Shown: positions 1-64,000 of the stretch, piece by piece
How positions within the stretch are numbered: the stretch's first letter is position 1
Layout of the letters: each line of letters starts with the position of its first letter
Made by a program: the position numbers and the translations under genes
The notes under the pieces: generated by a model
Told to the model about the DNA's origin: nothing
Databases searched by the model: none
Seen by the model: the letters and a program-made list of their open reading frames with translations, nothing else
NCBI GenBank assembly: GCA_028534125.1
Contig: CM052816.1
Span: 77,440,001-77,504,000 of the forward strand
DNA length: 64,000 bases
Direction: 5' to 3'
Source of the DNA: Lama glama
Lineage: Eukaryota

Positions 1-569
1 ACAGATACACATGGGGCATTTTCTAAGGGCACTCCCTTCCTGAAGCAGAACTCAGTTTGGGATTCTTCTAACTCCCTAGGAGGTCTGGTTCTGACAGGAC
101 CTCTCACCGCTGCTGGCCCTGAACCTGGCCTCCCAACCTGTGTGTCCCTCTTTCTTCTACCTTCCTCAACCAAATACCTCTTTCCCCATCAAAAGTCCCC
201 TTTCCTTCCTTTTCTTCTACCAATTCATTTTCTTATCAGAACCTCCGCATTCATCCACGCTCTCCTTCAATCACACCCTCCTTCAGTCTTGTGATGCACA
301 TAATGAAGACTGTGGAGAGTTAAAATACTGGCAAATCTAAAGTCCCTTTTGTTTTTAAGGGTCTGTAAATTGTGTGTGTGTGCAGAATCCTAGTAGGTTA
401 TAGTTTAAAGCAAATCTTATCTCTCTTTAAAAATGTCATTTTCCTTTGGATATGACCTTGGAAATAAAATCATGGATGAAAGTTATAGACTTGAGTAGAA
501 ATTCTGAGCTCTTGAGGTCACGACAGCACACTATTAGCGATAATAATAAGTAAGGCCACAGAGCGCCAC

Positions 570-760
570 CCATGTGCCAGGTTCTGCTGTGTTTTATAAC
601 TACAGCTATTGTAATTCTCACAGCTCTAGGAAGCAACACTGTCATTATCATGAACCTGGGAGGTCAGGTGACTGGTCTGAGTTCACACTGCTGGTAGATA
701 ATGGAGCTGGATTTTGAACCCTGGGAAGCCAGGAGTCTGGTTTCAGAGTCTGTGTTCTAG
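570..760 (-). mobile_element. MIR SINE fragment
   Basis: Degenerate reverse MIR core (gccaggttctg...attctcacagctct...ggagctggattttgaaccc); boundaries approximate. Confidence 0.55.
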
Positions 761-1139
761 TCAGACGTGTGACCCCCACATCACCGGCCCCGCCTAGGAG
801 CCTGTGTGCTAAGCACCACGTTACACACCAACGTGGACAAAGGCAGGGGGTTGGCAGGGAGGCGTGGGGGTGGCAGGCAGTTTTCCAAGTGCTACACTTG
901 TGTTGGCTCACTTAATCCTGACAACCACCATGTGGGGCCTCTACTAGTAGCCTCCCTAACCATAGGTGATGAATGGCAAAGTAACTGGCCCCGTGGGGAG
1001 CTTGGGGTTTAGCCAGGCGGACTGGTGCCGGAGCCCGCGTGTTTAACTATTATGCTGCTGCTTTTGTCTCCAAGACACGCAGAAAACAGTGACCCCCGCT
1101 CACACGTGCCATCCCGTCCGGAGGTGATGTCCTCCTTAC

Positions 1140-1251
1140 CTCTGCCATTCCCTCCACCACCTTCTGCTTATCCACCTGTAAGATGCCGTTCTTCGCTGTG
1201 CGAGACACGTGCAGCTCATGCCAGTGGCCCAGGGTGAGGGGCTCTTCACTC
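1140..1251 (-). CDS. EGFLAM: EGFLAM exon 15 (laminin-G 2)
   Basis: tgcag|G...GAG|gtaagg; translates [37 protein letters not shown]; 112 nt. Confidence 0.96.
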
Positions 1252-1607
1252 CTGCAGAAGAAAGGAAACTGAGCATGGGTTAGCAACACTGGCGTTATGG
1301 ATAATGTCCATCAGCCTCGTTCTGATGAAATGTGCCAACCTTGTGCACCTCACTCTGCTCAGCAGAGAAAACCGTCGTTCCTCCTTGGGAAACACAGCAG
1401 TGCTGTCTCCATTTATTGGACTCCTTTGTGGTAGGAGGATTGCATTTATTATTTTACTTAGTCCTTACAACAAGCCTGAAATATGGGTAGGATTAGCCTG
1501 GTTTTCAAGATCAGGGGTGACATGAGGGTAAAATGCGATCAGAGCTGCACACAAGCTTTGAAGAAGAGAAAATTATATGAGCTATGGTGGGAAACAGATT
1601 GCTGGGT

Positions 1608-1802
1608 GTACTGATGTCTGCAGCATCCTTTGAAATGCATAAAAAATAAGATGAATGGGTGGATAGAGGAGTATAAGGGTGAACAGATAAGGCAAATACA
1701 GCAAAATGTTAATCATAGACTACAGGTGGTGGGTATAAGGATGTACACCATACAATTCTTTCAACTTTTCTGTATTTAAAATTTTTTCATAATGAAATGT
1801 TG
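1608..1802 (+). mobile_element. Old L1M (L1ME-like) 3' end fragment
   Basis: gcaaaatgttaatcatagactacaggtggtgggtataaggatgtacac...caacttttctgtatttaaaattttttcataatgaaatgtt resembles old L1M 3' termini; a related piece lies at ~11420-11500. Confidence 0.55.
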
Positions 1803-4279
1803 CAGGGGGACAGAGTCCATGTTGTCTGATATTGTGAAAAGGATGAAAAGTACTTTAAAAATTCAATTATTAATTCAAGACGGAAACACTTGAAGTTTAA
1901 ATGGTATCAATAGGAGTTTAACATGGTACGTTTTACAATGAAATTTGCAGAGAGGGTAATTATTGCATTTGTATTTCTGATGATATATGTACAGTTCCTG
2001 GCCTTCACTGAACCTCCCGATCTATTTTTTGGTCCTGGATCATCTTTAGAAACCTGTCAGGAATACCAATGGGCACAATTATTGAAAGGTCTCCACCTCC
2101 TCACTTGATTTTTTGCTCTGGCAAATGCTTTTGTGATTTGTCCTTAGCAATTAGAATTTAATCACCTTGGCTCAATCAATAGGCAATAAAGAAACCAGCG
2201 GCCCTCTGGCAGCAGCCCGTCTCCGTAATAACTAACGGTGCCCACGCCCGTTCTCATCCTGCAGAGGTCACTCCCTGTCGATGCACTGCCTCCCTCAGCA
2301 CGGTGATATTGATCAAGGCCATCATGAGCTCATTTCAGTTGTCTCGATTTTTGAATCAAGTTCATAATAAATTAGACCACCTTATCCTTTTCCTAAAGTT
2401 AAAATGCTTTGGCCAATCCCACAGCTTCCTGGAGTTCAGGCTTTCACTGAATTGTCTTCATGAAGCAGGAAGTCTTTGAAATGGTTTTCAAAATACTCAT
2501 CCTCCACAGGGTCGCCTGGAAGACGAACCATGGTCAGGGCTGTCAGTTACACTAACCGTGAACAGTGTTGTTGGTTACACTGGAGAGGGGATGGCACGAG
2601 GGAGCAGATGACAGTCTGCTCCCTGGTAACTCAGCTCTGTTCTCCTTTTCATCACACCTGATACTCAAGAATTCTTTTTCCAGGTACCTTTCCTGACAGG
2701 GAAGCAATAACTTATGTTTAAAAAAAATTGAAAACACCTCTTCTCAAAAACAGACACAGAATTATGAAAGAGAAAAATGCTGGATGTCTAAGGTTCCAGG
2801 TATCTGGGACCCCACAGCGGGAGCTGCCTCCACAGAGGGGCAGGGAGCAGGGGGCAATGGTGCAGGAGGAGGGCTGAGGAGCCCCGACCCTCCCCAGCTC
2901 TTTCTGGTCGTTCCTTATCCAGGAAGAAGCCATTTGAAAGTACAAGGTGATATTCAAGGTGTCTTCCTTTCTCAACTTGACAAATAGTTCTAAGCGAATT
3001 GCTTAGATTGTTTTGCATAATCACATGTAAATTGAATCAATTAAGTACCTACCAAAGTTGTCTTGAGACATAGGATGTTTTTGCATAACCAGAAGTACAA
3101 AAATGTTTGTCCATTCCCCAAGGTGGGAGGTGTCACTGATGTGTAGGAATTCAGCCTTAAGAACAAAAATGAACTGTCCTTTTTAAGAGCTGTTGAAACC
3201 CAGCGCAGCATTTCCCATCAGCCATGAAAAATAGTCAGCAATTAAGGGCAATGCATGATTGTGACATCTCACCGACAAACTTTCTAGAAATGACAGTCTA
3301 GCAATATGAGTTGTGACCGAATACATCCCACAATTTCCTTTAAAATAACAGCGACAAAGACTGATTTCCTGCTGTAGGGCACCACTGAACACAACATGGT
3401 AGTGAGTTTCAAAAGAGAAGAAATCACAAATGTAGGAACAGGAATCATGTCTGCTTGGATTAGCAGGCGGCTGGCTTGAAGGTAAAAGCTCCCATGGGAG
3501 GCACACAGGAGACATAAACAAATAAGAAAAACGCCTGCACCTCCCACCTGGAGGCTCTGAGGGGTTCACAAAGATACTGCCACACGGTGCGGGAACGATC
3601 GATCTGCTAAGTAAGTGAATAGTGCAAACTGGATAACAGGAGGAAAGTTTAACAACTCAGAACCAGGTCTGCAGACACCAGTAAGTGCTTTGGAAATGCC
3701 TCGTTACTGCCGTGCTGTTGAAACCACTCATTTCACAGGCTTCTTGGGCACATTGGTCAGGGCCGAGTCTTTGCGATTGCTGCTAATTCACTGTCAGTTT
3801 TCCCCTATGGAGAACACTAAGAGCCATGCTAAATAACCAGTTACCATCAAAGAAATAATGCAAAAAGAAAGTCAAAATGTAAAGGGAGGTCACCAAGGAC
3901 GTTTCTGTGTGTTTAATTTCTATTAGCACTTTTTCACTAGTTGTCATATATTTGACACTCGGGGCAAGGGGCTGATTAGTGACAATTTACCAAGTTTTTG
4001 ATGATTGCATCACGTGATCTCAGGTGGAAAGGAAGACGGTTTACCCCTGTCCAAAGCCAGCCCATTTTCCAGAGTTCAAAGCAGAGATTCGCTACCTGCT
4101 GGCTAGTTATTTGAGGAAAGGAAGCCTTGCCAGCAGGAGAGCATGCCATCTGTATGCATCAGGACTGTGCAGGGAAGACAGGAAGAGTGCAACATAGGAG
4201 ATGACAAATTTGTCTTTTTGCAAAACAGCTGTTGTTTGGCTTTTGGGAGGAAGCGGCCCCTGAAGGTCTTAGCCCTTAC

Positions 4280-4523
4280 CTGAGAACACCAGTCCCAGAG
4301 CCACAGTCAAAGCGGAACTCCACGTGGCCCCCTGCCATGTTGATGGACAGGAAGTCTTTGCTGCCCGTGTCATAGCTGTACAGGAGGACACCATCACCCG
4401 AGTCTGGCCGAAATGTGATCTCAAACTCCATGAAGGAAAGGTAATGCCGGGGCTCCAGTGGCCAGGGTGTGGCGGCGTAGGACCTCAGAGACTCTCTGAA
4501 CTGAGGTATGGTCAAGGTGAAAG
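4280..4523 (-). CDS. EGFLAM: EGFLAM exon 14 (laminin-G 2)
   Basis: tgcag|CT...AG|gtaagg; translates (A)[80 protein letters not shown](R); 244 nt. Confidence 0.96.
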
Positions 4524-5114
4524 CTGCAGAAACAAGCATGGGGTTAGAAATCCCTCCGTGCCAGAGCTAGCTGTGTTCTTTTCCTCCTGGGTATAGAGCT
4601 GAGCTATACTTCTCGGCTGCTCTGAAGGGAGTGGCTGGCTGGTATAACTGAGTTCTGGCCGGTGGAAGGTGGGTGGGAATGTTACACAGAGCTCCAGGTC
4701 TGGCCCCTACAGCTTCCCTCCATCCCCCATCTCTCTCCCCTCACCAGCTGGCTGGATGCAGGACTCGATGGAGGATTCAAAGGCCCCAGCAGAGCCATTG
4801 GAAGGCAGGCCCCTGTGTCACTATGGAGCAGAGCCACCCCCTCCCACCTCTGCCCTGCAGTGATGTGAGCAAGGATCAACTTTATTATGTTAGGCTGCAG
4901 AAATATGAATATGGTGTGTAATAGCTTTGGCTGACTCTGACTCACAACACCTTTTTCTAGATGACAAGAGATTTGAGATTACACAGTGTTAAAAATCTTT
5001 TCCCCAGAGTGGTGTCTTAGGTCTAACTCTGAATTGCTGGTACAAAAGTTAAAACATGTTCCACTCTGCTGGGTTTTTCCAAAATCTTTTAAATATTTAA
5101 CATCTTCCACTATT

Positions 5115-5205
5115 ATATGTGTGTATTTGTGTGTGCATGTGTGTTTACATGTATATGTATACATATACGTGTATATATATGTATTTTAATATAATCAATA
5201 TATAT
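5115..5205. repeat. (TG)/(TA) low-complexity simple repeat
   Basis: atatgtgtgtatttgtgtgtgcatgtgtgtttacatgtatatgtatacatatacgtgtatatatatgt. Confidence 0.85.
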
Positions 5206-5605
5206 AGCATTGAGAGGTGGGATAATTCAGCACAGTACAAGAAAAACAGAAGCAACATCATGATCACTGTTAAGGTTTCTGTGTATCCCTTCCCAGCATT
5301 TTCTCTGAAACTATCAGATATTCTAAGGCGCGTGAGCTGTGAATGCTTCAAAGTCTGATACAAACCACACAAATGGAGGCTTTTCAAAGTTATCTGAGGG
5401 CCAAGAAGAGCCCACCTAAGCCTGGACCAGGAACATCTTCAAATGAACTTGTCTTTGGCTTGTTCGACACTCTGACACTTAAAAACACTCCAATGTGGTT
5501 TTAAAAAAAAAGAAAGAAAAAAAAAGAGAGAGCAAAGACCAATCCCATAGAAATGTATGAGGCTCTGCTAAAAGCATTGATGAGAAATTACGCCGACGTG
5601 AATTA

Positions 5606-5803
<198 letters not shown>

Positions 5804-6794
5804 TCATCGCGGGAGCCCATCCAAGGCTACGGAGCTGATCGCACCAACAGCTCACGGTCCTGAATACATACAGTGCCCTCCCTACTCCTGTTGATTGGCG
5901 TCTCTGCACAACTGCAAACCAGCTTTCAGGAGGAGTGGAACCTTCCCTTCATTTTAATTTGATTCCTCTGAGGAGGAGCCACAGAGACTCGTTAAAACAT
6001 GGTGGGCATGGTAAATCCAATAATAAATTACTGGGCAATGTGATGACCCTTGACAGGGAGGACTGAGTTATTTCTGCCGTAATTCATCTTGCTGTCATTC
6101 CCACAAGAGTGTGTTTCAACCCCTCCAATGTCAGCAGTGTTTATGTTAAAAGTGTTCTCGTTTGTGTGGCCCCAATTACCTTAAGTGCTGCCGCCTTGTT
6201 GGTTGAAAGTTGAGGCAAGCCAGATCAGCCCAGAAGGAGTTAGGAGCCTTGTCTAAGCTTATTAACAGACCTGGGTTGTGACTCCTCTGTCACAACCCAG
6301 CTGGCAGTGGGGAGGGAGGGCTCCATTGTACCTTAGCAGGGCCTCCAGAATCCCCATGTCTAAGCTCAACACTACAGCCTTATGAGGGGCAGGACAGCGA
6401 CCAGAAGTAAAAGGTGCTGAAAGGTTCAGTATCAGATGGGTCAGTTCTCTTGACCAAACAGGTATTAGAGAGACCCGTAAAGGGTATACACGGTCATTTT
6501 CAAGTGGAGATCACCCAATGAATGAAAACAAACGGACCTGAACGGGGCTGCTTTCCTTCTCCTTCTCCGCCCTTCCTTCTCTCCTGGTGTACGAGAAACA
6601 AACTAGACAGCTGGGCCGCAACCCGGCCCGGAACTACGTAGGTGAGTACAAAGCACCTGTTCTCGGGACAGAGCAAAGGGAAGGCACCTCAGATTGAGCC
6701 GTGAGGGGTCCAGCCCTGCACCCTGAAGTCTCCACTGAGACGCCCGCAGGAGCCAGCAGCCGCCCTGCTGTGAGATGTGGACCCCTTGTGGCCC

Positions 6795-6835
6795 GACTGT
6801 GTCATCTCACCGGTCATCTGTGAGATGACACAGTC
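6795..6835. repeat. Perfect 16-bp inverted repeat with 9-nt spacer
   Basis: GACTGTGTCATCTCAC (6795-6810), CGGTCATCT, GTGAGATGACACAGTC (6820-6835). Confidence 0.9.
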
Positions 6836-8240
6836 ATCTGAGCCAGGCTTTTTTTGAACTGAGCCAGGCTTTTCTTTTTCTAAAGCCTTGTTGGGAGGAG
6901 GGGGAGGGCTCGGCACACTGTGTACCCAAGAGAGGAGACTGACCTCAGGAACTGACAGCAGAATTTAAAGCCTTCCCAGGTGGCTTGCCACTCTGGCCGG
7001 GTGCACTGGCCTCTGTGAATTCCCATTGGGGGCCACTGCAATTTTAGGTAGAAGTGACCTAAGGTGGTCTTTTTTTTTTTTTTTTCCCTTCAGCCCTGAG
7101 AACACTGCCAGCATTCACAGCCTCTACAGAAAAGCTGATTTTAATTTGGAGAGCCAAGCTCTCACAGGTCCCTAGACTCCCCCAATTTCTGTGGGCTGAG
7201 GGTCTTTCTCAGAGAAGGACTGCTCCCACAGGAAGAAGTGGGGTTCTTGGGTTATTTTAGACCCACATGTTAAAATTATTTTGCATATTTGCTTTATAAC
7301 TATTTTTTATAGGTGGGAGTTGGGTGGAGGGGCAGGGCTGGAAGTAAGCCAGCGTTGTTTAGCTGATGGAGGCAGTGTCTCAGCGGCAAGATTCAGCTGG
7401 CGATGGTATGCAAGATAGACTGTGAGTGGTGGGGGTGGGAAGGAGGAGAGAAATCCTTTGGGGACGGGGCTAGATACGGTGAGGGCAGAGGAGATGGAGA
7501 GAAAGAATCAAAGGGGCATAGGACAAGAAGGAACAGCCAGTTCATCCTAGAGTTTGAAGCTGAGGAAGACTCCAGCCTAACCTCCAGGTTTCTAGCTTGG
7601 AAGACCGCAAGGAGCGGCAGGAGTAAAGACATGAGGGAGGCTGTGAGCAGGAACTGGTGTCTGAGGAACAGAGGAGTTGGTGTTTGTTCGATTTGCGCAT
7701 CAGGTGATGGGGGAAACTGAGCCCCAGGCAGGAAAGGACCCTGCCCACAGGTGAGGGCTGGAGGGGCAGCGGCAACTTGGGGGTGACGCTGACCCAAAGA
7801 ACAGGTGGGCTCCTTGAGAGAAGACAAGAGGGAGGGGCCCCCTGGAATGCCTGGGGAGCCAAAGAAGGTTGAGGGGGCAGCAGAGAGGACAAAAGGAGAA
7901 TAGACCGAGGGCCCAGAGGACCCAGACAGGGCGGGCTCCTGGAGGCTCAGGGAGGACCAGGAGCAAAGAGAGAAGTCAAGCTGATACCACCAAGAGGTTC
8001 AGGAGGGGTTTGCAAAGAGGGAACTGCTCAGAGATACAGGAGAGCAGTTTCGAAGTGCGGTAGAAGGCTGAACCCATCATAGGAGGTCCAGACAGGGGGC
8101 CTGGAAGAGTGCCAGCCAGAGTCAGGGCTTGAAAGAGAGGAGGGAGGTCCTCAGGGTTCCTGAATCAGAAGGGTCCAGGGTCACACAAACCTGGCACTGG
8201 TTTAAGCTGGAGAGGACCTGAGTGGGCGTGAATACGCTAG

Positions 8241-8698
8241 AGCAGGGGATTCATGAATTTTGATGGGAAAAATATTCATCTTTATTTTCCATGATCTCTG
8301 AGTGGACTTGAGTAGTTCCATCATTTATGCATGGAAGCAACAAAACTCCAATATTAGCAATTCTTGTGAACTGTGACCAACAGACCTGAGAATGGCGTGA
8401 ATCACTTTCCATTTGCCGCAGACAGAGATATCTATCATTTATCATGAAAATATCATTTATGCTCATCGCTACTTTGGAAGCATGGTAGTTACTGCACCCA
8501 CCATTAAAGAATCCTGTTCTTTAACGCTTTATGAAAAAGCACATATGTTACTATAATAACAAAACATCATTGTACTGCTTTGTTTCAATATAATTGTTTC
8601 CTACCATGTACATTATTACCTGCCTCCTGTGAAGAGGTCTATAGGCATCACCAAGTTGCTAAAGGGGTCCATGGCTCACAAAAGGTTAAGAATCCTTG
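8241..8698 (-). mobile_element. hAT-Charlie non-autonomous DNA transposon (MER119-like)
   Basis: Reverse complement of the right end reads caaggattcttaaccttttgtgagccatggacccctttagcaacttggtgatgcctatagacc, similar to the plus-strand copy at ~54600. Confidence 0.6.
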
Positions 8699-9089
8699 AG
8701 TTACTGAGAAGAGACAGTCCCGACAGCAAGGTTCCAGGGACACAGGGAAGGTTGGGTGCCAAATAGAGATGAACAGGTTAGTTCCAGGGAGGAGGAAACC
8801 CTTCATCTCTGAGAGGAGGAGGAAGGGGGTGCAAGATCATGTGTATAAGGGTCTGGCAGGACTGCATCATCAATACAGAAGATAACTTTTATTGACACTC
8901 ACACCCACTATATACCATTTGTCGTGTAGGTTTATGCAAGATAATGAAATAAGGGGAAGAAGAGACATCGGGCTCCCGAGGAGGGAAGAGAAGGTGGAAC
9001 ATCGTGGAGCAGGATACACTAAGGAGACCATGGACAGTGAGCAGCCTCCCTGCCCCTCCTCCCCTAATCCAGCCCAATAACGAGGCTTA

Positions 9090-9640
9090 TCTATTTCCTC
9101 TCCTAAACATCTGTCATATCTGCCACCACTACCACCCCGGATCAAACCACCATTATCTCTGATCATGACTACTGCATAGCCTGCCAGCTGGTCCACGTGC
9201 ACACCATGAAGATCCCTTCCAGTAAGCTGCCTATGATCAAAGGGATCTTTTCAAAACACCAGCTAGATCATGGGACCCACCTCCCCCTCATACTCTCATT
9301 TCCTCTGCCTGGAAGGCATTTCCATTTCTGCTCTGCTTTTTAACTCCTGCTCTTGCTTCATATATCAACCTCACAGCACATCCTCAGAAATGCTTTTCCT
9401 GACCCCAGCCTATAAATCCCCCCATCATACACTAGTACTTCCCCATCAATTCCCACTCTGAATTGTAATTTTACATTTATTTGTGTGATGATTATTTGAC
9501 TAATTTGCTCTCTCCTCGTGGCAGGTACATGAGGAATCCTGGGATCCTGTCTACCTTGTTCATTCCTTTCTCCCCAGCACTCAGCACTGTGACCAGCACT
9601 ACATAGGATCTTAAATAAGTATTTCCTGCAGAAGGATGAG
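9090..9640 (+). mobile_element. L2 LINE 3' fragment
   Basis: accaccattatctct...gatcttttcaaaacaccagctagatcatg...tccccagcactcagcactgtgaccagcactacataggatcttaaataagtattt, typical L2 3' motifs. Confidence 0.65.
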
Positions 9641-11089
9641 TAAGAGAGTGACAAGGCATAGTGAGACCCATGGCCACTGCAGACTTCTTGAATCTCAAAG
9701 AACTTGGGAAGCTGACTCTGTGAATTTGCTCCAGCAGGGAGTGGAGAACCAAGGAAGGATTGGAAAAAAATGAATGGTAGTGGTTTAGGTCTGAGAGTCT
9801 GGGTGGAAATAATAAAAGAAAAGTCTGGGCCAGAGAATGCAAAATTTCGCTGAGATTGCTGACTATTCTAGAATGTGAGTTCAGAGAGAGTCCAATAGCT
9901 GGAAATAGTCCAGTGAAGGAGATGAAGTGGGCGGGGTGAGTAATGAAAGGCCCCTTGGAAACAGGTTTAGTAAGAGTGGGGAGGTGGGACAGAGAAAAAA
10001 TTGTAGTTGAAGATCGCAATGCCAAGTTCAAGATCAGACCTAGGAGTTGTGACGCCTCTTCCAGAAGCCTGTATCTCCACCAGGAATGCACCGCTGTTTG
10101 CAAGAGTTCAGTCTCCCCCGTGGTGAGACTACATTTAACTTACAAGAACTCAAATCATTTCAGGAAGATTCACAGAAAGGAAAGCAAGGATGGAGGGTGA
10201 GGAAGGACAGCCAGCCCCGTTCTTGTACCTCATGGGGGAGAAATAGGGAAACATAAAAGAAAGGCCATGTGACCAATGCCTGCCATTAAGTTTCATAGAA
10301 ATCGAATAATCCAATTGCCGCCCCCAGGAAGCCCAGAGCCAGCAAGGTGGCCCTCCTTATCCATCTGCTCAGTGGAGAGGTTGGTATTGCACTGAGGGAG
10401 AATTTAAAATGCTGTCAAAAAAATCAGCCTTTGCTCAACTTTGTAACTTCTTAACTAACTGTCAGAGGTTACTGCAGCCTCAAGACTGCCAGATCTGTCC
10501 TGCAGGGCTGTTTCCCTGTTAGTTCAAAGAAGAGAGAAGAAGCAACTTTTCCCCTGTGGATGGGTGGAGTCAATATTAATGACATTAACAGTAGGAAATA
10601 TTCACAACACGTTTGCTATGTGCAAGGCTTTATTCTAAGTTCTTTACATGCACCACGGTGCATCTAGACAATCATCTTATGTGAGGCATACTGTTTACAG
10701 ATGGGGAACCCGAGTCCCTAAAAGGTTAAGTGATTTACCAAATCCAGGCAGTCTGCCTTCAGAGTGCTGGCTCCTCAATACCACAGGAGATGGCTGTTGG
10801 ACCCGGTGGCTCTTACGTTCTGAATCATCACAGATTTCCCAGAAGAGGGATTTTGGAGACATTATCCTACCACACTGGGTGCCTTTCTAATAGTTTTAGT
10901 CATTACGGTTGTTTGTTTGCTTTGACTAAATGATCAATTCAGGAAAAAAGCCACGTAGGGAATAATATGCGGCTAGTAATCATTTTCCTTTAAGCAAACT
11001 CTCTCTTTTGTCGTTCTAACAATGATATCACCTTTTGGAGTTAGAAGGGTAGAAGGAAGCAATTCAAAGGCAGTTTGGGAGCCTTTGAT

Positions 11090-11325
11090 GTGGTAGATGT
11101 GGTTAAAAGGGCAGGTGCTGGAGCCAGCCGGCTGAGGTCAACGCTTACCAGCTCTGCCACTTACTAGCTGTGTGACCTTGGGCAAATTGCTTAACTGTTC
11201 CGTATCACCAGCTCTCATCTGCAAACACTAAGGCTAAGGTTAGCACCTACTCTATAGGAATACTGAGAAGATAAAAGCAGTTTAGAATGGTGGCTAACTG
11301 TAGTAGGTGCTCAACTAACATTAGG
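11090..11325 (+). mobile_element. MIR SINE
   Basis: gtggttaaaagggcaggtgctggagccag...ctctgccacttactagctgtgtgaccttgggcaaattgcttaac...gtaggtgctcaac. Confidence 0.8.
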
Positions 11326-11677
11326 TATAAAACAAACAAATAAATTAAACAAACCTGGAGTTTGAGTATCGAATCCTAGCTCTGATCCAGGAATGGAGAG
11401 AGGGAGGGATAGGCTCATATATGGCAAAGCAAATGTGGCAAAATGTTAGTGGTAGAATCTAGGCAGTGGGTACATGGTGTTCACCATGTGTTCTTTCAAA
11501 ATAACACCTTGAAGATGGAGAAAAAAGTGACCCAAGGAAGGGACCTGCCATTTCTGGCCCAAACAATGTCATATGAGGATGTGATGTTCTCGGAGTTGTG
11601 GCACCATCTTGGAATTACATGTGAAAAGCAGGAGAACCACAGAGACACGAACCGGGGTTCTGGTATCATTGCATCAC

Positions 11678-12062
11678 CGTTAGGGGCTGAACTGTGTCCT
11701 CCCAAAATGCGTAGGTTGAAGCCCTAACTCTCAACGTGACTGTAATTGGAGACACGGACTTTGAGGAGGTAATTAAGGTTAAATGAGGTCATGGGAGTGG
11801 GCTCTAATCTAATCTGACTGGTGTCCTTCTAAGAAGAGGGAGAGACAGCAGGGATTCAAGCACAGATAAAAGGCTGCGTGAGGACACAGTGAGAAGGTGG
11901 CCGGCCATCTGCAAGCCAAGGAGAGAGGCCTCAGGAGAAACCAAATCTGCCAACACCTGATCTTGGACTTCCAGCCTGTGAAACTGTGAGGAAATAAGTT
12001 TCTGTTGTTTAAAACACCCAGCCTGTGGTATTTTATTATGACAGCCCTTGCTGACTAAAACA
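11678..12062 (+). mobile_element. MaLR solo LTR (MLT1A/B-like)
   Basis: ctgaactgtgtcctcccaaaat...gtaattaaggttaaatgaggtcat...ccatctgcaagccaaggagagaggcctcagg...ttggacttccagcct...gactaaaaca; ~385 bp, ends in CA. Confidence 0.88.
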
Positions 12063-12147
12063 CACACTGCATTAACCAACGTTAGAATTATCTATCTGCT
12101 GCCTTTAGTGATGGAATAAATGTCCGTATTGCTTCAAAAACAATCCT

Positions 12148-13586
12148 AGTCTTTTCAACAAATGGTACTAGAACTGGACATCCTACAAAAAAAAGTGAAT
12201 CTAGACACAGACCCTACACCCTTCCCAAAAATTAACTCAAAATGGATCACAGACTTAAATGTAAACATAAAACTACAAAATTCCTTGAAGATGACATGGG
12301 TGAAAACTTAGATGACCTTGAATAAAGCAATGATTTTTTAGATACAACACCAAAGGCATGATCCTTAAGAGAATAATTGATAAGCTGGACTTCATTAAAA
12401 TGAAAAACCTCTACTCTGTAAGAGACAATGTCAAAAGGACAAGAAGACAAGCCATAGACTGGGAGAAAATATTTTCAAAAGACACATCTGATAAAGGACT
12501 GTTCCCAAAAATGTGTAAAGAACTCTTAAAACTCAACAGTAAGAAAACAAACAACCTGATTTAAAAATGGGCCAAAGACCTTAACAGACACCTCACCAAA
12601 GAAGACATACAGAAGGCAAATAAGCATGTGAAAAGATGTTCACATCATTTACTCACCAGGGAAATGCAAATTACAGCAAGATTTCACTACACACCTATTA
12701 GAATGGCCGAAATATGGAACACTGACAACATCCAATGCTAACAAGGATGTGGAGCAATAGGAACTCCCATTCGTTCATGGTGGGAATGCAAAATGGTACA
12801 GTCACTCTAGAACACAGTTTGGGGGTTTCTTACAGAACTAAACATATTCTTACTGTATGATCCAGCAATCATGCTCCCTGGTAGTTACCCCAAAGAGGTG
12901 AAAACTTATGTCCACACAAAAATCTGAACATGGATGTTTATAGCAGCTTTATTCATAATTGACTTAGAAGCAACCAAGGTGTCTTTCAGCAGGTGAACTG
13001 TGGTAGATCCAGGTAATGAAATATTATTCAATGCTAAAAAGAAATGAGCTATCAAGGCATGAAAAGGCATGGAGGAAACTTGGGTGCATATTACTAACTG
13101 AAGGAAGCCAATCTTTGAAGGCTCTGTAATGTATGATTCTAACTATATGACATTCTGGAAAAGGCAAAAACTATAAAGAATATAAAAAGATCAGTGGTTG
13201 CCAGGGATTTTGGATGGGGTGAAAAGAGAGATGAACAGGCAGGACAGAGAGGATTCTTAGGGCAGTGAAAGTATTCTGTATAATACCATAATATGGATAT
13301 ATGCTATTACACACTTGTCCAAGCCCATAGAATAAAAAACATTATAAATGAACCATAATGTAAACTCTGGGTTTTGAGTGATGATGATGTGTCAATGGGT
13401 TCATCAATTGTAACAAATGTATAACAAATCCCTCTGGTGGGGGATGCTGATAGTGGGGGGGGGGGTCCTCTTCAGGTGTGGAGGCCGAGGGCATATGGGA
13501 AATCTCTGTACCTTCCCCTCAATTTTGCTGTGAACCTTAAACTACTCAAAAAAATAAATTCTTATTAAAGTCTTAATTTAAAAAAA
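12148..13586 (+). mobile_element. 5'-truncated L1 (L1MC-like), end of ORF2 plus 3' UTR and A-rich tail
   Basis: Decayed ORF2 C-terminal frame (IDKLDFIKMKNLYSVRDNVKRTRRQAIDWEKIF); 3' UTR motif gggaaatctctgtaccttcccctcaattttgctgtgaaccttaaactact; A-rich end. Confidence 0.9.
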
Positions 13587-14138
13587 GGAAAATAGGAAAA
13601 AGTCCTGTTCTGCCCTATTTTGGAGAAGTTCTTTAATTTTACAAACCCCAGTGCCTTCACGCATAAAATAAATATAATAATTTCTGTCTCCTGGAGTTAG
13701 CGTGAGGAGTAAACGAGAAGGCATTTAAGACGTATTTGGCACAGTGGTCACAAATTAGAATGTGCCCATTTCTTTTAGAAGCAGAGAGTGTACGAAGGAT
13801 GTTTTTACATTATTGTGTTGGCTCCTCCACTGGACTGGGCGAGGCAGGGTGAAAGGGCTGAACTGCTGTTGCCTTGGAAGATGAGACCACGCCACGTTCC
13901 ACGAAGGGGGCAACGATGGCAGCACGACACCACCGAGGGTCTGATGCACAGCTGATATGATTTACATGCCTTGATGTTCATATTCAAGGTTATCATTCTA
14001 CAGAGCACCAAGCTCACCCTGTAAGCCCACCTTCCTCCTGAAGCTCTGCACTAACCATCCATGAAGCTGCTCCCCTCCCCAGCCCAAACCAGAAAGGCAA
14101 TCCCACAAGAGCACCCCGCCCACTGGGCAGCCCCTTAC

Positions 14139-14328
14139 CTACGTCGGCCCCGCTGAGTGCTTTCCCCAGTGGCCAGGGCCTCAAGTCCATTCTCTTTCCG
14201 TTAACAGTGAGTGACTGCACACAGCCTTGAAAGCCTCGATTTGTCCCGGTTGCTCTCACCAACCAGTAAGCACTGGGAGCCCCACCGACATAGAGAGGTG
14301 TCCGGAAGGTAATTTTACTGTACTGGCC
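14139..14328 (-). CDS. EGFLAM: EGFLAM exon 12 (end of laminin-G 1)
   Basis: ttaaag|GGC...G|gtaagg; translates [63 protein letters not shown]; 190 nt. Confidence 0.96.
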
Positions 14329-15339
14329 CTTTAAGAAAGATGGAAACCGCAACTCACTAAGCCAAGTCAAAAGCTAAAACATAACAGATTTTCACGAGGG
14401 ACATGGTTAAGATGCAGTTTGTAGCCCCAGTGTTTTCTTCCATCCATATTTATCTTTAAGTCATTACCCTACTGGAAAATTAAACCCACAGTTAACTATA
14501 GGAAACTCAGAGTGCTTCTCAGGGGGGTGGTGTTACGAGAAAGGATGATTTTGGAACGCTTAGAAGGGAAGGTAGGTCAGAGCCAAGAGCAACCCAACAG
14601 GCAGTGTATTACGCTGGGCATCCAAAAAAAAACGTTCTCTTTCCAGTCCTGACACCAATTTACCGTGTATCTTGGATGGGTCATAGGGCTAGTCTGTGTC
14701 TCAAAGAATAATAATAATACTAATTTTGTGTGTACATGGGCTAACACTTGCCCTTTTTCACCATCCTAGTCACCTTTATACTATATCCCGCAGCAGGCAT
14801 TTGGGAGGGAGAGGAAAATTGCCAAGACTGAGGTTGCAAAATATTTTCAAATTTGCTCATGGATACAGTCTTTTTTTAAGTGTTATCATAGCTACATAGG
14901 GTCATTTCCAATCTTAGACCAAACCACAATCTGGATTGTAGGTTTTGAGGTTCCAAAATACAGAGCTGAACATTAGGTGGGACAAAATTAAGGTGCCCTT
15001 GGTTATTTGTTTTTGTGTCACAGAAATGTCTCATTTGTTTGGATTAAAGGGTATAGAAGGAGGTTGGGAAAAGGTTTGCTGCCAGAAGTTAGAAAACTTT
15101 CAGAATGTAAACCACTGAAATGTAATCTTTATCCTTTATACTTTTGTTATCAACAAGTAAAACATCTAACCATTGCTTTATCTTTTCTAATGAATAGATA
15201 AGAATCTTTGTAAACAGTATATTAAATATGAGCTAGGCAGCTTTAAAACACTTACCACGGATTTCAAGGATTAATTATTTGCCAGCCACCAGCATAGAGC
15301 TTTTGTTAGATGAATTGAGTCCCCTGTTGGCTTATTTCA

Positions 15340-15927
15340 TCAAGATCCTCAGGATTTACTCCTTCTGGATCCCATATTCACCCCTCTGGCCCTGTTCCCT
15401 GATCCAGGACCACAGCAGGAGCCTGACAGCTCAATCCTTTCCTCCTTTTCTGAAGCATCAAGTGCATTGTTGGGGTGGGTGGTTCTTCTGAGGCTCCTTT
15501 CACAACACCTCATCAGTAGTCTTTGAGTCTGGCCTTTACCTTCCTCCAAAGAGGGGGTTTTCTTTGGGCCCCTGGAACCTGCTTTGCCTGTCTATGCAAA
15601 CAGCTGGTGGTGCCCTGGAGTTTGCATTCCCCCAGCACAGGCCTTAACAGTTTGTAATTGGGTGCTTAACCGTGGAAGTCCAATTCCCTTACTTTGGGTT
15701 GGGATCACTCTGAGGTACTACTAACATTCCAGAGCTCCCCTGTGGGATCAGGCTGAAGCCAGACCTATGAACTTTGCCTGAGATCTTACTCTTGCTGACT
15801 TCCACCCTGTCCCTTTCCATCTTAATCCCCTCCCTTACAAGTTTCCTGTGGGAGAATTTTCTTAATTCATCATTTGCACAGTACTCCTTATCCCAGGTCT
15901 GTTTTGGGGAAACCCTGACTTAAAACA
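15340..15927 (+). mobile_element. ERVL-type LTR (LTR16-like)
   Basis: ccagagctcccctgtgggatcaggctgaagcc...ccaggtctgttttggggaaaccctgacttaaaaca 3' end; 5' boundary uncertain. Confidence 0.6.
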
Positions 15928-17347
15928 GAGTATCTCCCAAAAGAGTTTATTAAACATTCCACATTGGCAGTCCTGCTTATACAACTTGCTTAGCAAGTCC
16001 TGGTAGTAGAGAGGTAGATGTTGCCCTGAGTATCCATAAAATTATATGCTTACAATTAATTCTTGTATTCATTAAAATCATAGACTCCAAATGTAATCCT
16101 CTCTGAGGATTAGAGTTACCATCACCATTAGAGCACTGCAAATTATAACACTAGAATAGAACAGGATTATTGCCTCCCTTTTTCTAGATGCTATACCTCT
16201 ATTAATGTGACCCATAATTTCTTTAGCTTGTTGTTACCACATGGCCCTATTTATTAGCCTTTATTGAATTTCCTTGTTTTAAACCATAAGACACTTTCAA
16301 ATGTGTTGCTTCTGTTACAGCTTCTCCATCCTGTATTCATGTTAGTATTTTGGACCCAAATTCAGAGCTTCTTTATTTCTATCAAATTTAATTTTAATCA
16401 CATTAGGCCTATTGTTCTGGCATTTCTGTGACTCTGCAGTTCACTTTTCTGGTCTTTTCCTTCCTTAGGAATATATGCATATATGCATAAGTGATCTTCT
16501 TGGATTTACATTCACTCTATTTGGATTCCTTCAAAACCAGTGGGATCCAAATGAATGAGATTTTTTTTTTCCTATTCTTTTCTTTAAATCAGCAAGTCAT
16601 AACCCTTTACATAACATGTCTTGTCAGCAAAGAACAGTGAAGAGCCCAAGCGAAGGAGAACTTATACCCATATACACAAAGGCTTTCTTGCTACGTTTTT
16701 CCTCAGAGAATACAGACACCTGCCTGATTATAATTACAGGCTGGGTTCCTTGGCAGGTTGCTAATCCAAACTGTTTATTCTAAATACAGTCCTAAAATTG
16801 CTCAGAGCATGACAAATATGTGAATACCTAGGTGATTTGCTGAGTAGCCCACCAGTTAAATTGTTTTACCACTTCCTATAATCATGGCCCCCAAAAAAGG
16901 TGGATGAATGGATAATTCCTGCATATTGAACCAAGTGAACCTTTTGGGATGATTTTCTAAAGCCACAGGATTGCAACACCCCTGCCTTAAAAGCAAGCTT
17001 TGTGTTCGGCACTAATAATGGCTTCTATTCTTCCAGTGTGGGCTTTCCTCCACCCCTGGCTTTGATGTCCTTGTAGAAAGAGAACATATCCCCGGCACAA
17101 GGCCTCCTGCATGTCCTTGTGCACCCACGGCCACGATGCTAGCAAATTCAGTCTTCCGCATCGGTAGATATGGGATGGATGTGTGCCGGGAAAGCCCGCC
17201 TAGAGTGGAAAGACCAGTAGGGGCACACGGGTTCACCATGAAAAACAGCCCTTCTGCCACATCTGCCAGCTCTCTTGTTGTGGGACCCTCCCAAGGTGCT
17301 TACGGCAGGTGCCGGGTGGATGGGCAGGGAGTGAGGCTCGCACTCAC

Positions 17348-17492
17348 CTGGGATTGGCCTGTCACCGGGGTACCATTGTTCAGCTGCAGCAGTCCGTTCA
17401 GCCCATCTCTGTAGAGCGTAACTGTGTGCCAGCCCCCGAGTTTGATTTTGGTTTCACTTATGATAATGGCAACCCCAGTTCCACAGTTAAAT
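17348..17492 (-). CDS. EGFLAM: EGFLAM exon 11 (laminin-G 1)
   Basis: cacag|A...CAG|gtgagt; translates [48 protein letters not shown]; 145 nt. Confidence 0.96.
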
Positions 17493-19334
17493 CTGTGGGG
17501 GATGAAAAGGAAAGGAAGACTCTTAGATCAACCAGTTCACTATGTTTTCAGACCCCATGGACATCACTTCCAGGATAATGGCTTCTTTGAGAGCCAGTCT
17601 GTTCAGTTAGCTTTACGAATAAAGGCCTCCTTTAACCTGATTTTCTCTGCAGTTTAGAAACTCGTGGGCAGCTGGGGTCCTCCCTCTCCTTCTCAGAGAT
17701 TACCAGACATTTGAATCTAATTCAAGGTGCAGAGAATTAGAGCTTGAGTCATTATGTTTCTAGGGATTTCTCTGGGGACTTCCTACAAATCCCAAATGAC
17801 AGGCTCGGCGATATTAATTAAAAAAAAAAAAAGAGAGAGAGAGAGAGTCTTCTCCTTTTGGCAAGCTGGCCAGCACCGCCATCTGTGTTCAGCTGGGTCC
17901 CAGTGCAGGTGTGGTTTCCAAGGAGGCTCCGGCTCAGAGTGGGGTGTGGGTGGAAGAGGAACATTCTCAGACAGTTGCATTATTTTTGTTTTTCCCCCAA
18001 CTTCCTGTATGGCCTGGGGTGCCCACTGGTCACTATGTCTGACATCTAGAATTCTGACCCTTTCCGGCCAACTTCCAAGCAGCCACCGTGCCACCTCGTC
18101 ACCAGTCCTGAGATTGCCGGTGGTGAGGTCCTTATCAGGACTTCCATTAATGGCAGCCCACTTCTCATGGCCTCCCGTTGTCTCCTGATCCTCAGTGGAG
18201 TGGAATGGGGTTGAGAGGATCCCACTGCAGACGAGGCTCACCTAGCATGGGATGTCAGAATCACACAGCAGGACTGCAGAGTTGGACAGCTGCTGCCAGC
18301 GAATAACCACCAGGGCTACTGAGGGTCTGTCAGATCCTCCAAGTGCAGAGCCCACAGGGTTAGGGCCCCTGCTCCAGATCCTGCTGGCTGACCTCAACCT
18401 CCCCTCAGTCAGACCATTTTCTCCCCTATGGGGGATGCTTGACAGTTTTTGCCAACTTAACCCCAAATAATTCATGTGTTGAAATAATCAAAAGTCACTA
18501 ATGACTGATGCTTACTGACTACTTGCTAGGGGTCAGGAACCGCTCTAAGCACTTTTTATGTGTCATGCACTTCATCCTCACAATAACCCTGGGAGGACCG
18601 CAGACTTGGATAGGTTAATTCATTCACTGAAGGTCAGGCAGCAGGAGCATGGCACCAGGAGAACCTTAACCAGTGCACCACGCAGAAGCATAAGGCTGAT
18701 TCCCACTGGTTGTTCTCAAACCAGTGCTGTGCACACCTTCATGCGGGTGCTTAAAGCAGTCATGCCTCCACAAAACTCTACCTCTGGGAAACCACACATA
18801 AACCAAAGGTGGCTTCCAAGGTGTGTTGGGATCAGGGCAGAGAAGGTAAGCCAAACAGCCCACCACAGCCCTGAGAGAAGACAGGGATGGGGTCTGAGCT
18901 TCTGGGAACTCTTGGGAGGCTGTAGGTGCCTCTCTGCTCTCCGTGGCTCTCAGCCGTGTCTACCATGGGGACAAAGAGGAGATCCCAGCCTTTCTTCCAT
19001 CACATCCACCGGAGCTCCAGGACAGAAAGGACTTGATTGCTTTGGCTCACTACCAAGTTCCTAGGCTCTACAGTGGTGCCAAGTACACTGTGGGGACTCG
19101 GGAAACATTTGCTTTTGGATGAACCAATGGTTACAAGGTTCCAAAACTCAAGTTTCAGAAGTGACCCTGCAATCCTGATACCCCAGTGTTCAGTAAACTG
19201 GTCCAGGCTCATCTTAAACACACTGTTCCTTTGTTTATAGGCATCCATCCTGTAGAGATTTTATTCACACCATAAAAAGGAAAACATAATGTAGGGTAGT
19301 ATTAAAAATCCAAGGGGTTTTTGGCAGGAACTAC

Positions 19335-19435
19335 CTGAATTGGAGCGAGCGCCGGATGATCGCCAGGGACATGAAGTCGCCCCTCCCGTGCTCATTCTCC
19401 CCACAGTAGAGCAGTAAGCCGTCCTCCGCCTCTGC
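19335..19435 (-). CDS. EGFLAM: EGFLAM exon 10 (laminin-G 1)
   Basis: gacag|GCA...AG|gtagtt; translates [33 protein letters not shown](R); 101 nt. Confidence 0.95.
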
Positions 19436-20263
19436 CTGTCATTAGACAAACAAAAGCCACACGCACAATGACCATCTCCTCTTCCATGAAGCGGCACCTG
19501 GAAACACTTATGACTATGAAACTTGAGCATCTCCATGGAAGTCGTATTTACAAGCATGTGGACTCCAATTAATTCCAAGGTACCTAGTCCCAGTTCATCT
19601 TCAATAAACAAATGGCAGTGCTATAAACAGAGTGTGAGGAATAGCAGTGAGGCGAGAGGAAGGTGGCCCCATATCTTTCCCACTCTTTATTTACTTGGCT
19701 CTGTGGCTCCACTAGCAGAGCCTCAGGGAAACCATGTGCACAAAGACCACGGTCACACAGACGCTGTCCTCATGCTCATCAAATTCTGGTCTCACCGAAG
19801 AGAATCCTATTTTTTTGCTTTATTTTGTTTACTTCCCACGCAAATTTGCTTCTTTCCTTCCATTAGGAGAACCTGACAATAAAAACCCAACTGATAGACT
19901 AGTTTGGTTTTTCACTCACTTTGGCTGTCCTAGACGCGGACAGATCAAGGGATCCTCAATACTTTGACCATGACCTCAAAGGAGATTTGTTTCTGTATCT
20001 CCAAACCTTCTCACGTCATCGGAGATACCCAAAAGAATCACTTTAAGCTGAAGGCACTCAGTTCAGACCCGCATCTGATTCAGATCAGAGAGCATTTACT
20101 AGGTCCTCACTGCATGGCAGGGTTGGATATAGCAGTTTTTCTATTTGTCCAGGTGCAGTTGTAACAATGAAGCTTGTCTGGGCTCCCTTTAAATGGGATG
20201 ATGGGATAAAGAATGGATTTATGCCTTCTGAAGTCCTTGCCTGGAAAGCGTCACTATTATGAG

Positions 20264-20448
20264 TGTCCATTGGAATAAAAGATGTACAACCTAAGAGCTG
20301 AGAATTATGTTTTATTTGGTGGACTGGCGGAGGACTTAAGCCTAGGGGACAGTCCCTCAGAGCTATTGGGCTTAAGTCCTCAGCAAGTCCACCGAATAAA
20401 ACATAATTCTCAACTTGTAGGTCGTGCATTTTTATTTTTCAGTTGACA
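20264..20448. mobile_element. Fold-back (palindromic) element made of two inverted ERV1-type LTR 3' ends
   Basis: Arms of about 80 bp; core 20299-20342 matches the reverse complement of 20369-20412 at 41/44; TG...CA termini; flanks TGAG/TGAA; right arm is similar to the LTR end at 57165-57223. Confidence 0.85.
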
Positions 20449-20676
20449 TGAACAACATGGCTGGGAGCCACACATTCTGCCAGAGTTCAGTAACGTATGG
20501 AACCCACCCTCCCCTTGCTGCCGCCCTTGAGTGTGTAAATGTGCCCATCATTCTCGAGACCCTGTGAACAGGTTCACCTCCCTGCTTCCCCTCGCCCTCT
20601 CCTCCTCCACTGGATGGAGTAGACTGCTGTGTGAAGGTGTCCAATTAGCACTCATTAAACGATTAATCCGTCTTAC

Positions 20677-20777
20677 CCTAAATTCAAGAGTAATTTGAAA
20701 TGCCTGGTAAGAGTTCTTCAGAGGTTCAAAGGTTACATAGGAATGACCAAAGAACTGAGGATACTGTATAACAATAT
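20677..20777 (-). CDS. EGFLAM: EGFLAM exon 9 (start of laminin-G 1)
   Basis: ttcag|AT...AGG|gtaaga; translates (D)[33 protein letters not shown]; 101 nt. Confidence 0.96.
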
Positions 20778-21436
20778 CTGAAAGAGAGAAAGACAATAAA
20801 AGAATGCTGTTTCCTCACTTCTTCAAATGCAAAAAATCAACACACACTGTTGCCTGAATGTCACTAAGTGAAAACCCCTGAGAGTCTGTTAAACCTAGCT
20901 TAATATCTTCTTTTCACCACTCTTTACCCCTAGGGTTCTCACTCCTGGGGACTCTGAGCTTCTGAAATTCTTAGGGAGAAACGAATCTTTGGAGATGGTT
21001 ACATGCCACCCTAAAAAGAAATCAGTGGCTTTAAGGCCACTGACCCCTGACTGCCAGCTGTACATCTGTGTAATGTAAGTTGGCTCAATTATTATCTTTC
21101 TCAACCTTCATGCACATGTTCTGCTGCATTTGTCAGTAGAGTTGTGATCAAAATAAAGCCCACCCCCAAGGTGCCATCAGGATGATTAGTAATTGCCCCT
21201 AGAGGACTACATGTTTGGCACACATAGAAATAGGGCTGCTATCTAACTAGAAGCAATGGAATTTGCCCCACTTTTGCCCTGTATAGCTAATTAGCAAATT
21301 TAATGACTAAAAATTGGAAGAAGGGGCTTATCTTAGAAAAAGGGCTGAAGGCACCATCTGTGGACTGCAAAGCTGCCCTCTGGCTCCCAATAGGGGCCAA
21401 CCTACCACCATATTCTTATCCCCACCAAGGGCTTAC

Positions 21437-21755
21437 CTTCTGAGCAGCTCTCACCACCTTTGCCCAGGTTGCAGTGGCATCGAGAGCCCCCCCAGGTGTA
21501 GTCATTAACACAAAAGCTGTCAGCAGAGCACAGGGTTTCATCACAAGACATGTCAAAGAGCCTGGGCATCAGAGCCACACTGTTCTTCCCTTTCCTCTCT
21601 ACTGGAGTGGGCTGGGGAGCCACAGTAGTCATAGGGAGAGATGGTGGGGTGAGGGGGGCGAGCCTAGAAACGGTCATTGGGTTTGACCTAGGCGCCATCT
21701 TGGATTCCACCAAGAATTTCTTATTCCCTTCTTTGATAGCAGGAAGTGGTTTAAC
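21437..21755 (-). CDS. EGFLAM: EGFLAM exon 8 (Pro/Thr-rich linker and EGF-like 1)
   Basis: tttag|GTT...G|gtaagc; translates [19 protein letters not shown]...[36 protein letters not shown]; 319 nt. Confidence 0.96.
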
Positions 21756-22344
21756 CTAAAGACAGACAAGAAAAAGAAGTTCAGGATTAACACAGAGCAC
21801 AGTAATTAGACTACTTTTATTATGGTTGATTGTGGAAACATGGTCACTTTTGATATTTCTCAAAAACCTGGGATGTAGATGGGGCAAATAGTATTGACCC
21901 CCAGTTTACAGATAAAGAACTTGAGCCTCAAGGATTTTAATTATCTTCTTCTGTATTACACAGAAAGGTCAGTGGTAAAGCTGATATCGTATGATTTATT
22001 ATTATTTCACTATCACAAAGATGCATTGCTTTGTCAAGGAATTGTTCATCTCCTTATAATACCTCACTTTATAAAACTGCACTTGGTGGGAAATCTAGAT
22101 TTGTTTTAGCCAGCTGTGAAGTCAGCAGGCAAGGGCTGACTACAGAACAGCGTGGTTGGTACTTAGTCACCGTTAATTTATGATCACCTGGAGCCTAAAA
22201 GTCAGAGGAAATAAATAAGTGTTAAAAGTAAACGGGCCAATGTAAGTAAGTTTTAAGTAAAATGTTCATGGGCTATTGATTAAATTGCCTTGTTCAGCAA
22301 GAAAACAAAACCACCCAGATTATAAAAGCAGTACTTTTTGTTAC

Positions 22345-22460
22345 CTCCTCAAAGGAAATATCCAAATCTAAGTCGTCTTCGAATTCATTGTCATCCTCAC
22401 TGACTTCAGTGTCGGTTATGTAATGGGGCCCATAGTGTCCACTTCCTGATTCCTCAGGTC
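22345..22460 (-). CDS. EGFLAM: EGFLAM exon 7 (acidic linker)
   Basis: ctgaag|GA...GAG|gtaaca; translates (R)[38 protein letters not shown]; 116 nt. Confidence 0.95.
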
Positions 22461-22659
22461 CTTCAGAGAAAAGCAGCACACGGCAGTCAGCACATGCCTT
22501 CGCTCCCTTTCCTATCCCAGTTCAGTCATACACTGAGCTGTACTGAGTGGATGGAGACATATCCGAAACACACAAAGAATTCAACGCAGGAGAGGAAGCA
22601 TTAATGAGAAAAATTATGAAAAACATTTCATTTCATAAGTAATTTCATAAAAGAAACAG

Positions 22660-23635
22660 CTATCATTTTATACTGACAAGACTGGGAAATATAAAATTCA
22701 GGAAGTAAAAAATATTACCAAGGATGGGGTCAATGGAGACTCAAAACACTGATGTTAGATGTGTAAACTGGTATGTTCACTTTGCAAAACAACTGGAAAT
22801 ATTTAATGAAGTAGAAACCGTTCATACCTTTTGATCCAGCAGTCTCACCCCGACTTACAAAATCTGGAGAAACTCTTCCACATGTACCGGAAGACACGTG
22901 CATAACATACTTGTGGCATCAGAATTTGCAATAGTACAAAAAACCCCACCAAACTTGCTATTTGTAATAGCAGTAACACCCCAAGTATCAATCAACAGAG
23001 AATGAATAATAGAATACTATATAACAGGGGAAATGAATAAATGGGCATTTAGTGCATCAACATGATTTAGTCTCATATGATTTCATACAAGAAACGTAAG
23101 TTGCAAAGGAACATATTCAGTTTGATACCATTTATATAGAAGCCTACAGCAAGAAAAACTATAAATTATTTAGGGATACATATACAGTTGTCACTCTTCC
23201 CTTAGTATCCGAGGGATGGTTTTGGTTACAGGATCCCTGTGGATATCAAAATCTGTGGACACTCAAGTTCCTTATGTAAAATGGTGTAGTACAATCGGCC
23301 ATTGGTATCTGAGGGTTCTGTATTCGCAAATTCAACTAACCACAGCTGGATATGGAGGATGGACTGTATGCATAGCTTAAGCTGTTAAGAAAAGTTGGAC
23401 AATGACAAAAAAATTCTTGAGAAAAGTTAGAAGAGGGATGTGAATGAGGTGTGACACACAGGGACCTTAGAAAGTACTCTATCATGTTCTATTTCTTAAT
23501 ATAGGTGCTTACATGTAAGTGTTTATATTATTTTTGTGTTTTTATGTAACATAAAAACAATATACATAAAAGTATATATATCCTTTTGATGTATGAAATA
23601 CTTTATTTTTAAAAGTTCTTTAAAATGAGAAAGAC
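22660..23635 (+). mobile_element. Old L1 (L1ME-like) fragment interrupted by a MER2-like element
   Basis: tgtaaactggtatgttcactttgcaaaacaactgg...atacctttTgatccagcagtctcacc...gataccatttatatagaag, decayed L1 ORF2-end/3' UTR motifs. Confidence 0.6.
23185..23367 (+). mobile_element. TcMar-Tigger MITE (MER2/MER2B-like)
   Basis: TA|cagttgtc...caggatccctgtggatatcaaaatctgtggacactcaagttccttatgtaaaatggtgtagta...ggatggactg|TA; TA flanks and CAGT/ACTG termini. Confidence 0.75.
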
Positions 23636-26600
23636 ACATTACACTAGAACGAACACTCCCATACCCAGAAAGAAAAGGGGTCCCGTGTGCCATCTTGGGG
23701 GTCAACCATTTCCATTGATCTTAGCTGGGCAACAGGATCTTTCAGAACTGGAAGGTAGGGCTGAGAAAAGAGTCTAGGGGACAGACAATACAGGGTATTG
23801 TTCTTTGAGAGATGGTCAGTTAACATTTTTATTCAGCCCTCCTCCCTTAGGCTGGAATAGGAAGCCCTACTCTCAGGATATGAGTTTTTCAAAGTGCTGC
23901 TCCATAGCGCCCCCATTTCCTCCTGGCGGGTTTGAGTAAGCACAGGTCCCAGCTGCCTTCACTCCAGGCACACCAGGCACCAGGCTTTATGGCTGTAACA
24001 ATTTTGGCAACAGAAACTGACTATTGTAGGTTGTTGATGCCTATTAGTTATGGGATGACTTGTTTAAAAAGACGAAGAAAAATGATATTAAAAACATAAA
24101 TCGAACTTAAAGACAATCCTGCTTTCAAAATAAGGTAAGACAAACATCTTTCTCACAAGAGCAAATGCGCCTTCCTCTAAGCAAAACAGCATGCAGATTA
24201 AACATGAAACTGAAGGAAATGACAGAAAGGGAGTGTGGGAAGCCTGCTTAGTGGGTGTGCTGCTGACCAGACCTCTCCTCCAGCACCACCAGGAAGAGGG
24301 AAATGGAAACATGGTCGGCAGGTGACCTGCAGGCAGGCGGGAAGGAGCTGGTCTCAGGCACCAGGCACATCTCTGGTGGAGCTGGGATAACTCACCCACC
24401 AGTTCCCCAGTTTTATTCATAACAGCCCACACATCAGCTGAAAATTCAAGCCTGTCGATGCCGGATTTAAACCTAAATGCAAATTCTCTTAAGCCACCTG
24501 CCTCCAGGCAGCACAGCTGGGGGCCAGGTGTCTTCACACAAAAAGCCAGGAGCCCCTGGAGACAGCTTCCCCCTCTCTTGTCTCTCTGTATCTTTCTATC
24601 ATTCTACCTCTCTCCCTGCCTCTCTCCCTGTCTTCCTGTGGGTCTCTTTCGTCTCTCCCTTTCTCACTCTCCATTTCTATCTCTGGATCTCCCATATTTT
24701 CAGAATTATTGAATTTCAGGAGAAAGAATTCATTCTGGTAATAAAAGAATTATGGACCACATGCATGAAGGGAGCTGGGTTTTAGCTTCAGGAGGTTGGT
24801 CTCTGTACATCTAGGGTGTTCTCCCTTGCCCTCTGCACATTCTAGCCAGTCTTGTACTAGTCTCATCAAAGTCAAGCTTCTGTGCATTTCATCTCATAAT
24901 ACCCTATCTGAAAAAAAACCTTCAAAGACCCTCCACTGCCTACAAGATAGATGTCTGGGCTCCTTGGTCAAGAATTCAAGAACTCCAGTGATCACAACTC
25001 CTCTTTTTCCATCAATTTTTTTTAAATTGAAATCTACTACCTCTGCCTTACTGACAGGTACTGCTGTGTGCTTCACATAATCCATTTCTAAACTTTACAA
25101 TCATTCTGTAAGGGAAACATGGTGAATTTCATTTTGTAGATGAGTCAATTGAAGTCAAGGAGGTTAAGCGGTTTGGCCAAGATCAAAGACTTTGTGGTGG
25201 GCAGAGCCTAACTCAAAGCCAAGTTTATCTGGTTGCCACTCTTTCAGTGCCTGTAAGAGAAGAAGCCACTGTGGAGGCAAGAAGAGCCCGGGATTTAGAA
25301 AATTAATATTTATTGATCATTTTTACTGTGCCAGGAGCTCTTCATCGATTGTTTCTATTAATCCTCACAAAATCCTGTGAAATTGAGATCACTACTCCCA
25401 TTTTACCACATGGAGATACACACCGAGACAGATTACATAACTCGCTCAAAGGCATGCAGACAGGAAACAGCAGAGCTAGATTTATCCTTGGTCTCTCTCT
25501 TGATTACATCATGCCATTTATAGTCTTACTCCAAATTGTGTTTTGGCTTTTTTCCCCATCCCAAAGTCTTAACGGCCAACCTCATCTACCAGTTGTCTCA
25601 TGAACACATCTTGTGTTTTCTTACCCCAGCACCTGGGTCAATGCTCTTCTCCACATTGCCTTCCTTTTCCCTCTCCCGTATCTTTATACATTGTCTACCT
25701 AGCCTTCCAGTTGCACGATTCTGTGGAGACAGAGCTGAATGTGTATCATCAAAATACCAAAATCAAGTGACATTTTAAAAAGTGAATAGCAGAATTTTCT
25801 GGGAAAAAATGATGACTTCAGAAAAGATGGAGTGGCCAAGACCCTTAGGACATTCCTTCATCTCCTCGTGGATGGAGCTATCTACCCACAAATAGGTGCC
25901 ACTAACCATGGACTCAGAATAACCTCGTACGTTTGATGGAGTCAGTGGATATTTAAGATGGTATTCACCCCTTCTGGACTCCTGGCCTGGGAATGTCGCC
26001 CTGGTATTTCCCAACTCAACTGTGAACCCCTTGAGGGCAGAAACCAAATTTTAGACTTCTTAATGTCCCTCTCCACCCTCCATTTAACTAACACAAAAAG
26101 CAAAACCCCCACTTAACCCACCCCGAAACCTTGAAGGAAACTCTTAAAGAAAAGGACCACAGATTCCTCGCTACAGCTATGAAATGGCACCATGATGAGA
26201 ATGGAAATGATTTCAGATTCTCTTCTGATTTCGACAGGTGAAATAAAGCATATATTGTTCAAGGGATAAAGTTCTTTGGTCTTTATACTCATTGCTTTTG
26301 TTTGACACTATATAACATCTCCTTAAAGCCAGAGGTTACTTTTCAGTTTGGGGAAGCGAAGAGTGTGAGATTAGCATGGGAAGAGAATACAGAATCACAA
26401 GGGCTTAGCATCACAGATATTCTGACTTGTAGAAAGACCTTGGAGATCAGCTAGCACAAGTCCATTTTACAGAGGAGAAAACTGAGGCTCAGAGAGTCCC
26501 TGTGACTTGCCTAGAGAGACAGCTCATTTGTGGTAGAGCTGATCTAGAATTCTGGACTCCTGATGCCGCATGCCAATACTCTTTGCAGCATCTCTCCTTG

Positions 26601-28949
26601 TCTCTCGTAATCATCCAGGCTAATCGTCATTTCCCATTTTAAGTAGGAAGGAAACGAGCAGAGAGAGGACCGGACACAGTACGACTTGAACACATCTGGA
26701 ATGAAGCTCACTGCTCTTGTTTCCTGTTGGCTCCACCACTTCAGGTCTCAGATCCATGGCTGACCTGAATTAGTTAACCAATGTTGTTTCCAAGTGAGCA
26801 CAGGATGTACAGTCCAAGCCGGTGCTAAGGATTCTCCCAGTAGCCTGGGATTACTGTAATTGAAGTCCATAACTTATCTCGCACTGCTTGGCACTTTGTT
26901 AATTAGGGAAAGAGAACATTAAAAAGGAGTCATTTATTTAGAACCAGAATAGTCAAGCCACTGACTGACTGCAAAACAAGTTCAAGGGTTATTTCACTAT
27001 GACAAAAACAAATACACAAAATACAGATTTCTATTAATAAATCAAGGGATGACTTTTATTTTACAAAAAAGTGTACGCTTATTTTTGTAAAGGCATCACT
27101 GGTTTCCTATAAGTAGAGAGTTTCTCTGATATATCAATATGGTATAGTTGGAAATACCACTGGTCACGGAATCCAAAACTTGAGAGATGGATGGACACAA
27201 ATGACTGTGTGACCTTGAACAAGAAACTTAATCTCTCCAGGTCTTGGGTTTCCTAATCCAATAAGGAATGGGATTGGATTTGATGACCTGAGGGCACTAA
27301 CATTCTGCAGCCTTAAAGTTTATACTTTTGGTTTAGACATGTTGCAGGCATCTGTCACTTCAAGCAAGGGTTGAAAAAAAAAATAACTCGGGTATTTTAC
27401 TTACATGGATGAAAAAGAAAAAAGGAGTTCATTCAGCATGGGGATTGTAGCTTTGTGTTCAATATTATAAGCCTCCTGGAAGATGTGACCTATCATTTAT
27501 TAGAATTCATCTTAATTCATAAGGACCAGTTGAATCAGGTCCCTTCTTTTAACAGCTCTTAGCAATGATGAGAGAGGAACACTTATCCTCCACTCCTGAA
27601 GCTGCAATCAGCTTCAGCAGAGAATAGTTTCCCAAAATAATGCCGCATCCTTGTCCAACCTTTTCTCCTCCCTACAGAGGTAGAGACAGAAAATTACATG
27701 CTGAGTAGAAGCATTTGGTTCATATTTCTGAACTGAGTGAAGCTAATCAATCAAAGGACCTGGAGGAGGGAGGAGGGATTTGGAGCAAATCTGGCCCCTC
27801 CCACCTTCCCGCTCCACCTGGACAAGTGGTAAGCAGCAACCTAGCAGGTGCGATTTCTCTGCAAACCCAAACTTTCCTTCAGGTGGGTTCCACAGTCTGG
27901 ATTGGGCAAAAGGGAGCCTGTAACTTAGCGTAAGCTATGTTCTCTGACCCAGCCTTTATCAGAAATAAGAATGGCATTTGATTCTTTATCTTTTGAGCAT
28001 GTTGTCTTATTTCCCAACTGGTTCAGAAAATGGAGAAAGAGAGAAGGTATCATGAATTGGGCATCCTCAAAACCCCAACATCAGCCTTGGCAACAGAGGG
28101 CTGCAGGGGGTCTGCAAGGATGCCAAAGGGGTCCTTTGCTTCTCTCTTTCCCACAAATAGTCCACCTGATTCTCTTCCTCCAACCTGAATGAACCTAACT
28201 AATCCCGGGGTACGTCTCTGTGGTGGAAGGGGTGGGACTGTTGGGAGAGCGCAGCTCTACAGGAACAGTTACAGGTAGATATACGGTTGCTCTTTTCTGC
28301 TCATCACGTTTCGCGAAACTCTTATCTGACCATAGCCAAGGATGGCACCCCAGGAACTAGGTGACTCATCTCAAAGCTTCTCTGACTCCTGCATCTTTAT
28401 GTCTGCACATGCAGAGGGAGCGCCAACTGTGCATCACCCCTGCAGAGTACTGAAGAAGAACATAAACCAGTCAACCAAGCACAACCCACTCTGTCTTCCT
28501 CCCTTGGAACCTCCCTTTCTAAAGATAATGGGGCTGTGGAGAGTAAAGCAGATGGCCAGAAACCAAGGTATCAGGCACCTGCTTCTCTACTACCTGCTGA
28601 TGGAGGAGATACACAGGCAAAGTATAACACGAGAGGCAGCTGTGAACACAGCAGGACCACCCAAGGCCATGTTTTCATCATGGTCGGCTAAAAATTTCAG
28701 GCTTGTTCTGTGGCAGTTCCTCAGGACTGGAGGTGGAGTGGGTGGTGTAAAATTTAGATAGGCAAGTAAAACATTTCTAAACAGCTGAAACAGTGGCCAG
28801 CAGTGTTATGTATACAGCAGGTACTCAATACATATTTCTTAGATAAGACAGTGAGTGAATGAATGTTTTCTATAAGAGCCAAATCTTCTTACAGGATGCT
28901 CTGCACACGGTCAATGCAAAATAAATGTTTGTTGAAAATCCTCGGCTTT

Positions 28950-29712
28950 AATCTGGTCAATGGCAATGCTCTAAGTGTCTAATCTGTATCTATCATGCTG
29001 CTTCTGTTGTGTTATGTTTGTTCACTTGTTTTGTTTTTTAGATTCCACATATACATGAAATTATACAGTACTTATCTTTCTCTGACATATTTCACTTAGC
29101 ATAGTACCCTGTAGGTCACATAGTATCTTTGTATGGGGACATACATAACTTGACTTAGCATGGTGATCACTCTGAAATGTACAGAAATATCAAGTCACTA
29201 TCTTGTGTAACAGGAACTAACAGTATTAGAGGTCAATTATGCTTTGAAAACAAACATAGAAAAAGCCATCAGATTTGTGGTTACCAGAGGTGGGGCGTGA
29301 GAGGAGAGGGAATTGGATGAAGGTAGTAAAAAGGGACAAATTTCCAGTTATAAGGTAACTATGTACTAAGGTTGTGGTGGACAACATGATAAATAAAATT
29401 AATTAACATGTTATGTTAATTATATATGAAATTAACATAAGCTGTTATTATATATGAAAGTTTATAATGTCTTATATATGAAAGTTGTTGAAAGAGTAAA
29501 TCTTAAGAGTTTCAATCACAAGGAAAAACGTTTTTTTCCATTTTTAAAAATTTTGTGTTTTGTATCTATATGAGATGATGGGTGTTCACTAAACATATTG
29601 TGATGCTCTTTTCATGACGTGTAAAAGCCAAATCATTATAGTATGCTTTAAACGTATACAGGGCTGTATGTCACCTAGATCTCAATAAAACTGGAAGAAA
29701 AAATTAAAAAAA
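28950..29712 (+). mobile_element. L1 3' end with inverted 5' segment (~28950-29117 minus, ~29118-29712 plus)
   Basis: Left part is a reverse L1 3' region (ttttttagattccacatatacatgaaattatacagtac...atttcacttagcatagtaccc). Right part is sense 3' UTR ending ctcaataaaactggaagaaaaaatt. Confidence 0.75.
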
Positions 29713-31054
29713 ATTCAAACATCCCAAATGGATTCACATTTGAAAAGCCTGCAGGGCTTTAGAAGAAGCCACGCTGTAGAAGAGACCATTGGTGAATAAT
29801 TGAGCTAGAGCGGGTCCCATTCGCAGCCCGTCACGATGAAAACATCCCCAACTTTGTGAATATTGTCATGAGAGTCAAGCCAATCTGAAATCGGGGAAAG
29901 GAGCCTGGCTTTGGTCCTCACTCTGACCCTGAATCCTACCCAACAATCAATTGAAAACCCCACAGAGCGTCTGTCACAGAGCAAGCCAGCCTCTCTCTGG
30001 ATCATGAGATTAATTGTGCCCAACAAACCTTTTCAAAATAAATGAAAACAAGAGTAATCCATTCTCATTTTCAAACAGATACTGTGGCATATGGATTAAA
30101 GCAAGACACAGAGAGAGGAGGAGCTGGGGGTGCCGCTGAGGGTTTCTAAACGTTGAAGCATCACAAAGCTTTCTCCATCACAGAGAAAATCATGCAGCGC
30201 CAACGCTGAGACTTCACTGTCTGAATGGAATTATCCAGTGGACTTGCCAAGGGTTGCTCTCTGAGGGGAGAATTTCTGCAGTGGTTGGAAACCAGCACCT
30301 TGAGAAAATACCACTTGGCTGAAATTTGCCGAGCAAGGGAAGAGGAGGTTGGGGCAGAGCGGGACGGACTCCTGGAGGCAGTGGGTAGGGCTGGGATCCG
30401 TCTGCTGGGGTGGAGGCCTCACGCTCTGAAGCCAAGAGCCATAGGCAGAGAGGCTGGCTGGGGCTGGGCTGTGGAAGATGTTGGGATAAGGAGAGTGGCC
30501 TTTCTCTTTACCAGGAGAGTAAGGTGGTTTTACGTTAGCCCAGCAGGGGGTGCAGGGGGCTCTACTTTCTGCCTCTGCAGCCCTGTATCTTTTGGCCTCC
30601 TGTACACCCTCAAGGAGCTCTCTCAACACTCAACCCAGAAAACTTTCTGCCTGGAGTATCTTGTTCCTCACCCTCTGTTCCTTTGGAGAACTCCCCACTT
30701 AATTCTTACCAGCCATACCCAACATCATCTCATTATGGAACCTCTGCCAATCCAGCTCCCAGCTCCCTGATCCACAAAATCAACCCTTCCCCTTCTCCAT
30801 GCTGCAGGGCACCTCTGTGTGCTGCATATCACTGTCTGTTCACTGGACTGGATCCTGGACCCCAGCAGGCAAAGACTGGCTCAATTCTCTTCGAGAAGGC
30901 TGTGGCCAGAAGAACTATTTGTGAAACTAAGTCATCCTTTTGGTGACTTCTCTCCAGAATACTCCCTCACGCTACGCCTTTCAGTGCTCATATGTAGTCT
31001 ATATGAAACTGTATTCAATTTCCTTATGTATTTGATTCAGTATTATTCAAGCCA

Positions 31055-31290
31055 CATCTTTCAAACCCATTAGCAGAGACTAAAAACAACTCACTAGGGC
31101 CTGACTACCTTTTTAAAAAATGGAACCAAATGATGTAAAAAATACAAAGCTCTGCATTTAGCACAGCTGAGTACTGCTTTGTGAGGCATTTGTACATTCA
31201 CACGTGTATTTCCAGACGTGTGTGTGCACTGGGCTGCTGTGCAAATGGTAGACTCTTACTGTGGGCTGCATTCCAAAAACGTTTGATAAA
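31055..31290 (-). mobile_element. hAT-Charlie relic (MER113-like)
   Basis: Reverse similarity to the copies at 52575-52830 and 53010-53270 (cacagtaagaaat..., gacccagtacacac motifs). Confidence 0.4.
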
Positions 31291-31397
31291 AATTCTTCAC
31301 TTTAGTTAATTTTTTGAATGCCATTGAATTTTCCAGCCTGACTGCCATTTTATTTTAAGCAAGGATTGGATTTTCTAATTTTACTTTTGTCTTATAG

Positions 31398-31650
31398 TGC
31401 AAGTGTCTCAGCCTTGGCACTACTGACACTTGGGCTGGATCACTTTTTGTTGTGTGTGTTGTGTGTGTGTTGCGGTGGCGGGGGGCGGGTCAGGTGGTTC
31501 TTCTGCACACTGTAGGATGTTTAGCTGCATCCCTGGCCTCTCTCCACCAGTAGCACTTTCCCCCCTGGCTGTGACAGCCAATAAACGTCTCCAGAAATTG
31601 CCAAGTGTTTCAATAGGGGGCAAAAGTCACCTTCAGTTGAGAGCTATACA
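31398..31650 (+). mobile_element. MER20 hAT-Charlie element with a (TG)n expansion
   Basis: ctcagccttggcactactgacacttgggctggatc...ctgtaggatgtttagctgcatccctggcctc...tgtgacagccaataaacgtctccagaaattgccaagtgt...ggggcaaaagtcacc. Confidence 0.88.
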
Positions 31651-32389
31651 CTGTGGTACCCAAAATAATGCTGAACATTCAGGCAGATTTTAAGACATGC
31701 ATAAAATAGGTCTGAAACAAAGATCCTGTTGCCTATTGCAACAAAAGATCTGAGACGCCTGATCCTCAAAGTTTCTTAATTTCCATCAGGTTTACAACCA
31801 GGTCCCTACAGACCGCTGTCTGCCTTCACAGAATGCCATCAGTCTAACCAAAGGATTTCCATGAGGGCTGAGTCCAGAAGGATCCAGCACGTATTCAGGG
31901 TCAGAAGATATTCTTGGAGGAACCGAGAGAGGAGAAGGAATCCCAGCACTTCCGGCTGAAAGACATAGAGCCTTACAGCAGAAGAAGCATCTCAGGAAGC
32001 TCGTGGGGAAGGTTCCCACTTGGGATCATGGAGCAACAGTCCCCCTGCTCGAAAAAGGAGCTACAAGCATCCAGGAGATGGGTGCGAAACGGTGTCAGGT
32101 GGCAAGAAGTGAGACTGCTCTTACCTGGAAGGGTCCGACCACACATGCAAGTGGAGTCTCTGCTCAGAGAGGTGGGTAGGGAATGCCAGGAGCACTGGAC
32201 AGAGAATCCCGTGAATCTAGCAACACTATGGTGACTAACTGTGACCTAGAACTAGTCACATAATCTGGTGATATTTCAGTTCCTTATCAGAAAATTGTGG
32301 AAATTTGGCTAGGTCCTTAAACCACCTGCTGGTTTCAAATCCCATGATTTTGGTTGGCTTTGCACAATATAAAATTGCCTCTCTATTGG

Positions 32390-33010
32390 TCTTCCTTCCT
32401 CTCTGCTGATTTCCACACCGTAGCTATAGCAAGCCTGCTTAAAATGTGGATCAGATCAGATCATTCTGCTGCTCAAAACACATTAAGATCTTTGCGTCTA
32501 ACTTAGAATAAAACCTAAAGTCCTCACCAGAATCTACAAGATTGGATGCGATCTAACCCCTGGCCTCGGGATACATTTCTGACCTCATTTCCCATCATTC
32601 ATCTCACTTACTGTGTTCCTTACTATTCCTAGGATATCCCAATCCTGCTCTTACCCCAGGACCTTTGTACTTGCTGCTCCCATCCTAAGGAGGGACTCTG
32701 CTCAAATCTCTGTTGAAGGGAAGCCTTCCTTGGTAGCCTATCCCAAACAGCAGCTCCCACATCCTCTATACCCTCTCACCCCTTCTCTTCCTCTTGGCAC
32801 TTATCATTAAAGACACATTATTTATGTACAATAACATTATAAACACTCATTTTATTATCTATCTGAGACTGATTCTCCCACATATAAACTCCACAAGGGC
32901 AGAAATTGTCTGTCTTACTTACTGCTAAGTCCCCGGCACCCAGAAACTGCCTGGCATATTACAGGCATTAAATACACATTTTAAAAAATGAATTGGTAAA
33001 TGAATGCTTA
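32390..33010 (+). mobile_element. L2 LINE 3' fragment
   Basis: tcagatcattctgctgctcaaaac...agaataaaacctaaagtcctcac...aaactccacaagggcag...cctggcatattacaggcattaaata...aatgaatg. Confidence 0.75.
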
Positions 33011-33562
33011 AACAAATGAAATAATCACTCTCAACTCAGAAAATAAATTCTTTCCTTTCTTAAGCATCATCAAGACATTTTGCAGATTAATGTAAATAAT
33101 TGCCAGTGGTGATGTATGAAGCAAAACCAAAACAAACAATCAAAAAAGGTCTGACTTAACTTTAAGTTGTTGGTAGCTTTTCTGATCTCATTCTTCTATT
33201 TTCCATTGTTCCAGTTCTTTCTGAATTTGACAGCCCTTTATTTTATTTTATCTTAGAGAGAAATTTATTGTCTTCAGTTCTTTCTACTATTAGGGCTCAG
33301 CATTGATTATAAGTCACATATTATTAAGATCTCAAATCACTGAAGATCTCAATTTCTGCTTGTGAACTCTTTTTTCTGATTGCAAAAAATAAAATCTAAA
33401 ATTAGTTGCCCTCTCTCATTTTGGTGGGACTAGTTAATCATGGGAGAACTCAGTCATCTGAGGCAACGTAATGGAACTTCTCGATTTTGTCCTCATTTCT
33501 ACCACGGCAAGGAACTCCAAACTGACTTTAAAGGGCTCTTTGGGCTCTAAAAGTCTGTGAAC

Positions 33563-33582
33563 TACCGCCATCTGCTGGGTGA
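33563..33582 (-). promoter_or_regulatory. Candidate CTCF binding motif
   Basis: Minus strand TCACCCAGCAGATGGCGGTA fits the CTCF core CCASYAGRKGGCRS. Confidence 0.5.
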
Positions 33583-34659
33583 CTTGTGAACTACTGCCAT
33601 CTGGGACTCAGTCTTTGTCCTTCCTCCCGAGGAGCTGTTGTTGGTTATTCCCTAATTTTTGTGATCTTCAGAATCTGATGGTCTCTGGAATCCCTCCATG
33701 ACCACGTGGTCAAGACTACTGATGGCAGAAACATTTCACTGGGCCATAATGGACACACACATTTTTAAATATGGCAGATGCTATGGTTGAGGTTAGATGG
33801 CAACACTCTTGGCTCACCATGCAAGTGGGAATGAGAAACCAAAACCACCCGAACTTCCACTGAGACCTGAGCTTCAAAAATGGATAGTTTCATCCTTACA
33901 GCTGATGAGGCTTTTTGTTTTGTTTCGTTTTAAGATTTTTGTCTCAAAAGTGTGTATGAACACCCTGCTTTAGTATGGGTAGTATCCATCAAACATTCAC
34001 TAATGGTTGAAATAGCAGGAAGACAGCTGGGCTTCAAACGTTGTCCACATCATGAATGGGTTGTACACATTAGTTTATCCATCGATAAACACAGCAGAGA
34101 GATAACTAACAGTCCTGACCCACCCCTCCTTCACAGAGATAGCAAAAGGCTATCTCCTGGACAAGCCAAAAGATAAGTCAGGGGAGTATCAAGTGGCCCA
34201 GCTTTGCACACAATATTGAAACAATCTAAATGTCCATCAACAAAGAATTAGTTAAATAAATATGGTAGAGCTTTACAATGAAATACACTGTGGTCATTAA
34301 AATTAATGATGTGTCTCTATATTTATTTATATTTAAAGCTGTGTTCAGTATTTTGTCACATAGGAAAAGTATATGTACTATGATTTCATATTGGATTTTC
34401 TGAAATTCTGTTAAACCAAATGATGATGGATGATGATAAAGCAGAATGTTAACAGTGGTTCTGTCTGAGTGCTGAGATTAGAGATCATTTTCGTCTTGAT
34501 TTTTTACATTTTTTATGTTGTTCATTTTTTTCCTCGTAACAATTATGGATTACTTTTACTATTTAGAGACAACAGCAAAAAAACCTACTTCTGCTCTGGG
34601 GTTATGGCAATGGTTTCCTTCATTGGACTTGCTGCTCTTGCCCTTGGCCGTCTACAACC

Positions 34660-35290
34660 CTTCTTTCACACGCCAGTGAGAGTGGTTTTGTTGAAAACTA
34701 AGTAAATTCTTGTTGCCCCTCTAGTCAAGCCCACCCCGCCCCCCAACTTCCCCAGTCTTCCCATCTCTTTCTGAGAAAAAGCAAAATCCAATGGCCTCCA
34801 ATGACCTCTCAGGTCTTGATCAGCCTCCACCAGCTATGAGCTCCTTCTCTCTCTGACCTCATGTCTTTTTCCTCTTCGCCCTCACATCCCCATCACCTGG
34901 GCACAGAGGCACCCCCAGTTCTTCCATGAACACCCCAGGATGCTCCTGCATCAGGGCCTCAGTACTCACCTAGGGCACTCTCCCCCAGGTAGATGGCTAG
35001 ATGATAGAATCGTTAATAGATAAATCAATCGATCCAGGTATATATATCCAGAGAGTTCACTCTGTCCTTCTTACTGAAACATCACCTTCTCAGGAGGCTT
35101 TCTCTGACTGCCCATCCCCATCCCTGTTTCGTTTTCCTCCATACTCCTTCCTGTTCACTTCTGCCCTGACCAGAATGTAAGGTCTGTGAGGCGAGGGGTT
35201 CCTTTGGCCTGGTTTGTTGACTGCTGAATCTCCAGCATCTGAAACAGTGCCTGGAACAGAGCAGGCATTAAATATTTGTTTGAAAGAGTA
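34660..35290 (+). mobile_element. L2 LINE 3' fragment
   Basis: cacacgccagtgagagtggttttgttgaaaactaag...ccagaatgtaaggtctgtgagg...aacagtgcctggaacagagcaggcattaaatatttgtt. Confidence 0.7.
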
Positions 35291-35659
35291 AGTGGATCTG
35301 TCTTAAAATAATTTGGGACACTGATTCTTAGAGAACAGGAACCCTGCTAACATTAGGTATCAAGTTGAAAACAAGGTAATCACCAAACTGGGCTCTTGCC
35401 CAGGTTCTGCCACCAGGTGACTTGGGAAAAGTTGCTGAGACCTTCTGGGCCTCAGTTTCCTCATGTGCTGAATTTCCAGCTCCACTAGTTTACAAACTCT
35501 CAGTAAACAAATCTGGGGCATGAGGCCTGAGTATCTCTTATGTTCAAGCAAATAATCTAAATAGGCAAAGATGGAAGAGATAAGGCTGTGCTCTCTACGA
35601 GCAAAAGACCAAAAAACAATCCACATTTTTGCAACCCATTTAAAAATCACCATCCTCAT

Positions 35660-36020
35660 TATCTGAGATGATACTATGGCTTCTCACGGTAGATTCCGCC
35701 TTCTGATCTACCTCTGCCTGGGGCCCAGGGCAGCCCACCTGCCTGGCTTCCTGCTGTGTCCTGCCCATTGGAGGCACCTGCAGGGGAGTGAAGGCGGGAG
35801 GAAAGGAGTCAGAGTATTTGTTCTCCAACTTCCACCCTGGGAGGCTGTCATGGGACACAGCCCTTGCCGGATGGCCCTCCCTGTCTGTCTCCAGAAGCTG
35901 GTAATTGCCTCCTCTTGGTTTCTTTGCAACCACCCAAATTTGCAAACAGTCTCTTCTCTAAACTCACTTTATTTACCTAATTGCATGTGCTTCTGTTTCC
36001 TGCTGGGAGCCTGGTGACAC
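35660..36020 (+). mobile_element. ERVL-type LTR relic (LTR33-like)
   Basis: ggcttcctgctgtgtcctgcccattggaggcacctgcagggg...gtcagagtatttgttc...ctgtttcctgctgggagcctggtgaca. Confidence 0.5.
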
Positions 36021-37379
36021 TTGAGATCATTAGAAAGTCATCTTTTCTCCCTTGGTTGCTTCTCATTTGCACGCATTTGTTTCATATTTGGTTGTGTAAT
36101 CAGACAAGACCCATCAGACTCAGCCAGCATGTGCTGCGTCCCCTCTTAGGCCTGTCACTGGGTCCAGCTGATTTCATATACAGCCTTCTCTGTGCCAGAC
36201 CACGACTGGGGCCCTGGTCTCTCACCAGAGCACCTAAGTGATTCAGGGATTTAGATGCTAAGATCCCAATGGAAAACTATGTAAAAGCAAGAAGTGCTCC
36301 AAAGGAAAGAACAGAAAAGATTAACTGTGAAGTGATGCGTATAAAGGAAAGAGAACAAAAGCGAGTGATAGGGAAATAGAAGGAAACAAAAGGAAAGACA
36401 GTTAAGAACATTTGGGTATTACTCACTTCAACATATTCAAGTTTAAAACTCCACTGAGACGTTGCAGAGTGAATAGTATTTGGTCGTTCACCACTGGGGC
36501 CGCAAGACTCCAGCAGACTGACTGAAGAGATGCTACAGTTGACACTAGAGCACCCCAAGTGCCTTTTATTTTGGAAATTATGTTTTCTTATCATTTGTTT
36601 TAATCTTTTTTCCCTATATAGCCAGAGGGGGTAAAACATCGGTGCACACATTATAAGGAAATGTATGGTGATGTAAGATGTACAGAGGCCTCAGAAGAGC
36701 AATTAATAGGTAGCAGGTATTTAAACAGCAAAGTGAATCTTTCCCTTTAGAACCAATAAAGCTGCACAAATGAGTGTTACTCGGATTTATGCACGCATCG
36801 CGGCATTAGCAGATCAATATAGTGATTACCGGGGAGGGCACCTGAAAGTACAGTCACACCTGAAGTTATCTTTATGCACAAGCTGCGCATTTAAAATGCA
36901 GAATTTGTCTAAGCCAGGAGTGAAACAGATGCTTTCTTCTTCCTCCTGCTCGCTGTTTTGTCTTACATTCAAAAGATTTACAAATCCACGAAATGCACCA
37001 ATTTATAGCCCTATCCTAAGCTCCTGAAGCAAATGCCAAGCAAAGCCTGTTTCTCAGCGCTGTCTGTCTGTCTGCCTGTCTGTCTCTCAGCACAGACCTG
37101 TCTGAATATAGTTAAGCCACAGGCTCTCCAGGTCTCTTATTTACTTCAGAACATTCATGTGAGCATTTAAAGTGCAAGGATTTCTATCAAGGGGACAATT
37201 TCCTCAGGCTGCACAATGAATTGATTCCTGCCAATTTGGACCAAATTGCTATCAAAGAGAGGAGTCCCCAAACTTCCTGGAGAATCTCCTAAAATGTGGG
37301 GAGAAAACCCCAGCAACAGACTGCAGAGGTCAGCAAACTATGTCCCATGGGCCAAATCTGGACCCACCTGTTTTTATAC

Positions 37380-40077
37380 CGTGGAAATAAATTTCGAGGC
37401 CCACAATGAAGCCACTTCTGCCAGGGGACCACATCAGCAAACCAAAACTCAGATGACTTTCATGCTCCCCAAAATGTGCTGCTTGACCAAAAATACAATC
37501 TCCAGGCACACCTTGTTTTCCTGGGCTTCACTTTTCTGCCCTGCTCAGACACTGCGTTGTTTTTCACAAAGTGAAGGTCTGTGGAAACTGCATCGAGCAA
37601 GTGTATTGGCACCACTTTGCCCACTTCGAATCGCTGTGTCACATTTTGGTAAATCTTGCAATATTTCAAGCTCTTTTCATTATTATTATACTTGTTATGG
37701 TGATCAGTGACTCTGATGTTACTACTGTTAATCGTTTGGGGGCGCCTTGAACTGCGCCCATGTAAGACAGCGAACTGAACTGATAAATTTCATCCGTGTT
37801 CTGACTGCTCCACTGACCAGCTGTTTCCCCATCTCTCTCCCCTCTCCTGGGTCCTCCCTATTCACTAGGACACAACAGTATTGAAAGTAGGACAATTAAT
37901 AATCTAACAACGGCCTCTAAGTGTTCAAGTGAAAGAAAAGTCACAGGTCTTTTTCCCTTTAAGTCAAAAGCTAGAAATGATTAAGTTTAGTGAAGAAGAC
38001 ATGGTGAAAGCCGAGAGAGGCCAAAAATTCGGCCTCTTGCACCAAACAGTTCACCAAGTTGTGAATCAGAGGAAAGGATGGAAACTAAAAATGCTGCTCC
38101 CGTGAACACATGAATGATTAAGCAAAACAGCCTTATTACTGATATGGAGAAAGTTTTAGTGGTCTGGAGAGAAGATCAAACTGGCCGTAACTTTCCCTTA
38201 AACCAAAGCCTAATCCAGGACAAGACAGGAATTGAGGAAGCTGCAGAAGAAAACTTTGAAGCCAGCAGAGTTTGGTTCATGAGGTTTAAGGAAAAAGAAG
38301 CTTTCTCTACAAGGTGCGAGGGGAAGCAGCAAGTGCTGATGTAGAAGCTGCAGCGAGGTTTCCAGAAGATCTAGCTGAGCTCATTACTGAAGGTGACTAC
38401 GCTACACAACAGATTTCCAATGTAGATGAAACAGCCTTCTATTGGAAGAAGATGTCCTCTAGGAATTTCATAGCTAGAGAGGAGAAGTCAATGCCTGGCC
38501 TCAAAGCTTTACAGGACAGGCTGACTCCCTTGTTAGGGGTAATGCAGCTGGTGACTTAAAGTTGAGGCCAATGTTCATTTACCATTCCAGAAATCCTAGG
38601 GCCTTTAAGAATTATGGTAAAGCTACTCTGCCTGTGCTCTAGAAATGAAACAACAAAGCTTGGATGACAGCACATCTGTTGACAACATGATTTACTGAAT
38701 ATTTTAAGCCCACTGTTGAGACCTACTGCTCAGAAAAAGACTCCTTTCAAAATATTACTGCTCATTGACAATGCACCTGCTCACCCAAGAGCTCTGATGG
38801 AGCTGGACAATGAGATTCATGTTGTTTTCATGCTGCTAACACAACAGCCATCTGTAGTCCATGGATCAAGGAGTAATTTTGACTTTCAAGGCTTACTATT
38901 TAAGAAACACATGTCGTAAGGCTATAGCTGCCATCGATCATGATTCCTCTGATGGATCTGGGCAAGGTCAATTGAAACCCTTCTGGAAAGAATTCTCCAA
39001 TTGAGATGCCATTCATGATTCATGGAACAAGGTAAAAATATCAATATTCACAGGAGTTAGAAAGAAGCTGATTCCAATCCTTATGGATGACTTTCAGGGG
39101 TTCAAAACTTCAGTGAAAGGAATCACTGCAGATGCGGTGGAAATAGCAAGAAGCTAGAGGTTAGAAGCGGAGCCTGAAGATGTGGCTGAATTGCCACAAC
39201 CTCATAATGAAACTTGAACAGGTGAGGAGTTGCTTCTTACAGATGAACAAAGAAAGTGGTTTCTTGAGATGGAATCTGCTCCTGGTGAAGACGCTGTCAA
39301 AATTGTTGGAATGACAACAAAGAATTTAAAATATTACATAAACTTAGCCAATAAAGTAGAGCAGGACTTGACAGGATTGGCTCCAGTTTTGAAAGAAGTT
39401 CTGCTGTGGGTACAATGCCATCAAACAGCAATGCATGCTGCAGAGAAATCGTTTGTGAAAGGAAACCTCAATTGAAGCGGCAAACTTCATTGCTCTCTTA
39501 AAGAAACTGCCACAGCCATTTCAGCCTTCAGCAACCACCATCCCGATCAGTCAGCAACCACCAACACTGAGACAAGACTCTTCACCAGCAAAAAGAGTAC
39601 GGCTCACCGAAGACTTGGATAATGGTTAGGAGTTTGTAGCAATGAGAAATTTTTAAATTAAGGTAAGTAAATTGGTTTTTAGGAGATAATGCCCTTGCAT
39701 ACTTAATAGGCTACAGTATAGTGCAGACAAAACTTTTATAAGCACTGCGAAAGCAAAAAGCTCTTGTGACTTGCTTTATTGTGATACTCGCTTTATTGTG
39801 GTGCTCTGGAACTGAGCCAGCAACATCTTCGAGGTCTTTCTGTATCCAGTCAGCCAATCCCTAAACGTCAAGCCAACCTTGAACTCTGTACTTATTTCCT
39901 TCTCCCCCATTCATTTTTCACTTTCCTCTTCTTTGTTCTTCATGCTTTACCCTATAAAAGCTTCCCACCTCCCGCCCCATTTTGCAGTCCTCTAGACCTC
40001 TGAGAATGGAGACTGCCTACAAAATGAAATGTTAAAGTTTGTATCACCTAAACTGTCATATTTAATCGTTTTTAACA
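37380..40077 (+). mobile_element. ERV1-type solo LTR split into 37380-37502 and 39843-40077 by Tigger1
   Basis: Starts CG (decayed TG) and ends ...tttttaaCA; CCAAT and TATAAAA boxes in the right half; flanks ATAC/GTAC resemble a 4-bp TSD. Confidence 0.65.
37503..39842 (+). mobile_element. Tigger1 DNA transposon, near full length, transposase decayed
   Basis: TIR-like ends caggcacaccttgtttt and catcttcgaggtctttctg|TA; pogo-type transposase fragments ([47 protein letters not shown]) broken by stops and frameshifts. Confidence 0.93.
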
Positions 40078-40540
40078 GTACACAAGTTACAAACGGTTTT
40101 TACATTCTTAAATGGCTGATAAAAATGTTTAAAAAGGAATAATTCCTTGTGATACATAGAAACAATATGAAATTCAAATTTCTGCGTCCATGGATTATTG
40201 GAACACAGTCACACACATTAGTTATTGTCGACGGCTGCTTTCAGGCTACAACAGCAAAGGTGACTCAAAAGTCGCAAAATATTTACTACCTTGCCCTCTC
40301 CAGAAAAATTTGCTGACCCTGTCTAAATAAATTTTTAACTTTTAGAAAGTTAAAATCAAACAAATAAAAACTAGAGGTATAGTTCTAAAACTTTCTGGAA
40401 TTTTTTTGCTTTTTTCCCTCTTTGCCTGAATTCAGAATATGCTTGAGTGATGAGAGATGAAATTTTGCTGTTAGCATAGTTCATTGTGGCTTGCAGTTTT
40501 AATTCTCTGATGTCTTCTAAGTCTGCAGTCTTTTAAAACT

Positions 40541-40563
40541 AACCAACCAACCAACCAACCAAC
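40541..40563. repeat. (AACC)n microsatellite
   Basis: aaccaaccaaccaaccaaccaac. Confidence 0.85.
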
Positions 40564-40828
40564 TAAAACCCATTCTAATGATTCTATTTAACCTAATCAA
40601 ACAGTAACCCCGGTCACTTCTGATCTTCCACTTCTGTCTGGAAACTTTTTGCTCCTGACCCTTGGTTTCTGAAATCTGACATTCTAATGCCTTTGAGTCC
40701 CAAGAGCACAGCTCAGGGCACTGAGTCATAAAGAAAAAGCGACTGAGCGGCTGGTGGTCACCCAGGTCAGTTACTCCATCCTTCGGGATTTATGCGTGGA
40801 GGAAACTGGTGTAGACATCTCTTTCAGT

Positions 40829-40965
40829 GGGGAGGGTATAGCTCAGTGGTAGAGTGTGTGCTCAGCATGCACGAGGTCCTAGGTTCAATCCCCAGTAACT
40901 CCATTAGAAAGGTAAATAAACTTAATTACCCCCCAAACAAACAAACAACAACAAAATTTTTTAAA
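40829..40965 (+). mobile_element. tRNA-derived SINE, camelid Vic-1-like
   Basis: ggggagggtatagctcagtggtagag (A box)...gaggtcctaggttcaatcccc (B box), then aaataaacttaattaccccc and an (AAAC)n tail. Confidence 0.85.
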
Positions 40966-42419
40966 ACCTCCTTCATCTTGAAAAGTGGGCAGATGTCATA
41001 ATCTGTTTCACAGGGATTTCCTCAAAATAATCTTGAAAAGTAGAAAATACTACGTCTCAGACATTATTGTACCCATTTTAGAGATGAGGACACTGAGACC
41101 CAAGAGAGATTGTGACTTTCTCAAGAAGGTCTTACAGCAATGTAATAAGAGGACAGTTCTCCTGGCCCTTGGACCCAGATATGGCTGCCAGATTTGCTCT
41201 GGCCAAAGGTACAGTGTTGGGGAGCAGTGAGGAGCTTTCAAGGGTTGTGAGGACTTTATATTTATAGGCATTTGCCAAAAGAGGTAGCAGGTTGTACGGG
41301 AGTTGCTAGAAGGATTTTGGAAGAAGCTACTTCCAGTTCCTTCCTGAATGCTTCTGCCCCCTCCCCCAGGGATGCCACTGCCTCCAGCTCCCACCTGCTT
41401 CCCCTCTGCTCACTGCTGTAGCCAATTCAGGGCACTGCTACCAAATAGGAGACTTTATTAGTGACTGGGGGTAAAGGAAATCTATTTTGCGACTACATAT
41501 ATGAGAACATGTACCTAGGAGCCCTAGCATGCTGAGCTGGTCTCTGGGGAGACAGTCAGGCAATTAAAAACAAGGGCCCAAATCTCAAAGCAAAACTGAG
41601 CAAAAGCCAGATTCACAAATAGACACTTGGGTGACCAAGGGCATAAACAGACATGCACCCAGCAACAGCTGAACAAAGCAACGTCCGAGTAAGCAGGACG
41701 GTAGAGACAAGAAAAGTGAGATGGGGTGGCAGGGGAGGCGAGGAACGTATGGAATCAGGTTTGCTGAAGAAATTTGATTGATTGGGACCAGAGTGGGTTG
41801 TCTCAGCTCAGAGGAAGTTTCTGAAACTGTTGAAGAAAACGGATTGCGGGGAGAAGGGCATGACGAACACCAAACCCAAACGAAGTGTCTCTCACTCCTC
41901 TATACCCGATCTCTGAGGACCCGAGACCAGAAGCAGACTTACGAGGACCAGGGAGAAAATGTACTCTAATTTAGCATAGAAATGTTAAAGCTTATTCTAA
42001 TGATCAAGAAAGAACACAGGAGTAAAATGAGGGTTTGATTTGAAAGAGATGGGAAATGTCTCTCACTTCCTCACCTCCTTTAACAGCAAATGGTATTCTT
42101 CTGATCACTGAAATCTCTCTCAAAGGCCTCCTTTCCATCCTTATTGCCTTGAACTTAAACTCTCTGGGTTTGCTTTCTCCCTCCTTCCCTTCCTTCCTTC
42201 CTTCCTCCCTTGAAACTCTACTTTTTTCTTATTTGTGTCTCATTGCAATTCTGGGAGTTCAACTCTGCCTATGAATCTTGCCTGTAGAAAACCCACTCTC
42301 TGCCTGGTGGGTTTCCAGACTAGCTTTCTCACTGCATCTTCTCTTTGAATTTCCCAGACAGTGGCAGCAGCGAGCTACCCAGGCTCCATAGTCATCACAG
42401 GCCCTTAGCTTGTGAAGTC

Positions 42420-42790
42420 ACATTCAGTCACTCGATCAGTACTTATTGAAAGCCTGCTTTGTACAGGGTGTTGGGAACGCAGCCCTGAATGAATCATTCC
42501 GACTCCACTATGGAGCTTATCCTGGAGGGGGAGACAGATAACTAATAGCTTCAAGCAGTAAGAGGGCTCTAGAGAAGCAGGGAATGGGGCCGAGGAAACA
42601 GTGTGTGGAGTTTAGGGGAGCCTGTCTGGGGGACTGACATCTGAGCTATGGTCTAAAAGAAGAAGTGGGGAGGTGATCAAGGGGTCATGAAAAGATCTGG
42701 TGAGAAAGAGAGTTCCAAGCAGAGGAAACAGAAGGTGCAAAAGCCCCCAGGGCAGAAAGGAGCAAAATGACTTTTGCTGGGAACAAAAGG
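42420..42790 (-). mobile_element. L2 LINE 3' fragment
   Basis: cattcagtcactcgatcagtacttattga...ggagcttatcctggagggggagacaga...gttccaagcagaggaaacagaaggtgcaaaagccc. Confidence 0.7.
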
Positions 42791-45700
42791 ACACCTTCTA
42801 CTGGGGACCGCCCTGAGGATACCAATTTCACTGCAGTGAAAAACTTATTGGTTCTTTCTCTGCCTGTATCAGGAGAACAGAACATGAGAAATTAAATGGT
42901 TTTGGGTGGTAGGACCAAGCTCGGTTCCCAGGGAAGGTTATATAAGCCTAGAGTTGGTCACACATATGAGTGATTTTTCATTTCATTTCATTTGTCTTTG
43001 GGGGGAAAAAAGAAAACACATAACTTTCTGACTTCGGCCACTTCTATCATTTATAGTTCATGTCCTTTATTACTTGTTCCATCTTTCTTCAAACTAAGCT
43101 TGGGTCCCAGAGAAGTGACCACCAGACAGGGCAAAAACACGTCTTATTACAAAGCCACACGTGTACCTGTGTCCATGACGCTCCACAGAGCCCCCTGCTC
43201 TGATTGGCTAATTTATAAGATCAATCACAGGGGGAAAAGCATGCCATAGAATAACAGGCAAATTATAATGTTTTTGGTATTTCTTTCTTGAAGGAAAGAA
43301 GTACAGTAGGACAGGATAAAGAGTGAGGAGTCATGATCTTTGTCTTCTTTATACTTCCTTAGAGAACAGAACAGGCATTAATATTTATGGAAAGTCCCTG
43401 CTGAGAAAATGGAAGTAAATACCTGGTAATGTCTTTATTATTTAAGGTCTGAAATGACCTGTTTCTCATTAGGGAACATGGACACTAAAACATCTTAATT
43501 TTCCCTTCCCGTTCTAGTTGTAATGTTGTGGGACTGAGGTCAGATGTGGACATTGAGCCCTCACCCCTCCTCACACAGGCTGAGCAGCAGATAAGGTCTC
43601 TGGGCCCTGGCTTTCAGTAACTACCTCACAAGAGCACCTGAGGTCAACCAGTTGTCCCAACTGAACAACTAAGCTGCTAACAGAGTCTTGTATTAATAGG
43701 TCTGTGCGAAGTCAATGCTTTGTGATGGGTTTTTTTTTTTTTAATGAAAGGAGGTAGATACAGGCCTGAAACAGGCAACAGAGGAGCCCAGTGACTGGTG
43801 GTGTCCAGGGTGGGCTCTAAGGGTTCCCACTGGGCCCTCTGCACATGGGTTGTCAACCTGAATGTCTATTCTGAGGTTCGCTGTTCAGGAAGCAAAGTGG
43901 GCATGAATCAAGGAACCCACGTAGAAAGGGCCTGGAAGCGGGGAGGAGTGGAAGCAACGAGAGAGGGGAAACCCAACATGTGGAAACACTAGCCTCACAA
44001 ATTTCTTCAGGGCAGCATTCAAAATATTTAACAACTGGCCTGGCTTGGGTCTAACCCAGCACAAGGGCTGCTGGCTGTAAACTCCCAGGGCTGTACCGAT
44101 GTTTACCAGTAGAATTTAGTGTCTACCTTGTATGTTTATTTGCCTTTTCCCATGTACAATACAACCTCACAGGTTTGAAAAGAAAAATAAAAATTATTAG
44201 AGATTTGTCCTGTGCTGTCAGAACTTCCTGAGCCCATGGATTCTCCAAGGACGGCCCCCTGTACTTTAACTGCTGACCTTACCTTTCACATGCTACTTCA
44301 CAATAGAAGAATAAGAACCTTCTTTAATTTGAATCCCACTCAGGGAAGTGGTTTAGCGGTCAGCCAAACCTGAGTTCAGATCCTGCCTTTACAACTATTA
44401 CTCCTGGCAAAATATGTAACCTTTCAAAGACTCAATTTTTAAAATCAATAAAGTGGGAGACTATTCCTTCAGCCCAGGGTTTTTGCCAGGATTAATAATG
44501 GGGGTTTCCAGGTAAGCGCTCAGGGCAGTGCCCACTAATGGGAGGTTTTCCCAATGGTAGCTCTGATATTTAGAATTTACTATAATTCTGATAAGGGCTA
44601 TTTGATAAGTAGGAATTTTTACATATTGAAAAGCAGGTTTGGGAGGTAAAATAATCATCTAGACAAATAGCAGAATAAGAAATGTGAAATGTGCCAGAAT
44701 ACAGGGTTTTCTAAAACATTAGAAACGATCATGACAAAAAAAAAATTACAATTGAAGTACCAATGACAGCACATGCTTATATATTTAAGAAACCAGCCAT
44801 CTAATAAATTTGGTTTCTGTTATCCTGATTTGAGTAACCGTATGGATGTAAAACAGTTAAATTGTATTTATTTCAGAACATTTCATAATTGAGAGTTTTC
44901 ACTGAATTGGCCACATCCCCTGCACACAATTACTTCAAAATGGTAAAATTTTACTTCACATAAGAGACCTGTTGCAATGAAATGTTCTGTATCTGTTAAG
45001 AATTTTCACATACCTTATTCCACTTAATTCACAAAGCTGGCATCCACCAATGGGGAAATAATTATCAGAAACTCCAAGACCAGAGTAGTGTTTCACTTTA
45101 AAAAGAAAAAGTTCAAGAGATGCTTCTCCCGAGGCCCCCTCCCCTGACTCCAGTCTCCACACCCACATCCAGGACCAGCTGAGTAGTGATAGCTCCTCCT
45201 CCGACTTTCTTGCCTCTGTGGAGGAGACCCTAAAGGATATGAGGTAAGTGAGCACGGGCCAGCTCACAGGATGGGGGCAGAGGAGCTCGATGCTGGGGAA
45301 GGGTGGGTGGGAACACAACTCTGCCTGCAGAGTTCATAAAGCAAAAGGACAAACTGCATGTTTCCAAAAACAGTCAGACCCTGAGGACTGCCTCCACTAC
45401 TGCTGCCCTGATTTCTGACCACACAACACAAAGTTTAGCCAAAGAATACCGTATGGATCTCATCCAGCTAGAGGAGAAGGAGGCCCTCTTTCAATCTGAA
45501 ACAAATTGTTACCATTTTTTCTAGAAAGGAGGCGCTCCATCCTTTGCCACCTAACTGGGGAGTTTTAGTTCCTAAATTCTAAATAAAAGCAGTGAAACAA
45601 TTGCCGAGGGACCATTGTCACTGTGTATGTACGGGTATGTGTGTGTGTGGTGTGACCATGCCGTATCCCCGTATCTCCCAGCAATTCCATCTAAGGGACA

Positions 45701-46789
45701 GAGGCCTACCGTTCAAGGTCAGGGTAAGAGCTGTTTTCAGAAGAGCCAAAATTCCTAGGACTTGGGGAACTTGAATCTCTACCCCTGGAACAGAAGGTAG
45801 GCACGGAAGTCAGCTGCGGGTGTTGTGCGAGGAGAGGGGAGGAGTTTACTCAGATCAACTAACCAATAAAAACAGGGCTCCGTGCTGGCCAAGGGAAGGC
45901 CTCTGACAGTGCTAAGCAGGCTTCTTTTCTGAGCTCCTTTCCCAGGCAAAGAGGACCCAGGGACGGCAGGAGGGCTCTTCAGACACAAGAACCTGGCGGA
46001 ATTTATCGGTAAAATTGAAAAGATTACAGTCTTCAAACAAAAAATGTGCCAATGGCTCCGTTCTGAGATCTCCGCACTGCAGAGGGTCCTGGGTTTATGT
46101 GAATGTACTCCCTACTTCCATAAGACAAAGATTTCTAAGGCAGATTGGCAAGGTGGTCTAAGAAATCTAAATGTGGTTCTTGAATCATGTGGGAGCTTCT
46201 GAAACCTGAGACCATAATCAGAATCCGACTCTTCACAGAATCCCCGGGTGATCTGATGTACTGGTCCAAGTTCCCGCCAGCCCCCAGAGAGGGCGCTGTG
46301 ACGGACGGGAACCTAAGCCATCCGCCAGACCCCCAGCTACATATCAGCACGCTAGCAGCTTGGATTCTCCCTGACCATCCTTCAGAGAGGCTGATTTTAC
46401 TTGAGCGTCCTTGATTTGTTGGTGAAGACTGACTCCGAAGAGTTTTTTTTCTTCTATGATTCTGAGATGAATCCTTTTTTTTTCCATTAAATGAAAAGAG
46501 GGTGGGGCGAAGGCACACTATATCCTTATGTGGTCTGTTTTGCACTCATGAAAGAAAACTGACCTCAAACTCCCTCAGGATAATGCAAAAATAAATCTTC
46601 TGCTGACCTCCTGTACATAGAAACAGCCTGTCCCTGTTGAGCGCCTCTAACATCCAAAGGGCTGGGAAAACCACAGCAGGAAAGGCTGCCCTTCTGCGGG
46701 GCGCTAAGAAACCTCGGTCAAGTGGGTCCTCAGGACACAACCCCAGCGTCGCGGCTACTTCTGTCCTTCAGAAGGGCCGTGGTACTCAC

Positions 46790-46956
46790 GGGTGGTTCGG
46801 ATGGTGTCGCTGGGCTGGCTGCGGGGGCTGGGGCCGTGGGGATTCACGGCCCTAACAGCAAACTGGTAGTTGGTATCCGGATCAAGGCCCTTGATAACCA
46901 TGGAGTCCATCTGGATCTGCTCTTGGATTAAGGTCCAACTCTTGTCGAAATCTGGC
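46790..46956 (-). CDS. EGFLAM: EGFLAM exon 6 (second half of second FN3 domain)
   Basis: ataaag|G...C|gtgagt; translates [55 protein letters not shown]; 167 nt; missing from the ORF track in this frame. Confidence 0.95.
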
Positions 46957-47554
46957 CTTTATTGATTAAAAACAAAAACAGAACAAGAAGCAGTAGTTCC
47001 GGAACAGCAGAGCAAAGGAAAGCTTGCGGGCTACGTAAAGTAACAGCGTTTGAACTCTGGGAGCAATACTTAGAAAAATGAGTGAACATCTTCTATCTAA
47101 AAGTCACTCTGATTTTAAATCATAGGTCATCATTTTTAAGTCCTTGCTAATAAAAACAAGCAGATCATTTTTAGGGCCATGGCTTCAAGATCACCCACTT
47201 TCATGGTGAAAAGATCCCCAAATAGGAGTTTATTTGCAAGGACTCTGCCTTCCAGATGTTTCGTAAACACGCCTTCCCCTGACAGTCCCCATTCCCACAG
47301 GTCAGGAGAGCACAGATTCCATCTAGTCACAATCTGTTCACAAAACAAACAAATATAAATTTTATAGGGTGGCTAATTGCATGAACTGCCATGGGAAAAC
47401 CCAGGAAGATTCTGTTCATGGCCGTTCTCACTCAACAAAATTGTGCAACTGTGCCGACTTGCCAAATGTTCGCACGTTTTCCCGAGAACTCTATGGAGAC
47501 TCCAGACCTTCACTTAGAGCCTCCTTCTGGGGTGGGGAGGGGCAACATTCCTAG

Positions 47555-47760
47555 GGTAAGGGAATGAATGCTGGAGCTGGACTGAGCCGTCCAAATTCTG
47601 CCTCTACTCCTTACTAGCTGCTCTTTCAATTCTTTAGGTCTCTAGTTTCTCATCTGTAAAATGGGGGTGATAAAAATACCTACCTAAGAGGGCTGTCCTA
47701 GAGGAGAAATGAGCGCTGTATCCCCAGCACCGTGCCTGGCATCACACTGTAAACATTCAA
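47555..47760 (+). mobile_element. MIR SINE
   Basis: caaattctgcctctactccttactagctg...agtttctcatctgtaaaatgggggtgataaaaatacctaccta. Confidence 0.75.
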
Positions 47761-47821
47761 TGTGGCTTTCCCACCCACAGGGCTGGTAGCAACCCTCGGC
47801 CACCTGCTTACTCTACACCTG

Positions 47822-48104
47822 TGTGTTCAGTGCAATAGAGCTACTCACTGCTTGAAACGCGGCTCGTCTGAACTGGGATGTGCTGTAAGTATAAAATGTA
47901 CAGTGGATTCTTTTTAGAGCTTATATTATCTCAGGAATATTTATATTGATTACATGTTGAAATGATAATATTTTGGATTCAGTGGGTTAAATATACCGAT
48001 TATTAAAATTAATTTTACTTGTTTCTTATCACCTTTTAAAGGGCCCTGTTAAAAAACTTAAAATCTCATATAGGCTTACATTTTCCATTGGACAGTGTTG
48101 CTCT
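47822..48104 (+). mobile_element. MER33-like hAT-Charlie element
   Basis: ctgaactgggatgtgctgtaagtataaaatgtac...atattgattacatgttgaaatgataatattttggat...ccattggacagtgttg. Confidence 0.8.
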
Positions 48105-48249
48105 ATACGGACTTCCTGATTGGAGGGTGAACAGAGAGCTTTCCGGGTAACAAGAATGCAAGATGAAATTTGGGAATGTTTGTGCATGGCTAGGGGACAG
48201 GGTAAATGGCCTACCTGGAGTAGAGATTTTGTGTTAATAGCTAGTCGTA

Positions 48250-48440
48250 GCCATTATTCATCAAGTTCATGCAAAGTATTGAGCACTGTTCTGGTACTTT
48301 AACTCATTTTCTTCTCACAATTACCCTATGCAATAGATACTATAATATCTCCCCTTCCTTTAAAGAGGGAACTAAGGCACAGAATGGGGAAGTAACTTGC
48401 CTGAGGTCACACAGCTGATAAATGGTGAGGCCAACTTGGT
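48250..48440 (-). mobile_element. MIR SINE
   Basis: ttctcacaattaccctatg...gaactaaggcacaga...aagtaacttgcctgaggtcacacagct. Confidence 0.75.
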
Positions 48441-51264
48441 TTGATGAAGAAAGGATAGATTAAGAAGATCCTTGATGCCGAATAAAAAACTGGGCTGATA
48501 GTGGTTGGGGTTCTAGATTCCATCCCTTAGTTTGCTCCCCAACCACTTCTCAGTTCCTTTATTCTTAAATATGCTCACAGATATTTAGAGGAAGGCAGGA
48601 AGCAAAAAAAGACTGATGTTTGTCCTTTATGAACAACTTACTAAGCAAGGAAATGAGATTAATTTTGCCAAAAGGAGACGCCTGGACAGTACACAGATAC
48701 CTCTAATATGTTCTTGCCTAGTTTTTCATTAACAAGAATTGTTGAAAACTAGACGGAATCCTTAATTAAAGCCCAGTAAAAGATGCTTCCGTGGGCTCAC
48801 CATGGTGCCAAGGAGTTTATGGGGCCCGTATCTCATGAGAATTCACATGTTTGGAGAAGCAGAGGTCACAGGGCAAGTCCACTGGAGGAAGCAAGGCTCA
48901 TTTCTCTCTCTTGGTATCCTTTCCCTAAAGATGGACTTCTCCATGTAAACTAACTTTGTCATCAAAGAGAAAACTGCAGTGAGTGGAAGGAAACACATTT
49001 ATAAACTCAAATTAGAACAAAATAACTTCACAGAGGAAAACCACAGGGGATTCCTAACAGTAAAGTCAGAAAAGATGTGATCTTTAGATAAAGGTCTCCA
49101 GTTATCCTTTCCTAAGCTTCCCCTGTGGCATTTATAGAGGAAAGGACTGGTAACTGCTCTCAGAATGTGCCATTGTCTACCCAGGGCTACCTGCAAATAT
49201 CTGCAACAATCTTCATGCAAAAATTACAGCTCCCCACCCACTTCCACACACACACACACAAAAGAAATTATTTGTATTCATTCATTTCATGCAAGAAAGC
49301 AAGCTATATTTTCAGTAAATAAGAGACTGACATCATGAACATTTAATTCCATACTATAGAATGAGAGAGGAAAGCTCATGTAGATTGCCAGCTCAAAACC
49401 TCTAACATTTTGCCTCTGATTTTGTCAGGGCTTTTGCATTTAAATGCATTTAAATTTTTAGAGTCTCTTGAGGTACAAAAGTGCAAAGGTGAAGTTGAGA
49501 GAAAGATACTCAGGCAAAAGCACTATCTTGGATCAACCTCAAACAATAGCTTTATCTTTTTCCACTAAAGGAAATCATTTTATCCTAACTACAAAGTTGC
49601 CAGTCAAATCACCATAGCAACACCAGCCTGCCAATTTCCCCAACAAGGAAAAGGCTAGAGGGGAGGAAGTGACTACAAAAACGCTGCTGTCTAGGGAAGG
49701 ATGGACAGCTTACTAGCAGGGCGGGTACTTAAGCACTTTTCCAAAATCTGGGATAGACTTGGGCTGGACATCCTGTATTTCAGGAAATCAGGAGGACACC
49801 TCTGGAAGGAGGGTGGGCAGGGGAGTTCAAGTGGAGCAGATGCAATTCGGCCAGCAGTGACCATTCAAAACCAACTAGCTGATTCAAGTAAGCAAGACTC
49901 GCCCATTGGTTCATTTTGGTGGGAAGAAGCATTACTACCATTAGCAATGTTAACCTCCAGCCTGGTTATCAGGAATCTTAGAAAGCATTTAGTCCAAGTA
50001 TCTAAGGGCTCTTAGAGATTACACACCAGATTTCATGTGTGAACATCATTTCATTTTCCTAGGTAAAGTGTCCTTCACTTCTTATCAGATTCTCAAAGAT
50101 AATCATGATCCCAAAACTTTTAGAGTCCCTGTCTAGTCCAGCCTCGCATTTTACCCATGTGGACACTGAAGGAAAATAATTTATCCAAAGTCATAAAACC
50201 ACTGGGTGGTATATTTTTCTATTTTATTCCTTTTCTTGTGGCGTTTTGACCACATTGCCTATTGCCAACTTCAACCTCAGTGGACAGTCATTTTTCTTGG
50301 TAACTTCAAACCCAGTAGGTGGCTGCCTTGGGCCACTCAATTGGCAAGTGATTAATGATTATCAACCATGCATCCATCACAGAAGCTATATTCTGGGAGG
50401 CCCCAAGGAACTATAAGCACAGTTTCATTCTCAGGGAGTTTGTAATTTAATTGGCAGATAATACATCTAAGGATCTGTAGGAAGCCAGTGCAAAGTAGCA
50501 CATTTCAAGAGCTATATTTGAATGGGTCAAAGTGAACTGGAATTCTAAGGAAAGAACTTAAATTAGATTTCAAATATATTTGGATTTTGATAACTGAAAA
50601 GGAATACAGCATCTTTGGGTGGAGAAGAGATGAGTACAGCGTTAGCTCTATATATCATGGGAATAAATTAAGCTCCACTGCATGCAAAATATAGTGTGGG
50701 ATATCCAAAGAGAGTAAATAATATGGGTCCTTAATAGGGATGATCAATTAATCTACATAAAAGATGAGTATCACATATAAAAACATTAGCCGTAAGTAAG
50801 GAGGTAAATGAACACCCAGCACCTCTCCGCATATCACACATACTCAAAGCTTTCCTTACCAACCTCTACTTCACCAATTTGTCAGTTAACCAGTGGTCCT
50901 TCTTTGTCCCCACTAATTCAGCTGTTGACTTATCAAAGTTAGCTGTGTTTATTCCCAAATTTCTTTATGACTTTAGTGTTTGCTATTGTAATTATGATAT
51001 TTAATGCAATATTATGTAAACAGCGAATAGGAGTAAAAAATAAAAGTGACAGCTATGTTGAATGGTTTTGAATGACTTCTTAAAGCTGAACCACTAAAAC
51101 TTAATTGCCTCTGAACTAAATGAAAGCAAGACAACTGTAAAGGAGTGAGAAGGAGTGGATACAATTCTAGAGGGATGTTGCAGCCAGAAAACTTTGCAGG
51201 TGACTTCACATTTATAAATAAGAAAAAAATTGTAAGCAGAAATTGTAAGTGATACCTTACAGGT

Positions 51265-52212
51265 GTGGTTAAAATGCCCCCACTACCCAAAGCAATCTAC
51301 ATATTCAATGCAATCCCTATCAAAATTCCAACGGCATTTTTCACAGAAATAAAAAAAATACTAGCAAACCGAATTTGACAGCACTTTAAAATGATCTTAC
51401 ATGATCAAGTGGAACTTATCCCTGGGATGAAAGAATGATTCAACATATGCAAATCAATAAATCTGATCCATCACATTAGCAGAATGAGGGATGAAAAACA
51501 GATGACCATCTCAATAAATGCAGAAAAAAAATTTGATAAGATTCTGCATCCCTTCATGAAAAAAACTCTCAACAAATCAGGCGTAGAAGGAATTTACCTC
51601 AACATAATAAAGGCCATATATGACAAGCCCACAGCTAACAACTTACTCAAAGTGCAAAGCTGAACATTCTTCTTCTAAGACCAAGAACAAGGGCGCTCAA
51701 AGGCACCCACTCTCACCATTTCTATGAAACCTGGTACTGGAAGTCCAAACCAGGGCAATTGAGCAAGAGAAAGAAATAAAAGCCATCCAAATTGGAAAGG
51801 AAGAAGTTAAATTGTCTCTGTTTGCAGATGACATGGTATCATATATAGGAAACCTTAAATACTCCACTCAAAACTTTTAGAACTAATGAACAAATTCAGC
51901 AAAGTTCCAAGATACAAAAACAAACAAACAAACAAAACCAAATCAGTTCTGTTTCTATACACTAATAAACTGAAAAAGAAATTAGGGAAATAATCCCATT
52001 TACAATAATATCAAAAACAAAATATTCAGGAGTTAATTTAACCAAGTGAATGTACACCAAAAAATATAAGACACTGATGAAAGAAACTGAAGAATATATA
52101 AATAAATGGAAAGATATTCTATGCTCACAATTCAATAGCAAAAACAAACAAACAGTCCCGTTAAAAAATGAGCAAAGAACTTGAATAGACATGTTTCTAA
52201 AGAAGACATACA
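51265..52212 (+). mobile_element. L1 ORF2 fragments (reverse transcriptase region), rearranged
   Basis: catgatcaagtggaacttatccctgggatg, ataaaggccatatatgacaagcccacagctaaca and ctgtttgcagatgacatg (LFADDM) motifs; many stops. Confidence 0.9.
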
Positions 52213-52574
52213 GGACCCATCTTCACTTGAGGCAGAGTTCCAAGGGCTGGTACTGATTGGCTTGGGATGGAGAGGATATAATGAGCCTAGGCTAGTGTCT
52301 TTAGATAAGTGATAGTCTGTGTCAAATAAAGATGGTGAAGACGACTTCTGGGTTTTCAGTATCAGACTAGGAGGCCCAGTGGTTCCTTACAGGGAAGCCA
52401 AAGGCAGCACATTATAAGGAAAACCCTTTGATGGCAGTAAGGAATAGTCAACAATGAAGCCAACTACTCGAAAGGGCTGAGCTCTGCATCACTGGCTGTG
52501 CTGAAGCAGAGGCTGGGTGGCCATCCATCAGAAATGTAATCAGCTAGGTTACCGGTAGGAGGCTGAATTTCATT

Positions 52575-53275
52575 CAGTGTCTCTGACCACAATGCACAGT
52601 AAGAAATATGTTTTTGCTTAACAACCCAATATGCCTATTCATATATGTGAGTACAAAGCCAAAATAAAAGTTTCAGGAAAAAATATTTATCTTTACTAAG
52701 TTGTTCACTTTTCTGTTTTCTCTTCTTTCTCTTTTTTTTCCTTCTTTTTTAACAAATGCTGATAAGAACCCACTGAATTGATTTCATCACTGGTTGAAGT
52801 GTTGTGACCCATAATTTGAAAAACACTGGACTAGAAGTTTTTCTTCTATAATACCTTAGATGGCACTTTCAACTCTAAAACTCCAAGAATAAAGAATACT
52901 TCTTTTTTCCAGCCATGGAGAGGAATCTATGACTTACAGTTAAATGTTCAGAAAGTGGCAATGAACCCTGTTAAACTCCAAGGATGCTCTGATACGTCAC
53001 TCTCGACAGCACAGTTTTCAACCTTTTTTCAATGATCCACAAGACATCCATCAAACACTGTGACCCAGTACACACCAGACAGACTCACACACAGGCACAC
53101 ACACACACAATGGAAACACAAATTTCACAAAATAATTCTTATTTCCATTATGTGTGCTACCCTCTGATATTTTCCTTTCTCTTTCATTTTGCTTCTGCAA
53201 AACGTTGATCAGGACCCCCTCGGCTGGATTTCACTACCTCCTAATGAACCACCACCCATGGGTTGAGAACTCCTT
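52575..53275 (+). mobile_element. Two adjacent hAT-Charlie relics (MER113-like; ~52575-52830 and ~53010-53270)
   Basis: Shared layout: cacagtaagaaat/gacccagtacacac...aaagtttca...gatttca...gacccataatttgaaaaacactg. Confidence 0.45.
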
Positions 53276-54408
53276 CTCTAGAAAGTTTGAGCTGAAGTGG
53301 GGATTGCAGTTCAAGCATGCTGCAGGCATTAACTAGGAAACTCGCCTAGCAATGGTTAAATCCTGCTGGGAGAATAGTTTTGAGAGTGGAATTTCTTGAA
53401 GCAGAAAACAGTCCTCTAGGGGATACAGGAGAACATCCAGAATGGCCTTGACAGTGGAGGCCACTCTAGGGGCAAGAGACGGCCAGCCTAATTACAGTGC
53501 AACCGGAGATATACGTGGCCTCCTTCCCTCGATATCAGACCTAGCATTCCGTGGTTTAATGTTTTCTGGAGGCCCTTCGATTATTTGGAGATTTCTTCCT
53601 TCAATATCTTCCTTTATGTTATTTCTTGTAAGCATCATTTCAGAAACAAAATTGGTAAGAATCTTCTCGGGATCTTCCCATCCCTGAAATCTGACTATTA
53701 CACTAAATATATCACCTTCTAATGTAATTTTATATTTATCTTCCTTACTAGCTCATTAACATGCCGATTGTCTTAATCATCTCTGTGCTCCTTGGAATAT
53801 CTGTGTGATCTTTCAAAAAGCAAATTCCATCAGTCCCTCTCCTGCTTGACACTCCCCTAGCTCCCTATTCCCTTCAGGACAAACATGAGCTCCTTTCTAA
53901 TGCCTTTTCTGCTCCAACTCTTGCTTATCTACCCAGTCTTATCTCTCATCACACTGAGCTTGGGGCTTCTAAGCAATTCTGAGAACATTTTCTTTTTGTC
54001 TCCATGTCACTGCTTCTTCTGGCCTGAGCCTTTCCATGTTGCTTCCTCTCTTCCCCGTGCCTGGCTATCACTGGTGTGTCCTCCTTAGCTCTTGTAGGAG
54101 GCCTTTCCAGATTCCTTCAAAACTGGGTCAGATGCCAAGGTTCCTCTAGGCCCCTGGTCCCCTCCCCTGCCTGCAACACTCAACACTCTGGACTCTGCTC
54201 GTCTGCCTTCCCCACTGGGCTGTCCAAGCAGGGACAATAGCTGATTCCCCTCCTAAATCCCTTGCACATGCTTTGTCTATAGAAGACACTCCATATGTAC
54301 ATGTTTGGATGCACATATGCACAAAGTAAGCATCCAATAAAGGGTGAACTAAACTGAATTGAAATAGCTTCAGAATTTGACGTTAGGAATAACACGATGC
54401 CCTAAACC

Positions 54409-54592
54409 AAGGGACGGCAAACTTCAGCTGGCTGCCAGTTTTTATAAATAAAGTTTTATTGGAAAACAATCACACTCGTTTGTTTATGTATTGTCTGTGG
54501 TTGCTTTCTTGCTACAAAATGGGAGACTACATAGCTGGCAAAGCACAAACTATTTACTACCTGACCCTGTAGAAAAAGTTTGCCAGTCTCTG
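54409..54592 (+). mobile_element. MER58A hAT element
   Basis: caagggacggcaaact...ataaataaagttttattggaaaacaatcacactc...tatttactacctgaccctgtagaaaaagtttgccagtctctg. Confidence 0.85.
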
Positions 54593-54599
54593 GTCTAAG

Positions 54600-55100
54600 A
54601 CAACAATCTTTAATGTTGTTTGTGCCACTTTGACAGTCTGATGGAACCTGTGAATCCCTTCTCAGAATAGTATTTTTAAATGCACAAAATAAAATGCATA
54701 GGATCACAAAGGAAACCAGTTCTATCGAAGACAATTACCAAGGCAATAAAAAATTATGATATATTAATTGATATACTTCTTCATGAACACATTAAACAAT
54801 AATACCTAGCAACGGATTTGATAACTACAATAATTTCATAGTACTCATAAGCATTAACAGTATTTTGGGACATGTGCAACAATTGTAATGGAATAAGAAT
54901 ATATCTGTGATGCTAGTGGTGACAAAGTCACAGGAATTGCTAATACCCCTGTGGGCTGTTGATTACATCCACATTTGAAGAAAACATTAAATTTCAGTTG
55001 GTAAAACTAAGAATGTCCTTTTTTGTCCAACCAAAGTTCAGGGACCCTTTGACTTTTATCCACGAACCCCTTGGAGATCTACAGACTGCCCTTGAAGCAC
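54600..55100 (+). mobile_element. MER119-like hAT-Charlie element
   Basis: gacagtctgatggaacctgtgaatcccttctcagaatagtatttttaaatgcacaaaataaaatgcataggatcacaaaggaaacc. Confidence 0.7.
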
Positions 55101-56809
55101 CTCACCCTAAGAGAAGAGACAGGGCCCCATAGATTATCTGGGGTGAACACGACAGGAGTGAAAGAAAACCTCGTGTGAGGAGGAGCCTCCAACTCTCTCT
55201 CAGTTTTACACACTTGGTCTTATGCAGGGCTTGCTCTACACTAAAATGAATTGCAGAGGAAAGTCCAAAACCACTAAGTAGTCACAGTTTAAAAAAAAAA
55301 AAAAAGATGTATTATTTGACCTTCAGCTTTCAGCCTTCTTTCTTTCTTTATGAATTGGTTCAACCCAACCAAATGACAAACAGATGGCTAGAATGGGGTA
55401 ATGATAAACTCAGCTGGCAATTTGTTCCTGGCAGGGCAACTGGAGAGAACACTTTCATTTACAGTTTACAAATGGCTCCCGACGCTGGTACACAAGAATT
55501 CAATTTATGTCAACTCCCATCAGTCTGACCAGGGATTATATCAGGAAAGCTCATAGTGAGAGGGAATGAAGTTTTAAGGGATCAATTTGTAGAACTGTAG
55601 GTCAAACTTCTGCAAAAACATTCAGAATCACCCTTCTGTGTGAGCCTCAGTGGAGGAACTGGATGGCTACCAGAATTTCTGGGACTAGGCACCTGTCTGG
55701 AAGGTGGTTCTGAGATTTTCAATTTGGAAACCAAAGATAAGAAGAAGGAATTTTTCATTCTTAAATGGCACAACTTCCTAAACACTTTCTTGAAAAGAAA
55801 GGGAAATTTTTTTGTTTGTTTTTTCCCATTATTCCCCCAATTAATTAACTGTGTAACAATTCTTTAAATATATCAAGTTTTATACTTTCGGGGGCAGGAA
55901 AACCAACACAGGGCTCCATTACTGTTAAATAGTGCAGCCATTTGCCCAGTTATTGCTGTAAATTCTAGTAAAACCCTACAAAAAAAGTTGGCATTTCACT
56001 TGCGCGTGATGAAGAGCTCCGAAACACACGTTATCATTCAATATGAAATAAAATCACAACGGGAACTTTCAAGTTAGTCTTATACTTTAGGCATTACTTG
56101 AAGCTTTACTACATACCAAGATCCCTTTTATGATGAGAAAACAAAAGCAATAAATAACTTTGGGTCCAGGGGAGGGCAAGGAGACATGTGTGCAGATCCA
56201 TGTTGGGTTTTATCTGGCTTTTATTTCTGCAGTTGGTAAGGAAGGATGTTGGTTACTGTTGTGGCCTCAGAGATTAGTAGTAAAGGATTCACTGAATCTC
56301 CTGTGGCTAGTATGGTAATACATTTCCATTTCCATGTGGCTCAGGGTAAGGAAAAGGACCAACATTAAAAAAAAAAAAGTCTTCCATAAGCTACTCTTCC
56401 AAGAACTGAACAGACATCTTTCATCTTCATAATCCTTCTGAGGTAGCCACTATTAGCATCCCTACTTTACAGCCAAAGGAAGTAAGGCTCAGAGAGATGA
56501 AGGATCTTGTGCAAGGTTGCAGCTAATTGTGGACCATTCTCTAGATTCAATCCCATGACTGCCTGTGTGCAAATGTTCACCAGCTCCTATCTGACATGTG
56601 GTATGTTACTCCATGCTAGGTGCCATATTCTACAAGGGGGAGGAAGTCAAGACACTACCCTATGTCCAGGCAAGGAAGACAGACCTTGAACAAGTAATTA
56701 ACTATGAAGGTGCTGAGTGTTGTAAGTTAATGTTTCAGGTTTACCTAACCTAGTCTGAGGAGGGGGCAGGGGTTCATGGAAGGCTTCCTGGAGGAAGTGG
56801 TACTTAAGT

Positions 56810-57225
56810 CACCAGCTGCTACTGCCACTCAGAATGCAGACAAGCAGGCAGCCTGGCCTCTGCAGCACCCCCAACTGAGAGGACTCAGAATGTGATAGGA
56901 CAAGATACTGGCCCTAGATAGATAGGTGCTTGTCAAAGGAATGATTTCTATGAACCCAGACATTTGCTCCCTCCCATACACAGAAAAGGGCTAAGTTCTT
57001 TAACTTGAGATGTCTGGTTTTCTTTAGTTAGCAATAATCTTTTAATGTTCTGACTACCTGGTCTTTGTTGTAAAACTCCTATACATCCTGGGTCCTCCCC
57101 TATCTTTTTGGAGCAGTCTCTCAGAGTAATCTGAGAGGCTGTAACCCCGGGCTTGCAGGGGTACAAGTCCTCAGAAATGTCTGCTGAATTAAACATAACT
57201 CTCAACTTTTAGGTTGTGCATTTAA
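56810..57225 (+). mobile_element. ERV1-type LTR fragment lying inside an L2 relic
   Basis: TATA-like cctatacatcc, internal hairpin cagtctctcaga/tctgagaggctg, poly(A) signal attaaa, U5-like acataactctcaacttttaggttgtgcattt; L2-like sequence on both sides. Confidence 0.7.
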
Positions 57226-60200
57226 CTATTCTGGCAGAGAATCGTAAGTATAAAGACCTCTAGCCAAGGAGGAACATGGCTATAAAGGAAAGCAGAAAAG
57301 ACCTATCACAAAAGCCTTAATAGGAATATTTCACATCAACTGAGCACAGACTGTATGCCAGGAGTTTTTTGGTACATTTTGTGTGCATCAGCTCATTTAA
57401 TCTCACAACAGTCCTATGAGGTAAATAAACTGTTACCCCATACTTCTGTCTGAGGCACACAGAAATGAAATAATCCAACTATGGTTTAAAAGTGGTGGAG
57501 ATGAGGGTTGGACCAGGGAGCTAGGTCCAGAGGCTGTGCAGTGACCCACTGCCTCACCTTTGTCGGAGTGACCAGATTTTAGAGGACAAACAGCCCAGCC
57601 TTATTTCCTACGTAGAGAAGCTTAGAAATGGAATCAAGCCACTTGTCCCCAGGATTAGAGGCCAGCTCAGAGCTGCGTCTTCAGACTCCACATTTGGAAA
57701 AACTTAATCCAGAGAGATGATACCAAGAATTGGACTGTACATCTCAAGTCTGAATGAAAAAATCTTCTTTAACCTTCATAGCTTGTGACCTTGACCATGA
57801 GTCAAGTCACGTCATCCTTTAAAACTCTTCAAGGAAAATCCATAATCCGTTCGGCTTGCACTCTGAATCCCAGACTTGACCTTCATTTCAGTAACAGCCT
57901 TTGTAGGGTCACTTCCTAGGAGGAAACTCATTAAATTCATTTATTATTTGTAGACTGAGGAAGTTTATGATGGGATGGAAAGACATGACTTTTAACAAAA
58001 ATATCCGTTTGTAAAATAATTTTAAAAACCCCACTCAGGTGTGCATGACCTTGAGATTCTCAAGTCAAACCAAAACATAGACATTGCAAATCAGCTTAAA
58101 AGCAGCCCCGCCTGAAGATGAATTTTGCGAGTCTTCTAATGGAAGATTTCTGCAAGGGACCTGGGAATTATGTAGGCAGAAACGTGTGAACGAGAAAAGA
58201 GAGGAAGCATTACTCATTTTCATTTATTAGTCTGTCTTGGGCTGAGATTTAGAGATCAACATTTCTGGACTTGTGTCCCTAAAACATATACAGAAATATT
58301 TTGAGCTTTCTATGCACCCAAAATTAGCCAGTGGTGGACATTTTATTGAAAAGAGCCACTGAAAGCTTTCATCTACCCTTTCCAAAAACCGACAATGCAA
58401 AGTTCTGAAGCAATTTTAACTAATCAGGTCACACCTGCAGGAGAACTATAGATGCATTAAATGAAAACTATTTTTCACCTTTAAACAACCTAACAGGCAG
58501 CATATGTGGAATATGGCACTCCAATTGGACCATCAGAGGTAAGGAATATTTTTTCAGGCCTTCGGTTTTCATTGCCACTATAGTATATATTTTTCACTTA
58601 TGAGAAAAGGATTTACCCTGGGGAAATTCTTAGGCAGAAAGAGAAAAGTTTCTCAGATATTTTTAGCCAAAATATTTCAAAACATAGGTAGCTATATTTA
58701 TGCTTGGTTCTTATTTTAATGAACACTAAGACTGCTGCCCACAAAGAAATTTTCAGTATCACTTTAGAAATAAAATATTTTTCTTCACTTCAAATGCATG
58801 GTTTTTCTGTTTTAAAAAAAAGCAGGAGGAAAAAATTTTAAAAAAACATTGCAAAATATGTTATAGCCTGCAGGCTTACTTAGAATTTGCCTCTTCAAAT
58901 CTTTCTACATTGATTAAAAATTTAAAATCTACTGTAAATAAGGAAGTTGACGAATAGCCCGCAGGCCAACTATGGGAAAGATTATGAAGATCACTCTCAT
59001 CTAAAACCTCCTCCTGCCTGAGCCAGAGACCAAGCCTCCTCTCTGATACAGCCACGGAGAGCACGCCTTCAAGGTGCTCACCTTGGGGGGCCCTCTATTT
59101 TATGGGAGGTAGAAGCTGGAGGAGGAACAAAAATTTGCTTGGTTCTAAACCCATGACCCAAGAGAGCACAAAAAATACACTGAATGTCCGCCTGAAATAT
59201 GACCAAAAGTAGCAAATAAGCAGTCAGTGCCCCATACGCTGATCTAGTGTCATTTCTTAGGTTAATCTCTTATTAGACAGTTAAATATTTCTTTAATAGT
59301 TTTTTTGGAGTATTTCCTAGCAATGCCTTTGACATCATTATCATCACTGAATAAGAAGAACAACTGAAAAGAAAAAAAAGAAGAAGAACTGATGTATAAG
59401 CACCTACCAAGACAGAGAGAGAGCTGGAGCCCAATCTCCCAGTGATGGGACTCAGACAAGAACTTCACAACAAGATGAGTGAAATCTGAGGATAACTACT
59501 GGCAATACCTGCATTTCTACAATTTCCTAGCCTCGGCCTGTCAAAGGCCTGCTTCTTGGATATAAAAAGAAACTTTTGGCTCACACGGAGACCTGTCACA
59601 GGTGTTTCTGTATACAAGAGGTATCTGGGCAAAAGGAATTCAACATTAAACATTAAACAGAACTGTCTGGGAAAGACAGGTAACTGAAGACCCTCAAAAC
59701 CTTTCACACTAACTGCATTTTCTGATTCAGAGCCCAGGAAAGCTCTTTCTAACCACTTATCCTCAGACTCTCAACTGAAATGGGATAGACTCTGAAATAC
59801 ATACAAATGAATGTGGGGATTTATTTTGCAGCCAAACATTAAATGCCACAATAAGCCTTGAAAGCTTCCTCTCGGGAATAACAGCAAACAGCAGCCGAAG
59901 CTACGGCTGCCCATTTCCTCAGGCGGCAGGGCTCTGGGCAGGCTGAGTCTCGACTTCCATCGCTGAAGGTGGATCACAGCCATGACAGAGACATAGGGTT
60001 TTGTAGGAAGAGCCTTGGACTGGATGTCAGGAGACGTCGGTTCTAATTTTAATTGTCCCTAACGAGTCATTTTACCTTGACAAAGCAACTTCAGCAATGG
60101 AGTCCTAGTTTCTTTCTTTGTAAAAGGGAAATAATGGTACAGGGTTGAGGGGGAAGGAAACAATTATATGTCTACTATGTACAAACACTCTACGAAGACT

Positions 60201-60749
60201 GTAAACAACAACTCTGCAATGAGGGTCACTTTAGCTTGATATTATAGACAAGGTAATGGAGGTCCTGAGATAAAATAACTTGCCCAAGTTTACATATTCT
60301 GGAAGAGATAAAAGAAGCAGAATTCCTAGCATAGGTGCTGGAACCAGGAGCTGGTTTTCCCTATTCTACCATATTCCATTTGGAACACCGAGATATCCAA
60401 GAGTTCTAAATTTGAAGCTAGCTTACCAGGACATTGTAAAGGTATATTTATTAAGATAAAGAGATTTCTAAAATATTCAGCAGTTTGTTAGAATGGTATA
60501 TACTTTTAAAATATTTATACATAGGAATTTGGGGCCAGAGCTCCTCAAATGTTAAGAGAAAGTTCTGAATCTTAAGATGCATTTTTGATGGAAAAGAATT
60601 ATAATTATTAAACACAGGTACATAACACCCACATATACCTTACACTGGTATAGGTTTTTGACGTCCACAAAGCTCTTTCTCATATGTGATTTCACTTGAT
60701 CCTCATACTGACGTACTACAATGCTAGAAGAAGTTATCACTCATATTTT

Positions 60750-60905
60750 GGGGATGGTAATAGCTCAAGCGGTAGAGCTAAGCATGCATGAGGTCCTGGG
60801 TTCAATCCCTTTTGCTAAGAATAAATAAATAAATAAATAAACCTAATTACCTACCCCCCACCCCAAATAAAGGTAATGGGAAAATAGGAAATTAAAAATT
60901 TAAAA
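60750..60905 (+). mobile_element. tRNA-derived SINE, camelid Vic-1-like, with a 24-bp TSD
   Basis: ggggatggtaatagctcaagcggtagag...gaggtcctgggttcaatccc, (TAAA)n, acctaattacc; AGAAGAAGTTATCACTCATATTTT repeated at 60726-60749 and 60906-60929. Confidence 0.9.
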
Positions 60906-60943
60906 AGAAGAAGTTATCACTCATATTTTTCAGATAAGGATCT

Positions 60944-61615
60944 TGTAGTCAATGTTTTTGGGGCACGGGTCACCCACCTCCCCTTGTCCTACTTCTGATC
61001 TCAGCAGCCGTGCGGATGTGGAGAGTTTCATGTGAGGCCAACTTGCCTCACGAGGTCAGCATCAAACCGCAAGCACATGCTGTGCTCATATCACTCCTTT
61101 TATCCCTAGACCTGCTACCTTAATCCACAGGCCAGCAGAGCCCAGACGGCTGGGAAGTTATACCCCAAGGGGAAATCTTCAGTCAATAAAAAGAGGACAG
61201 AAGCCAGTGAGTAAATGGCTCTTGTCTTTGTTTTTTTTAATGCGTAACATGATTTTTAAAAAAAAATTTAATTTAAGTATAGTCGGTTTACACTATTGCA
61301 TTAATTTCAAGTGTACAGCATAATGTTTCAGTTATACATATATATATTCCTTTTCATTATAGGTTATTGCAAGATACTGAATATAGCTCCCTGTGCTGCA
61401 CAGTCTCAAGAGGAATTCTGTATGCCCCAGAGAGATCTCAGGGGAATCCAGCCGTTAGTGGAGCCTCACGGCCTGCAGAAGTGACTTCAGTAACACACAG
61501 TCACATGTCCTCCATCCCCCTCCCAACTTTCTCATTCCTGCCTCCAAATAAAATAAGCTACTTGCACCCAAGTCCTTGTAAAATGCTTTCTTTTGGGTGA
61601 TCCCAAACTATGAGA
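60944..61615 (+). mobile_element. LTR16-like ERVL LTR interrupted by a minus-strand L1 3' end (~61230-61404)
   Basis: LTR-like end ctacttgcacccaagtccttg...tgctttcttttgggtgatcccaaactatgaga; insert aagtatagtcggtttacactattgcattaatttcaagtgtacagcataatg...ccctgtgctgcacagt is a reverse L1 3' terminus. Confidence 0.6.
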
Positions 61616-62184
61616 GATCCTGAGTCTTCAGGAGGGGAAGTGATTTGCACTGTGCTCCCTGCTGGCAGTAGAAGAGGCAGCACTCTTCCAGTTCTGGTTC
61701 TAAGTCCAATGAATCTCTTTCATCTTCTCTTTCAGTTATACAGGCAGGTTAAGAAACTGCAGTTTCTACCTTTTACCAATACACCAGACTTATGTTGGAA
61801 AAATACATATTTTGGCACAGAATTAATAGTAAATGACAACCATCATCTTAGCTGGGGGTTACACGGATGATCTGCTGGGCTACTATAAAAAACGTTGCAT
61901 TTTTCAAAATTTTAAAGTATTACATTTTGCTTTGCTGGTGTTAGACAAGTGAATTAAAAATGTTAAGTTTCACTCCAAGTTTTACAGATGAGAAAGCTGA
62001 GGTTTTAGGACTTTCCATCGGTTCACATTTAACTACTTTTGGAACTGGGCTTTGAATCTTTCCTACTCTAGCACATTCTGGGCTTTGCCACCAAATCTTG
62101 TTCAACGGCAGGACTGTAGATTATCCTCAGTGAAGGGCACTGGTCTGGAGCTTTGCAGTGGGCATCTTTTATTTATTAATTTTT

Positions 62185-62739
62185 AAAAATTTCCCAGCAT
62201 CTGTTCCTCCTTTTTCCGATTAATCGCACCACAACCTTCCTTTAAGAAACCAAACCCTCCTGAACTCTCAATTCATGTACTTCAGGTCTGAATCACCCAC
62301 CAGTCCTTAGTTCTAGAGCTCAGAATATGACAAGTGCCTGGCCAGTTAGTGTCCTCTTCTCCTTGGCCACAGAGATTGGCTCAGAGAATGAAGAGGGACT
62401 TAAGCCTGGCCAATTAGAATGAATATTGAGACTCTTAAGTCCGCTGAGAAAGTGCCGCTCTTTTCCAGGGGGGAGCTAAGCTAGTAGACAGCGAGCCTGC
62501 CATGCTTGGTGGCCACCTTGCCACCATATAAGAGCCTTGAAAATGGCTTGAAAATGAAGCCAATGGAGGGGGACACATAGGACAGAGATGAATGGAGACA
62601 GACTGCTGATGTGACACAGAGATGGTCCTCCTTGAATTTAGATTTGCCACCAGACTTGACAGTCACAGGGGCCGATATTACTGCCTCATCTTCTTTCAAG
62701 CCTCTGCCACCTGCAACTCAGTAAGTCCTGCCTGAAACA
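62185..62739 (+). mobile_element. Old MaLR LTR (MLT1K-like)
   Basis: ccttggccacagagattggctcagag...ggccaattagaatgaat...ggtggccaccttgccacca...ctgccacctgcaactcagtaagtcctgcctgaaaca. Confidence 0.65.
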
Positions 62740-63683
62740 AGCTCCGTGCTCAAGCGGTAAAAGAGAGTCGGTGCAGTACTTCTCTGAAGAAACAAATACC
62801 CGTTTCCTACTACCAGAGAATAGGCTAGGAAGTCAAGAAACAAGCAGAGCTAATCAGATCTTGGCAGAACCCTTCATCCCAGCTTCAGAGAGCCTCAGGA
62901 ATGAGGTGCTGAGTTATTCTTTTTATGAATCCATGAAGCAGCTGGCCTCAGACAGACCCATCACATTTAATGCAGAGAACACTGTTCATCGGCTCGGTGC
63001 TTCAATTCAAATTCAGCTCTAACTAGAGTTCAGAGGAAGGGCCTTAGATTGGGAATTACTTTTGCTCGTTGTTTGGTTGGTTGGGGTTTTTTTTTGTTGT
63101 TGTTGTTGTTGTTGTCATTTTCGCTTAAATTAAGATCGCAGCTTTGAGAATCCGTGTTTTTACATCTGTCAGTTCTTAAAAGAACTTCTAATCACTCTTC
63201 TACCCTCTGATAATCTGAATAGGAGAACTGGAGAGGCAGAGAAGAGTCGAAAAAACCAAACCAGGAAACCTGCCCCATGGCAATACATATGCAAAGCAAA
63301 CAATGAATTGTACTTGTTGTTGTAAGCCACCCCCCTCCCCTGGAGAAAAGTCACCATCAAATATACACTTCAAATATAATGTTTCAAAGCCATGGAGGCA
63401 AGTTTCAAGACTGCAATGCAGGCAGGCTTGTCAGCAGTGGTACTTCAGGAGTTTCCAAAGCCGAGGACAGTCTGATGTGGAGATGGAGAAAAGGTGTGAA
63501 CAGATGGGTCTACCAGACGACCCACCACCGAAGAGGGTATAGGAGCTGGCTAAGGGTTGGAGTGTAAATCTAGGCCCCACGCCTTGGCACCTCTTGAATA
63601 CAAATGCAGTGGAGTCTCCCATCACGCTCGTAATACCTGCCGTCAATGCACATTTGGCTTCTGAATGTGACACACAAACTCAC

Positions 63684-63819
63684 CTGATGAATTCCACAGA
63701 ATAGAACTGAATAGGGGATCTTCCGTCGCCCTCCCCAGGCTTCCAAGATAGGGCCACTTCCGAATCAGAAACCACAGTGACGTGCGGCTGCTGGGGTGCA
63801 GCTGGAGGCAGGCAGGAAT
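63684..63819 (-). CDS. EGFLAM: EGFLAM exon 5 (first half of second FN3 domain)
   Basis: cctag|AT...AG|gtgagt; translates (D)[44 protein letters not shown](R); 136 nt. Confidence 0.95.
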
Positions 63820-63886
63820 CTAGGCAGGACAGACAGCAAACAAATAGAGTTGGCTGTAATCTTTGCTACTGGAGAGCTTATATAAT

Positions 63887-63926
63887 ACACACACACACAC
63901 ATATATATATATACACACACATACAT
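63887..63926. repeat. (CA)n(TA)n(CA)n compound microsatellite
   Basis: acacacacacacacatatatatatatacacacacatacat, about 70 nt upstream of the exon 5 acceptor. Confidence 0.85.
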
Positions 63927-64000
63927 AAAATAAACGGCCTCAAAATCCCAACCAAGTAAACACAAAAAATCATCGCAACTGGATTCATGTAAGGTTTGAG

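Follow-up and report, generated by a model that had tools for sequence, protein, structure and literature searches.

RESULTS

A palindromic element in an intron of EGFLAM

The window (the whole 64,000-nucleotide stretch of llama DNA analyzed here) carries exons of EGFLAM on its minus strand, recognizable from a Pfam EGF_Pikachurin match at about 21.5 kb (E = 5e-20) and laminin G matches at about 17.4 and 14.2 kb; three of the five stretches scanned gave Pfam matches. The EGF_Pikachurin match is about 1 kb to one side of a 185-bp element, and the laminin G exons are on its other side, which bears out the placement of this element within an EGFLAM intron by an earlier note made from the same DNA. 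A 101-nt exon has its donor 228 nt from the element, and the next acceptor is 828 nt away (Table 1). This is probably intron 9, the number given in the earlier note, which fits the human exon layout. When one exon was compared with the PDB, the matches were agrin and neurexin, and not pikachurin.

The element is short and non-coding and has terminal inverted repeats. Pairwise alignment of the left arm (20264-20342) with the right arm (20369-20448) gave 66 identities, 13 mismatches, and 1 gap, so the arms are identical in 66 of 80 columns, with 41/44 matches in the core and a 26-nt spacer. Among inverted repeats of the 64-kb window, 20264-20448 ranks top (65 nt at 86%), and its predicted DNA fold of -56.2 kcal/mol (z = -13.7) was equaled by none of 200 shuffled sequences. 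We reproduced the coordinates and counts that the earlier note had reported for the palindrome, including its core, its spacer length, its TG and CA ends, and its TGAG and TGAA flanks.

These flanks agree at three of four positions, an agreement of at least 3/4 having a chance of 0.051 under uniform base frequencies and 0.056 under those of the local sequence, and comparison of flank pairs at lengths 2 to 8 found them mostly matching only at length 4. No notable match was detected between the left and right flanks or between the flanks and the rest of the window (best E = 0.14); the flanks are outside any repeat detectable within the window, and there is therefore no in-window empty site. Window position 20250 is G, and the orthologous contigs have A in each of the four runs described below; this is either an allele or an error in the window assembly.

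Table 1. Coordinates of the element, its parts, and associated features in the window
Feature	Position	Strand	Length	Basis or remark
Left candidate target-site duplication, TGAG	20260..20263	+	4 bp	3/4 match to right copy
Whole element	20264..20448		185 bp	TG start, CA end
Left arm	20264..20349	-		LTR U5 and distal R, antisense, from TG terminus inward to base of R hairpin; alignments to right arm, 57-kb copy, and L003
AATAAA poly(A) signal of left arm	20311..20316	-		Sense to EGFLAM pre-mRNA, inside predicted stem
Turn-around	20350..20366	+		Sense R-start hairpin: 5' arm 20350-20361, loop 20362-20365
Point of missing 3' side of hairpin	20366..20367	+	16-17 nt missing	17-nt gap relative to 57-kb copy
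Right arm	20367..20448	+		Distal R and U5, sense; poly(A) signal 20395-20400; CA end
Right candidate target-site duplication, TGAA	20449..20452	+	4 bp	3/4 match to left copy
Upstream EGFLAM exon	20677..20777	-	101 nt	AG/GT edges, open frame; gene identity from neighboring exons
Reference LTR copy, ordinary, decayed	56904..57223	+		TATA box 57080, intact R hairpin 57114-57141, U5 remnant

Both arms belong to a high-copy LTR family

The right arm is kin to the 3' part of the LTR copy at 57 kb (84.7% over 59 nt at 57165-57223, E = 3e-12), in agreement with the earlier note. Single-arm patterns also matched three metagenome contigs (L001, L002, and L003). L001 and L003 are two instances of a single mammal-like locus (95.6% identity across 906 nt) that carries an ordinary LTR end, and they are probably host DNA within metagenomes; L002 shares just a 23-mer and looks bacterial, and it was dropped. 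The LTR copy in L003 measures roughly 450 to 500 bp, its 5' end not being fixed. Both natural copies examined (2/2) have a TATA box, a hairpin with 12-nt arms 33 to 34 nt below it, a poly(A) region, and a terminus. Transcription starts about 30 nt below a TATA box in the standard promoter geometry; because of this and the spacing between TATA box and hairpin, we infer that R of the parent LTR begins a few bases before the hairpin. The 57-kb copy itself is without a clean 3' terminus, its poly(A) hexamer is altered, and, compared with the element, its hairpin and poly(A) region are separated by an insertion of 10 nt.

To gauge abundance we used assembled contigs. Between 0.89 and 1.00 of the words of a 521-bp stretch were present in 20 of the 24 runs listed (five organisms, about 2 Gb of contigs each), and four of these 20 runs, from organisms A, B, D, and E (four close relatives), were used here. 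At 80% likeness, 856, 872, 857, and 724 contigs were placed on the element in the four runs. Depth relative to the orthologue peaked at about 860 to 1,050x over the left arm and about 1,140 to 1,330x over the right arm; this summed arm depth of roughly 860 to 1,330x is no copy number and is read as "high copy" only. The parent LTR is thus a high-copy family, and both arms are its R-U5 end. The family is presumably ERV1-like, as the earlier note also had it; a literature search by sequence motif returned no paper naming the parent LTR.

The element holds two inverted R-U5 copies that meet near the inferred start of R

The earlier note had proposed two U5-type ends, and both termini indeed match the natural LTR 3' end, with homology stopping there on either side. 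Alignments to the LTR copies placed no U3 or primer-binding site within the element. Reading along the element, the orientation changes from antisense to sense near 20350-20352, and the 5' arm of the hairpin agrees with the 57-kb copy at 11/12 bases in the sense reading and 10/12 in the antisense reading. Among the loose ends at 20367-20374, the commonest in all four runs was the 16- to 17-nt stretch of ordinary copies that is missing here. The spacer is therefore the LTR's own R hairpin and not foreign sequence: its length of 26 nt stands, and its treatment as a piece separate from the arms does not. Given the absence of U3 and primer-binding site, the turn at the R hairpin, and the missing 16 to 17 nt, the element comprises two R-U5 copies in inverted orientation that meet at the start of R and have lost one side of the center. 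The missing nucleotides would have been lost by a deletion, either later or at joining.

A single locus was found to carry the palindrome in contigs of four close relatives

The earlier note had also raised the idea of a multi-copy, MITE-like non-autonomous family. In each of the four runs, an orthologous contig spans the left flank, the junction, and the right arm (to 20414 or 20396). No contig covered the right flank (20454-20503) in any of these runs, an observation to which we attach no weight in view of the filtering of records. Besides this orthologue, no arm-to-arm crossing was seen among the longest pieces shown (32 of 3,319, the longest of them about 90 nt), and neither joints nor letters between joints were tabulated in any of the four runs. 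At 20364-20365, other contigs contributed a depth of just 0.17 to 0.37% of that at the right-arm peak; the pieces listed for these positions are ordinary LTRs in sense orientation with gaps. With the orthologue as the sole arm-to-arm contig listed, these data do not support the idea. Contigs are better evidence of presence than of absence. They are interrupted at palindromes, and records resembling human DNA are filtered out; copies can thus be missed, and a few older or diverged siblings of the palindrome may exist. A family of any size sharing this junction is unlikely.

Pattern searches had a bearing here as well. The two-arm pattern had 0 matches in viral and metagenome contigs, weak evidence given that these hold almost no mammalian DNA. 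Single-arm patterns had 0 matches in viral contigs and in prokaryote genome contigs, and the hairpin pattern had 0 matches in viral contigs. A match of the junction pattern in an archaeal contig (L004) showed no further similarity and was put down to chance.

An amplified, non-autonomous palindromic family moved as a unit by an ERV integrase would account for the symmetric integrase-type ends and the possible duplication. Against it stand not only the contig data and pattern searches above but also the makeup of the element, which lacks a U3 promoter, a primer-binding site, and a coding region and so could not be recopied by the retroviral route, and which offers no excision route to a second copy. 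We consider such a family very improbable. The junction coincides with the R hairpin that the LTR already possesses, and finding the same central junction at another locus would therefore be insufficient proof of a family that spreads on its own.

Arm divergence and origins that do not involve a palindromic insertion

The arms are 16% apart (JC distance, 0.19), which falls within the copy-to-copy range of 7 to 15 other letters in about 80. The arms are therefore old, and they may or may not have been identical at birth. Decay has been uneven: about 10 changes are specific to the left arm versus 2 to the right arm (P = 0.04, post hoc), and differences number 3/44 in the inner part versus 11/36 in the outer part (P = 0.007, post hoc). 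The diverged outer part comprises 20264-20298 versus 20413-20448, with most changes on the left arm; for the outermost changes, the assignment to an arm relies more on the loose-end lines than on tabulated other letters. The unevenness may reflect conversion of the core, a difference in age between the arms, or chance. At the variant sites 20304/20407 (as far as listed), 20320/20391, and 20327/20384, the two arms share the majority state.

A difference in age between the arms, followed by conversion of the core, would be expected if two independent solo LTRs, inserted head to head near each other, had been joined at the hairpin by deletion or crossover, with the 3/4 flank match due to chance. 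The divergence between the arms equals that between copies, as this origin would predict, the hairpin offers 10/12 matching bases between opposite strands, and we roughly estimate that one head-to-head pair within 5 kb is to be expected per genome. Once a flank match is demanded, however, the expectation drops to about 0.06 per genome, a rough figure that assumes 1,300 copies at random in 2 Gb and that precedes any demand for a join at the hairpin. The majority states shared at matching variant sites, among those listed, also argue against two independent insertions, and we judge this origin to be quite unlikely.

Rearrangement of a single solo LTR after its insertion would dispense with two copies. 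Here a solo LTR with a 4-bp duplication would already have been in place; a nascent strand would fold back at the R hairpin, recopy U5, and rejoin the template at the LTR 5' terminus through TG/CA microhomology, such that inverted R-U5 replaces U3. Folding back is natural at the hairpin, alteration is greatest in the outer left arm, and the hairpin junction, the TG/CA ends, and the duplication are all explained without a short integrase substrate. Re-entry would, however, have to occur exactly at the far LTR terminus, some 350 bp off, through a few bases; no U3 remnant is present, and the left terminus aligns to U5 up to its last bases. The junction was moreover found in all four runs, with no unrearranged allele. 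On balance we regard this rearrangement as unlikely, though it deserves to be kept in view.

A proposed origin from a dead-end product of reverse transcription

The position of the junction at the LTR's own R hairpin points to a by-product of reverse transcription. Our preferred reading, to which we assign a probability of about 0.55, is that the element is a one-off fossil: a dead-end strong-stop product of an ERV that entered the chromosome by way of two U5 ends and afterward underwent asymmetric trimming of its center. Minus-strand strong-stop DNA, the copy of U5 and R, would end in the R-start hairpin. Either its 3' end would fold back on itself or a pair of strong-stop molecules, one copied from each packaged RNA, would anneal through the hairpin, and reverse transcriptase would then copy back to the U5 end. 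Integrase would use the resulting pair of U5 ends and leave a 4-bp duplication. The substrate might have been one duplex of about 200 bp, kinked at its mismatched center, or alternatively two hairpin molecules whose capped ends were later opened and joined. The near-perfect palindrome would then have lost 16 to 17 nt on one side of its center, at joining or later, and become stable. Insertion as one unit by an integrase appears most likely, although the duplication that suggests it matches at only 3/4 positions, which has a chance of 0.056. The finding of a single locus fits a rare accident.

Several of these steps have precedents. In vitro, strong-stop DNA of HIV-1 can prime itself at a 3' R hairpin, and the products are dead ends (PMC6088434); nucleocapsid suppresses the self-priming, and the same source describes the products as undetected in endogenous HIV-1 reactions (PMC6088434). 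For concerted integration in vitro, U5/U5 pairs are reported as the preferred substrate, and integration of a 355-bp DNA by its two ends together was not seen, its stiffness being the probable reason (PMC8742673). A straight 200-bp duplex would on this account be a poor substrate, so that either the central kink or the joining of two hairpin molecules after integration must be assumed. Integrases of the MLV type leave 4-bp duplications and that of another gammaretrovirus 5-bp ones (PMC3790719). Perfect palindromes in mice lose their central symmetry by small deletions, which made up 93% of 118 rearrangements (PMC8701086).

We also folded the antisense strand of the two natural copies, both of them decayed. 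In the 57-kb copy, a hairpin formed at all four assumed R starts, with pairing of the last base mostly low (0.03 to 0.18). In L003, the hairpin was the lowest-energy terminal structure at one of four assumed R starts. Neither copy thus gave a 3' end paired reliably enough for priming, a point against the proposed origin.

Among known systems, the element works like the self-primed strong-stop product. The cTAR-dependent HIV-1 product likewise consists of R-U5 only, has its hairpin turn at the 5' end of R, and is a dead end for strand transfer (PMC6088434). That product is a lentiviral one made in vitro and suppressed by nucleocapsid (PMC6088434); the element, unlike it, is germ line and chromosomal, would be an opened copy, and has two processed-looking U5 ends and a central deletion, so that the complete central hairpin is not kept (16 to 17 nt are missing). 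A small asymmetric deletion on one side of the center is also what center breakage leaves in mouse germ-line palindromes (PMC8701086), although the palindrome there was a 15.4-kb transgene and the one here would be a natural palindrome of about 200 bp whose breakage we infer.

With solo LTRs of its parent family, the element shares the sequence family, the TG and CA ends, and the possible 4-bp duplication. It is not an ordinary solo LTR, because it reads U5-R/R-U5 without U3 in place of U3-R-U5, and it is 185 bp long versus the roughly 450 to 500 bp seen in L003. Nor is it a MITE: like MITEs and DNA-transposon fold-back elements it is short and non-coding with long terminal inverted repeats, but these repeats come from an LTR and not from a transposase-bearing element, and one locus only was found. 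Camelid MITEs are reported to have duplications of 2, 3, 8, or 10 bp (PMC8605555), and the candidate duplication here is 4 bp. A prior entry for the element in the camelid repeat libraries (PMC8605555 supplements) or in Dfam or Repbase is possible. In a literature search from which subscription papers were mostly absent, we found no description of integrated self-primed or inverted-LTR products.

A broader version of the preferred reading holds that U5-R/R-U5 palindromes with integrase-type ends are a recurrent, overlooked insertion class across LTR families. Any LTR with an R-start hairpin could then yield a strong-stop DNA that primes on itself or on a sister molecule and enters the germ line by U5/U5 integration, where it would supply a long RNA stem from the outset; every copy would arise anew, with the same turn-around and with different central deletions and duplications. 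We offer this as a tentative extension and doubt that it is correct.

If the one-off origin is right, a product known as a test-tube dead end in HIV-1 arose in the course of an actual infection, and a pair of U5 ends served to integrate it into the DNA of a germ cell. This would bear on how strictly intasomes require a U3/U5 pair and long DNA, it would let an LTR give rise in a single step to a long hairpin within a transcript, and it would make a cheap genome-wide test possible, in which the number of palindromes per LTR family is compared with the strength of the R hairpin. The locus is single, old, and probably neutral, and its own biological weight is small.

Predicted RNA stem in the intron and a tRNA-like stretch

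Read as EGFLAM pre-mRNA, the element is predicted to fold at -92.9 kcal/mol (z = -14.9). The predicted stem hides the sense poly(A) signal, which is about 360 nt below the splice donor, and this pairing may make the signal harmless. Selection for pairing in the pre-mRNA was not supported: G-U pairs account for 2 of 13 mismatches on the pre-mRNA strand versus 6 on the opposite strand, whose predicted fold is also the more stable one (-105.2 versus -92.9 kcal/mol). Rfam returned three matches with E values of 0.13 to 0.55, all far below the gathering score, and hence no known RNA family; a mir-3174 candidate over the center of the element scored 23 bits against a gathering score of 100 and was rejected. 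Most probably the element is a neutral passenger whose presence gives the intron a long RNA stem.

Elsewhere in the window, ARAGORN called a tRNA-Leu(CAG) at 40832-40903. Further copies of part of this stretch occur at 60777-60809 (91% over 33 nt) and, in the opposite orientation, at 41510-41537, and it is therefore probably a tRNA-derived SINE.
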